Assembly: GCA_946965045.2 (NCBI GenBank)
Contig: OX337233.1
Coordinates: 2,232,001 to 2,296,000, forward strand
Source: Epithemia pelagica
Taxonomy: Eukaryota > Protista > Bacillariophyta
DNA: 64,000 bases
Reading direction: 5' to 3'
Shown in pieces: positions 1-64,000 of the stretch. The position numbers were made by a program, and so were the translations under genes. Under the pieces are notes generated by a model. The model saw only the letters and a list, made by a program, of their open reading frames with translations. It did not search any database and was not told the origin of the DNA. Numbering within the stretch: position 1 is the stretch's first letter; the number at the start of each line of letters is the position of its first letter.

Positions 1-344
1 GGACTGGCAACAATGCGGACAACAAGCAACGAATCCGGAGTCCAGAGCCCACTGTGGATGAGGACAACAGAATTGACGGCGATCACACTGGCTCTTAAAA
101 GAGTCTCTTTCCTGCAATCGATACGAGAATAAGTTGCTGGAAGCACGGCAACGAGTCCGGATTCTACGTTTTTGTTCGGTCCGTGCTGAAAAGAATCAAG
201 GCGATTCTCGTACCCAAATAGCAACGACTGAATTCCACCCAAGCGAATACTAGAGCTCATCGACGCCGACGAACAGAGAGAGACAAAAAAGTGACAAACA
301 AAATTACTCGCCGTCGTGGAAAGAGAACTGTCACAACTGCAGCC

Positions 345-1655
345 ATGAGCAGTATTTTGGGTAGCATGAAAAAGACGGCTCGGACCGCCCGTCTGAAAAC
401 AGAGCTCATGTTGGTGGATCGGGAAATTCGAATTCGACAAGAAGCATTTGGCGTGCAATTGTTTGACTATCTGGAACCTTTGGCGCAAAATCCTAATTTC
501 TTTTCGGCTGATGATCGTTTGACACAAGTGCTTCGACCACCTTTGCTGGAAGCGCAACGGGAAATTGCAGTTGTTTACAACAAGAAAACTCAATTGAAGG
601 AACGAATGAAACAAGCGGAAGCAAAACGCGCTGCGGCCTTTCCCAAAAAGGCAGAAAATTGGCAAGAAAAATTAACAAATGTTGCCAAGTCTACCTCGTT
701 AGCAGGCGGAGAAGCCAAACTCAAGGCGGAAGATATGGTATTGGACAATACACTGAAATCGCATAAACAAGTGTTTGGAACGAAACTGTATCCTGTGTTA
801 GAAGACTTGGAAGATCGTGAGTCATGGTTGCCCACTGATCGAGAAGTTCGAACGATCTATGACAATTGTCGCAGAGATATTGAAAACTCACGCAAAAAGG
901 CCAAGGCCAAATACGATGAATTGGAGACTCTAGGAGTATCACGCAAGGAAATACAACAAGAGCGCGATGCCTTGAACAGTCAAGAACAACAGCAGGACGG
1001 AGGTTTGTACGGGGCTCCCTCCTCGACCAATATGACACCTGTACATGCACCGCCTGCCCCACCTGTACCTACCATGCCACGACAGGAGCCTCAACACGAC
1101 CCATTTGCAATGACGCCCACATCAGCTCTGCCTGTCGCTCAGCCCGTCAACAATCCTGGCTTTCCGTCGGCTGAAACCCCGGTTTTGGCATACGCAACCA
1201 CAACACCCGTGCCACCACCTCCGCCTCCACCACCACCCCAACATGAGCTTCAACATCAACAACCGACACTTGACTTTGGAAATGCCGGTGTAGGCCCCAT
1301 TGGTGGAACTCCTATGGGTGGAGCAGGAGCTTCCATGGGAGGAATGTCGTTTGGTAGTAACCCTGGAAATAGTGGCACTGGAATGATGGGTGGATCCATT
1401 GGTGCTATGGGAGGATCAGCTTTTGGTGGTGAAGACGACAATGGTTTCATGATGGGTGGTTCGGCTGGTATGGGAACTTTGGGCCACAACTCCAATTTCG
1501 GAGGACAACAGCCACAAGGCGCGGATCCATGGGCTGGAAACGATCCGTTTGCATCATTTGCGTCTGCACCTGCTCCTGGTGGAGGGCCCCAACCTCCTCA
1601 GCAGCATCAGCAACAACAACAACAGCACAAGGACAGCAACTTGTTTCTGTATTGA
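345..1655 (+). CDS. Hypothetical coiled-coil protein with a twice-repeated N-terminal domain and a Pro/Gly/Met-rich tail
   Basis: Long single ORF, first ATG at 345. Two similar helical segments (ARLKTELMLVDREIRIRQEAFGVQLFDYL and AKLKAEDMVLDNTLKSHKQVFGTKLYPVL). Low-complexity C-terminus with DPF/DPW motifs. Confidence 0.8.
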   Translation: MSSILGSMKKTARTARLKTELMLVDREIRIRQEAFGVQLFDYLEPLAQNPNFFSADDRLTQVLRPPLLEAQREIAVVYNKKTQLKERMKQAEAKRAAAFPKKAENWQEKLTNVAKSTSLAGGEAKLKAEDMVLDNTLKSHKQVFGTKLYPVLEDLEDRESWLPTDREVRTIYDNCRRDIENSRKKAKAKYDELETLGVSRKEIQQERDALNSQEQQQDGGLYGAPSSTNMTPVHAPPAPPVPTMPRQEPQHDPFAMTPTSALPVAQPVNNPGFPSAETPVLAYATTTPVPPPPPPPPPQHELQHQQPTLDFGNAGVGPIGGTPMGGAGASMGGMSFGSNPGNSGTGMMGGSIGAMGGSAFGGEDDNGFMMGGSAGMGTLGHNSNFGGQQPQGADPWAGNDPFASFASAPAPGGGPQPPQQHQQQQQQHKDSNLFLY

Positions 1656-1978
1656 TCTATCCAAAGAGGACAACGAGAAGGCGGTTCCACATATGCGTGC
1701 TTTTGACCTTCCTATCAAAAGCATGTTCGGTTGTTTGCTCTGAGGCAACCGCCCCACAGTAGCCATCGCAAGTCGCAACCTCTCGGAAGAATTCTAGCTA
1801 GGGCATACACCCTGTAGAATTCGCCGTTTTGTCTACAAACGCGCCATGCTTATACCGTAGAAAAACTGATTCCGTCCAAATTTTCCTGAAGCGCAACAGT
1901 CATTGTGATTAAGAGAACAAGGGTGTCTATAGTGTACCTGTGGTTATTGGCGTATGTCTGGCAAATTGAGTGGTAGTG

Positions 1979-3020
1979 CTACAAGCCGGCCAATTCGGCT
2001 TCCAGGGCTTTGTAATCTTCGTCTTCTTTCTTGCTCAGTGTAGGCAATTTCGAATCGGGAACTGTCGGCAAATCCAATGCTTCCGTCGCAGTTTTGGTGG
2101 GAGGTGCCAACAATTCCGCCTCGAGATCGTTTGTCTCCAATTGCTCCAATTCTTGCAACAACTCGTCGTCATCTGTCAATAGAGGATCCACTGGTTGTGC
2201 AATCGCCGTGTTGATTTCCGATGCCATTTCCATTTCTTCTTTGATCGAATCCATAATGTCGTCCACTTCCTCCAAACCAACTTCCGTTCGTATCTTCTTC
2301 ATTGTCTTACTACCTGCCTGCATCGCCTTGAAGGTTTCAGCATTCTGGGCAGCCGATTCCAAGTTGATAACTTGCGTCTCTAAAGTCATTTTCACATTTT
2401 CAATTTTGTCAATTTCGGCCTCGAACAACTTCTTGCGTTTCATGGCAAACAAGGCACCTGCAAGACCAAGCATCAATAAACGAGAGCAGAAAAGAGAACA
2501 CGTAGAAAGTATGAAAGACGCGTTAATGATATGTCGTCAAGAACAGGAATGGGAATTTTCGTGACAAAGTTGACGACCAACCTTTCTTGTCATTCTTGGC
2601 CATTTTTTCCTTGGCCTCTTTGACCATTTGATCAATTTTACGTTGAATGTGTTCTTGTCTGCATCGTATACAAGCGCCAAAATTGGGCAAAAGATACCAT
2701 ATTGTTGTGAGTTCCGTGTTTTGACAACAAATGGCCACCCTAACATCCCATTTGTTCCTTCCAACGGCGACTGGGAATGGGATTGAATCGTCCAATGCCA
2801 CGATATAAAGAATCTTTGGAGACACAATCAACGAGTGATGCCCCTCTTCTTTCTCTAAAATCGTCTATTCCATCAGAGTGGCTTACCTTTTCTCTTGATT
2901 GACAATTTGTTCTCGCAATTGAACGATAGTTGATTGTGGATCTGCTGGCTTGGTAGCAGAAGTTGCCGAGACAGTGCTTGGCGTTGGAGCCTCCTTTTTC
3001 TTGGTCCCAAACCAATTCAT
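1979..3020 (-). CDS. SNF7: ESCRT-III subunit Snf7/Vps32 (CHMP4-like), 3 exons
   Basis: Exons 3020-2887, 2658-2582 and 2457-1979 with GT-AG introns give an in-frame 229 aa protein (MNWFGTKKK...GALFAMKRKKLFEAEIDKIENVKMTLETQVINLESA...DDDELLQELEQL) with typical Snf7 motifs. Confidence 0.93.
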
Positions 3021-3437
3021 TATTCTTTGTCTTTATTGTTTCGTTCTGGGACTGGTGCGCAATCGAATTTGGCCGAGCCTCGTCTTTTCTCTCGGATTGA
3101 GGATGCCACTAAAGCAACAAACAGCAATTTGTTGACAGAAAAGTCGTCGCTCGCGCCTTTTGTTAGGAGTTTGGAACGCCTCTTGGGTCGTGAAAGAGCG
3201 CGACAACAACGTGACCAATCGCTCTATTTCGATGCGCGCCATTCGTTCCAACGAAATCGCAGCAGATACGGGGAGTTCGATAAGCGTCACTACCGAGCGT
3301 TTTATATCGTCCGGTATGTAATTGCTCTAAAAGGCATGACGAAGTTCTTTTTGTGAAAGAAGTGTAATAGTATTACTCTCAAGCGTCTCATGATTGGTAT
3401 AATAATAGAAACGGGACTCAATAGTTCTACCCGATTG

Positions 3438-4061
3438 ATGCCACATCTTGCAGCCACAATGCTCCAACTTTTATGGCACCGTGCCGTTTCGTCCCTGACA
3501 ACCTTCCCAACCGTTCATGGATGGTACCGAGTGGCTGGGATTACCTTGACAACGACCGCTTCTGCGGGTGTGGTGGCGACCGCCACTCAATTTGTCCGTC
3601 CTTTGCAAGAGTTCCAACCACCCCGTCGACCTGGTGATTATTGGAAACCATGCAGTGCCTTGATCGTTCCATCCTTGCTAGAAGAAGTTTTCTGGAGAGG
3701 CACCTTGTTACCACAACCACCGATTCCATTGCATATGTGGTGGACGCCGTGGTTCGTATTGTTGGTCCATGTTCTGAGTCATCCTGTGGCCGCTCATGTC
3801 TGGTGGCCGAGAGGGAAGCAAGTCTTTGGGGATTGGCGCTTTTTACTATTGGCAACAATCGTTCTGGGAGGTTCTACAGCCTCGTTCCTCATTACGGGAG
3901 GAAGTGCTTGGGCGGCGGCCGTGACCCATGCGGTTCCTGTGGCCCTTTGGCGAGACTTTTTCAAGGGGGAAGAACGTTTGGCCATTCTCTTGCTCAACCA
4001 ACCTAATAGCAACCCAAGTAATCCGCAACAATCAAAACTCTTGGATAACAATGCAGATTAA
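3438..4061 (+). CDS. CPBP/Abi (CAAX-type) intramembrane glutamic protease family protein
   Basis: Motif LEEVFWRG (EExxxR), conserved His in LSHP and VTHA, several hydrophobic segments. Start codon uncertain (ORF open from 3390). Confidence 0.8.
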   Translation: MPHLAATMLQLLWHRAVSSLTTFPTVHGWYRVAGITLTTTASAGVVATATQFVRPLQEFQPPRRPGDYWKPCSALIVPSLLEEVFWRGTLLPQPPIPLHMWWTPWFVLLVHVLSHPVAAHVWWPRGKQVFGDWRFLLLATIVLGGSTASFLITGGSAWAAAVTHAVPVALWRDFFKGEERLAILLLNQPNSNPSNPQQSKLLDNNAD

Positions 4062-4551
4062 GATGTGGCTTCAAGAAGTTCCCCCTCGCGGAGTTGACCT
4101 TGAGGAAGTATGCGAGTTTGGTTTTCGTTTTCACCGTTGTGCGTTGGTGATTTTCAGGTCTTGCTGCCTTGTGCATGCATTGAACGTCAATACTTCAATC
4201 CACAGCTTGAAAGGAATGCTTTTCCCTCTTTTAGAGAAGAGGAAGTAAACGGTTGACCCAACGACATGCGGAGCACGACAACAATAGACTAGGAGTACCT
4301 TAGAAACTACCACTCTCCTTTTTTTAGGCCTTCAGGTTGGTTTGGTCGCTTCTGGTCGCTCTTCGTCCCTCTTTCGTGATTTTGCTCATTTTTTCAACGG
4401 CCAAGAAAGAAACGAATGGAAGGAGAGGATCCTTATCAACTATCACCAAGGTACAAAGTCTCGTTCTTGCAACTGAGTTGATCGAGTCAACTGGCATCGC
4501 AGAGCTTTCGCCGTCGACTTGGATAGCAACACTGAATTCAAGGCAGTGGGC

Positions 4552-7500
4552 ATGTCTCGGGAGCAATCAATGACAAACAATGGAAGTGCTGGAAATGGTC
4601 CATCTTCAAATTCGACAAGAAGTAGCGGTGGTGACAATGGTGGAAACAGTGTGACGGAACTGCAGGCCGAGGTGGCATCATTAGGGCGAGTGTCCCATCG
4701 GTTGGCCATGATTGACAACGTTCCACAATTTGAGTCCGTTGTCGGCAAGTTGTTACCCAAACTTCTGGTTCGTATGGGCCGCAACCATGAACAGCAGCAA
4801 CAACAACATATACAGCAACCGGAACAGGTGCTACGACAAAGAATCCAAGCAAAGTTAATGGAAATCTTTAGTCACATTCTCAAACGGACTAAGGAATCCA
4901 CAACAACATCTTCCTCTGTAGACAAAAAACAGGAAAACGAAGATCCTGCATCGTTGAGAGAACCATTACCCTGTAAAGCCATTTTGGACTTGTTGGTACA
5001 AACGGACCAACCAGAGCATGGTACTCCTGTTGTTACGAATCGTTTGCAAATTCAACCTGACTTGGATGCCTTGACCAAAAATTTGAGTCTGACCTTTCTC
5101 ACCGTTGGTGTACCCAGGTGTCCTGATCCGGCACCTCTTATTCCTCCCTTGTTGGTCTGTTTGCACCATGAACGAGAGCAACAGTTTCTCAAACTACGGC
5201 AGCAACAGCGACAACAACAATCTGTGGCTTCCAGTACCAACGCATCCACAACCGCGGCAACAGGAACTGCTGCCACGACATTGTCCACATTGATACTTCA
5301 TTGCCTCGTGGCGCTTGGCAAAACAGGGGGTTCCGTGTCCAAGACTTTGGGTGCCAGTTCATCAACACCGACAGCATTTGAAAAACTGGAATCGATTCGA
5401 TACTTTTTACAGCAACATGACAATTGCGCGGCTGTTTTGTACGAACTCATCCTGGATGGCCTATTGTGGACTCCTGCGTCAACTAGCATGAGCAGTCTAC
5501 CACCACCAGGCATTTCTCAGCACGGTCAAGAACGCTTGCAACAGGCAATCGGGGCTACCCCATCTACGCCGCTGTTGGTACCAGACACGAAAGTAGCTCT
5601 CGTGGAGTTGATTGCACCAGCTCGCAAAGCGCTCTTGTTGAGCCATAAAGGAGAATCTCCCTCCACAAGCGATTCCAGTTCCAAAAATCTGGCTCGAACA
5701 TTGACCCTGCTTGCCGTGGCCAAGGGAGTTTCGGCGACCATGGAAAGAGCTCAAACGTACTGGCAAATGTACATGCAAAGTAGCGATCATCACAGTAAAA
5801 AGAACCAAACTCATGGATCGTCCGAAAGCGCTGGCTCATCTACGTCGTCCTTACAGCAACAACAACAGGAAGCCAACAAACGACCTGTTTCAGGAGCTGA
5901 CAAGCCGAGAGGCCCATCATTGACCTCAGCTGTCAATGACGTTGTATTCGAATTACTCTCTCTGTCCTTGGGGCAAGGACAAGCCGAGGATATCGTTCAT
6001 CAGGTGGGAATCGATCCTGACAACAACAATGGCGAAAAAATGACAACTTCATCAGCTGGCGCGAGCTCATGCGCGTTGCCCTTGCATTGTGAGTTTGGTC
6101 ACTCCTACCAGCAACAACAAGAGGAGGATGGTCCCTCTGTCTGGGCGAGCAAACGCCGGGCAGTTGCATTGACACCAACAGCAACGGCAGTATGGACAAG
6201 CCTGGCGTCCAATTTACTTCCTCTAGTCTCTCCAATGATTTCAAGGAAAGCCTCCAACTTTTTCGTTTCGTTTCAAATCTCTCACATGGTACTCTTTTTG
6301 GCGCAAAAGTATTTGACAGCTTCGTCGACACATGGCCTTAGCAGTGCCATGTCTGCCATTCAGGCCAGGCCATTCCTAGCCTTGGTCGAGATGCTTGAGG
6401 CTGTGACACTTCAGCTGACCAAGGTGAAACAAGTCATTCACCAAAGTGAGAAAAAAACGCTTGGCAAGATCGAGGACCTGGAAGCAAAAATTCTGGAAAC
6501 TGTCAGTGAAATGCTGAGGGTTCAAGTTGCGACTACTTCGCCTGGCTCCATATCAACGTCATCGAACAGTAGTATGATTATGAATAGTGAAGGCAGTTGG
6601 GCTGTACGCGAAAAATGCTACTCGATCGTCTGTCATTTATTTCGATCCAGTACCGAGACACAGAGTAGAAAGAACAACGGAGACGATCCTTGCATCAAGA
6701 ATGTAGTGTCCATTGACACTGTCAATCTACTGTTTGCCTGCGCCGCTAGAGAACATGAAAGATTACGGCCACGGGCCGTGGCAGCGTTGGATACACTTCT
6801 GGAGGCATTTACACGAGTCTACAGGACAGAGGAAAAGACAGAATCCGGAGATCCCATTAGCATTGAAATGGAAAATCCGTGGGCTGCCGCGTCCACAACT
6901 CCATTGGTGGTCGAGAACATTGAGGGTATGGTTGATACGGAGCAGAAAGATCGACAGACAGTGGCAAAATCGTTGGTGCCACTGTTGTGGAATGCAGCGC
7001 AATCGCACCAACCAAAATCATCACGTGTAGCTGCCGCCCGTTGGGCTACAGAAATTTTGAAAAAGAATGAATTGGATCTTGTTGCTGGATGCCATCTCTT
7101 GTGCTTCTTGGCTGGTGATTCTGATGTCACGGCCATGGCAGTCGCAAAACAAGGGCTGTTTGATAGTGGCAGCGAGGAAGGGAGTGACAAGTGGCAGGGT
7201 TGGCAAGATAATGCGGAGGACGAGATTGGTGAGGCCGACTTAGGATCCTGGAACTCAATCCAGAACACAAAAGCATCGCCAGGTTCTTTTCCCGAGTTTT
7301 CAACGTTTGTTGAGACAGTGTTTTGTTCCCCACGAGAAGGAAGGGACACTAGATTTCAGAGGTACTCTGAATTTTCGGTGTTGGGCAAAGCTGCTTCTCT
7401 CCGGTATGCCCTTCGATGTCTCCTTATGGACATGTATGGAGGCGATGATGATGCGGTTTCTCAGTATCTGCAAACAATGTTGATCACTCTCGATATGTTC

Positions 7501-10500
7501 GCCAGCGACGCTGTCACGGGACAAAATCGCAGTTCCCTTGAATTGCTGGATCAATGCTGTGTTTGCTTATTAGCAACATTGAAAAACTCGAGCTTTGCTC
7601 GTCGCGAATTCTCACATGGAACTCCGATGGATGGGAAACTCACCTACAGTTTGACTCTTTCGCAAGTGGAAGAAATGGTAACAGCTGTTCGGTCCTCCAA
7701 AGCTCGTAGGTATTTAGCGAGCATCATTGGGGTAATATACGAAGACAGTGAATTTGTGAAAAACGCCACAACGTTCTCCACGTGGATGTCACTGAGTGGC
7801 GCAGAAAGGTCTTTGTCCCTCTGTGTCAACCAAATGGATCAGATTGAAAAGAGCCATGTCCAATTGAGCAAGCTTCACGGTGTGATATACATGAGTGGAC
7901 ACGTTCTGCGAGCAATCAGATACCGTCTTCTCCAGATTTCCAGCCAGGATGTTGATCACACAAGAAGGGACTGCACAAGGCTGTTACAACTACTTGGACA
8001 GGGCGTCGTACACAAGGAAGAGGTTTTGAGTCGTGCTTCCGTTGATGCAATTGGAATTGCACTCTCGTTTGATACTCTGGATGCTCCCCCTTTCGACCAA
8101 ACCCTCAACGACGGTTTATGCGCCGTGCTAATGAGCATCTCTATCGCTATCCGGAAGTTTTGCGACGGTGAATCAGTGGATGCTCATCGGGCCATAGAAC
8201 TTGTTCGTGTTGGTGGAATTGCACTGGGTGCGACGTCAAATGTAACCGATGAAGTCCACGGGGACTTCCACAAGTCTAGACAAGTATGCCTTGAGGCAAT
8301 CTTTTCGTCCATTGGTTCGTCAGCGGTATGCAAAGAGGAAGAAATCGCACTCGTTGCTGGTGAGGCTTTAGGCCGTTACGTAGACTCATGCGTTTTCCAA
8401 TGTAGTGATCTGAGCTGGCCTAATGAATATGAGGAGCAGTTTGCCTTGAAACTCCCACCCCAGGAACGAGTGTTTTATCTCCTCTTAACTCACACTCTCC
8501 AAGCGTCGAGTCCTCATAAAAGAACTGCGACGGCTCCTACTCTGCTGGTGAGTAATTGTTTGATCTGTCTTTCTGGAGTCATGTTTGAGTGTTCCTGAAC
8601 ACTCACAATCTGCATTCGACAGGGTCTTGTTGGACGAGCTGCAAGGCTGGTAAGTGAAGAAACTTCTAAAATATGTTCCCTCCTTGGAATTATCTAACCG
8701 TTCCAATTTCAGGTGCATCTACAAGAACGAAACGGCGGTCGATCCTTCGTCGTGACAGTACGGTCACTTCTACCCAAAATCCAAAGCGCTTTCGTTTCCC
8801 TGTTAGCTGATCCAAAGATCAAGCACTTTTCACGAGAAAGCTGCTGCCTAGGTCTTGCCGCGAGCCGAGGTCTAGCGGTATTCAACGCACACATGGATGG
8901 AGCCCCGAACAGGGACAATTCCGTGGACAGCATGAACGAACGACTTCTCCGTGCTTTTGGTCAGACTGCAAACTACGGTGGGAGTGCATATCAAGAGACC
9001 AACCAACAGGCCGCAGAACGTCGAGCTGAACAGAGGGCATCCCAAAGTGCAAATAATATTTTGGAGCCCTTTGGGATGGAGAGCGAAGTTGGAGGAGCCG
9101 CCGGAATGGGCGAAGCTGCCCTAGGTGCTTATCGTGAAATGGCCGCGGCAAGTTTGGCGTTGGGCAGACCAGATATTCTCTACGCACTGCTAATTTTGTC
9201 CATATCACACAGTTCATGGTTTGTTGGAAGCAACAGAGAGAAATATAGTGCTGCATCTCTTCTGGGTGAAAACAGCATCATTGGAAGCCGCACAAACACA
9301 ATTGAACTAAGAAAGGCACTACGACCTCATCTCGGAAAGCTCCTTCCAAGGATTCTTCGCGCATGCAACGACCCAAATAAGCAAACAAGGGAGCAGATGA
9401 GCGTTTTGTGGTTAGGCTTGACAGGAGGCGGCGCAGAGGCAAGGGATGCCATATCCTCTCATTTTGTAAGCACAGTTGATGTTCTTATAAAAGATGCGTC
9501 CAACAAATTGTGGAGGGCACGGGCAGGTGCATGTGGCGCGCTTGGTGAAGTGATTGTTGGTCGGGATTGGAGCACATTTGGTGGCGGTCCACCAATTCTA
9601 TCCGACGATGACATACATGATGACCGTCTGACAAAGTACGCTGGAGTCAGACTTCTTCGACTCTGGAGGGTGGTTGTCCGAGCAATTGATGATGTCCGTG
9701 ATGCCGTAAGGAGTAACGGGGAGCGTCTTGGACGCTCTCTTCGAAGCTTGACTATACGACTTTGCGACCCGAGTATTTTGGATAAGACAGATGGGGCTCT
9801 TACTGTTACTGAGGAACAAAAGGTGACTTGGGCTCGTGATGCTAGTGCTGCATGTGCTACATCAATTCGGTGGCTTGTCAAACATGGTCTCAACCAGAAA
9901 GTTTCGGAAACTCAAGGCCTTTGTATTTCTACTTTGGTCGAACTCATTGCAATCGCGAAACCGGCTATTGTCGAGCCAAGTTTACCGGAACTTCTTCGGT
10001 CCTTGCTCATGTCGATGTCGAGTCTAGAACCTGCTGCCCTTAACTACCTTCAGCTTCGCACTGACAACCAAGAGGGTCTTGAAAGGGCACGCTTGCAACT
10101 TGCCCAAACAGGACCGCTAGCGAAAGCCGTCACAAAGTGTGTAGATCTTCTTCCACATGCCAAGCTATCCATTCAACATGAAGTCGTGTCTGAACTTGAG
10201 ACAACCCTTCGCCTTTCTGTTGGGTTTGCAACTCGTGCAGCGGTTGCTGACACGGCTTCAATGATGTGCACAAGCTGTCCAGGAGCTTTTTCGTTTCGGG
10301 GCTCAGGTAGTGCCGTTCCAAGTGTACGACTAATGCGAGCATTCTATTTCGCCGCTGAAAGGGAGCGAGGCCAAGGTGCCAAAGATAAAATGGTTCATGC
10401 TCTGGGAAGTCTTGCTGCTCTCTGCCCTGGAGCGAGCGTTCGTTCACTAGCCGTCAGGGCATGCAAACGATACAAATCAAGTACTGGAAACAATGATGAT

Positions 10501-12219
10501 CCAAGCTCCCGGCAAGCAGCCGCTGCTGCTCTACGTGCAATCGCTGTACGTGCTTCGAATCAAATGATCGACGGAGGTGCTCACGATATTTGGTCACAGT
10601 TTGTTCTCCCGGTTGCGTTCCTTGGTCAGAAAGATTCGGACAAGAAAACCGCGTCTCTGATGAAAGAAGTTTGGGATGAAGGTGGTTCCAGTGTAGAGCC
10701 TCCTGTTAGGTATGGAAGCTCTCGCGAAGAGCAATTCCTTCCTGGTCTTGTGAAGGAATGCATCGGAGCTCTCCAGGATGTTTCATGGGCAAGGAGAATT
10801 GCTGGATCAAAAGCACTAAGAGAATTGTGCGATCTAGGAGTACTTGGCCCAATGGGACACACCCTGAGTGCAGGACGAACAGTATCAAAGCATGACCTGG
10901 AACGCTCTAGACGTCGGACAGAAGCCTGCTACGACTCTATTCGTGAATGCATGAAGGTTATGCTCAAGCCCAGACTCTGGACTGGAAAACACAACGTTGT
11001 AGTTACACTTTCGAAACTAGCTTCCAAATGGACAACGGAATTCGCCGAGGAGAATGATGACCTTTTGGCGAAATGGGATGGCGACCGCGATGTTTGGCCT
11101 TTGTCCATGTCACTTGTTGATGGAGACAGCTTGTTCCGCCACGATGACTATTTTAAGCTCGAGCGTATGGAGACGGAACTAGACGTGGATGCTCTCAACG
11201 AAGAAGACCATCCCGAGTCAAAAGATGATAATATGATACATGCGGATGAAAACGACGATCAGTCGAAACTACAGGAGGAGTCGGACGGTGCAAAAGTTGA
11301 CTTTACAGATATGGATAATATGATACTTGCGGACGATAAGTCGAAACTACAGGAGGAGTCGGACGGTGCAAAAGTTGACTTTACAGAGATGAACGACGAA
11401 GATGATCCAGTTGAAGAGGATGACCCTGAAAATAAAGTGGAGAAAAACCCTCCACAATCACAAGAAATCCTCTCTTTTGTTGGACTTTGTCGTATTTTTG
11501 TCAAGGAAGCGCTCCCTGACAATAAGGTTCCGGGACACGACCTTTTACAGGAGTATCTGCCATACCGGACGGCTTGTTTAGAAGCATTTCGTGATCTCTT
11601 GCGGAGTATACCATCGTCCAATGTTGGCCTGAAGTCCTTGCTTTACAGCAAAGAAGGAAAGCGATTAGTATTATGCATCAAGGGCAATGATTCAAGGAGT
11701 GAATTGCCTGTCATTGTGGCCAATGCAATCGACTGCGTCGGGCAATGCTTCTGGGATGGCTTCGGGTCGACAAATGCAATGGATGATGACAGTATTGATT
11801 TCATCAGTCCTCCGGATCTGTGTGAGCTTCTCCGTGATGTGAGTGGAAAGCAACAACCAGCTTGGACAGTTCGTCGATCTGGAGCTCTGGGGCTTGCGGC
11901 TCTTGTGGCTGTGTGCGACCCGTCCTTGTTAAGAACCAACTACAACTCCAAAGTCGTTGATCTGTGCATCGAGTGCGCATCCTATGCTTGTCAAGATCGC
12001 AAGTTCTGGCGAGTACGAGAGGCCGGGTTACGGTTATTGGGATCTCTGATCCGTCGCGCAGGTCCATCTCTGGCTCAACGAGAAAGCCTTTTGCTTGATA
12101 CCCTCCTGCCGTACAAGGAGGATATGTTGAAACTGCTTCGATCCTCATTGACGGATTCAGAACCAACAGTGACGGCGTTGAGCAGCGAACTGTTGGCGCT
12201 TCTAGCTTGGTGGCATTAG
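4552..12219 (+). CDS. ECM29: Proteasome adaptor and scaffold protein Ecm29 (HEAT repeats), 3 exons
   Basis: Exons 4552-8547, 8623-8649 and 8713-12219 join in frame through GT-AG introns. Ecm29-like segments: LAMIDNVPQFESVVGKLLPKLL, LLPRILRACNDPNKQTREQMSVLW, LWRARAGACGAL, LQDVSW. Confidence 0.88.
11227..11390 (+). repeat. In-frame tandem duplication (about 78-87 bp unit) inside ECM29
   Basis: AGTCGAAACTACAGGAGGAGTCGGACGGTGCAAAAGTTGACTTTACAGA at 11261 and 11339. Protein shows SKLQEESDGAKVDFT twice. Confidence 0.9.
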
Positions 12220-12355
12220 TGCTCTGTAGCAGTGATTATAGGTAACCTATATCAAACACTTTTCCTAAGATGATGTAAAAAAGTTGGTCTCAACTTAGAA
12301 GAGGAATGTGTACAATTCCACGTGACTCCTCGAACGCAAGCAAAAGAGCGCCCTT

Positions 12356-14880
12356 CTAGGACACCTGCGCCAAAAGTTCTTCAAGCTCTTCCCATTCTTC
12401 CATATATTCTTCGACTTTGGCGGTTATCTCGTCCTTTCGTTTACTCATATCGACAAGCTTTCCAACGTCGTTGCCAACAGTTATCATTTCCTCTTCAATG
12501 GCTGCGACTTGTGCTTCGGCTTCGTTGATCAGTTCTTCCAATTTCATTATCCGTTTGGGAGCGTTGAAGGCTTTCTTGCGAAGTACTGGATCCATTTCTG
12601 GCTGGCTAGCGTCTTGTGATCCCTTTGAAACGGCCGAACCATTGAGTTCTTCCTCCTCTTTGCCAGCACTTTGGTCAGACGATAAGCTTTCGACAAGCCA
12701 ATCAGAATCACGTACGGACCGCTCCTCCAAAGTGCAAGTGCCATCACGAACGGTTGCAATATGGGTGAAGTCAATTTTATCACAAAACGCTCGGTCATGG
12801 GAAATGACAACAATTGCGCCCATGTCGCCACCCCATTCTCCAAGTGCCTCACTGAGAGCTTCGACACACGCCACGTCCAAATGATTGCTGCATTCATCCA
12901 AAAGGTAAAGATTGCTGGGTTTGAGGCTAAACATTGCGAGTGCCACACGAGCCTTTTCGCCTCCACTCAAATCCTTGAGGTATCGGAGTGCCTTTTCACC
13001 CTGCAGTCCTAGCCTCCCCAGTGATCCCCTTGCGTCTTGTTCGGAAACCACAATATCGCCATGTGGGCCCTCACGTGCATGGGCCGTGACAATGTCCACG
13101 GCACGCTTCTCGGGATCAAGTTCCTGTGCCAGATCCTGGGTGAAGACACCGAGTCGAAGTGCTTCGTTTTCCATGCGCTCTCCCGATAACAACGGTAGAG
13201 AACCTCTGAGTGAATGCAGTATGGTAGATTTTCCTAATTACCAAATCAGAAAATCGTGTGTTCGAAAATCAGAATATTCATCCTTTCTGTGCACGATCGA
13301 GCGAGTCTCGGTGTACTTACTAGCTCCATTGGGGCCACTGGTACGATTGATACGAAAACAAGTGAGAGACTGCGATTGAGATACAGCCTTGTCGCAAACA
13401 GTACTTACCGAAATAGAACTTTCATTCCCCGTCGTATTCTCAAGTCAATCTGGTCCACAAGCGGTGTGCCGTCATAGCCCACACAAGCGTCTTTCAATGC
13501 CAACAAGGTCTCCCCCATTGCCTTGGGTGGTTCCGGCAAGACAAGTGAGGGTTGAAATTGCTTGGCCACCAATACATCGGGTGGAGCATCCAAGAGTCCC
13601 TCTCGTTCCATTCGCTCAATTTGTTTGACCCGTGATTGAGCTGCCGAGGCCTTGGTCGCTGATGCACCAAACCGATCCACAAAGGCTTGTAACTTGGCCG
13701 CCTTTTCGGCATTTTTCTCGTAGGCTGCCACTGCGGATTTGGCCCGTTCTTCCTTGAGTTGCAAATACTGCTGATAATTGCACGACTTGTAAATCTGCAA
13801 GCGGCCTCCTCCACCACCAGTGTCTTGTTGCTGTCCCGAAACGACAATTTCAGCAATATGGTCCATGGAATTCAAGAGTTGAGCATCGTGCGTCACCAAG
13901 ACGAGAGCACCCTCTCCCTCATAGTTGGCCAAGAATCGAGCTAACCATTTCTTTGCCGCATCGTCCAAGTGATTGCTTGGTTCATCCAACAAGCAAAGAC
14001 TGCCCATAACAAAAGGAAGAGTGCATATTAGGATATCCTACCACAGGCTTTTCCGAACACTATCCATGTCGAGAGTCTCCAACAAGAATCGTCGCATACC
14101 AACGTACCTTGGTTCGCTCAGCAATACTTTGGCAAAACTGACTCTCATTTGCCATCCACCCGACAACTCGTCACATCTCTTTTCAAAGTCAGTAAATCCA
14201 AGTCCCTTGAGGACAGACGATACCTTTTGCTCCTGTTGGTACCCTCCCAAAGCTTCAAATCGTGTCGTGGCCTTTTCCAAGGCATTCAAATCTCCACTAT
14301 TGGCCGCCTCTTCCATGGCTCTGCGTGCGTGATCAATAGCTTTCATACCGGATGCAGCTTCTTCGTAAATGGTACAATTGCTTCCTGCCACGGCTGTTTG
14401 TTGCAAGTATCCCAATTGATTGGCCGCCTTGGTACCCATGGCCACTTTGCCATCATAGGGAATTTGTCCCACAATGGCTTTTAATAAGGTGGATTTTCCA
14501 GCGCCATTGGCACCGACCAATGCCCATTTGGTACGCGGTTCGATTCTCCAATCAATGTCGCGTAAGATTTGCGATGGTCCTCGGTAGACCGTGACACCCT
14601 CCAACAACAAGGCGGCACCACGGGTTTCATCTCGTCCACTACTGCTCTGGAAAAGTTGATGCAAGGGGACTGATTCTTCTTGTCGTTGTTGTATGTCATT
14701 TCGTATAAAACAGTCTCTGTTTCGTTGGTCGTGGTAGTAAGGACGACGGCGACGACCAATCGGCAGTCCTACGGACGGCTTTTGTCGAAGAAATGAAAAA
14801 GCACCAGAAGTGGAATCTTCCCTCCACAAAGCAAACACGAGGACTATCAGGAAGTAGCGAGACCCACTGGAGGATCCCAT
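12356..14880 (-). CDS. ABC-F family ATPase (two NBDs) with a probable bipartite plastid-targeting presequence, 4 exons
   Basis: Exons 14880-14108, 13999-13409, 13337-13321 and 13233-12356 sum to 753 codons. Motifs GANGAGKST, LSGGWQMR, LLDEPSNHLD, LSGGEKAR, LLDECSNHLD. Signal peptide followed by GAFSF. Confidence 0.92.
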
Positions 14881-15183
14881 TTCGAAACGTAGAGAAAGAA
14901 CAATGCCTCGGTCAAGTCAAAGGCATCACCTGGACAAGAGCATCGGGATTCTTTGGGGACCGCCATGATGGATGGATGAGATGGAGACAAGATGCCAAAA
15001 TCTGACATCAGAGAAATCAGTCACACATTGTCGCTGTTAGATCGCTTCTTAGTCGCTCAAAGGGGTTGCTATTGCCATGTGCCGACAAATCGGACAACAG
15101 CCGTCCATGTCTAGAAAGACAAAGGGAATCATTCCTTCGAGCAATCCAGGAGGACCCTACGACGATCGCAACAATAACATTGA

Positions 15184-15927
15184 ATGGAAAGCACCACAGC
15201 CTCATCAAACCCCCTCCAAGGCAATAAGGACCAACGGAACAACCACCAAGCCCCTGCAGCCGCATCCTCATCCTCCATAATGTCGTCATCATGGGACGAA
15301 GAACGTCGAAAGTTGTATGGAATTTATGACAGCACGGAACAGATGCATCAAGAAATGGATCGATATGGTGTCGTGCGAGTTTCTCCACAAGATTTGTACT
15401 TGCATGTGGAGCCATTGTCCACCATCCATCCACAGGAGGAGGGTGCCATGGCTTCCGAAACAACGACGACGTTCTCCAGGGCGAATGGCTGGTCGTCACA
15501 TTCACCCACGCGTTCTTCGGTTGCGATTCCAGCGGACGGATCTAGTAGTAGTACACCATCAGCAACAACCACGGCAACGGGAAGTTTGGTATCGGTGGGT
15601 GGCCGAGGCAAGGATATCTGGGGCAATTATCCAGCCAAGGAGCCCAAAGATTTGATGATTGCCTGTCCCATTTGTCAGCGAATGGTCCAAGTAGCTCGCT
15701 TTGCGCCTCATTTGGATAAGTGCATGGGATTGGGCAACACAACGCGGGGTGCGGCATCCTCCTCGTTGCCTCTAATGAACGTGTCGTCCTCACAAGGAGC
15801 CTATCAAAGAAGCAACAACATTTCACTGGGAACAACATCCAATCCAGGAGGAAGAAATAACGGTGGGTCAATGAACGGAGTTGGATCTTCCTCTGGCACC
15901 ACACCAGGAATGAGAACCATGGGTTGA
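15184..15927 (+). CDS. SGF11: SAGA deubiquitination module subunit Sgf11-like zinc-finger protein
   Basis: IACPICQRMVQVARFAPHLDKCMGLG matches the Sgf11/ATXN7L3 zinc finger. Confidence 0.85.
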   Translation: MESTTASSNPLQGNKDQRNNHQAPAAASSSSIMSSSWDEERRKLYGIYDSTEQMHQEMDRYGVVRVSPQDLYLHVEPLSTIHPQEEGAMASETTTTFSRANGWSSHSPTRSSVAIPADGSSSSTPSATTTATGSLVSVGGRGKDIWGNYPAKEPKDLMIACPICQRMVQVARFAPHLDKCMGLGNTTRGAASSSLPLMNVSSSQGAYQRSNNISLGTTSNPGGRNNGGSMNGVGSSSGTTPGMRTMG

Positions 15928-16468
15928 ACCAACCAGCCAACCAAGAGTCAAAAGACATGTTGGTTCTGCTTTGCACTTGTTTTCTTCTCTCGTGCTTTCC
16001 AACTCACATGTTGTGTGATGAAAGTGTGTCGTCTGTTGCATGAAGATCTAGGGACACTCGTTGTGTAGTGACCTCTGTCGTCGTCGTCACTTTCTCGTCG
16101 TGGATAGCCTTGCTGTTTCGCATCCATGGGGGCTTGTACAAAACAGCAAAATGGAATAAGAAGCTAAAGAAAGGACATGGTAATGAATGTAGTTATGCTA
16201 TGCTGGAACGCAATGCATCTTTGGGTTTGCTGTTTTGGAATCGTACTGTGTACTGTCGTTTCCATTCACCGCATCTATAGGGTTTGACTCCATACGAGTC
16301 CACAGAACAAATGCAAAACGGCGATTCGTCGTCACAACATTGTGGCGGTATCTGGTGGGGCATGAGCATTCCCTCCTTAGATATAGAGCAGCTTAGAAAA
16401 ATCCTCCGAGGGGTCGCCCCTATCAACCGGTAAACACCATGGCAGATGCCTTTCTTGTACATTCTCAC

Positions 16469-17640
16469 TCAAAACCGAATCTCGGCTTGTTCCAAGAGCT
16501 CCAACTGTTTGGCGCGCCCTGCCTTGGACGCTTCGTAGTTGTCGTTCTTGTGACTACTACCATTGTTATAGACGGTTTGGGGAAGGTAGGGTTCCCAGGT
16601 GGGATGGACTTGACGAGGGAGCATGCGACTGGCCTTGATGGCCAATTCGTACTGGGTCGGAATTCGTGGGGGTGCCCGTAACTTCATGCCCCATTTGGAT
16701 CGAATCTCGTCCAACCCCAAGGACCCCTTTTTTCCATTGCACCCGGTACAACTGGTGACGGCATTTTCCCAATTCAAATGTCCGCCACGACATCTCGGCA
16801 CCACATGATCCAATGTCAAATCACGAGTGTGAAACACTTGGTTGCAATACTGACATTGATATTCCTGCACAACACGCGCACACACAAAGCGATTGGTACA
16901 GACACACACATGTTTGAGAGGTGTCGTTGGATCGAACCAGAATCTTGCAGTCCACCACAACTTACATCGCGCAAAAATACATTGCGTTTGGTAAAGGCTG
17001 GTTTGTGATGATGGTATTGAGGGCTGACATAGTCGGTCAGGGCAATCACGGAAGGCAAGGGTACACGGAGAGAAGCGGCTCGAATCACCACGTCGGGATA
17101 GACATCCACAACAGTCACCTTGCCATTAAAGACGGCCTTGACCGATTCCTGCCAATGCCATATACTCAAGGGTAAATATGAGAGGGGCTGATAGTCGGCA
17201 TTCAACACCAATGCTGGGTGCCTGTCCAAATTACGAATGACACTTTGGTGCTCTTCTTTGGGAGGTGATTCCTCTTGTTCTCCTTCTTCTTCTTCTTCTC
17301 CATGCTTTGCCCTATCCGACAACGATGACGGTGGTCCATACGTGTGATCAAATCGAGTTCGTTTCCGTTCAAAACCTCGCAACCTCCCACCTGGACCGTG
17401 AATGTATTCATGCGAGACATGTTCCGCCAATTCTTCCAGGGACAAGGGAACTCCTCGTTTGGCGGCGTCCTTGTTGTGTCGATGAGATGACGCAGCAGCA
17501 GCAGCACCACCTAGTTTGCGAGGAACGGATGATTTCAGTTTGGCCTTGCGTTTCCGAACCGACGATCCCGAGGACGATGAGGGAGAAGCATACAGCTCCC
17601 ATGGAACATTCTTGACCAATGACCGACCTTTCCAAAGCAA
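16469..17640 (-). CDS. HNH endonuclease family protein (bacterial McrA-like type), at least 1 intron
   Basis: ALVLNADYQPLS...LPSVIAL...FTKRNVFLRD spliced (intron 16965-16865) to EYQCQYC...LTLDHVVPRCRGG...WENAVTSCTGCNGKKG. 5' end not resolved. Confidence 0.88.
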
Positions 17641-17998
17641 AAGAACAATGTGAGAGAAAGTGAACTGTCAATGACCAAGCACAAGATATTGTCAATTGTC
17701 AACAACACCGACAAGAAAAGTGACGACGACACCTGGAGAACAAACCATCACCTACCATAAGAGGAATGAGAAGAGTAATGGGCCCTTGAATGTCTGTCCA
17801 CTGTCAATGGTGAAACCCTGGAGATCTGAAACGTAAAAGCCAAGCAACCAAAGCCGATGCTGCAAAAGAATGCCAGTACGGTGGCGATGCAGACCAAAGC
17901 TCGTTGGTCAAACCGAATCTGCAGCATGACCATCTTGGTCTCGTCTTCTTCCTCTTTAGGCTCGACAGCAACTTGTTGGAACTTGTTGGCACCCCCTT

Positions 17999-18583
17999 GT
18001 GCACAGTTTTCGAATTTCCAAGGCAAGCAATGACCAAACCGAAACAAGAACGAAGGTGCAAATCCACGTGCCAAACTACGAGAACGAATCTTCAAAAGAA
18101 TCTGTTCGCTGGAGCCCACAAAACGCCAATGACAACCAAAGTCCAAAAGTGGAGACCGGACCAGACCAATTGAAATCTGTTCGCTGGAGCCCACAAAACG
18201 CCAATGACAACCAAAGTCCAAAAGTGGAGACCGGACCAGACCAATTGATATCAAGCGTTGATCTTCAAAAGAGTAGATCAAAGTGCTTGCGGCGAGGAAA
18301 GAGGTGTTGAGATACTTTGGAGGAGCACAATGGACAAGTTTGTTCTGTTTCTCTCGTTGTCTCGTTTCTCGTTGCCAATGGAAGAAAGAAGCAAGAAAGA
18401 GGCCAAAACGAAAAGAACGAGATTTTGCGGGGTGGAGTTGATTCTGTTTCCCAGCGGTTGAAGCCTTTGTGTACATGGTTGAATTCTTCACATGATGTGT
18501 CTCGAAGCACTGCCAGATGGCAGCACGTTTGGAGTCGCAGATCAGAACTCCAGATGGATGACATCGCTGACGTGTCCCAATGA
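17999..18583 (+). pseudogene. Possible decayed ORF of unknown identity
   Basis: ORFs 17999-18310 and 18317-18583 are in the same frame, separated by one TGA, and contain an in-frame 75-bp duplication. No recognisable domain. Confidence 0.25.
18099..18248. repeat. Tandem repeat, 2 x 75 bp
   Basis: AATCTGTTCGCTGGAGCCCACAAAACGCCAATGACAACCAAAGTCCAAAAGTGGAGACCGGACCAGACCAATTGA at 18099 and 18174. Confidence 0.95.
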
Positions 18584-18751
18584 AGTCGCGCAGGAGAATT
18601 TTCGCGACCCAGTTTTGCGTTTCCTCTCTATGTCTATGACGTCATAGGACGTGAACGCTGAGAAGTGTAGTCGTCATTCGACTGCGCCGAGTTTTGTCTT
18701 GGGCCAACCATCACCTACAGAATCCAGTTGTCTTCTTCGAAAGGTTCGACG

Positions 18752-19636
18752 ATGATTTCCTCCACGCTCTTTCTTTTGGTTGCTTCCCCGTTGGCCACAT
18801 TGGCCTTCCAAACTCATCAGGTCATTGACTGCCGCTCACCTTCCTTGTCCCTGCAATCGACGATTAGTGAGTCGGCAGCCATTGCGGATCAACCGGCACG
18901 TGTCATTCCCGAATCCCTCCCCACCCTGTATGTGTATGATCATTGTCCCTTTTGTGTGCGTGCTCGCATGGCCTTGGGACTCAAGAATATCAAACACAAC
19001 GTTTACTTTATGGCCAATGACGACGTAGAAACACCCACCAAGTTGGTTGGAAAGAAGATTGCTCCCATTTTGCAATGGGAAGACGTGACCATGGCGGAAT
19101 CTTTGGATATTGTGGATTTGATGGACAAGGATGAACGTTTGGGACCTACCGGTATCATCGCCCCCTTTACGGATCGTCAGCACGAACTCAAGTCCTGGCA
19201 AAAGGGCGTCCAAAACTTGTTGCGCAACTTGCAACGTCCTCGTTACGTCGCCACGGGCCTCTTGCCCGAATTTCAACAGTTGGACGGTCGCCAGGCCTTT
19301 ATCAAAAACCATGCCTTGCCCAAATACTCCAAGGAAGATTGGAAGGCCATGCCCTTTGAGGAACAAAAGCGCGAGTACGAAGATTGCTTGGCACGACCGG
19401 ACGTTATGGCCGATGTTCAAGAATTGAACAAGCAATTGCTCGTGTTGAATGACTTGATCTACTCCCCTCAACATTGTTCCGAAGGAGGCCTTTCGTACGA
19501 CGACATTGACTTGTTTGCTCGCCTCCGGTCTATTACTATTGTCAAGGGAGTGCAATGGCCGGAGAAACTTCGAGCCTACATGGACTACATGTCGGAACGC
19601 GCCGATATTCCCCTCTACGATCAAATGGCTTTGTAA
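18752..19636 (+). CDS. grxB: Glutaredoxin 2 (GrxB-type), probably plastid-targeted
   Basis: LYVYDHCPFCVRARM active site, GKKIAPIL, MAESLDIV, and GST-like C-terminus DDIDLFARLRSITIV. Signal peptide ending LAF. Confidence 0.92.
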   Translation: MISSTLFLLVASPLATLAFQTHQVIDCRSPSLSLQSTISESAAIADQPARVIPESLPTLYVYDHCPFCVRARMALGLKNIKHNVYFMANDDVETPTKLVGKKIAPILQWEDVTMAESLDIVDLMDKDERLGPTGIIAPFTDRQHELKSWQKGVQNLLRNLQRPRYVATGLLPEFQQLDGRQAFIKNHALPKYSKEDWKAMPFEEQKREYEDCLARPDVMADVQELNKQLLVLNDLIYSPQHCSEGGLSYDDIDLFARLRSITIVKGVQWPEKLRAYMDYMSERADIPLYDQMAL

Positions 19637-20160
19637 GATTGGCTGCAAACAAGATTGCGGATACGTATGCGATTTAAGGATATAACGAATACCCTCCTTA
19701 TCACTTTGTGCAATCATACCAAAGCATGAGCGTAGCCGAGACAATTCTTCGGCCGATAGACGCGGCTTGATCTCCCAATTCTAGAAATTCGCACTTTGGT
19801 GGCAAGGGCGATCTTCGGATTTGGGGCGAGTGGGTGTATGAATAAAAAAGACAGACACACGGACACAGATCTGTCTCGTTTTCACAGAACAATCCATCAA
19901 TCGTCGTCATCGACTCAGCGTGGTCTCATACGACGGTTGTATACTATACGAGATTGACAAAGAAATAGAACCGAACAACAACCATGAATGGTGACGGATG
20001 GTGAACTCATTGGTGCTCCCATTCCAACATATGATAAAAAACAAGATACATAGCAATCCCAAATTTGTGTTTCGATAATATAGTTCAAATTACAGTTTAT
20101 CATGCGGTGATGTATCTTTCGTGTGCGTCGTCGTCGTCGTCATGATGTCGGGCATCGCGC

Positions 20161-21596
20161 TTATTTCTCGTTAAGGGCGGCAACACCTGGAAGGACCTTT
20201 CCTTCCAAAAGTTCCAAAGAGGCACCTCCTCCCGTGGAGATGTGGGACATGTCACCAGCGCGTCCAGACAATTCAGTAGCAGCGACAGAGTCACCTCCAC
20301 CAATGATGGTGATGGCACCCTTGTCCTTACTCAAGTCGGCCAAGATGTCGACAATTCCGAAAGTTCCCTTGGAGAACTTCTCGAATTCAAAGACACCCAT
20401 GGGTCCGTTCATGATAACAGTCTTGCAGTCCGACAAGAATTCCTTTTGTTCCTCGGTGGACTTGGGGCCGTTGTCCAATCCCATCCATCCTTCAGGGATG
20501 GCATCGGAAGAAACAATTTGGGTGTCGGCTTCCTTGTCGAACTTGTCGGCGACAACAATATCGGAAGGAAGAAGGATTTCCTTGCCGAGTTCTTCGGCCT
20601 TGGCCATGACTTCCTTGGCGGTGTCGACAAAGTCTTCTTCAACGAGGGAAGTACCAACTTCAAGTCCCTTGGCCTTGAGGAAAGTGAAAACCATACCTCC
20701 ACCAATGACAATCTTGTCGCACTTGTCAAGGAGGGCGTTGAGAACGGTGATCTTGGAGGAGACCTTGGATCCACCGACAATGGCGGCCATGGGCTTTTCT
20801 CCGTTGGAGACGGCTCCGTCAAGGTATTCCAATTCCTTGGCAAGCAAGTATCCAGAGACAGAGGGCTGGAGGAACTTGGTCACACCTTCGGTGGAGGCAT
20901 GAGCACGGTGGGCAGTTCCGAAGGCATCGTTGACGTAAAGGTCGAAGGGGGCGGCCAACTTTTCAACGAAGGATTCTTCGTTCTTTTCTTCTTCCTTGTA
21001 GAATCGGGTGTTTTCAAGGAGAAGGACATCACCTTCGGCGGCACCGTCAACCAAGGCAGCGACTTCGTCACCAATGCAGTCAGGGGCAAGCTTGACTTCT
21101 TGTCCCAAAAGTTCGCCGAGGCGTTCGGCGCAAGGGCCCAAGGAGAACTTGTCTTCCGGTCCCTCCTTAGGGCGACCCAAGTGGGAGCAGACGGAGACGA
21201 TGGCACCCTTTCCCTTCAAGTATTCGATGGTGGGGACAGAGGAGCGGATACGAGTGTCATCGGTGATGGTCTTTCCGTCAAGGGGAACGTTGAGGTCGCA
21301 TCGGATGAGAACCTTCTTTCCCTTGAGTTCGTCGTCGGCGAGGTCCTCAATGGACTTCTTGGCATCAAGCTCGACAACAGAAGGGGCGGCGAAAGAGCGG
21401 ACACCGAAAGTGGCTGTCAACATAAAATGAGAACCATTGTCAGAACAAAGATACAACCACTGTTACTCGTCGAAACTGGATCCGTCGTCGAAATCCAATG
21501 ACACGGTCATGAATGGACAAACTTACCGGTAGGGGCGAAGGCCGAAGTGGTGGCGCAAGTGGCGAAAAGGGCAAGGACGGTGGTGGAGAACTTCAT
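20161..21596 (-). CDS. PGK: Phosphoglycerate kinase, plastid-targeted, 2 exons
   Basis: Exon 1 (21596-21527) reads [23 protein letters not shown]; intron 21526-21414. Motifs [56 protein letters not shown]. Confidence 0.98.
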
Positions 21597-22375
21597 GGTG
21601 TCGGATCGATGTGTATTCAAAAAGTCTTGCGACCAATATTATGACACTGTTGCTCGTTCGTCGTTAGATTCATGTGTCGACTACTTGGACGCAAGTTTTA
21701 TCGTCGATAAGAATGAGGTCCGCGACAAACGTCAGTTGCAACACGTAATCGACCACAGCATAAACTCTGGCGTGTAGAAAAGAAGATATACTGTTTCGGG
21801 TATTTCGTATCTTTTCCAGACACCGAAAGAGTTTCAAACGGGGGACGAAAGCGACAGCCCCTCGCCCGTCACGCGTCAGGGCCCGGGAAAAGGAATGCAA
21901 TTGCATGGGAACACTCTCAAGCTTTCGGAACTGACTATAACCAACAATAAAGTAAAAAAAAGGAAGGAATGAGCGCTGGAAATTATTCTATCTCGTACGG
22001 TAAGCTACTCCTAGAGCTACCGTAGAGAGCAACACGCATGCTTGGAACTGGAACTGGAGTGCTTCTAGGTCCGTGCTACTCCTTCACCGTGATGTATCCA
22101 ATTATCCAAATAACCAGCGGACACATTCTACTCCAATTCGTTCCCGTCTAGAGTCTACCTAGAGAATTTAAAGGAGTATGATTAGATCACCAGCAAGGGA
22201 AATGGTCGCATACAAAGGGAAGGAAGTTGAGCAAGAATGGAAGATGACTACAATATCTCTCTGATAGCAGGCATCTTGCTGTGGACCTGGCCCTCTTCGG
22301 CCTTGCCTGGGGAAAAGGGTTTACGGTAACCTTTTGTGAAGCACTCCTTTTACGGGTAGAAGCAAGTAGGAGTAA

Positions 22376-23188
22376 GGCTATCTCCACCCGAGCGCCGCTA
22401 TGCTGACGTATTGGGGCTTTCTGATTGGCCTCGCTATCCGGATAGCGGATTAGCGGAGCCAAAGGGAAATAAACTCCACGATCTCCGTTAAAAGAACGCC
22501 GCTATCTCGCGTTGCGCGTACGCATTGCGCATATGCCCTCTCTTGTTTCGGTTAAAAAGGGGTGCGACCGCGGAAGTTGCGGAATTCAAACAAGACAATC
22601 AACGAGAGCACAAAGCATAAAAGGACTCGTTGTTCTCCCTCTTCATTGTTGACTGTCATGGTGAATCATGTTGTTGTTCATGGCCAATGTAGATGTAGGT
22701 TGTAGGTTGTAGGTTGTAGATTGCAGTCCAATCTTCCTATTCCTGTCCGATTTCCGACTGATTGTCTGATAATTGATAATCAAACTCATCAATAGTTTGA
22801 ATGATGCATTTGTTTGATTGTTGCATTCCTTCCGATCCATGATCCTCGAATCATCTTGCTGTGCATGGTTCTTGTCCCATTGTAGGAAGTAGGGAACACA
22901 ACAATGGAAAAAGAGATGGCAAGCGATCGTCACAATCAATACGTGCCATTGCCATGTTTTCGACACGAGACACGAGAGATTCAAAGTTTCACTGTTGGCA
23001 GCAGACGTTAATTTATTAACGCCGACGGTTATATTTTGCTCCGCTATCCGCTATTTTCCCCGCTATTCGGGGCCCTAAATAGCGGCAAAAATAGAAATAG
23101 CGGAAAGCGGAGCTGTTTAGCGGTTAGAGGAGATGGTGGAGTTCGATAGCGGTTTTTGGGCCTTTAGCGGGCCCAGGTGGAGATAGCC
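22376..23188. mobile_element. PIF/Harbinger (Tourist-like) non-autonomous MITE, 813 bp
   Basis: 13-bp perfect TIR GGCTATCTCCACC (22376-22388) / GGTGGAGATAGCC (23176-23188). TAA target duplication on both sides (22373-75, 23189-91). Subterminal CCGCTA(T)/(A)TAGCGG repeats at both ends. No coding capacity. Confidence 0.85.
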
Positions 23189-23902
23189 TAACCATCATGG
23201 GGAGAAGAGATCTGTGATCTGCGGGTAGTCTACAGTCTACAATAGGTAGTTGGTGGGTGGGGGGACGATTCCATTCCCGTGAGCGTGTTAGTCATGCCAA
23301 ATGCCAGACGTGTGTGAGTGTGACAGAAGTGACAGAATGTGGCACGCCGGTACTGCCACGTGCTCGCCAAACCTACTCATGGTGCGACATGCGATACGAT
23401 GACTATAGGGTATTGTGTACATGAAGAGGAGGTGACGAGAAAGGAAGAGAAGGAAAGGCAGACTGTCCGACTTTCTGCCCGGTCGCCGAACGAAGCCCAT
23501 GTAACTTTTGGGGCAACAAAGCAAGCTCTAAAATAAAATTGAAAGCGCAAACGAACCCAACCTAGCAAAAGAGTCTTTGTGATTTGAAGTGACTACCTAC
23601 CCTTACACAAAGTCACTGACGACGGAATCCTGGAGCATTGGTTCCCCTCGAAGTGCATTCAAGCTTCCTTGAACAAAGTTGACGGTGGAGTAGGGCATCT
23701 TTGTTCGGACTTCGGACCACAATTTGGATTTGCGCGAAAAAGCATCATTATAGCTCATTCCGGCGAAAAGGCCATCGAGTCTTGCTTTTTATTTTTGAAT
23801 ACGGTGGCGCCGGTACCAAGTCCCACCCTATTTCGCAGGCAAACGAAAAGACAACGACAAGACTTGCCAACCTAGCAGGTTTCCACACGATTGCATTTTT
23901 AT

Positions 23903-25306
23903 ATGACGGAATCGCTCTTTTCGTGTTATCACACGTGTGGACTCGAAGAAACCTTTCAAGTGACCTCGTTCGATCCCAATTCAAAAATTTGTATCGACGA
24001 CTCTCCGAAGATGCAGCAACGCGCTTCACTTTCACGACAAGCCGACCATCGGCATGGATCCGTCTCCATTGGAAGAGTACGTTCGGAAGAACGTTTGTTG
24101 TCTGGGGAAGAGGATCAACTTCTTCATGACCAATCTCAAGATCATCGCGAAGAATTGGAATTGAAAGAAAATTCGACCATGGATGACGACGAGGACAATA
24201 TCATTACAAAACAGGACGGAGATGCAGATTCTCCGGACGGTGCTGCACCGGCCAAGGCGGAACGAATTCACCGCCGTGCCATGAGTGACCCATTCGATAC
24301 ACCGATTTCGGATAACGCAATGGATGACCTTCGAAAATTGGAAGAATTGGCAGTTAAAGAACACGAGGAGGAAGTGGAGGCTGCATCAGCCGTGTTGGCG
24401 GCGCAACCCGAAACACCAGGTTCGCAGCATAGCCACCATTCACATTCCAAGCCGGCCTATCCAACCCTTCCACGATATCCGGTTGCTGCGACACGAGACA
24501 AGAATTGTTGGAGTGAACCGCCTATTAGCATTTTCTCGATTCGAGGAGCTAATTATTTGAAAGACAAGAAAAAGGTTCCTTCCAAAGATTATTTGTTTCG
24601 GGCCAGAGGGTGTGATTTGTTTTTGTTCGATGAAAGCATCAATGTGTTTGAAAGGTATGTCGTGACCGTGTTCCTTGTACATGAATTACTGGTCGGACAA
24701 TGTAACTCACAGTGCTTGTTTATCACGGGGATACTAAAATACTATTACAGAAGCACACAGATATTGCAGGGTCAGCTTCGGTCTCTTCCGACGCTCTCTA
24801 TCAATTTCCAGTTTCCTTGGGGTTGCATACTCCTATATTTTGAAATTCCTGAAAAGCTGTCGAAATATGTGAGTACTGGCAAGGTTCCTCTCGACTCCGA
24901 CTTGACAGTTGCTGAACGGGTTGTGGCGAAATGGATGCTCGGGGACACGAATTACAAAAATGAACGTCTCAAATTGATTTCCTACGTCGCCGAAGGTCCT
25001 TGGGTCGTCCGAAACATGGTGACAGGACGCCCCGCCATTATTGGCAAAAAGTTGCCCGTGTCGTACTCGACGTACTCGGCCGATCCTGCCGCAAATCTAG
25101 CACCCTTGCTTCAATGTACCTTGGATATTGGAAGTTCGAGCGCGACCGCCAAACGAATTGTCTCTGTGTGCCGTCGGTACATGAGTGCCTTGACGGTCGA
25201 TATTGGATTTGTGATTCAAGGAGATACTGTCGATGAACTTCCCGAACAAATGCTGGCGGCTTCTCGTATCCATGGACCTGATCCCTTGAAAGCACCCAAA
25301 TTGTAG
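23903..25306 (+). CDS. Protein with EDR2 C-terminal (DUF1336) domain, 1 intron
   Basis: WSEPPISIFSIRGANYLKDKKKVPS, RLKLISYVAEGPWVVR, RPAIIGKKL, LDIGSSS, DIGFVIQG...ELPEQML. In-frame 96-bp intron 24655-24750. Confidence 0.88.
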   Translation: MTESLFSCYHTCGLEETFQVTSFDPNSKICIDDSPKMQQRASLSRQADHRHGSVSIGRVRSEERLLSGEEDQLLHDQSQDHREELELKENSTMDDDEDNIITKQDGDADSPDGAAPAKAERIHRRAMSDPFDTPISDNAMDDLRKLEELAVKEHEEEVEAASAVLAAQPETPGSQHSHHSHSKPAYPTLPRYPVAATRDKNCWSEPPISIFSIRGANYLKDKKKVPSKDYLFRARGCDLFLFDESINVFERYVVTVFLVHELLVGQCNSQCLFITGILKYYYRSTQILQGQLRSLPTLSINFQFPWGCILLYFEIPEKLSKYVSTGKVPLDSDLTVAERVVAKWMLGDTNYKNERLKLISYVAEGPWVVRNMVTGRPAIIGKKLPVSYSTYSADPAANLAPLLQCTLDIGSSSATAKRIVSVCRRYMSALTVDIGFVIQGDTVDELPEQMLAASRIHGPDPLKAPKL

Positions 25307-25609
25307 GCAAAAAGTGACGGATGAATTATAGGATTCTGAAACGAAACAGAACTAGCCACAAGTTCTGTCGCATCGTCGTCTCTTAAACCTGATCCCTTGA
25401 AAGCACCCAAATTGTAGGCAAAAAGTGACGGATGAATTATAGGATTCTGAAACGAAACAGAACTAGCCACAAGTTCTGTCGCATCGTCGTCTCATAAACC
25501 TGATCCCTTGAAAGCACCCAAATTGTAGGCAAAAAGTGACGGATGAATTATAGGATTCTGAAACGAAACAGAACTAGCCACAAGTTCTGTCGCATCGTCG
25601 TCTCATAAA
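25277..25609. repeat. Tandem repeat, 3 x 111 bp, spanning the stop codon and 3' UTR of the DUF1336 gene
   Basis: Units start at 25277, 25388 and 25499 and are nearly identical (one T/A difference near the unit end). Confidence 0.97.
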
Positions 25610-25782
25610 AACTATTTTGTGCAATAGACCATCGAAGAAAACGAATGATAATGCAACAGTTGTATCTTTATCTTATTGTGAGATCCTCTATATTTGCATC
25701 TCAAAGGAAGGGCACATTCTTTTTGGACATTGTATATAAATTTCATAAGAGTAGCACATTGGGTCATATGGAAGTAGGAGTA

Positions 25783-27903
25783 TCAAGTATAGACGGAACT
25801 CATTGAGCGGCGGTGACCCTCGTCTTGGGAATTCAACATGGCTTCGGATCGTGGCTTTCCACCCATGCTTCTCCTCCGCTGCGGGGACACAAGCCTTCCC
25901 AAGCGTGAAATTGCGTTCCTGCGATTCCCATTTTCCACTGAGGAGGACGACGACATGGAGGAAAACGCACGCCGTCGAGCACGGTGCTTCCGTTCTTTCG
26001 TCTCTGGCAACGCTTGTTCGAATAGCTCAAAGGTTTTGTACATGTCTGACTCTGTCACCTCAAAGGTTTCCATCCCTTCTTCATCCACGGTAGCAAAATC
26101 GGTCATTACTTCCGTTTGTTGCGTACAAGCGTCGGAATGGTCCGTTGCGGGACTGGTGTTCTCGTTGCTTTTTTCACAGCGATCTTCATCCTTGTCCATT
26201 TTCCCCTTCTGGGGACCGTCCATGAGGAGGTCTTGTTGTTGTCGTATACGTTCTTCCTTGTGTTTTTCGGATAGAACAAGAGCCTTGCTCGCCATATGAA
26301 GCCAGGCAGTGCTAACATCGTTGAGGGACGACTTTGTCTTGGTTCGTATCTGCGATTCAAAGGGACAAGATTTCACAAAGAATACTTGACAACAAGTTGA
26401 CAAGTAACATCTATATGTACCATCGGATGATTTTTCCGCTTTGAGAATCCATCGCTCCATCACATAGAAACGATCACAAAAGGGAATATCCGCCAATGTC
26501 GTTTTCATTTCAAGAATACCAAGCTTCTTATTGACAAGCAACAATCGTTGTTCCTTAGTTGTGGTGGCATAGGGCGGTCCAAGAAACGAATTATTCGTCT
26601 TTGCTTGAAAGTGGAGCTTTCGAGTCAGAAATTCATCGTATTCAAGTTCGTGTGGGAAAGAACCAGTTGCTTCTGGGTGCAAAGACAGGGTTGTCAAAAT
26701 CTCCTCGTCCGTGGTTTTGGGAAAGACAGAGGACCAACTGCCGTACTCAATGTTTTTGTCGCCTCGCTTCTTTTGAAATTCCCTGTAGTTGTATGGGGCA
26801 TCATCGGCCAAAAATACTTCAAAGAAATGTTTGACAGAAAGACCCATAAATTCGTGTTTCTCAATAACGGGATGATCCAAAGGCGGATAGTGCACTTCTA
26901 TCCAGTTCTCATGGAGTCCATACTCGGCCATCGTAGAGAAGGTGTTCATAGTGGAGGTTGGCGCGAATGCAACCTCCTCGGTAGTGGTCAGTCTTTCTTC
27001 TTCATCTGTAGTGGGCACTGAAGGGGGAAGGGATGTTGGAGCCTCTGGCTGCCCTTTCCCTGGTTTCTCTTCTATTGATAGAATTGGAGTTGATATGTCA
27101 GGAGCGGATGCAGGGAACGACGACAACCGTCCTTCCTGTTCTGCAGGAGAATCGATTGTTGCTTCGCCCGCAGTGGTAGCTGTAGAGTCGGAGTAATACC
27201 CACAAAGACATTTCCGGAGCGGTCCTTCCACAAGAAAGTCGTAACCGGCTCCAACAGCTGTCGCCGTACTCAACGCAGTCAAAGCCCCTGCCAGGAACAA
27301 TAAAGGATGTGTCAATGAAATTGTCAAGTATATAACGGCTAGACCAAGAACTACTTCTTGTTCGGTAAGAAGGTTACTCCATGTCCGAGGTGAAAAATCA
27401 GAGGGATCAAAGTAAGCCGCCGAAGTCACAGAAGCATCATCGGCTTCCTTTTTGTTCAACCCCCAGTCAGGAAAGAACGATGAAGTCGGGCTACCCGTGG
27501 AGTTATTAGCCGAAGCTGTTGTGGCACCACTCAAAATGTCGCCCAGGGAAAAGCCAGAGGACGATTGTATGGCGCATCCTTCGTTGGACTCGCTTGGATC
27601 TGTCGGTGCTTCTGGTGCGGAAGCTATTAAATGTGCCGACTCATCGATTGCTGAAGAAGAAGAAGAAGTCAGAAACACAGTGGAAGGAACTTCCCGTGTT
27701 GCGCTATTGGTATCGTGGAAGAAGGGACCGTTCTCAAACTGAATTTCAACATGCGGCATATCACTGTCCGAGTCATCGGCCAAGGCCCAAGTGGATTTGT
27801 CTCGTATTGATGCAACAGCTTCTTCTTTTTGAAATTGCAACTGAGCTTCGACATTCACAAGTCGGCACTCATGGCTATTGTCCTTGACCATCATTTTCAA
27901 CAA
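25783..27903 (-). CDS. VASt (StART-like, Lam/Aster-type) domain membrane protein
   Basis: FFEVFLADDAPY..REFQKKRGD..IEYGSW, DIPFCDRFYVMERW, CQVFFVKSCPFESQI; hydrophobic segment before the domain. 5' end uncertain (ATG at 27894 or an upstream exon). Confidence 0.82.
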   Translation of the reverse strand: MLKMMVKDNSHECRLVNVEAQLQFQKEEAVASIRDKSTWALADDSDSDMPHVEIQFENGPFFHDTNSATREVPSTVFLTSSSSSAIDESAHLIASAPEAPTDPSESNEGCAIQSSSGFSLGDILSGATTASANNSTGSPTSSFFPDWGLNKKEADDASVTSAAYFDPSDFSPRTWSNLLTEQEVVLGLAVIYLTISLTHPLLFLAGALTALSTATAVGAGYDFLVEGPLRKCLCGYYSDSTATTAGEATIDSPAEQEGRLSSFPASAPDISTPILSIEEKPGKGQPEAPTSLPPSVPTTDEEERLTTTEEVAFAPTSTMNTFSTMAEYGLHENWIEVHYPPLDHPVIEKHEFMGLSVKHFFEVFLADDAPYNYREFQKKRGDKNIEYGSWSSVFPKTTDEEILTTLSLHPEATGSFPHELEYDEFLTRKLHFQAKTNNSFLGPPYATTTKEQRLLLVNKKLGILEMKTTLADIPFCDRFYVMERWILKAEKSSDGTYRCYLSTCCQVFFVKSCPFESQIRTKTKSSLNDVSTAWLHMASKALVLSEKHKEERIRQQQDLLMDGPQKGKMDKDEDRCEKSNENTSPATDHSDACTQQTEVMTDFATVDEEGMETFEVTESDMYKTFELFEQALPETKERKHRARRRAFSSMSSSSSVENGNRRNAISRLGRLVSPQRRRSMGGKPRSEAMLNSQDEGHRRSMSSVYT

Positions 27904-29016
27904 AACCGGAACCAGTATGGGTCACCAAAACACCGCCAACGCCAACAGGTTATGTAATGATGGGATTCGCTCTCTGTACAGGACTACTCAATTCGGTGTT
28001 ATCAGCAATAACACTTTGAGGAAAGGCTTCGCATCCCCAAGGGAGCATCTACAATCGCGGAGTCAAATTCTTGTGGCGACGAAAAGTTTCCACTCAATTT
28101 TTTTCTTTTGCTCTTGCCTTTTGAGCCTTTCTCTTCTTCCTCGTCGATGCTCACAATGGATTGTGTGAAAAGGGCATGGGCAACAGAAAGGAGCACCCAT
28201 GGAGGCAAAGGCTTCACAATTTTCGTTTCGTTGGAAAGGTTGAGACGACACGCCGGCTTCCCGTTGTCAGGGCTATTGTGATCAATAGATAGTGAATGTA
28301 CACTATCTCACAAACCCTTCGAAACCTCGTCGCTAACTCTCTCTGATTTCGCGTGCGCGGTCATTCAAGTTCCCAGGAGCAATAATCGAATATTATGATT
28401 TCTTAGCATTCGTGGTGAATATGAGAGTATTGCCTTTGTCCGAGAGCCAGGCGACTCGTGCGCGGAAATAGAAACAATAAATAATACTTAGGCTCGAGAC
28501 ACATGGTCCACGAAACAGGACATACAATAGAGCCGTGACCGTGACAGAATACAGAATCCGCCAATCGAGATTGAGAATTGGAAGACGGGTAAGGGGTAAA
28601 AAAATATATTATACCATGGTGATGATGGCACCACCAGAGTGACTTGACCATGCAGATGCAATATCAAGGCGAACAAGAATCCTGCCATACCACTTCCACG
28701 GCTCCAGAACAGAAGACCACCTTGAGACAATTGCCAATTGTATAAAGCGATCTCTGACCGAATTGCTATCACTGGTCTTTTCACACGCCATCGTCACCTC
28801 CTTCGACAAACAGAATCCTGCAAATGGCAAACATGCACCGTCATCAACACAAAACAAAACGCCGCCATGGTGCTCGTATAAGTCACGTCCGTCGTCGGAC
28901 GCTCTGCCCTACCAACGGTACTGTTGAGTCTACACTCACCAGAATTACCCCACCGGCACCAACCACGCGTCCATCCGTACATCTTTTTAGATTCCTCTTG
29001 AAGAGACTCTGCCATC

Positions 29017-30438
29017 ATGGCATTGGAAGAGGATAGTGGATTGGACAAATTGGATGAAGCAAAACATGAGGTAGATGAGATTCATCGCTTGCTGAGCATT
29101 TCGCGGCAAGCGACACCCGAAATTCTAGCGGCACCAAGGCCGTATACCAATATAACCAAATTGGATTTGCCCGATTGCGGTCTATCAGCCTTGCCGGATG
29201 GATTCGAGAATGCCTTTCCCAATCTCAGTATATTATTCTTGGCCAAAAACAAATTCCAACAAGTGCCGGATACAATTGGGAAATGTCCTCACCTGCAAAT
29301 GGTAGCCTTCAAGGACAATGGACTGCAATCGATTCATCCGGATGCACTACAGCCACAGCTACGATGGCTGATTCTGACAAACAATCAACTGCAAACCTTG
29401 CCCGATTCCATCGGGGAGCGTTGCCACAAGCTTCAAAAATGCATGTTGTCGGGAAATCAGCTCAAGGAACTTCCCGAATCGATGAAGCAATGTCACAACC
29501 TTGAGCTCATTCGTTTAGCATCCAATCAAATTTCTCAGGTCCCGATGGTCCTTCTTCGACACTGCCCTAAACTTTCATGGATTGCTCTTTCCGACAATCC
29601 CTGTCTGGATAGTGCGCAATCGTCGACTGGTAAACCTCTTACTGTGGTACATGACCTGGAGATTTCCGAGGAACATGAAATCTTGGGTCGTGGCGCGGGT
29701 GGCGTCACACGAAAGGTACATTGGAACGATCGCTATGTCGCTGTAAAGGAATACGGTGGATCCATGACATCGGATGGCTTGCCCCAGACAGAGCGGCGCT
29801 TGGCCTGTGCCGCAGCGGCCCTTAACTCGCCTGCCTTGGTCCAGGTATTGGGCGAAACCAAAGAACACGGTTCCTTGGTCATGGAATACTTGGATGGATT
29901 TGTGCCCTTGGCTGGACCTCCATCGATGGAGTCGTGCTCAAGAGATGTGTACGATATGACGACTTCCTCCATTGCCATGTCTGGAGAGCAGGCCGAAACT
30001 CTTATATCCAAATTATTGGAAGCCTTGGCGGCCTTGCATGCGTCGGGGATTTGTCACGGTGATTTTTACGGACACAATATATTGGTAGAATCGACCAATC
30101 CTGCCAATGTTCGATTGACCGACTTGGGAGCCGCCTTCTTTTACGACAAGGCAAGTCCTTCCGCTCCATACATTGAGCTGACCGAAATCCGAGCCTTTTG
30201 CATTCTATGCCAAGAAGTTCACCAACACTTTGTCGTGAACGGTACGTCCGCTGATAATAAGGAATCCAAGCTTTTGACGGACTTGATCCAATACATGCAA
30301 CAAGAGACCAAGATTGGAGAATCTGAACAAAAAGAGGAAGAGTCCCTCTTAAGCTTTGAGAAAGTACTGGTTTGGTGGAAACAAAAACAACTCGTCGCCA
30401 TGGCGCAAAAGTTTGACCCAGACGACGACGGTAGGTAG
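29017..30438 (+). CDS. Leucine-rich-repeat protein kinase (LRRs plus kinase domain)
   Basis: LRR units (LxxLxLxxNxL), then LGRGAGG, VAVK, HGDFYGHNIL and LTDLGAA. Confidence 0.9.
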   Translation: MALEEDSGLDKLDEAKHEVDEIHRLLSISRQATPEILAAPRPYTNITKLDLPDCGLSALPDGFENAFPNLSILFLAKNKFQQVPDTIGKCPHLQMVAFKDNGLQSIHPDALQPQLRWLILTNNQLQTLPDSIGERCHKLQKCMLSGNQLKELPESMKQCHNLELIRLASNQISQVPMVLLRHCPKLSWIALSDNPCLDSAQSSTGKPLTVVHDLEISEEHEILGRGAGGVTRKVHWNDRYVAVKEYGGSMTSDGLPQTERRLACAAAALNSPALVQVLGETKEHGSLVMEYLDGFVPLAGPPSMESCSRDVYDMTTSSIAMSGEQAETLISKLLEALAALHASGICHGDFYGHNILVESTNPANVRLTDLGAAFFYDKASPSAPYIELTEIRAFCILCQEVHQHFVVNGTSADNKESKLLTDLIQYMQQETKIGESEQKEEESLLSFEKVLVWWKQKQLVAMAQKFDPDDDGR

Positions 30439-30532
30439 CTCCAATGAACGTAAAAGATCCCAAATAGCGCATCAGTCACGTAGACAAATACAGCCTATCA
30501 TAAATGTCTCTAGAGAGTTCAGAACTATGTTC

Positions 30533-32101
30533 CTATAGATTCGATGGAATAAACACAGAGTATCCTGAGAGTGCAGTTGTCATTAGACAGCTGGATATTT
30601 GTGGATGCCAATGCACCTCCTTGAACTGTTCACTCCCGGAATGAACAAACAACAGTTGTGGGGGAATGGCATTCAAACCATTGTTCCTATCATCATTGTT
30701 GGATGTCGCCATACTTTCATCTTCTTCAACGGACAAGTCATAAATGTAGGCCCCCATGTCATCGGTCACGGCCACCATGGACTCATCTGTTGGATGCCAT
30801 TCGACCGAGGAAATGGGTGTTTTGTGAGGCGTAAATCGGGCCAAGGGAGCCAGAGGACCACCATTGCCTGAGAATTTGCGCAAGTCCCAGACACTCAGTA
30901 CACCATCATCACTCCCTGAGGCCATCAAATTAGTCACCAGACTGTTCCATGACAGAACATTAACATCAGAACCGTTTTGATGTACCTTATGGTTCAGCAT
31001 GGATCGTCCGGGTGCTCGGATATCAAATACACGAATGTATCCGCTACATTCGGCGGAAGCAAACACGGTAGCTTCCGAAGGCGACCATTGCAGATCCTCT
31101 ACCGAGGAGCCATGTTTTTTGTTTCGAGTCTTTTCGTTGGCCTTATAGGAGGGAGATACGGAATACCCACCCCCGCCTTCTTTAGGAGTCCACAAGTGAA
31201 TGTCACCATCACAGTCTCCAGTCAACAGTTGGCCTTGTTTCACCCTTGACCAGTCCAAGGCATATCCCTCGCTACGGTGTTTCCCGTAGCTAAAGAATGG
31301 CTTATCTGGCATCTCTGAAGGAGACTGCTGCAGCTTGGACATGGACTTTCCACTTGAAACGACAAATCTTTCAAGGAGAGTTTCAATGTTGAAGAGGTTC
31401 ACCTTACCCACATCACTCCATGTAGCAACAATGTTGGGTTGTTGTGGCATACAGCGTACTCTATTCACTCCTCCATCGTGTTTAATTGAGTAGTGTTCAG
31501 CCACTGGGTCCAAATCAATCTCATCGTCTGATTCGTCATCGTCGTCATCTTCCTTGTCGTCATCATTGTTGTCATATTCTTCTCCTAGAATGTCGTCCTC
31601 GTTTTCAACTTGAATTCTCGACAGATCAGAAAGTTTCAATACGGTTAGTTGATTGTTTTCTGCCGTGTCCGCTTGACTTCCCATAACAGCTGTTACGCAA
31701 TGAGGAAATCGTGTCCTATGATCACCAAGATCGTCGCGAACAAAATCAAACGACAATGAAGGCCATTCGGCCGTCAAACCATGGTGCATCTTGTAGGCTG
31801 TTGGATCCATCTCAAGCTCCTGTCCCTCTTTTAACCTCTCGCCGGTCAATGGATTCCAGCTTTGGATCACATCATACCCCGCTGCTGGACTGGAAGCTCC
31901 GTCATCTTCCACATCGTCCCATTCATCGTCGTCGCCTGCATCCACCACGTTTTCTTCTTCAATTTCTTCCACATAGGGATCCTCGAAGCGGAGATTGTCC
32001 TTGGTTTCTTCCGCCTCTTCCCCTTCCGAAAGACGCAGGGCCGGAGCTTCGCGTAGTTCCGGTTCTTGTCGAGTACGAGTGCGCTTGGACTTCTTTCCCA
32101 T
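30533..32101 (-). CDS. GRWD1: Glutamate-rich WD40 protein GRWD1/Rrb1 (ribosome assembly)
   Basis: ATG at 32101 (MGKKSKR). LEMDPTAYKMHH, EWPSLSFD, HDGGVNRVR, EGYALDWS, SVEDLQWSP, DVNVLSWN, PPQLLFVH, KEVHWHPQI. Confidence 0.93.
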   Translation of the reverse strand: MGKKSKRTRTRQEPELREAPALRLSEGEEAEETKDNLRFEDPYVEEIEEENVVDAGDDDEWDDVEDDGASSPAAGYDVIQSWNPLTGERLKEGQELEMDPTAYKMHHGLTAEWPSLSFDFVRDDLGDHRTRFPHCVTAVMGSQADTAENNQLTVLKLSDLSRIQVENEDDILGEEYDNNDDDKEDDDDDESDDEIDLDPVAEHYSIKHDGGVNRVRCMPQQPNIVATWSDVGKVNLFNIETLLERFVVSSGKSMSKLQQSPSEMPDKPFFSYGKHRSEGYALDWSRVKQGQLLTGDCDGDIHLWTPKEGGGGYSVSPSYKANEKTRNKKHGSSVEDLQWSPSEATVFASAECSGYIRVFDIRAPGRSMLNHKVHQNGSDVNVLSWNSLVTNLMASGSDDGVLSVWDLRKFSGNGGPLAPLARFTPHKTPISSVEWHPTDESMVAVTDDMGAYIYDLSVEEDESMATSNNDDRNNGLNAIPPQLLFVHSGSEQFKEVHWHPQISSCLMTTALSGYSVFIPSNL

Positions 32102-32338
32102 TTTGGTTGTGATCTTCAGGTGGAGATAGAATGAGAAATGCGAGACGGGAGAAGACTGATGGATGGATTTGACGGAAGGATACGACGGTCGAAGGACTGG
32201 CTCTTCTACGTCACATCCGGGTAATTGACGTGGTTTTGTCTTTTGTCGTTCCATCTTTCCCATCAATCACATCTCTATCTCATATCTCTCCCATATGTTT
32301 TCTGTTGCTGTCGGGGTGGATGGAATTGAGAGAGAAAC

Positions 32339-32881
32339 ATGTTTGTTCGAATCGTTCCCTCTATAGCGGCACGGAGAACAGCGGCAGTCAGGCCATTGGC
32401 AATTGGAAATTGGAACATTCTGGGCGTGCCAGCTGAACAACAAGGACAACAACCTCAACAACCAATATCATCACCACAACAGGTTCGGTGGCACGGTGGT
32501 CCATCGGTTCCGTCCGATGCACCCACGGTCCATGTGACATTTTTGCAACCCGATGGGGAAACTCGATCGACCGTAGATGCACGCATCGGAGAAACTCTGT
32601 TGCAGACGGCTCATCGACACGAAATCGATTTGGAAGGGGCCTGCGAAGGCGTCTGTGCCTGCAGCACGTGTCATTTGATTTTGCCCTCCGATTTGTACGA
32701 CCAACTTGACATTCCTAGTGATGATGAAGAGGATATGCTTGATATGGCATTCGGTTTGGAAGAAACAAGTCGGTTGGGGTGTCAGATCAAGGTTACGGAG
32801 GATATGGAGGGAGTGGAGTTTCGCATGCCAGCTGCCACTTGCAATTTTTACGTTGATGGCCATGTCCCCAAACCACACTGA
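32339..32881 (+). CDS. Mitochondrial adrenodoxin-type [2Fe-2S] ferredoxin (Yah1/FDX2-like)
   Basis: LEGACEGVCACSTCHLIL, DMLDMAFGLEETSRLGCQI; Arg-rich mitochondrial presequence ending VRWH. Confidence 0.93.
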   Translation: MFVRIVPSIAARRTAAVRPLAIGNWNILGVPAEQQGQQPQQPISSPQQVRWHGGPSVPSDAPTVHVTFLQPDGETRSTVDARIGETLLQTAHRHEIDLEGACEGVCACSTCHLILPSDLYDQLDIPSDDEEDMLDMAFGLEETSRLGCQIKVTEDMEGVEFRMPAATCNFYVDGHVPKPH

Positions 32882-33033
32882 GAGATTGTTAGTACTGGAA
32901 CGATTCAAGAGTAGAGACGATTCAAGAGAATCGTTATCTGCATCGCAATATCACGAATGCCACATGTACAAATGACATCATTTTTAGATCTCCGTCCGCA
33001 AAGGACTCTATTTGTTACCTCCAGTTAGCATTT

Positions 33034-33645
33034 CTAATCCACAGGTAGCCGTCGTTCGTGAATATAAATTAGATGCCACCCGAAATTCGTTTGAACGGGT
33101 CCCACCGTCGTTTGCATGGGTGTGGCAGGGTCGAAACACACTTTATCAAAGGGCGGTGCCATGGTGCCGGGTCCAAAACGGCCTAAATTTCCTCCACTAC
33201 TTTTCCCACTGGGACAGGCACTGTGTTTCTTGGCATGTTTGGCAAACAGCAACACGTCGGACTGAATTGCTTTTTGAAAGTCGAGTAATTTCTCCTTGGT
33301 TTCCTTGCTATGATCCATGATCAAAATATGGGAAGCCTCACAATACACTTTGCTGTCCTTTCCTCCACCACCTCCAAACAGAATATTGTACAAGTAGTAA
33401 AAGGAAAAGAATGCCACCGCCAATGACACGGGGCTAAAGGGAAGTTTTATTTGCCCATCTCGAAGTTGGATCTTTTGTAGATACCACGCTTTGGCGGCAT
33501 GTCGCTGGCGTTTCTCCGATGCAGTCTCATATTCATCCCCTTCGATACCTTGCCCCACATCAGCAGCAATCGATGAAGTTGCAATCAAGTTCACAACAGT
33601 GGCCAAAACCAAGAGGATATGAAAGCGTTTCGACGACATGGCCAT
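33034..33645 (-). CDS. Parvulin (PpiC-type) peptidyl-prolyl isomerase with signal peptide
   Basis: CEASHILI, FAKHAKKHSACPSGKSSGGNLGRF, MAPPFDKVCF, GPVQTNFGWHLI. Likely ATG at 33645 followed by a hydrophobic signal. Confidence 0.92.
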   Translation of the reverse strand: MAMSSKRFHILLVLATVVNLIATSSIAADVGQGIEGDEYETASEKRQRHAAKAWYLQKIQLRDGQIKLPFSPVSLAVAFFSFYYLYNILFGGGGGKDSKVYCEASHILIMDHSKETKEKLLDFQKAIQSDVLLFAKHAKKHSACPSGKSSGGNLGRFGPGTMAPPFDKVCFDPATPMQTTVGPVQTNFGWHLIYIHERRLPVD

Positions 33646-33677
33646 TGTGTTGACTTTTGCGCCCACAAATCCCCTGA

Positions 33678-33736
33678 ACGTCGAAACGCGACTGAACTCG
33701 CTCACTGCAGTCCCTCCATCGTCGGTTGTCAGTCGC
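33678..33736. repeat. Left copy of 59-bp direct repeat (probable target-site duplication)
   Basis: ACGTCGAAACGCGACTGAACTCGCTCACTGCAGTCCCTCCATCGTCGGTTGTCAGTCGC matches 50925-50983 at 58/59 positions. Confidence 0.95.
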
Positions 33737-33873
33737 ATTCATTTATGTTTTACGCTACCTTTGTCACTCGTCGTCCTACCCCTCCCCCACCTACTCCCCA
33801 CTCTACATAAGCCCGAAAAATTACTCTACTTGGATTTTTATTTTAGTGTATAAAAATTAGAATAGCCCAAACG

Positions 33874-33928
33874 AAAAAGTAGCACACCCAGGAAAGTAGT
33901 ACACACAGCGAAAAGTAGTACACCCAGG
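33874..33928. repeat. Three imperfect 17-18 bp tandem repeats
   Basis: AAAGTAGCACACCCAGG / AAAGTAGTACACACAGCG / AAAAGTAGTACACCCAGG. Confidence 0.8.
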
Positions 33929-33995
33929 AGAGAGAAAGAGAACAGGAACAGGACAAAGCGAACAAGAGGTGCACCAACGGAACAACACGAATCAA

Positions 33996-35313
33996 CCCTC
34001 GGTATCAGTGTCCACTGCTTAGCTGTTTTTTGTCTGTGCCACCTTCACAGGTTCCCAAGTGGACACAGACAGCATTTTTCGCTTTTGATGCATATAGAAA
34101 TTATCAAATTGCAAATTGGCACGCATGCCCAGCTGAACTTTTCGACGTTTGAAACGGACGCAAGCCCAGCAAGCGTCCCCTGCGTGGATGACGGTTGGTT
34201 GTTGCATAATTCGGGGCAAGCTCACAATTCTCTTTTCTTTTGCCAAAGCACATCGTACTTACTGCTTACGAATGTTACTGGCTTTCCAGGTGAGCTTGAT
34301 ACATTGCCAATTGCCATGTTGTCAATGACATCACTCATGCTCACTACCAATTGCCACTTTTGTTTGCTCTGCTCGTGGGAGACGCTACTCATCTGTTTAG
34401 TCGCTGGGCAGCTCATTACTCTCATTGTTCATTCTTGTCGAACAGAAATGACTGGTTTTTGCTGAGCGCCATAACTTTGATTGCATTAAAAAAACTCTAT
34501 ACTCTAGACATTCTTTTGTTTATTTACTACCTAGTAGTAGAACGCCAGTGCTTGTCATCCATGAGACTTTTGAGCCTTGTGAATTCGTTGCAGCTTTGTT
34601 CTTTGTTGTGAGCACGACGATGACCCTCAGTTTTGCTATGAAAACACAACAGAACAGCTCTCACAAGCTTGTACCGCTCACTTTGAGCACTCTGTGTCGA
34701 CTACCTAGGTAGGATATGATAATTGGTCAGTAGGGTGTGGCAAGATGGCTTCCCATCTATTTGATGCAAAAACAACATCGTTGAGAAATGATTGAGAATG
34801 ACGCTATGATGAGAGACGAGAGAGAATAATCTATCCTATAGAGCATATGACAGTAGCCAAAAAACAATCAAACAACAAACAATTACGGCAAGGAAAAGAT
34901 ATTCCAGTTGACATCTGGCGGCTTGTCATCTACTCGTACGAAATGAGACAAAAGTAAAGGATCATGCAAGAACAATAGGAAAGACAGCTGCAGCAGTCAT
35001 GCGTGAGAAAAAGGGAAAAGAGACAACAAGATAAGTACTCACCCACGTCATGGTCAAGCATTTGGCTCGGTCTTGGGTTTTTGTGACAGGTGTCGAGATG
35101 ATGATGGATGCCCAAATTTGAATCGTGGTGACCCGGCGAGGACAACCACCAACCGTCAGCTGTCACTTGCACGCTGGCCTTGCTTCAACCCTGAGGAATT
35201 TTAATGGTTAGACAGACAGACGAAAAACGAAAAATGCTGTCTGTGTCCACTTGGGAACCTGTGAAGGTGGCACAGACAAAAAGCAGCTAAGCAGTGGACA
35301 CTGATACCGAGGG
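33996..35313. mobile_element. 1.3 kb segment bounded by 86-bp inverted repeats (possible non-autonomous DNA transposon)
   Basis: 33996-34081 is the reverse complement of 35228-35313 with 1 mismatch. Ends are CCC...GGG with AA on both outer sides. No recognisable ORF inside. Confidence 0.55.
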
Positions 35314-35683
35314 AAAGCAAAAACGGAAACACAGACACGGAAACAAAGAATCACGATGCAGGGCGTAACAATCAAACACACGACACAAAGCGTACACACG
35401 ACACGGAAAATTCAGTAGCAAAGCGAAATGCACCACGAAATTTCATGCCAAGACAAAACAGCAAAAAATCAAGAACGCGTGAGAAATTGGTGTGTAAAGT
35501 GGAGTGGAACGCGGACCAGGAAATCTGACGTACCTATCGAGACATCAAGCTAGAGACCACCTTGCAAAGGACATGCAAAAGAGCAAAAGCGATATCAATC
35601 TGTCAAAAAGAGTGATAGAATGGTAAGAGAAAGAGACAACAATCAAACAAGAATGCAACAACAAAAGCAAACGTACCGAAGAC

Positions 35684-38028
35684 TCAGTAGTGGTAGCCAC
35701 GGCCATATCCATGGCTGCCGCCATGGTGACGCAAACCACGGTGATGGTGATGGTGATGATGATGTGGAGGAGGTGGTGGAGTATATCCACCACCACGGTA
35801 GATATCACGGTAGTACGGCGGTGGTGGTGGTGATGGTGTGTATGGGCGGTGATGGTATCCGCGGGAAGATTGGTGGTGATGAGGATGATGATGATATGGT
35901 GGCGACTCAGATGGTGGAGGTGGGGAGTACCAGTTGTTGCGATGATAAGCAACACGATGGTGCTCCTCCACACGACAATCAACCCCGCGGTCTCAACTAC
36001 TGGTGTGGTGATACCCTCCGTGATGGGGCGTGGACGATGTCGAAGGTGGTGGTGGTTGCATGGACGTCGTGCTTGGGGGAGGAGCATGTTGCTCCGATGT
36101 TGATGGAGGTGGTGCTGGTGGCTGCACGACTCCGAGGGTTTGATGATGGTTGGAGGACTTGTAGTGGTTGTTGTTGTTTTCCATCGGAACCAGGGCCGTT
36201 GACGATGTCGTTGTTGGTGGTGGTTTCGTGGTCCCCCCCGTGCATGGAGGTGGGGCATGTTGTTCCAATGTTGATGCAGGTGGTGCTGGAGGTTGAAAGA
36301 CTGCAATGGTTGTTGTGGGTGGTGGTTGCACGGCCGTAATGGTGGTTGGATCTACCACCTGTTGTTCCACTGTTGACGACAGCGACGGTGGAATCGTCGT
36401 TGTCATGGTTGGTGGAGGTGGTGGTGGCACAGTCGCAATGCTTGGAGGCGGCGCATGTTGCTCCACAGTTGATGGACGTGGTGGTGGTGGCGGTGGCTGC
36501 GCTATGGCCACTGTCGTTGTTGCTGTTGTTGTTGCTGGTGGTGGAGGCCCAACTCCAGGTGGTGGTGGTTGTGTCACCACAGCATGGTCGCTAGGTGGTG
36601 GTGATGGCTTCGTAGAGGCAACTGAAACCAACAAGTGTGATGGAGAAATGACGAAAACAGTGAGAAACCACAATATAACAATCAACCAGAAGCCAACAAT
36701 CTACGTACCAACGATGGTGGAAGGCGGTGAAGTTTTCTTTTTCTTACGACAGTGAGAAAGAACTTCAAGAACCACATCCGATGACGACGACGACGACGAA
36801 GACGAGTAATCGATGGACTTCTTATTCGTCTTCTTCTTCTTCTTCTTCTTCTTCTTGCGTTTTTTCTTGGATTTCGTGTCTGTGACAAGAAGAGAAGACG
36901 GAATGAGATCGATGCAACCAAGAAAACAACAAAGCAACAATCAACTTACCATGGGTTTGCGACTTGGACGACTTGGATGGATTGTCGTCCAAGAGACGGA
37001 GGATTCGCGCCAATGAATCCTCGGCTTCGATGGACGAATCGTCGTCCTGTCTCTTGGCAGCCTTGAGCTGCTGCAACGCCTTGCGACGGCGAATCTTCTT
37101 CTTGGCCTTTTTCATAAAGGCATCAATGTCGGTGGAGGATGACGACAAGGACGAGGGGGATGAAGCGGTTTTTGACTCTTTCTTCTTGGATCCCTGTTCA
37201 TCTAAACATAATAGTAGAGTAGTTAGTAACAAAGTAGAAAGAGGGATTCATGCAATGAGTGTACGTACCATTCTTCGTGTTTTCTTTGTCGGCCTCGTCA
37301 ATCTTTTCGGGAGGACGGTACCAGTTGGCCGTGACGGTCCGAACTTGATTTTCAGCCGTGACGTCCTGGTACAGTACGTTGACTTCCGTCGACTTGTGAC
37401 GGGCAAAGGAATTCGACGCTTTCTGTGGCACTCCACAGTTGGCAACATTCGAGATGCCCGTGCGTCGACCAGTCCGAAACGTCACTTTTTCCGCGTTGTC
37501 GAACTTGCATTGGATGGCAAGTTGACGGGCGTTCCTATTCGGCCAGTTTACACCCAATCTACCCGCACACTTGAAGCCCGACCCATTGGCGTCGGTCTCT
37601 GAAGTTTCGCGGACCAACTCCGTCCAACCGAGGTGCTTCGCACCATCCTTGCGGTTCTTCAGGTGTTTCGCGGGTACCTGTTCTAGAAAAAACAAACCTT
37701 GCCACCCCGGCGGGTGGCCCACCTTCATGAGGTGCATCAAAATCTTGTACGTCGAGAATTTGTCGTCAGGATTCTTGATCACCATGTGCGTTGAGTCTTG
37801 CGTGTCGTTGACAGTTCTGTCGAAAGCCAGATTGTTCGTCGCGAGAGTCGAAGATTTTTCCAACACAGACTCACGCAAAATAATCGCAGGAAGACCAGCC
37901 AACAACCCAAACGATTTGTCTAGAGAATCTTTGAAAATCAGGTCAGATACTTTAAGTAATCTTATCTGGAGACAACAGCATGCAACAACCAAACTGTTAG
38001 ACAACAGCAACAACAACAATAACAATCG

Positions 38029-38083
<55 letters not shown>

Positions 38084-39309
38084 CTTACCTCAGGGCCTCG
38101 AAGGCCAAAATCTCGTGACGATTTGTGCACTCCCATGCTTAAGGCAAGAGAGTACTGACCTTCTTCGAACGGTCGAAGCTCTGGCTCACACGTCCGCATT
38201 TTTTCTTCATCGTCGAATGCCGTGGGTGCACGTTGGGGGAGGCGGCCGAATTTGGGACGGACGAGAGCGGCTCGGTTCCAGATGTCGGACAGGTAGCCAT
38301 GGTACGAGCCGAAACCATTGCGAAGATCACTCTGGGCGATGACGATGCCGTGAGTCTTGATCAAGGCAAAGATGTGATTTAGCATCTTCATGGTGGTGTT
38401 GGGTTGGAAGAACCACTTCGGATCTTCTACGTCGTCGGTCTCGGGGTTGAACCCACGCATTCGGTGGTTCACCAAGAAGACCATGATTGCACTATTCAAC
38501 AATGTCAACTTGGGGGGTGTCTTTGCACCACGCAAAGCAAGGAAGAGAAGAGGAGTGGGAATGTCAGCTCCACTCAGTTCATCAACATCTTGAACAATCT
38601 CCAGCAGGAAGTGCATCTCGTGATGCTTCTGAATGTACCCGAGAAACTTGTTCACCGACGCCGCCTTCTCCTTGTCGTATGACGCCTTGCATCCGGTGAG
38701 GTCACGGATGGTGAAGGTGTTATTGCCGTAGATGGTCGGCGACAGCCGGCAGTACTGCGCCCAGGCCGACAAAGATCGTGCTCGCGAGGAATCCATGGTG
38801 GGCGGGTTGAACGACACCTCGCCAATCTTCATGCTGTTCGACTCAGCATCCCAAGCCAGATGCTTCTTCTTCACTAGAGCTTGGGATACTAGCTTGGTAT
38901 CCACCAAGTTAGACTCAACTATCGTTGGAGCGTTGAGGAGAGCATCCGTCGCGTTCGGAAGAACTTCCGCCATGTTTTGTTGACGACGAGACGAGAGTGC
39001 GGGCACAGCCACATTGCTAAAGACACAATGAGGTTAGAAACGAGACAGAAAACAATAGTAAACAACACATTCTCAGACATAGGTTACTTACTTTGATTGC
39101 TCGGGTGCTTCTTGTCCTTGTTGACGAAGAGGAAGACGACGACGATTTTGGGAAGGAAGGTTCACATTCGACAAGGGTGGACGACTCTGGCGGCTATCGG
39201 GTGGACGGACTGGATTGCGGTATGGATTGACATTGTTGTTGGTGGGAATGTCGTTGTTTCTGTTGGCAGCCGCCCGCTCTATTTGGCGGCGAGATTGTCG
39301 AGTCGCCAT
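35684..39309 (-). CDS. Crypton/DUF3504-like tyrosine recombinase with long low-complexity C-terminal tail, 6 exons
   Basis: Exons 39309-39092, 39016-38089, 37965-37269, 37201-36950, 36879-36709 and 36621-35684 all join in phase through GT-AG introns (1068 codons). Motifs DDEEKMR...DFGLRGPEIRLLKVSDL, TFRTGRRTGIS, ARHKSTEVNVLY. One in-frame TGA at 35995-35993 in the tail. Confidence 0.85.
38030..38083. repeat. (CAA)18 microsatellite inside intron 2 of the tyrosine recombinase gene
   Basis: Pure CAA run, flanked by degenerate CAA units, within the 123-bp intron 37966-38088. Confidence 0.95.
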
Positions 39310-40012
39310 GGTCGGGCTGCGAAACGACAATAAAAAACGATGCACAATGAAAAATGAGAGTGAGGAAAGTGAAGACGGTGACACTTGCGACAATGTGCGG
39401 ATACGTAGGCTGCACGTAGGAATCAGTAGGAAACAAAACAGCGACTCGACCATGCGCGCGCGCACGGCAGGTGGATTGAAATTTTGGGAAGACGTCTGGA
39501 ACGAAAACACACGACAATGGTGGGAAACGCGGCGAAAACTTACCGTCTCTGTAGGATTTCCATGATCCAAGGGTCGGAACTACAGGTGCTGAAGTCGTCG
39601 GATGACCCAGTACAGTCGTGGTAGAGTTCCGAGCGGCGAAAGAGATTGCCATCCCATTCGTCTGTTGCATTGTCCTTGGTGACAAAGACGAGAGTTTCGC
39701 CCGAAGAGTCTGATGAGCAACTAGACGACGAAGACGAACTACAAAGATCTATTACATCAGGAGGGGTGCAAAGGTCTGTTTGGAAGCATGAGCAGCTCCT
39801 CCAGAAGGAGGAGGAGTCACCATGGTCGGTCGTCTTCCTTTTCGCATGATGTTGTTGTGTTGTTGTTGCACAAAATGTGTCGTCTGTACGAGAGAATCGT
39901 GGGATTGTCAGTTGGGGGGTGGGGGATGTAAGTAATAAATAGAAATTACTTATGTATTCCTGTGTCACGCCTATGTAAACAACACGATTTGTCCTAATTA
40001 CCTATTTGACTT

Positions 40013-40098
40013 ACGCGAGCCATCGGATTTGTTGCGCAAGCACGACAGTATGATGCAATTTGAGCAACGCGAGCAATCGGATGAGGTGCGCAAGCACG
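40013..40098. repeat. Pair of 32-bp direct repeats upstream of the recombinase gene
   Basis: ACGCGAGCCATCGGATTTGTTGCGCAAGCACG (40013-40044) vs ACGCGAGCAATCGGATGAGGTGCGCAAGCACG (40067-40098), 28/32 identical. Confidence 0.8.
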
Positions 40099-40255
40099 CA
40101 AGCAAGATACCTAACTAACAGTGTGCCGGCGCGAATGTAGAAAGCTAAATAGGCCAACGATTACTAAGTATCGATTGAGAGAAACGATCACTTAGGAAGA
40201 CCAAAAATTACCTAGGGTGCGCGGGCAGGACTCCTCGTGACAAAGGAAGCTAACA

Positions 40256-40467
40256 TACTTTAATAGCCCCGGGGGACTCCTCGTCGCAGGGCGCTCCTCG
40301 TGGCTTAACTCCTCGTCGGGCAATAGCTTCTCGTCGTGGACTGCCCCCTCGATCCGCTTACGCGGATCTCACAGGGGCAGTCCACTCCTCGTCGCTATTG
40401 CCCTTCTCGGAGTTAAGCCACTCCTCACACCCTAGCTTCTCCTCGTCCCAACCTGGCTATTAAAGTA
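40256..40467 (-). other. 212-nt rod-like hairpin (structured ncRNA or ssDNA element) with GNRA tetraloop and repeated tandem G.A internal loops
   Basis: Perfect stems 40256-68/40455-67 (13 bp), 40300-12/40409-21 (13), 40318-27/40394-403 (10), 40336-47/40374-85 (12) and 40351-57/40362-68 (7). Loop 40358-61 reads GUAA on the minus strand. Intervening loops are CTCCTCGTC-like on both arms. Confidence 0.85.
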
Positions 40468-40799
40468 GATTTACTACAGTTAGATCTCTAAGCCATTGTA
40501 ACGCGACGTCTCTAAGCTAGAGTAATGCGAAAGCCAATGTCTGGAAGAGAGCATACAGACTTGTTTTCAACTTTCCAGACCCCGAAGCGAAATCGACAAT
40601 ATAACGACGACAACATCAGAAAGCAACAATAGCACTCAACAAGATCGTGTTATAGGATTGAAATTTGCTTTCTGCACTTGCTATCCAAGCAGCTCTTTGT
40701 TATAGTAGGCCGCCAATCTTTCGCATACTGGAAGCTGCATTTTCTGCAGAAATTTCACCAAGATGACTGTTGGAGAACCACAGTAGGTACTTTTCCAGA

Positions 40800-43440
40800 C
40801 TACCCACCATTGATTCTATTCTCAAGAAGCTTCATCTGTGCATCTACATCAATGCTAGTCCCCTCTGTGCCTGGCTCTAAAGATCTCAGATCAAAAAGAG
40901 CAATTTCACCGTTTCGAATCCCTACATGTCGCCACCACAAGTCATTGTCATTGTACTTGAGCTTCTTGGATTTGAAATGTTCCAAGACATGGCGAATGTG
41001 AGGCAAACTCTTGCGCCTTGACTCAACATCAGTCAGAGGAGCAAAGTAAGGAAGGAGCAAACACCAAAGACCATGTAGCTGCCTTACATCCACGTCGTAC
41101 TTCCCTCCGTATAAAGATTTCCAATACTCCATTTCTACAAGGGCCTCTTTCTCGCGAGCTTCCAAATCGCTTTTGCGCCATTGTTGGCGTTCAAATGCAT
41201 ATTCGCGGGGTCCACCATGCGCTAGGCTATCCTTGATAATATAGAACTTGGCAACGCACGCTTCTCCAGTGGAATTGCAAATCAAATACGCCCTTCCATT
41301 GCTGCCTCTACCCAAGTCATTCAGCAAGTAGTAACTCTTGGTTGTTTTGTCCGGGGTGGTAAAGTAGTCCACTTTGATGTTTGAAGGTAAATCACCCCAT
41401 ATCATGCCGTTTTCATTTACACGAGCACGGGCAAAATTTGGCGTAGAACCTTGGAGGGGGATATGGCAAGGAGGCGACCTCATGCACGATTGTATCGCAC
41501 ATCGGACGGCAAACATCAATGCTATGAAAACTCTTTCCTGTGCTACAACTTTTGAGTAGTATAAGCAACGATTCCAATCACCGTCGTCATCGCTACTGGC
41601 GCCCTTCTTGGCGTCATCATCGATGCCGCAATCACAATCGCTGCTGGAAGATATGCCGACGTCGCTCTTCTGCGCCGTGGAAACAACAAGATTTGGTTTC
41701 CTTAAAGAGCTGCCAGGCGATGGCTCAGAATCATCTGTTTCTCCTTTCTTCAAAAACTTCTTTTCTTCGTCTAACCGATTTTCCATCACTTCCGCTACTT
41801 CCTGCATCAACGCTCGAGATTTTCCGGCATCGTCGAGGTGTGCGATCACCATTTCTTCGTAGGTTGTCAAGATCACAAACGGATAAGCGACACCCATTCC
41901 GAGCAAACCGACCAGGTAATCGTAGACTTGCCCCGCGACACTGTGTGATGTGAACACATCTGTTCCAGGTTTTTTTACTTTCACCACCAAAACGATTCCC
42001 ATAGTAGATTGAGACACAACGATGACGTCGGGACGGTAAGAGAACACCGAGATTTCCGGTCAAACCTTGAGGTACTTGTTGAGCCCCATTGCAAGCAAGA
42101 CATCTTGTAACAAACGCACCACATACATCTGAATTTCTGATTCGTTTTGATACACGAAAGCATTATCCTCGTATTCGCGGGGTCCACCATGCGCTAGGCT
42201 ATCCTTGATTAAGAACTTGGCAACGCACGCTTCTCCAGTGGAATTGCAAATCAAATACGCCCTTCCATTGCTGCCTCTACCCAAGTCATTCAGCAAGTAG
42301 TAACTCTTGGTTGTTTTGTCCGGGGTGGTAAAGTAGTCCACTTTGATGTTTGAAGGTAAATCACCCCATATCATGCCGTTTTCATTTACACGAGCACGGG
42401 CAAAATTTGGCGTAGAACCTTGGAGGGGGATATGGCGAGGAGGCGACCTTATGCACGATTGTATCGCACATCGGACAGCAAACATCAATGCTGTGAAAAC
42501 TCTTTCCCGTGCTACAACTTTTGAGTAGTATAAGCAACGATTCCAATCACCGTCGTCATCGCTACTGGCGCCCTTCTTGGCGTCATCATCGATGCCGCAA
42601 TCACAATTGCTGCTGGAAGATATGCCGACGTCGCTCTTCTGCGCCGTGGAAACAACAAGATTTGGTTTCCTTAAAGAGCTGCCAGGCGATGGCTCAGAAT
42701 CATCTCTTTTTCCTTTCTTCAAAAACTTCTTTTCTTCGTCTAACCGATTTTCCATCACTTCCGCTACTTCCTGCATCAACGCTCGAGATTTTCCGGCATC
42801 GTCGAGGTGTGCGATTACCATTTCTTCGTAGGTTGTCAAGATCACAAACGGATAAGCGACACCCATTCCGAGCAAACCGACCAGGTAATCGTAGACTTGC
42901 CCCGCGACACTGTGTGATGTGAACACATCTGTTCCAGGTTTTTTTACTTTCACCACCAAAACGATTCCCATAGTAGATTGCACAACGATGACGTCGGGAC
43001 GGTAAGAGAACACCGAGATTTCCGGTCGAACCATGAGGTAATCTTCGATCCCCATTGCAAGCAAGACATCCTCCAACACATGCATCGCATATCTCCGAAT
43101 TTCTGATTCGTTTTGATACACGAAACCATCGTTCTTCTTTAGTTGTAATAGCACAGATGAGGGACTATCGTCACTATATTCGGTCAAGATATTTTTGTCA
43201 TGCAAGAGCGGGAATGTCAACACATGCATTGGCGGGGCTACCATCAATGTTGTCTACCTCTCCCAAAATAGTCGCATCTTCGTGCCCCGTGTCTTCGGTA
43301 TGGGTACTACTTTGCAGGTCTTCGTTCGATCGATCGAGTGGTGGAATCACTGCGCCTCTTTCTTCCAAGAAGCTTTCAAGCGACATTTTGATTTTGATCC
43401 GTTGTTCCAGCTTCACACGCTTGAAGCCATGTTTTTTCAT
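40800..43440 (-). pseudogene. Crinkler-type REase-fold plus protein-kinase-like gene, internally duplicated and disrupted
   Basis: YQNESEI...RPDVIVV...VKVKKP (PD-(D/E)xK-like, with K in the Glu position), GQVYDYL, LGRGSNGRAY, VAKF, NDLWWRHVG...LFDL. Frameshift near 43200; TGA at 42062-42060. Confidence 0.7.
41200..43125. repeat. Tandem duplication, period about 970 bp, inside the REase-kinase gene
   Basis: 41200-42159 vs 42172-43125, offsets 972/969/966 owing to two 3-bp indels. Nearly identical except for a diverged segment of about 100 bp (42060-42171 vs 43026-43137). Confidence 0.95.
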
Positions 43441-43909
43441 AGTGACAAGCACTCAGAATGAACATTGGAGATTGGAGTTTGTTTCGCGCTCGGCATCATG
43501 ATATATTAGGGTACGAAAAAACTTCACTCATCCCACGGTGATGATGAAAAAAAAAAAGGGAGATCTATTATAACGCTGCCGCACGCACCCCGCAGCCAGA
43601 GGGGGGTGTTAGTTTCAAAAGGCAGCAATATGATTGGGTTAGAAATGTCGTTTCACAAAAAATCACTTAGGAAACAAATGTCGTTACAAGTGTCTTACCG
43701 TGTCCCGGGAACCCATCGAATCACGGACAAAAAACATGGAGGGAAGATTCCATCAGCCGATCCGGTCGGTCCTTCACGGTCGCCCATGGCATGGCCAAGT
43801 CGACCATTGCGACAAGTCCTCTTCTGACCATCTCATGACCCTTTTGAGCATGGTCAGAAGCCTGGAAAAGAGGATACACTTCAATAAGTTAGAATAACAA
43901 ATAGAGATC

Positions 43910-46900
43910 ATGAGTTCTGCAGCACAATTCACAGCAGCCAAGGCCATGAGGCCACAGTTGCAACGATACAGAAATCAGTACTCTCGTTGGCCAAAGACGA
44001 GTTCGAAGAAGCGTTCAGGTTGGAGAAAGATGGACCTTTTGGTCATCTTTGAGTCCGACATCGACTGCCCCATCTGCATGGCCAAGGCAAGAGGAATGGC
44101 CATCCCTCATCGCCTTCACCACCCCAGATGCAGCAAAAACACAACAACAAGGGGCAAGGGAATGAACGATGGAAGAGGAGCAGAGGTAGTGGCCTCAGAA
44201 AAGGCCCAGGCTGCCCATGCCAAAGCAATCCGCAAGCAACTTACCAGTGCAGAGAGATTGTCTGCCTCCAATGTCACACAGGAGGCACTCAACACTTTCA
44301 TGGAACATCGTCCCAATTGCTCGTCAAAAAAAGCAACAACAAGAGACGCTGAAAATGAAAAAAACACAATCAACTACGGAGACTATGGCAACGGAAAGTT
44401 CAACCGTTGGTGGCGAGGAAGGCGTGTATGTTTCAACAGCCGAAGATTTCAAGTTTGAGGTAATTACGCGTGTGACAGCAGTACCTACGGAGGTGCATGT
44501 CCCACGTGCTGTGCATGCGTTGGCGAGTTATGTGACCGACACGTGCCTTGGTTCTAAGCGTTGTGTTGAGAATTTGAAACCTTTCTTCACTAATATGACC
44601 GTTACTGTACCCCCCATTGCCGACAACACGAGTGCTTTGTACGACTCGATTGTGGGACAGGAACTCCTGGTTGTTGATTGGGAGCTGTTTTTCCCCAGTA
44701 ACCACTTGCGTTGTCCTTGTTGCCGGGGTAATCTCCAGCGTACGCGATCGAACTTTTCAAAAAACAAGTCCCTTTTCCCCATTTTCGCCATGTCTGGTCC
44801 CCCAAAGTATGCAATACTTATGGGATACAAGTGTGCCGGGTGCTCGGCTGCCTTCTATGCAAATGATGGAGAATTGCTCGCACGACTGCCTCCCTACATG
44901 GCTATGTGTTACCCAGTGGAACCCAAGTATGCTAGAGGAACATCGCATCTAGCTAAAGATGCTACGAGGATAATGGAAGCATCAATGGTAACCTATGGCA
45001 ATGGGGATTACATCAGTCGGATGCTATATGAAGGAATCAACACCTGCTATGAAGACAAGACTATGAGGTACTATTCTTATTGTGCTGCTACAGGAAAAGA
45101 ATCAGAAGACTACATGCAAAGGATGGTGAGTTTCTGGTTCGCTACCCACCTTTAGGCGAGACAATCCGCCAGCTATATGACGATGGAGCAAGCTCCGAAT
45201 GGCAACCCTGGATGGTGTCTGACAATGAGAGAAACACAAGAGAGATTCAAGGGGTTAGATGCCAGCACATGTTTGCTCACAACCACACCCACCAGGTAGT
45301 GAAAAATTATCCAAGACGCCTCAATGCAGCTGCAATGTGGACCATGGCAACAGAGGCAGGAGAAATTGCTTGTGCAGTGTTAGTGAACGACACATCAGCA
45401 CTCGAGTTTGCACATGCTGCGGAACAAGTGCTGAGACGTACCGGGTTTTGCCCCAAGGCCATGTACTCTGACACATGGCCTTGTGGCAAGGATTTTTGGT
45501 TGTTGTTGGTTGATGACTTGGAGGGCCGTCTTGGCCTTTTCCATTTCATACAGAGGATAACCAAGACGCTCAGACAACGGCACATTGACTTTGGGATAGC
45601 CATGAAGGATTTGTTGGATGCGATCTACGAGTACCATCCTGAAGACTTGGAGAAACTTGTTGGTTGTTTGAAAAATGGAACCATGTCAAGCTCCAAGAAA
45701 CAATTCACAGACGAAGAGATCAGTGAAATGATGGGAACCAAGACCTTTCGACAGAGGTACTCAAAGAACTTACGGAAGATTATTCGGGGTGGTGATACGA
45801 TTGTCCTCAAGTTGGAGGAGTGGAAGTGCAAATACAAGTGCACTTCCACTCCTGGCAAGCCACCAGCACGAGGCCGATTGGATCCACACTCCAATCAACC
45901 TCTTTTTACGGCCGAAACACATCAAGCACTGGAAAACTGTAAAGAGAAGGCAAAGTTCCTTGCTGATCCCTTGCCCGTGGAGAAAATGTATCGTGAGATA
46001 CCTCCATCACCAAGATCAAGCAACCAGCTAGTGCAGTACGTACCTTTGAGAGGAGAGAGTAAGCTCGAGAGCTTTCATGATAATTTGACGCATTTTGCCA
46101 ACTGTGGCATACGAGAAACTCTCGCAGATGCTTTGAATTTGGCAGGCACGGCCCAGTATAACAGGGCAATTCGTTCACAAAATGAGAATCATGACGAAGT
46201 CTCAAGAAGAACGTTCAGTGGTGCCTGCAGGATGGGAAATGGTGGTGAGTTTTGGTAACGCATGCAAAACAAACATGATCAATATACTTGCCTCGATGTC
46301 TGGAGCTTCTCGTCCTCCCTTTCCAGAGGTTGAGAAGCTTCCAGAAGATGCGGGAGAACGGTTTTTCTCCGAGTACCTGGAAACGAGAAAAGAAATCACG
46401 CAACAAGTTCCAAAGCATCCACTCAACGATCGATGCCAGTGCCGAAAATGTGCGAGCAACAAGAAGAGGTTGCTGCATGACACGTCCATTCCATTGTTGG
46501 GTTTGGCAGAGGAGGAGTCAGAGGTCGAAGATGAAATCCAACAACAGGACAGCGAGGAGAATCCAGCCAAAATACAACAACCACAGACACAGCCAGAAAC
46601 ACAACAACAGACACGGCAAGAAACACAACAACAGACACAACAACAAGAAACAGCACAAGCACAGGCAATCAGTAGCAATAAGAGAAAGGAAAGAGAGGGA
46701 GAAGAAAAAGAGAGCGACGATTTGGATGAGAACAACACCAGCAACAAAAAGCAAAAGGTTACAAACAACAGCGAAGCCTTACCAACAACAACAATGGCAG
46801 CAACAAATCAATCAGCAGCGACAGTGCAGGATCAACAACAACAACACAAAGAGCCTCAAAATGCAGCGAACAGCACACCTGCAATGGCAACAACAGCAAA

Positions 46901-47243
46901 TGGGTTGGTGGTACTGCAATCAGCAACAACAACAACGACAACAAGACAGAAAAACCAACCTGTCAACCCGTACAAGCAAAATCAGCAACGGCCAACAACA
47001 CTCCCCGATCAACAGCAATACCCCTTTGCATTCCACAGCAATCCCCATGGCTGGGGTGGTCTTCAATCCGTCCCAAGATGCATGCCCACCTTTCCTCCCT
47101 TCGGACCACCACCTCGTGTCCAAACCCAGTTCTGTTGCGTCAAGTACATGAAGTACTGCGTAGAATGAGGGAAAGGACGTCCACCCCATGACCGACGCTG
47201 CCCCAAACGAGCCTTGAACAAGGCACCATCTTCATTCTCTTGA
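43910..47243 (+). pseudogene. Frameshifted DDE-like DNA transposase (DUF6729-type / MULE-KDZ-like) with Cys/His fingers
   Basis: Four overlapping ORFs (43910-44458, 44217-45155, 45080-46258, 46182-47168) form one reading path. Motifs CPIC..HHPRC, CPCC..YKCAGC, HNHTHQVVKNY, WTMATEAGEIACAVLV, PKAMYSDTWPC, RLGLFHFIQRI, RGESKLESFH, CQCRKC, CC..YC..GRPPH..RC. Confidence 0.7.
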
Positions 47244-47639
47244 TTGACCTGAATACCTGCATGACAAACAACAAAAAGAAAAATTCGTAGTGAGTAACAT
47301 CGTAGCAAAAAAAATTATGACAAGATCTTGTGCGAGGTGCAAGCAGTTCCGATTGTGATGCGAAGCACAGACTGGACACGCCTCATCACATGCTACGTAG
47401 AACCACGTGAAAGGTCATCGGATGGTCGGGAGGATTGTACCAGTGTAGAATGTCGTTTCAATAACAAAAAGGTGCTGAAACGACATGAAGGGCTTAATCG
47501 TTTTGGAGGGGAAGTGCCTTCTCCCCTCTGAGGGAAGTTTGGAGCTTCCTAGAACATTTCATACGTCAGAGGAAACAAATGTGAGACTGCGAGCAATACG
47601 CGGATCGATTTCATGAAGGAATCTGACTTACAGAATCTC

Positions 47640-50600
47640 CTTCTTCTCTCCTTCTCTCTCCCCCTCCTCTCCCCCTCTCCTCTGCCTTCTCCCCCCCTAT
47701 TTTCAGCAGGACGCCGACCGACGCGCCGGGCATTAGGTAGCTACCTAACGCGAGGACTAACAATCGGGAGGAGCTAGCCGACAATGATCAGCCAGGTGGA
47801 TGCGTGGATAGGATAAAGGGTCTCCAAGTGTTCAGCCAGGTTTGGAGTTGATATGAGTGTGGTTCCTGGCGGAAGTGTGTTGAAAGAGAGTCGTAGAACA
47901 TGAATCGATCAGAAGGAGGAAGAGAAGAGCGAAGAGTGTACAGATGAGCAACTTCCCGTTGTGCTTGAGCTAGAGAGGCAGATTCGCGAGACGCAGAGTC
48001 ATGTCCATGGCAGTCGAGATTGCGTCGTAACCATAAATCATGGAGATGTTGCCACATAATTTTGATAGTGCCTGAAAGAAGGCGACGACCAGAAAATTTT
48101 ATGGGATGAAGCGACTGAGTCTTGACATAGGCGTCTTGTAGTTGAATCCAATCCCAAGTGAAGCGGCCAAGGAAGATTTGAAGCCATCCGATCTTGGTTT
48201 GTTGAGTAATTAGACGGGTATACGGTAAGGGCATGCTCGGGAAAACAGGGTCTGAGTCTGCAATCCAGTGAAGGACGGATTCTTGGAAGATTTATTGGAG
48301 CTGAGGATCGAAATTGTGGTCGGTCCAGAAGGAATAAAGAGCATCGAAGAGAGGTCCCGTCCAGTTGAGACGGTGAGGGCATCGTAGAAAGTGAACACGA
48401 TCTTCAAGGATATGGGTGCAATTTGGACAGTCAGATAGGTAATGTTGTGCATAGTGCTGTTTCAGAGCGCCAAGGGGAAGCCAATTGTGAATAAACTTGG
48501 TAAGAAAGTGACGGTGGGGGAAGTTCGCTCGAAGTACAGCGCCATGAATCTCCCAACAGATAGAATCGAAGTCGTCTTGGGTCCAATTGTTTTTCTGCTT
48601 AATAAATTGACAAATCAAAGGCGTACTCGCGAAACGGCGCAAAGTGTGGCGGTAGTTGTTGGTAATCGTGCCAGTGTGGCGTTGTAGATTGGCGGTTGCG
48701 CCGGTGATAAGTGGGGGTATGGTAGAGGAAACATCTGAGGGATACTGATATTGGCCAGCAAGAGCATCGGCTTGGATGTTTAATCGGGCGGGCAAGGAAA
48801 GGGAGGCGATGGATTGGAAGCGGTCTTGATGGCCTTTAACGTGGAGAAGGAGAGGTGGGGTTTCGAATTCGCGGATTGTGGATGTGATGGATTGTTGGAT
48901 GTCCCAATCCGCGGACATGGTGGAATATGGATATTCGACTGTCCATTCGAGTCAAAGATAGCTTGTGTCCACCAAACTTTGAGAGTCGGTGTTAAATCGG
49001 AGAGTTGTCGGAAGCGCAATACTATAGAAGTTGCATATTTGAACCACAAACCGAAGTAGAGCTAGAAGGCCATAACTCTCGGCTCTGAAGGAAGAGGTAC
49101 GGTAGCCAGGTGCTGGACCGGATATCGAAAACAAAAGTTGTCCGTCGGGAGTGGAACAAAGTCCTCCAAACGAGCCTCGGAAAGATGGTGCTGATCCATC
49201 GCTGCATAGAAACATAGGTAAAGCTTGGGAGAAATGTGTTGAAAGATCTTGAGGTGAACACAAGAGTTTGAATCGGCGGAGAAGAAGAGATTCCCAAGGG
49301 GTTAATTGTTCAATGAACGTGGTGAGAGTGGTAGGAAATGGAGTCGGAGCAGTCACCACAAATGACTTGTACGGAAGGATGGTCTTGTAGCCATTGGGTA
49401 GTGTCTTAACCGAAACAGGAACAGAGATTGACGGAACAAGAAGGGTCACAGAGGTCGTAGGAGCAAAGTGATTGGCAAAATTCTTGAAGACCTGTAGTTG
49501 CGAGATTCTCGGATAAACAATCTTGCTGTATTTGGACAGTAATAAGCTGACCATTTTCGTTGCGTTTTAGTTCCAGTGACAAACCATCGGCCGAGAGGTA
49601 TTTGCAGAGCTAAAGGATTGGGGTCAGAAGTAGAGAGAACCTTCTCAGTGAGCATTCGACGCCAGAGTTCCCAAGAGGTTTCATTGGGACGATCTTGATA
49701 CGGAGTAAGGCCACGAATCGTAGACTCTGTAGATAAAACACCTTGATACGCAGAAAGAAGAAGATGTGCCCCTTCACAAGACGTGATGTCGCTCACTAAA
49801 ATTGCTCCTAGATAGAGACGGCACGCATTCAGAATTTTCAAGTCCTTGTCGTTTGATGTAAAACGAAGCGCATGATCCATGATGAAGGAATCTGTTTCGC
49901 GTTGAATTGGTGGGATAAACGGGCTTGCTAAGTCGATCCAACAATCCAGCTTGCAGAGAAAGTCGCGGACAGATGGTAGCCATGACATTGGTGTGAGATG
50001 TGGTAGAGGAGTTTTCACGTCGGAAAGTATTGATGTGCTGGTGCCTGCCAAACATTGGCCCCAAGATATCATGATCAAGGCTAGATCAGATAGTAATCCT
50101 TCTGAGCGCAAGCAAGACAAGAGAGTATAAACTTGAGCTATCCCTCTCTTGATGTGTAGTTGTCGTAAACCAATTCCTCCAAAGTCTTGAGATCCATACA
50201 CAACAGAGTTGGGAGTCGTGCGATTATACCCGCATTTCGGTAATAATACCTTCTTGAATTGTCTTTGAAGTGTATTGCATCGTGCCTTTGAAAGACTAGA
50301 GGATGGCATTGGGTAGGTAATGCTTGGTAAATAGACAGCATGGTAGTAGGACCATGCGTCCGTTCGAGTGAATGGGCTCCTGGCCATGGTTGTGGTATGA
50401 TGGGAGTTGCGCTTGCTAAGAGCACGAAACAAACTTCTGTCAGTTGAAGCAGGCGACTTTTGTACCCCTAATATTTTGTGGCTGCTGAATGCCGAGAGTT
50501 GTTGCAATGGTCGTGATGGAGTAGTAGGAGTGAATTGTACAGTGATTCTTGGGCCAAATTCTCCATTCTGCAGGACGGCGAGTCCTTCGACAGTAAACGT

Positions 50601-50910
50601 GTAATACAGAAAGTGATATGTGCACTTCTGATCTTGAAGAGCTCCTCCAGAGACACGGAGGATGTCATTCCAGCGTTGTGCATCATGGTTTGCTCGTTGG
50701 ACATAAAATTCGGGTGCTTGTGGCGCTGGTAGGTCGAAAGCATTCACACTACCGGAAGTGTCATCCACAAATCCTATCATAAATACATTTGCACTGACAG
50801 TCCCATCTGGGGATTGAAATGTTGCAAGATGAGCGTCTTTTTCGTAGGCTTCAAAAAGTATGGAGCTGATCACACACCATATAAGCTGGGGAGTTTCCGG
50901 CGCCTTGACG
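47640..50910 (-). mobile_element. 5'-truncated non-LTR retrotransposon (RT + RNase H + C-terminal zinc finger; Ambal-like), disrupted
   Basis: QGAGNSPA.IWCVISS (with a +1 frameshift), MIGFVDDTSG, RNase H residues CSDGS / RAESYG / TDSQSL / HVKGHQD / ADALA, CPNC..EDRVHFLRC. ORF broken into 50873-49446, 49554-48952, 48918-48292 and 48234-47788. Confidence 0.9.
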
Positions 50911-50924
50911 AAGATGAAGCTTGG

Positions 50925-50983
50925 ACGTCGAAACGCGACTGAACTCGCTCACTGCAGTCCCTCCATCGTCGGCTGTCAGTCGC
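50925..50983. repeat. Right copy of 59-bp direct repeat (probable target-site duplication)
   Basis: Matches 33678-33736 except T33726/C50973. Lies about 15 nt from the 5' truncation point of the RT. Confidence 0.95.
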
Positions 50984-51215
50984 GTGTTAGGGGGCAGCGT
51001 CATTCATTTTTGTTGTTGCGAGTCGCTCTGTTTTTCTCGTGAAATGCTGCCAACCGCTCATGTTCGTACGTTTGTTTTGGTTGCCGTTCGACGTTGCCTC
51101 TTGTCGGAACTCTAGTTCGTTGATCAGAAATTCTTCTTTGGTTGTAGTCTTGTACCAAACTCCTACTTGCAAACATTGACCCATTGGCCAAGAAATCTTC
51201 TGGAAGGATCGTACA

Positions 51216-52966
51216 ATGGTGTCGAAACTTTTTCTTGTCGGCATCAACATTGCCTCACTTTTGGTTGGCAACGACGCATTTCAACCTCTGAATGCCTTCG
51301 TCGGTCAACAACCCAAGTCGTTGCCGTTGCAACAATGGGAAAGCAATGATCGTACGCATACCAAACGATCGACCTTCCTCAATGCCGAGGGAAATGATCC
51401 TAAGCCATCCGACGTGAGTGGTCGTCGAGCGTTTCTGCATTTGCACCACTCCCATGCTCACCACCACCATCTTTTCTCTTGTCCTTGGAATCATGTTCTT
51501 TTTATTCTTTCCTTATGTGATGACTTCGCCCACAGAAAATGGACGTGGTGTACAAGTTTGGTGGCAGCAGTCTTGCAGACAAGGATCGTATCGACCATGT
51601 GGCCCACTTGATCAAGGGACAGATGGAATTGGGATACCGACCAAGAGCCGTCGTTTGTTCAGCCATGGGGAAAACGACCAACTCCCTTTACAGTGCTGGT
51701 GAATTTGCTCTCGAGGGAAGAGTGAATGTCGATGCTATTCGTACATTGCATGCTTCCACCATGGACCATTTCGAGTTTTCTGACAGGGTGAAGGAAGAAG
51801 TGAATGGCCTGTTGGATGAATGTGAGGACTTGCTCAATGGCGTGCGTCTCATTCAAGAGTTGAGCTTAAAGTCGTTGGACCAGTTGGTGTCCTACGGAGA
51901 ACGTTGTTCTGTTCGTATCATGGCTGCTCGATTGAATCAAATTGGCGTCCCAGCCAATGCGTTTGATGCATGGGAAGTAGGTATCTTGACGGATAGCACC
52001 TTTGGCGACTCCAAAATCTTGCCCAAGGCCGATGCGGCAATTGCCAAGTCCTTCTCACGCATTGACCCCAATGTGGTGGCAGTTGTGACTGGCTTTATCG
52101 GACATGATCCCAAGGGAAAGATTACCACTTTGGGTCGTGGAGGGTCCGACTTGACGGCCACGGCGTTGGGTGCCAACATTCCTGGTGTCGATGAGATTCA
52201 AGTTTGGAAAGATGTGGATGGTATTTTGACCACAGATCCACGCATTGTATCGGCTGCAATGCCTGTAAGCGAAGTGTCGTACGATGAAGCCAGCGAATTG
52301 GCCTACTTTGGAGCGCAAGTGTTGCACCCCATTGCCATGCAACCTGCGCGAAAATGCAATGTTCCCGTCCGAGTGAAAAACTCGTACAATCCCAGTGCTG
52401 TGGGGACCTTGATTCGGAATACAAAAGAAACGGACCCCTTGGTCACTGCCATTACATGCAAACGAGACGTCAAATTGCTCGATATTAACAGCAACCAAAT
52501 GTTTGAAGCCCACGGATTCTTGTCTAAGGTATTTCGAGAATTTGAAAAGCACTCTCTCTCTGTGGATGTGCTTGCCTCTTCGGAAGTCTCCATTTCCTTG
52601 ACGTTGGACAAGAAGCAACGTGACGCTGACATTCAGGGTTTGATCGACGACTTGAGTTCCTGTGCCGACGTGACGGAAACAAAGGGACTGTCAATCCTCA
52701 CCTTGATTGCCGATGTGGATCGCTCGTCGGAAGTGTTGGCAACCGTCTTTCGTGTGTTTATGGCGACTGGTATTCAAGTCAAAATGATGAGCCAGGGTGC
52801 CTCCAAGGTGAACATTTCCTTCACTGTTCCAACGGCATCATTAGACTTGGCGATTGCGGAATTACATAGGTGTTTCTTTGAGAAACATTGCCGAGTGGAT
52901 GTGGCCACTCCTCCCTCAGTGGAGGACGTCAATGGAACGGATGCCAAAGTCTTGGTAGAGAGCTAA
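51216..52966 (+). CDS. lysC: Aspartate kinase (monofunctional, ACT domains), plastid-targeted, 2 exons
   Basis: Exon 1 (51216-51413) has a signal peptide plus DAF; intron 51414-51535. VYKFGGSSLA, VVCSAMGKTTN, SYGER, TTLGRGGSDLTA, WKDVDGILTTDPR, ELAYFGAQVLHP, QGASKVNIS. Confidence 0.96.
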
Positions 52967-53351
52967 AGGAGCGCTTCTATGAGACGCTGGGGGTGCAGGC
53001 TATACTCGAAACTGTGATCGAACGCCCTCTGTGATTCTATGGTCTTTTTGCTTCCATAGGAAGATGCCCATTCGTCGATCCAGTGTTTGTATTCCATTAA
53101 CTTCTATGTCTCTGCGTTAGAGCGACGTATCATTAGCATAGCTAATAGCTCTACCCCTACCTTACTTCATTTTGCCGGCGTACATGATTTTTCCGCAAAA
53201 ACTCCAATCGGATTTTCTTCATTTCTGTTAAAATATATTATTTACCCCAAGTTTGTTGGAAGGAAGATTTCGTCCGCTGGGTCCTCCCTGCATGATGAAC
53301 ACACTGAACAGTGGCATTCAAGACAACTAGGTAGTGTGCCTGTACCGAAAA

Positions 53352-53897
53352 ATGATCAAGGGAATAATAATAGTCAATAATCATGGGAAACCCCGTTTGG
53401 TCAAGTTCTACCAAAATGTAGAATCGGAGGCATTGCAACAATCGGTCATTCGGAGAGTGTTCCAACAAGTGGCAGCTCGACCGGATTCCTTCTGCAATTA
53501 TTTGGAAGGCATTGTTCCGGAATGGGGTGACAATATCAAATTAATATACCGGCACTACGCGACGCTCTACTTTGTTTTTGCCGTTGATCAACAGGAGAGT
53601 GATTTGGGGATTCTTGATTTGATTCAAGTTTTTGTGGAAGCATTGGACAAATGCTTTGAAAATGTTTGTGAATTGGATCTCATTTTCCACTCCGATCGCG
53701 TCCACTACGTTTTGGATGAAATTGTCATGGGTGGAATGGTGTTGGAGACAAATATACATGCGGTTCTTCAGTCGATCAAAGATCAGGGCAAAATGCATCA
53801 AGATTCATTAACAAACACAACCACCTCAGGAACGCAGTCTGCCAGCAGCATTCAAAACAGACTAGGTGGTGACCACAATTATCAGTACAATTGGTAA
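53352..53897 (+). CDS. AP3S: AP-3 adaptor complex sigma subunit
   Basis: MIKGIIIVNNHGKPRLVKFY, YRHYATLYFVF, LDLIQVFVEALDKCFENVCELDLIFH, LDEIVMGGMVLETN. Confidence 0.93.
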   Translation: MIKGIIIVNNHGKPRLVKFYQNVESEALQQSVIRRVFQQVAARPDSFCNYLEGIVPEWGDNIKLIYRHYATLYFVFAVDQQESDLGILDLIQVFVEALDKCFENVCELDLIFHSDRVHYVLDEIVMGGMVLETNIHAVLQSIKDQGKMHQDSLTNTTTSGTQSASSIQNRLGGDHNYQYNW

Positions 53898-53999
53898 TCA
53901 CCCTTGTCACTTTTTTGGCAAGAAAAGTCCTTGTCTTGGAACAAAGTGGTGATGATGAAGTGACAACAGTTCCAGTTGTTATATAAATAAAAGTCGCGC

Positions 54000-55120
54000 T
54001 TATTCCTTGTCCTCGCCGACTATTCTGAGCATGTAGGTGAACAAGCTGATAATGTCATTGTAAAGAGTCATGGCTCCAAAGACATAGTCCTTTTCATTCA
54101 TAGGATGGTGGGAATATTTGCCGCCAACAATCGTTTTGGTGTGGTATGCCACATAGCCAGTAAACAAGGTCGCACCAAAGAAGCAATATGCCTTTTCACT
54201 CACGGGAAGAAAGCCTTTTGGCAAAACTCCAACCACTTCCAACAACTGAATGAACCCAAGAAAGAGGAAAATGAGACCACCCTGAGTCAAGGTGGTACCA
54301 AGTTGAGACAAATCATATTTTGAATTCCGCTGGGCATACGTGTACAGCGAGATTGCCGAAGTGGTCGCTCCCACAGTGAGCATGGCGCTAACCACGGACC
54401 GAAATTTGAAGAAAGAAGTCAGAAATCCGGCAGAGATTGCTTCTCCAAGGGTAAAGAGTACCAAGAGTTGCCATTTGCCGGGAGAAGAACGACGGGCTTC
54501 CGTCGAGGCGCACATGATAAACCATGTTACGGTACTGATAAGAAGCGACAGGCCGGGAACAACGGCACCAAACCCTTTGGACGACTGAAGCCACTTCGAC
54601 GCCCAATCGTTGGTTCCAAACATAAAGACAGAAGCAGCAGTCACCAACATTTGACACGACAAAATTGCGTACACACGAGCTGAGCGCAAGTTTCGAAAGA
54701 GGAAAACGCACACCAAGTCAACAGATGAGTTGAATTTGACTTTCATATCATCACATGTCATACTCGAAGATAAAAAGGACGCATCTTACCAATAAAGGTG
54801 TTGCGAGAGTCTCGTGTCAAGAACGCGTCCATGGTTTCTTTGGCTTCATTTTGTTTGTTTGCTCGTGAACCCGTCTTGGACCATGGGAGAGCCACGGTTC
54901 TGGGTGCAATTCTTCCAGAAAGAGCTCCACCGCGAACCAAAGCCAAACGAGGACTAATCGATTCCACCGACAAGTCGGATTCCGTGCCAAGTCTAGACGT
55001 TGCCTTCCGGGTAACAGCTTGGGATTTTCTGGCGAACAAATGGGATGGGGCAGCGCTTTCACTGGCTGCTGCACCCAGACAGAGCAGCCCACATAGAAGA
55101 GAGACCAGGATCGTCTTCAT
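54000..55120 (-). CDS. Bax inhibitor-1 / TMBIM (LFG-like) membrane protein, 2 exons
   Basis: Exons 55120-54790 and 54679-54000 total 337 codons. RNTFIARVYAILSCQM, several TM helices, DYVFGAMTLYNDIISLF. Confidence 0.9.
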
Positions 55121-55554
55121 TGTCAGAAATCTCTTTATCGTCGAAATGGATGATGTTTGCGTCGATTCTCGTCGGTTACATCAATGTCGCAAGGGCGAAG
55201 TTGATGACGTGACGTGTATCTTGTATCTTCCTCCTCTCTTTCTTCTAGTCAGAAATTTACCACGATCACGACCAAGCACGACCAATAGAATGAGAAAGCG
55301 TTAAACAGACGTTTCTTGCTCACATTTTTACGGAAATGGAGAGATTTCTTTCCTTCATCAGAAAGCTGCGTTCTGTACGAAGATGAAGACACTACGGTAG
55401 GTAGAGGAGTAATTCGGGAGTCTATACTCTTTCGTTGGCTGGTGTTCTCATAGAAGAAGACACAAAAAAACAAGTGACGTTGATGCTGGCATAACCACCA
55501 CCACAAGGCAAATGGTGGAAAACGGCGGTGAGGCAGTTCACATGATCTAGACTT

Positions 55555-56523
55555 TTAGAGGTCATAGAGAACCTTAGATACAATGGGTGCTAAACTCTTG
55601 CCCAGGGTTTGGTAGCCTTTATCTGAAAAATGCAATCCATCGGGTGACCAATTTTCCCCATTTCGTTCATAGGCAAAGGGAAAGGGAACGTACACAGAAC
55701 CATGCCGCAGGTCGTTCTTTGGTGACTTGGACTGACAATACCGTTCCAATTCTAGATTGACCTCTGCCGCCAAGGCGTGAGCATCAGAATCCATGCTTTG
55801 ATAGGCCGAAGGAGGGATCCCAATCGCAAGTGTATAGGGGACACCCTGGTTGTGACAGTGTTCATGCAATGCCACAATGGATTCGACAATGGGCCCTGCC
55901 TCCTTTTGATAGGCCAAATCATTCGTCCCCGCCGGCAAAATCACCATGGACAAGGACGGTTCTTGAATGGTTTGAATTAAGGTTGCCAATCCATTGGGAC
56001 CATGGCGATTTTCCAGCAATTGTCCACTGGTCCAACCAGGAAACCCTGCATGACGCACCACAATCGGTGTGGTGCTGGACGGTTCCATTGTTTGTTCTTC
56101 TTCTTGTTGTTGTGTTTTTAGAGCGTGTTCCAAATGCGGTGCATACGGATAGTTTTGGTAGGAAGGAGGGGATGTACCAGCAGTCAAGGAGTCTCCAAAA
56201 CACAAGACTCGTCGTTCCTGTTTTCCATTGCTCGCTGTTGTAGTAGAAGACAGTCCTTGAACGAACAGTGAAGACATGGTACCAGTGCTCCTTCGAAAAG
56301 TACTTTGAAGAAAAGTCGAGGAATGGGAACGATAAGGATTGAACGACCACAAAAGAACCGACACAAAGGCCAGGGGACGACTGGCTGTTGTCCACAAAAT
56401 GTGGTTCGTGTCGAATCGTTCACCAAACACAAGAAGAAGAACACAGGAAATCACCCAGAGAGGTCGATACTGATGGCCCAAAGAGAAACACTCAAGCAGT
56501 CGCCCAGTTCTTGTTACGTTCAT
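55555..56523 (-). CDS. SGNH/GDSL hydrolase family protein
   Basis: Blocks VLCFGDSLTAG, HAGFPGW, AGTNDL, PDGLHFSDKGY. Confidence 0.9.
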   Translation of the reverse strand: MNVTRTGRLLECFSLGHQYRPLWVISCVLLLVFGERFDTNHILWTTASRPLAFVSVLLWSFNPYRSHSSTFLQSTFRRSTGTMSSLFVQGLSSTTTASNGKQERRVLCFGDSLTAGTSPPSYQNYPYAPHLEHALKTQQQEEEQTMEPSSTTPIVVRHAGFPGWTSGQLLENRHGPNGLATLIQTIQEPSLSMVILPAGTNDLAYQKEAGPIVESIVALHEHCHNQGVPYTLAIGIPPSAYQSMDSDAHALAAEVNLELERYCQSKSPKNDLRHGSVYVPFPFAYERNGENWSPDGLHFSDKGYQTLGKSLAPIVSKVLYDL

Positions 56524-57950
56524 GACAATGATGAATCTCTGTGTGTCGGTTCCCGCTGTATTGATGCGCGAGCGTATCTTTGGTCGTCGATCATCAGAGG
56601 TTCGCGAAAGATACGGGAGTCACGAGTCATGGAATTAGTTACACCTTATCTGTTACCAAATAACTTTTCCCTCCGACTAGATGTCCGCTTCTTAGCTCGT
56701 CTGTTCGGGCAAGACAAACCCAATCTCACAGACAAAAAATGAATGGAAATTTCACATCCATCGGTGGAAAGGCTGGCGTGATGTGACAGTTGGAAGATGG
56801 CAGGCGTTCTGCTCAACAAGACTCAAAATAGTGTTCTCAGTGAATTCACGGGTCACAAAATCGATGCAGGCAACAAAACGAGGCAATGACCAAACCAACA
56901 CCAAAAACGGCATGCTTCGTCCCTGGCCATCTCATCTCATCTTTGTCACTGCACATCCATCATGGTAAGTTCTGGAATGGCTAATACTTGCATTGGAATG
57001 GACAATGTTTAGTTGTAGGCTCTCACTACGTTGCCAGTTGCCATAGTGTGTCATTTGTTTGTGCCATGTAACATCCATTTTGGTCGATGCCATGTGGGGC
57101 TGCTGGCATCATTTGTAGGATTCTTATAGGACAAAATAGAGCTATAGACCTCAATTAGGAGTAGGTAGGATAAGTGGAGGAAGCCATCCATTTTTCCTCT
57201 GCTGTCGCTCAGTTTGGGTCTTTAGTGGATTGTGATGTCGACCTGCTCCTGTTGTTCTTTTTTTGTTGCCATGAGCATGACTTGTCTTTCCCAGCAGTGC
57301 AGGGGACTCTACACTCTATATGCTTCATAACGCAACTAGAAAGAGACGTATTCTAAAATAGGACTCTATGTGGTTGCAAAGAGACAAGCCTACGGCAACG
57401 GCACGGTGTTGTGGAGGAGGGTCCACTATTAAACGGACACAAACACTAGAAACAACCACACTTCTCCTAGAAAAAACAAAGAAAGGATGGGGTAGAGCAA
57501 AACACTATCTATGGTCTATATGTCAAATGTCCATGGTGTGCAGATGATGGAGAATGCATTGTGATGGTGCATGTCCATTATCCATGTCAAAAGGTGCGTA
57601 GTGAAAATAATGTGGGTCGCAACTTGGGACGACAATCAAGAATGGGGAAGACCAACGGTCAAAGTGCGCACGCCTGCTCACAAAATTTCAAAACGGTGAT
57701 CCAGAAGGCCGGCGTGATCATTTTCATTTTGACCCGAAATTTTCTTCAAAAACGCAAAAAAACCAAAATTAAAATGGTTGGTCGCGGAGAGCGGCTGGGG
57801 GGCTAAGAAGCGGACACCTAGTCGGAGGGTATTTAATAAACAACACTATATTACCATCACTGGGTTGTGAATCGGTGATGGACCGACAGTTCGGATCTTT
57901 CTTGGGGGTGACAGCTTCTCATTATCTCATTATTGGTATCATCCACAAAA

Positions 57951-59015
57951 ATGGTCAGAAAGAGAAACATGAAGAAGCTTGGTTGGATTGCTCTACCATG
58001 GGTGGTTTCCCTTGCTATATCTGGAACCAGAGGGTTTTCGCTGGTAGATGAAACGATTCCATTGTGGCCCCAAGTCTTTCAACACGCGACGACAAGATAC
58101 TCTACAAAGAGTCCCCGTTCATTGACATGGGTGCAGAGCAACAGTAAGAATGACATGGACACGGAACGCGAACTGGAGGAGCGACTGGATTTTATAGCTC
58201 ATCGCTTACGGTTACAAGTGTTTGACTTGGATGAAGGAATATATGGATTTCATTCACAAGATCCCGATTATGGTTTAGAGGTGGTCCAAACCGACATCCC
58301 TTTGCAAGAGGGTGAAGGATTGGGATTGGTCTTGACCGAATTAGCGGGTAGTGCAGATGGACGAGGCCTGGTATTGATCAGCGACGTCTCTGGGAATGCG
58401 GCAAGGGCATCCTCGCCCATCCACGTGGGAGATGTCATTACCGGTGTCCGAACGGCAACCGGTTCCTTCAAAGCACGAACCACTGGATTGAACTACGACG
58501 GAACGGTGGAGGCCATTGGTGAAGCCAAAGAAACACTTTTCGAAGAGACGACAACCAAGGGAAAAGGCGGAGTGCTGTCCTTTCAGATGAATCGCTTGGT
58601 CAAACGAGCGAACATTACCGTACACGTTCAAGATGAAAAGGGTGACACGGTCACGATTCCGGCACGAGCGGGAGAAAATTTGCGTCGTTTGTTGCTGCGC
58701 AAAGAGATTCAACTCTATGACAGACGAACCAAACGATTTGACATGCCCTTTGCCACGGGAGATTGTGCAGGAGAGGGTTTGTGCGGTACTTGTCTCGTGG
58801 CCGTCCAATCCTCCACCTGGGACGATTTCTTGAATCCCAAGGACGATCTGGAACAACTCATTACCAAAGGAAGACCCTTATCTTGGCGGGCTTCCTGTCG
58901 AACCACCGTAGGAGCCAACAATCAAGATGGGACACTGCGGATCCAACTCAAACCACAATCGCAATATTCCGATGAAATCAATCCTGGTGTCAAAGGTATC
59001 GCGGACAACGCATAG
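57951..59015 (+). CDS. PDZ-like domain plus [2Fe-2S] ferredoxin-domain protein, probably plastid-targeted
   Basis: GLGLVLTE...VLISDV.GNAA...IHVGDVITGV (PDZ-like); GENLRRLLL, CAGEGLCGTCLV, RASC (2Fe-2S). Signal peptide ending RGF. Confidence 0.8.
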   Translation: MVRKRNMKKLGWIALPWVVSLAISGTRGFSLVDETIPLWPQVFQHATTRYSTKSPRSLTWVQSNSKNDMDTERELEERLDFIAHRLRLQVFDLDEGIYGFHSQDPDYGLEVVQTDIPLQEGEGLGLVLTELAGSADGRGLVLISDVSGNAARASSPIHVGDVITGVRTATGSFKARTTGLNYDGTVEAIGEAKETLFEETTTKGKGGVLSFQMNRLVKRANITVHVQDEKGDTVTIPARAGENLRRLLLRKEIQLYDRRTKRFDMPFATGDCAGEGLCGTCLVAVQSSTWDDFLNPKDDLEQLITKGRPLSWRASCRTTVGANNQDGTLRIQLKPQSQYSDEINPGVKGIADNA

Positions 59016-59421
59016 CCAAAAACATGGCCTATTTGATGCAAATGACAGCATTGGATAATATAGAATCACATGAAAAATCAATACAACAGAAACCTACGTA
59101 CTACAATACAATTGTTCAGTAGACTAGGTCAACAGCTTTGATGTGAGAACCACGAAATTGGAATTGTCTCTTGTTTTCGAGGCTGTGTGATGGTTTGCTA
59201 GGCATGATTCGCAAGCATTTCTCTCCTTTCCATGGGAAACTTACTTCTCCATATTATTGGCATCTGTGTCGTCTTAACTTCGAGTGGCCTTCTTCAAACG
59301 TCCTCCTGACATTTCTGTGTCGTCTTTCATTGAAGACCTCATGTTCCAATTACTCCACTGACTTGTACAGGGAACACACTGTGCATGAATCAATCTACGG
59401 ATTACCCTCCATGTTGCCGCA

Positions 59422-62400
59422 TCATTTCGCATCTGATTCTTCTGGAGACGGAGGTTGTTCATTGTTTTCCTCCCCAACACCTTCGTCAGGTTCTTCAGCG
59501 AACTTCTTTCCGTACCTTTCATCCTCATTGATAACATTTTCGTTGGACACTGGAGATTGCGATGGGATATCATGTGTGATGGGAGTTGTTGGTTGTTCCT
59601 CCCATGTTGAGCCTCCGTTAGTGCCTTGACTCGACTCTGGACATGGCTCTTTTCCATCCTCGACGACAACACGCGCTTCGGCATCTTCTGGCACAACCGC
59701 CAGTTCATAAGACGGTGAAACCTCGCCAAATTCATCTTCAAACTGACTTGCGCGCACATTCATGCTGTGCGATTCAATGACTTCGGTAGTTGACGATTGA
59801 TCGGCTCCACTCGAATACTGCACACGACTTTGCTTGCCCTTGTCCGTGGTAATTCCTGAAACGCGGGTGCCTTCATGCTTGCCTCGTTTTGGTTGGGGCT
59901 CCAAAGACAGCCCTCGCTTGGCTCGACGATAGGCGAGCACTTTGGGCAAGAAAATGAGTGTCAAGGTACTCATGGGAAAAGACCACAACAAAAAGACAAA
60001 ACCCAAATACTTCCCATTGCTCGATTCATTTCGCAAGATAGCAATGACGGGAGCAGATACAACAATTACTTCCAGCTGTACCGAAATCAGAATAAAATCC
60101 CACCAACTCTCGGTGTAGGCCTCATCGACATCCTTTGTTCTGTACGCCATGTAACCTGTTAGAACGGTAGGAATCAGCATGATCCCCAAAAGAGGTCCTA
60201 TGTAAACACCAATGTTGCTTGACTGGCATCGACCGATACTTTCGTTTGTTTCTTCATCGAGTTCATAGCGTTCCCATTTAAGAGGGTCCAGTACTGTCCA
60301 TAGAACCAAGACCGCAACAGCGGCCAGGAAAAGCGTTACCATTGGGGCAACCACGTGTTTGATCTGGACTCGTCTCCTTGAAAAGGAGAGAACTTTGTTG
60401 ACCCTCCACAGTTTCGTAAATAAGGCTGAATACACAATAGTGTGGCCCATTGACAAAAGCCATGGTACCGACATGCAAGCCATACTTAGCTGCCTCTCAT
60501 TCCAGCCATAACTTTCTGCATCATACCGAATGAGTATATACGTGAGCAATCACTGCATTTGCTTGTCGATCAGAAGAGGGTTTGTTACACCTACCGTCAA
60601 AGCTAATAGCCGCAATCGTACTGGATTGGACAAGAGTTCCGAAGCAAACAATGTAGAGGAAAAAGGGTTGGGCGGCCGTCAAGACCTTGTGTTTGCGGCA
60701 CAGTACGACCCATATGCACGCGGAAATGGCACAAAAACCGGCAATTCCCATCAGCGTAAAGCCCAAAGTTCGAAGAGACGAATTGAGATAATTCTGTTCT
60801 GGCAAATCGCGCAACAACGCCGGAGGCGTGTCGGTCCCATCGGCATACACATAGGGCAGAAGTCTGCTCCATCTTGGACCCACAAGATCTGGTAAGAGCA
60901 TGTCGGGAATTTCAAACCACCCTAGCTCTTCCGAAACGAAGTTAATAGCGCCCCAACAGGAAGTCCCCAAATCACGTGCTCCGCCCAAGAAAAAGTTGCG
61001 GTCCCCAAAGCTGAGATTGCCGGATGCACCACGAAACTGGGAATGTCGAACGCCCCAGTTGTGCTGTTCTCCAGTCAAGGCACCATTGGTTGTTCCATTC
61101 AATGCGGCTTGTGCATGACAAGCTCCGATCCCTGCTGTCAAGACAGCATCATACAAATACGCTGTTTCAAAGGAGATTTACAAAGAACGCGTGAGCAATC
61201 CTTTTATGGCAAGAAATAAAGTTCAGCGCTGTTAACATACCACTCCCATATTCAGGATAAGTCAGGTTATAGAAATCGGATGGAGCAAACACGTATCCCT
61301 CCTCTCCTGGTTCCATTGGATTGAGAGAATTCAAATCATCTACAGTATCGGGTCCCTGCTCAAACCAGCTCAAGAAAAATGGGTTATCGTAAATAATATC
61401 CTCCGACAGAGGAATAATCCAGGCGGCTCCATACAAGAGTTTCTGCATAAGTTTATTTTCAACTTCGAACACATAGGACGGCTCCATGACATCGTAAAAG
61501 ACGTAAAAATAATCTCCCTGGTTCATGGCCAACTCCTCTGCGGCATCAGCAATGGGTTGCAAGTCGACCAAGGGATCATCAAGGGCAATGATAATGGTCC
61601 GGAAACCACTGTTCTTGATATTTCGCATGGCGGAGAGGTAGGTTCGCGAACTCGTTGTGTTGAATGTTGCTTCATTACGGACGTAGGGACTGCTCATCCA
61701 ACGAATCCCCATTTCGTCCAGACGAAAGCCAAGCGCTTCTCGTCGTTGGTAACCGACATCCGACAGTGGATACAAAAGGGAAATGAAGTTGGTTCGATTT
61801 TGAAAAAGCAAGTAACCAACCACCTGTTCAGCCGATGCAGCAACGTCCGGGAAAACCGATGTGGTGAAGGGACTATAAATATCGGAGACGACTCGTAAAC
61901 TGAAACTACGAGCCGTCACCAACGGAATTTGAGCCGCTTGTGCCATGACACTCAACTCTACGGCTGGAAAATCAGAGAAGGGACCCACCATGGCACAAGG
62001 TTCTTTGTCAGATGCATAAAACGATCGACTGCTGTCGTGCGAGAAACCTCCATCCGTGTTGAACACCAATGAATTTTCCACATCAAACGTAACGGTGCAG
62101 TTAGGATAAAGCCCTAGCTCTGGAAGAGCTGAGTAGTTGCGCTCATTGAAATGTCTCATGCCCAACACCCCACCTGCCAATTGACTGAAACCATCATTAG
62201 TCACGGATGGGTCCTCATCCTTCCCAGTAAAGGCCATATTCGACTTTCCCCTGAAAATTTACCACAAAATGAGCCAAACAAGAAACAACAGCATCATGAA
62301 TGAGGACACTCTTTGTCAGACGAGTCCAGCCGATCGAATCTACTGGGAGACAAGAATGGTTCACACTCACCCCATGGTGAAAGGGACAAACATGTGAAGC

Positions 62401-62483
62401 GAGCACAGTCCATCTTCCCCTATGTCCGAAAACACTTTGTGGAAGCACGAGAAGGCCACTAACATCTGAACAATCCGTCTCAT
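59422..62483 (-). CDS. Class C (GABA-B-like) G-protein-coupled receptor, multi-exon
   Basis: Periplasmic-binding-type N-terminus (CAMVGPFSD, FTTSVFPD, AYLYDAVLTAGIGAC) and 7TM region (AAQPFFLYIVCFG, ACMSVPWLLSMGHTIVYSALFTKLWRV, DPLKWER, IGRC). In-phase introns found near 61240-61165 and 60590-60530; 5'-most exons uncertain. Confidence 0.88.
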
Positions 62484-62821
62484 GTTTTGGCTTGCCATGT
62501 GAAAATATCAAGCCGAATAAGAGAAGAAGGCATAAAAAGTGATCAGAAGTCGCTTATTACGACACTTTCTTCATCATCGCAATAGGCGGAGACTGCATGA
62601 AGGCTGGAGATGGAGGCAGTTGGAAGCAGAAGATCTACTATTTTTTTCTCGCGTGTCATGTTGTGTCATGGTACGACTGGATTTGGTATCTTCTAATGAG
62701 TACTAGCTAGTACTCGCGGATAGCGGACGCTCGGCGTGTCGCGGATATCTGAGTGACCAAGGCTGAGCCAAGTATCGCCCCAACCCACTGTCCCACCTAC
62801 CACAGGTACTTCCCATGATGT

Positions 62822-64000
62822 TCACTCAGTTCTCACAAAAAAAACGAACGACGGCAAATCTGGCCAACAACGACCACAATGCAATGGACTGGGCACGGAA
62901 CCACGACATAGGTCATAACAGAGTGTTGTCGGGTGGAGGATTTCCGTCTCATGTGGAAAATGACAGTTCTGCCTCGTTGAGAGAAGTTCTTTCGCCCCAC
63001 ACATTCCTTTCTCATTGCGGCAAGGTTTACCGACACCGTCTTCAAACAGCCCTGTTGGACTTGTTACGACAGGGATTAACCAGAAATTCTCCAAGGAATC
63101 TAGGAGGCGTAGTGTCTTATGATTGGAGATGCTTGTCTCAGTGCTTGGCTGCAGTAGATTGGGTTTCGATATTGTCGCAGCATGACCAGCAAAAGAGTCT
63201 CCCACAAACCACGTCATCGAATGTTCCAGAAACCTCTTTGCCGAAACGACATAAAGAAAAGGGTGGTACATTTTCCATACGCAAAGAGACAATTTTAACC
63301 CTGTTTCTCGAGACGATACAAGATCCTGGGACATGGCCAATGGCCTGTTACCTTCCTCTATTGTCAACCTTGATCCAATCTCTACTGGACTACCGTGGAC
63401 ATGCTGACAATGGTAAGGAGGATCCAAAGAAGCGAATTTTTGATCATCACCATGCCCCGGCGTGTACAGTTGTTCGCCATTTTGCCATTCATTCATTACG
63501 TCGCATACCAGCGTTGAGGAGAAGTTGGGAGGAACTATTACCACCATACTGTTTGGAAACATCCTCAAGTGGCATGAGTATATTGCGAATACGGTCAAGA
63601 CTTCAGCTTATCAAGGAGTGGATACAAGAGTTTCCTTCATGTCACAGCTTGTTGATTCCACACCTTTGCTACCACCTGCTTCTTTTGGATCGAATTGAAG
63701 TGTCATCGTCCACAGAGATGGCTGCGACACCAACCGCGCTCAAAGTTCGAGTGGGAGAACAACGTGGCAACAAGACAATTCACTGTGTGTTGGGTCATTC
63801 CAAGATCGTAGACTTCTTACATGGTGACATGAATGATGCGGATCAATGCAGTGAAACGGCATTATCGTCAACCTCAATCGTGAGAGGAGGACAACACTAT
63901 GGTCATACCCATTCGTCCCGGTTTCCATCCACGAAACGGGCCTTACAGTATTCAATGCTTCAGAAAGAAGACAACGATTCTCTGTCCTTACATGTTTCAA
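62822..64000 (-). pseudogene. Possible disrupted or spliced ORF of unknown function, running off the window end
   Basis: 258-codon ORF 62822-63598 continues upstream past two adjacent stops. No recognisable motif. Confidence 0.2.

Follow-up and report, generated by a model that had tools for sequence, protein, structure and literature searches.

The 212-nt rod-like hairpin described here, found in a 64,000-nucleotide stretch of the genome of the diatom Epithemia pelagica (the window, in what follows), is the left end-piece of a 6.7-kb Crypton-like tyrosine-recombinase (YR) element. It is a real, selected and strand-biased feature: it folds strongly and better on one strand than on the other, it occupies a terminal position, the other end of the element completes it, and it is conserved at the level of structure across divergent elements. 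On balance, we lean towards reading it as the left-terminal part of the transposon's folded recombination site, in the manner of the attC sites of integrons. A terminal rod of this kind is not described for the Crypton class in the literature searched, where queries combining Cryptons with hairpins, or tyrosine recombinases with sheared G.A pairs, returned nothing relevant. The features of the element, and the related loci, are collected in Table 1.

Table 1. Features of the element in the window and loci carrying related recombinases. YR identity refers to the C-terminal domain of the window recombinase.
Feature or locus	Position or source	Strand	YR identity	Description
Rod hairpin, 212 nt	40256-40467	-		five main stems; between them, symmetric loops of the GACGAGGAG/GACGAGAAG type; C-G and tandem G.A pairing
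First bases of element (left end, GTAAATC...)	40468-40474	-		L001 similarity begins here; read depth falls just outside
Post-hairpin stretch	40198-40250	-		prolongs the 3' arm; holds motif copy 40231-40239; pairs with right end
Two tandem 51-nt units	40004-40108			78% identical; between hairpin and recombinase gene
Main ORF, Crypton-like tyrosine recombinase	37198-39012	-		604 aa; RxxRR...RH...Y; triplet microsatellite in frame
Nested 1.3-kb element	33996-35313			91-bp terminal inverted repeats; lies within the 3' portion of the YR element; does not belong to the system
Right end of element (...GACGACGAGTGACAAAGGTAGC)	33754-33805	-		outer part of the rod's 5' arm once the ends are joined or brought together
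L001	ENA assembly ERZ21939226		85%	rod, inner part inverted
L002	ERZ21939226		47%	rod
L003, L004	ERZ21939226		46%	rod
L007	ERZ21939226		40%	shorter rod, about 150 nt
L008	ERZ21939226		42%	shorter rod, about 150 nt
L009	ERZ21939226		35%	no hairpin
L010	JGI metagenome		40%	rod
L011, L012	two ENA metagenomes		29%	rod

The hairpin and its strand-biased pairing

The outer stem of the hairpin is an inverted repeat (40256-40268 with 40455-40467) complementary at 13 of 13 positions, and the arms 40300-40347 and 40374-40421 are 79% complementary. The loop sequence CTCCTCGTC is present inside the hairpin in four exact copies, or in six when identity of at least 90% is accepted; five exact copies occur in the whole window against 0.41 expected, a number equalled in 0 of 100 shuffles. 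The stems and loop repeats that the original prediction had described are therefore borne out, and the additional motif copy that it had placed at 40231 is real too, being part of an extension of the rod.

When folded as RNA, the hairpin reaches -115.2 kcal/mol on the plus strand (z -12.5) and -139.8 kcal/mol on the minus strand (z -15.7); the corresponding values for DNA are -60.9 kcal/mol (z -10.8) and -66.6 kcal/mol (z -12.4). In all four cases the observed energy was matched by none of the shuffles. The rod forms from either strand, with the greater stability on the minus strand.

What distinguishes the two strands? Read on the minus strand, the CTCCTCGTC loops become GACGAGGAG and oppose one another as C-G pairs and tandem G.A pairs, i.e., as C-G / G.A / A.G / G-C ladders in which the G.A steps are split by a single C-G. 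In an alignment of the arms, scored with a scheme that treats both strands alike, the mismatches of the window hairpin in its minus-strand reading are 19 G.A, five G.T and no A.C, nearly all positions of the rod are paired, and gaps are few and mostly close to the apex. The same strand-neutral count over six distinct hairpins gives 404 Watson-Crick pairs, 108 G.A against five C.T (p = 3e-26), and 16 G.T against five A.C (p = 0.027). Both the tandem G.A loops and the strand bias had been proposed from the window copy, and both hold in these counts; the bias comes from G.A and G.T pairs rather than from extrahelical bases or an unpaired spacer.

The sequence 5'-CGAG-3' pairs with itself in RNA and in DNA, and has the pyrimidine-GA-purine context that is known to favour stable tandem G.A pairs. 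The core of every module of the rod is precisely CGAG opposite CGAG. The known cases of tandem sheared G.A pairs are isolated, whereas here the modules hold up to three tandem G.A steps each and the motif copies recur along the rod every 15-18 nt.

Two details emphasized earlier did not survive comparison with relatives. The apex had been highlighted as a GNRA tetraloop, and in the six distinct hairpins it reads GTAA, GTCA, GTCA, GCAT, TCTTTT and GAA, while contigs of other copies from the same genome carry TAAC or TGAC at the plus-strand apex. The k-turn-like feature of the window copy, a 3-nt bulge followed by G.A/A.G beside the apex, is found only in the window and L001 type and is absent from L002 and L003. 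The GNRA loop and the k-turn are non-conserved features.

Variation within the rod is also visible in contigs from three runs of the same organism. Some copies step back by 100 nt within the hairpin region (window 40323/40224), and others have lost 58 nt at the apex, from one motif copy to the next (window 40329/40388); slippage or recombination among the repeated motifs may have given rise to them.

No open reading frame of at least 60 aa crosses the hairpin. A permissive Rfam scan of 36000-46000 found no relevant family, apart from one chance match to CrcZ elsewhere in the interval, in keeping with the earlier impression that the structure does not belong to a familiar family.

The element, its recombinase and its two ends

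The left end of the element lies at 40474 (GTAAATCTAC), so that the hairpin starts 7 nt inside it, and the right end at 33754 (...GACAAAGGTAGC). Similarity between the window element and L001 runs from window 40477 down to about 33754. The loci L003 and L004 have 4,522 bp in common, at 98.7% identity and with unrelated flanks, and this common sequence begins 8-12 nt before the hairpin. In the mapped elements, which measure 4.1-6.7 kb, the sequence common to the copies continues past the hairpin into the gene. Word depth in the contigs of the three same-organism runs, which is not to be equated with copy number, is 5,400-10,000 over 40125-40518 and 116-220 immediately to the right (40519-40715), a sharp boundary; across the recombinase ORF and the spacer that separates it from the hairpin, it is roughly 165-2,600. 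Far more sequence carries the hairpin than carries the body of the gene. Neither the terminal position of the hairpin on a transposon nor its repetition in this genome had been recognized in the original prediction.

No terminal inverted repeats or long direct repeats of the YR element were found. Short direct repeats are candidates at the ends of several copies, namely GTAG/GTAG in the window, GTCG/GTAG in L001, and GTCTA/GTCTA or TAGT/TAGT in L007 and L008; none were found at the ends of L003 and L004, and the flanking repeats are inconsistent among copies. A canonical duplex core site, with inverted arms and a 6-8-bp spacer, can be drawn at the joint of the window element and not in L003 or L007, and was rejected. 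Head-to-tail or circle-junction copies were absent among the fetched loci. A free-standing RNA gene was likewise rejected, given the place of the hairpin just within the left end of the YR element.

The surroundings of the element contain repeats of their own. The nested element listed in Table 1 is absent in L001, and its terminal repeats are 98% complementary and begin with CCCTCGGTATCAGTG; it is a very abundant repeat, because the word depth of its right arm is about 47,000-93,000, versus 100-220 for single-copy sequence. Two 22-nt units, 82% identical, lie just beyond the left end (window 40485-40530). A 62-nt direct repeat, 97% identical, occupies window 33675-33736 and 50922-50983, 17.2 kb apart; its left copy is 17 nt beyond the right end of the YR element and does not belong to it. 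Just outside the left end there are two tandem DUF5898 ORFs of 415 and 395 aa, partly duplicated (window 40800-43247, minus strand), which form a 969-nt tandem duplication at 98% identity. These genes, as well as the ORFs to the right of 40475, are outside the YR element.

As the original prediction had claimed, the hairpin lies on the strand of the recombinase gene, about 950 nt upstream of its proposed ATG. An initial model of this gene was longer (35684-39309) than the main ORF of Table 1. The microsatellite in the ORF, of the (CAA/CAG)n type (window 37955-38086), encodes poly-Cys/poly-Leu on the coding strand, and is possibly an intron or the product of a recent expansion. Several searches with this protein were silent: neither half matched any Pfam family up to E = 10, a profile search of PDB sequences gave only noise, and a word-indexed protein search with the 604-aa ORF had no matches, probably through its low-complexity words. 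Other approaches were more informative. An exhaustive HMMER search with the C-terminal 251 aa recovered 84 relatives, and a language-model search with the C-terminal half pointed to DUF3504/Phage_integrase clusters at 0.95-0.96. In an alignment of 19 homologues the pattern RxxRR...RH(7-9)Y is nearly invariant, and PF00589 matches three of the 19, weakly (best E = 0.0023). From a structural model of modest quality (pLDDT 62), the best fold match was XerA, with a probability of 0.94 but E = 0.27; the Tn1549 integrase, XerH, the HP1 integrase, Cre, and the Crypton-derived QRICH1 are among the other matches. We assign the ORF to the Crypton-like tyrosine recombinases with moderate confidence. The genes called in the L003/L004 and L007 elements have no Pfam family recorded, be it that of a reverse transcriptase or of another transposase, and a DIRS-type element was rejected because neither reverse transcriptase nor RNase H is recorded among the genes of the elements. 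The window sequence itself is eukaryotic, the homologues of the neighbouring protein coming from Entomoneis and Cylindrotheca.

A further property of the element emerges when its two ends are considered together. The last 70-130 nt of each element were joined in silico to its first 300-330 nt, and in all five elements with mapped ends (the window, L001, L003, L007 and L008) the rod extends across the joint. The right end adds 23-53 pairs with the stretch just after the hairpin, these being, in the window, pairs between 33754-33805 and 40198-40250. As a control, the duplex formed by the last 60 nt with the 90 nt after the hairpin was compared with that formed by every other 60-nt window of the same element: the last 60 nt were the best partner in five of five elements (z -4.1 to -6.8), and none of the 250-417 windows per element was as good. 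Since the last 50-60 nt pair with the post-hairpin stretch, the joint of the ends falls inside a rod of about 300 nt. It lies in a short AT-rich gap without GA modules between two helices of the 5' arm, opposite a 3' arm that is unbroken.

This end-to-end helix covaries, even though its partners sit 4-6.7 kb apart in the elements. AGGAC/GTCCT in the window becomes ACGAC/GTCGT in L001, and ATAGCTTGATC/GATCAAGCTAT in L007 becomes CATAGTCTGATA/TATCAGACTATG in L008. Where ACA in the window is replaced by GTG in L001, the helix is kept via G.T wobbles, which exist on the recombinase strand only.

Relatives of the rod

The DNA around ten YR homologues was fetched, most of the genomic relatives coming from the single assembly ERZ21939226; at two further loci, L005 and L006, the sequence is too short to reach a hairpin. 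With the exception of L009, the YR-linked relatives all have, ahead of the YR gene and on its coding strand, a rod 145-245 nt long that folds strongly, although their YR proteins, drawn from ERZ21939226 and from unrelated metagenomes, are only 24-85% identical. In seven distinct lineages, the unrelated metagenomes included, the rod keeps the same place and orientation with respect to the YR gene. At L011 and L012 the rod is only about 110 nt ahead of a 935-aa ORF.

What is kept in these rods is the module rather than the stem. The loops of the relatives are GACGAGGAG, GACGAGAAG or close variants, and the modules are periodic (GACGAGGAG/GACGAGRAG). The outer stem, in turn, differs between the window (CTACTTTAATAGCC), L002 (CTAAGGAGAC) and L003 (ACATTTGCTGC), and L007, L008, L010 and L011 have no stem in common with the window. 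The closest subfamily can be aligned, and 12 of its 61 pairs have changed on both sides in a compensatory manner. Between L007 and L008, identity is 93% in the hairpin and 75-81% outside it. The prediction had named covarying stems with conserved loops, as well as linkage to YR genes, as checks; the former is what the compensatory pairs and the common loop motif reveal, and the latter is found in every lineage with a readable flank.

The motif was also used to scan metagenomes. This yielded 53 loci, mostly GC-rich chance matches or coding matches, among which five have the architecture of a rod (L026, L027, L038, L048 and L060). The only one of these with enough downstream sequence, L026, has homology to the N-terminal region of the recombinase 1.2 kb downstream on the same strand. 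No match was obtained when metagenomes were scanned with the conserved core GGGCAATAGNNNCGAGGAGTGGACTGCCCC. A second cluster of motifs in L003 (11802-11909) was rejected as a simple GACGAG/GTCGTC repeat and not a rod.

Two loci depart from the general picture. At L009 (3000-8000) the YR homologue sits beside ordinary host genes, and there is no rod within 5 kb upstream; this may be a decayed or domesticated copy. In L001 (5487-5608, corresponding to window 40300-40421) the inner 86 nt of the hairpin are exactly inverted relative to the outer part. Because the inversion starts at the GGGCAATAGC stem and continues inwards, the loops there read as pyrimidines, and both strands of this copy fold equally (-174.2 vs -175.1). 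The inversion reflects either a flip like that of viral terminal hairpins or a recombination between the arms.

How the rod may be used

The original prediction had left three functions side by side: a structured RNA or leader, a scaffold for protein binding, and a folded substrate for the recombinase. The last one is favoured by the terminal position and by the completion of the rod by the other end, and the mechanism that can be envisaged is as follows. The DNA strand with the sense of the recombinase carries a split rod of about 300 nt, to which the left end supplies the 3' arm in full, together with the apex and the inner 5' arm, and the last 50-60 nt of the element the outer 5' arm. Would this rod form in the excised circle? 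Or, would the right end fold back on the left end in an integrated copy? Either is conceivable, and in both cases the 3' arm would act as a continuous splint that aligns the two termini. The joint would be placed at the weakly paired non-GA gap between two helices, where the recombinase would cut and rejoin. Because the modules close as C-G and tandem G.A pairs on the recombinase-sense strand only, the fold is strand-specific. Each module reads the same, 5' to 3', on both arms, with a two-fold symmetry like that of a palindromic operator built with non-Watson-Crick pairs, and would therefore offer a two-fold-symmetric candidate site to a dimeric protein, probably the recombinase. That the sequence of the motif is kept beyond its ability to pair, across proteins as divergent as those described above, argues for probable recognition by a protein. 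We infer that the recombinase binds and cuts the rod, and that the active form would be single-stranded or extruded DNA.

Some observations weigh against a recombination site. The purine strand is also the mRNA-sense strand, and because of this coincidence sequence alone does not separate DNA from RNA. The L001 copy persists despite its inverted inner segment, and L009 has a YR homologue without a hairpin. In addition, we know of no source of single-stranded DNA in Cryptons. The broader proposal, i.e., that diatom Crypton-type transposons move through a folded single strand, with the recombinase recognizing a two-end purine-zipper rod and cutting at the gap of the 5' arm, is put forward as a tentative and rather doubtful one.

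Systems with comparable features are known in bacteria. The attC site of integrons is folded bottom-strand DNA recombined by the tyrosine recombinase IntI; it is a strand-specific imperfect hairpin conserved in structure, and its crossover point lies in the base of the fold, split when the site is integrated and whole on circularisation. The rod is similar in being a strand-specific imperfect hairpin, in being conserved in structure with free stem sequence, and in having the joint of the mobile unit inside the fold, so that the site is split when integrated. It differs in other respects: attC is bacterial, 57-141 nt long, and relies on extrahelical bases and an unpaired spacer, whereas the rod is eukaryotic, reaches about 300 nt, has a conserved 9-nt purine motif and no extrahelical bases, and its symmetric loops are fully pairable as G.A; moreover, its recombinase is not a relative of IntI. 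The forked hairpin attP(+) of CTX-phi offers a second parallel, for XerCD uses a folded single strand whose mismatches make a functional site on one strand only. There, as would be the case here if the recombinase uses the rod, a tyrosine recombinase meets a fold built by mismatches on one strand; the single strand of CTX-phi is, however, the phage genome, while the elements described here are not known to have a single-stranded stage. Among eukaryotic elements, DIRS retrotransposons have an internal complementary region that matches both termini and can hold them side by side, a splint role that the 3' arm of the rod takes here; DIRS encode a reverse transcriptase and use cDNA, and no such gene is recorded in the elements studied.

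The comparison with Cryptons themselves is closer. These lack inverted or long direct terminal repeats and are bounded by short direct repeats of 4-7 bp (PMC3212892), and the CryptonS group occurs in oomycetes and diatoms (Kojima and Jurka 2011, PMC3212892). The elements described here are likewise eukaryotic, from a diatom host, without terminal inverted or long terminal repeats, and agree with Cryptons as 4-5-kb elements that encode only a tyrosine recombinase, a putative one in the present case. CryptonS-1_PTri of Phaeodactylum tricornutum measures 4,671 bp and has the terminal repeat CTGTAAG (supplement, Kojima and Jurka 2011, PMC3212892). Because its size is similar to that of the elements here, and its terminal repeat resembles the TGTN-GTAA of their left boundaries, the family may already be catalogued, without its fold. 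The difference lies in the ends: Cryptons are described without structural features other than short repeats, and the words "hairpin", "palindrome" and "stem-loop" are absent from the text of PMC3212892, while here there is a conserved terminal rod of 150-245 nt, completed by the other end.

Is the rod perhaps a structure of RNA? In a full-length sense transcript it would stand at the 5' end, and pairing with the right end would give a 5'-3' panhandle; such a fold could control the expression, stability or localisation of the recombinase, or bind proteins at its GA modules. The favoured strand is recombinase-sense in all lineages, the RNA fold of that strand in the window is strong (-139.8 kcal/mol, z -15.7), the rods of L011 and L012 closely precede their ORF, and G.U wobbles belong, like the tandem G.A pairs of CGAG/CGAG, to the classic motifs of RNA. 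Yet the fold is interrupted where the DNA element has its ends, and the transcript would need to span a DNA transposon from its first base to its last, although no reverse transcriptase is recorded in it. A diatom contig of a YR homologue, probably a transcript, has a 5' UTR of 53 nt and no rod; the Rfam scan gave no relevant match, and the GNRA loop and k-turn are not conserved. We regard this explanation as unlikely.

Slightly more unlikely still, in our judgement, is that the rod acts as double-stranded DNA, with about 10 direct copies of a 9-bp binding site for a protein, of the accessory or arm type, at the end of the element; its palindromic spacers would then serve cruciform extrusion in a supercoiled circle, or be a by-product. 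Accessory sites are used by many tyrosine recombinases, the motif is conserved in sequence beyond its pairing potential among proteins 24-85% identical, its spacing is regular at 15-18 nt, and the plus strand folds well too (z -12.5). Direct-repeat sites, however, account neither for spacers that compensatory changes keep complementary nor for the pairing with the far end of the element, and the excess of G.T over A.C (16 to 5), along with the purine bias of 108 to 5, points to folding of one strand.

That the hairpin is a fold-back repeat, a MITE or a source of small RNAs, lying by chance beside the recombinase gene and having no role in the element, is very improbable: its depth is roughly tenfold that of the recombinase body (at a likeness of at least 80%), but it holds a constant place and orientation beside the YR gene in seven lineages, unrelated metagenomes included, it lies inside the shared sequence of a coding element of 4.1-6.7 kb that continues into the gene, its region pairs with the element's own right end, and no separate terminal repeats or target duplications surround it, so that a MITE or fold-back element was rejected.

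The folded recombination site is thus the explanation that we retain, and its interest goes beyond a single diatom. Of all classes of eukaryotic DNA transposons, Cryptons are understood least; their ends have been described as featureless and their mechanism by analogy only. A conserved, strand-specific fold made from both ends is a concrete candidate for the recombination site of these elements, and the rod with its GACGAGGAG modules is a structural signature with which such elements can be found and delimited in genomes. Several human genes derive from Crypton recombinases (PMC3212892), and the rod may shed light on what their ancestors recognized. If the single-strand reading is true, tyrosine recombinases would act on folded DNA in eukaryotes as well as in bacteria, the rod would give eukaryotes their first counterpart to the recombination of integron attC or CTX-phi, and the self-pairing GACGAGGAG module would be a new non-Watson-Crick DNA motif recognized by a protein.
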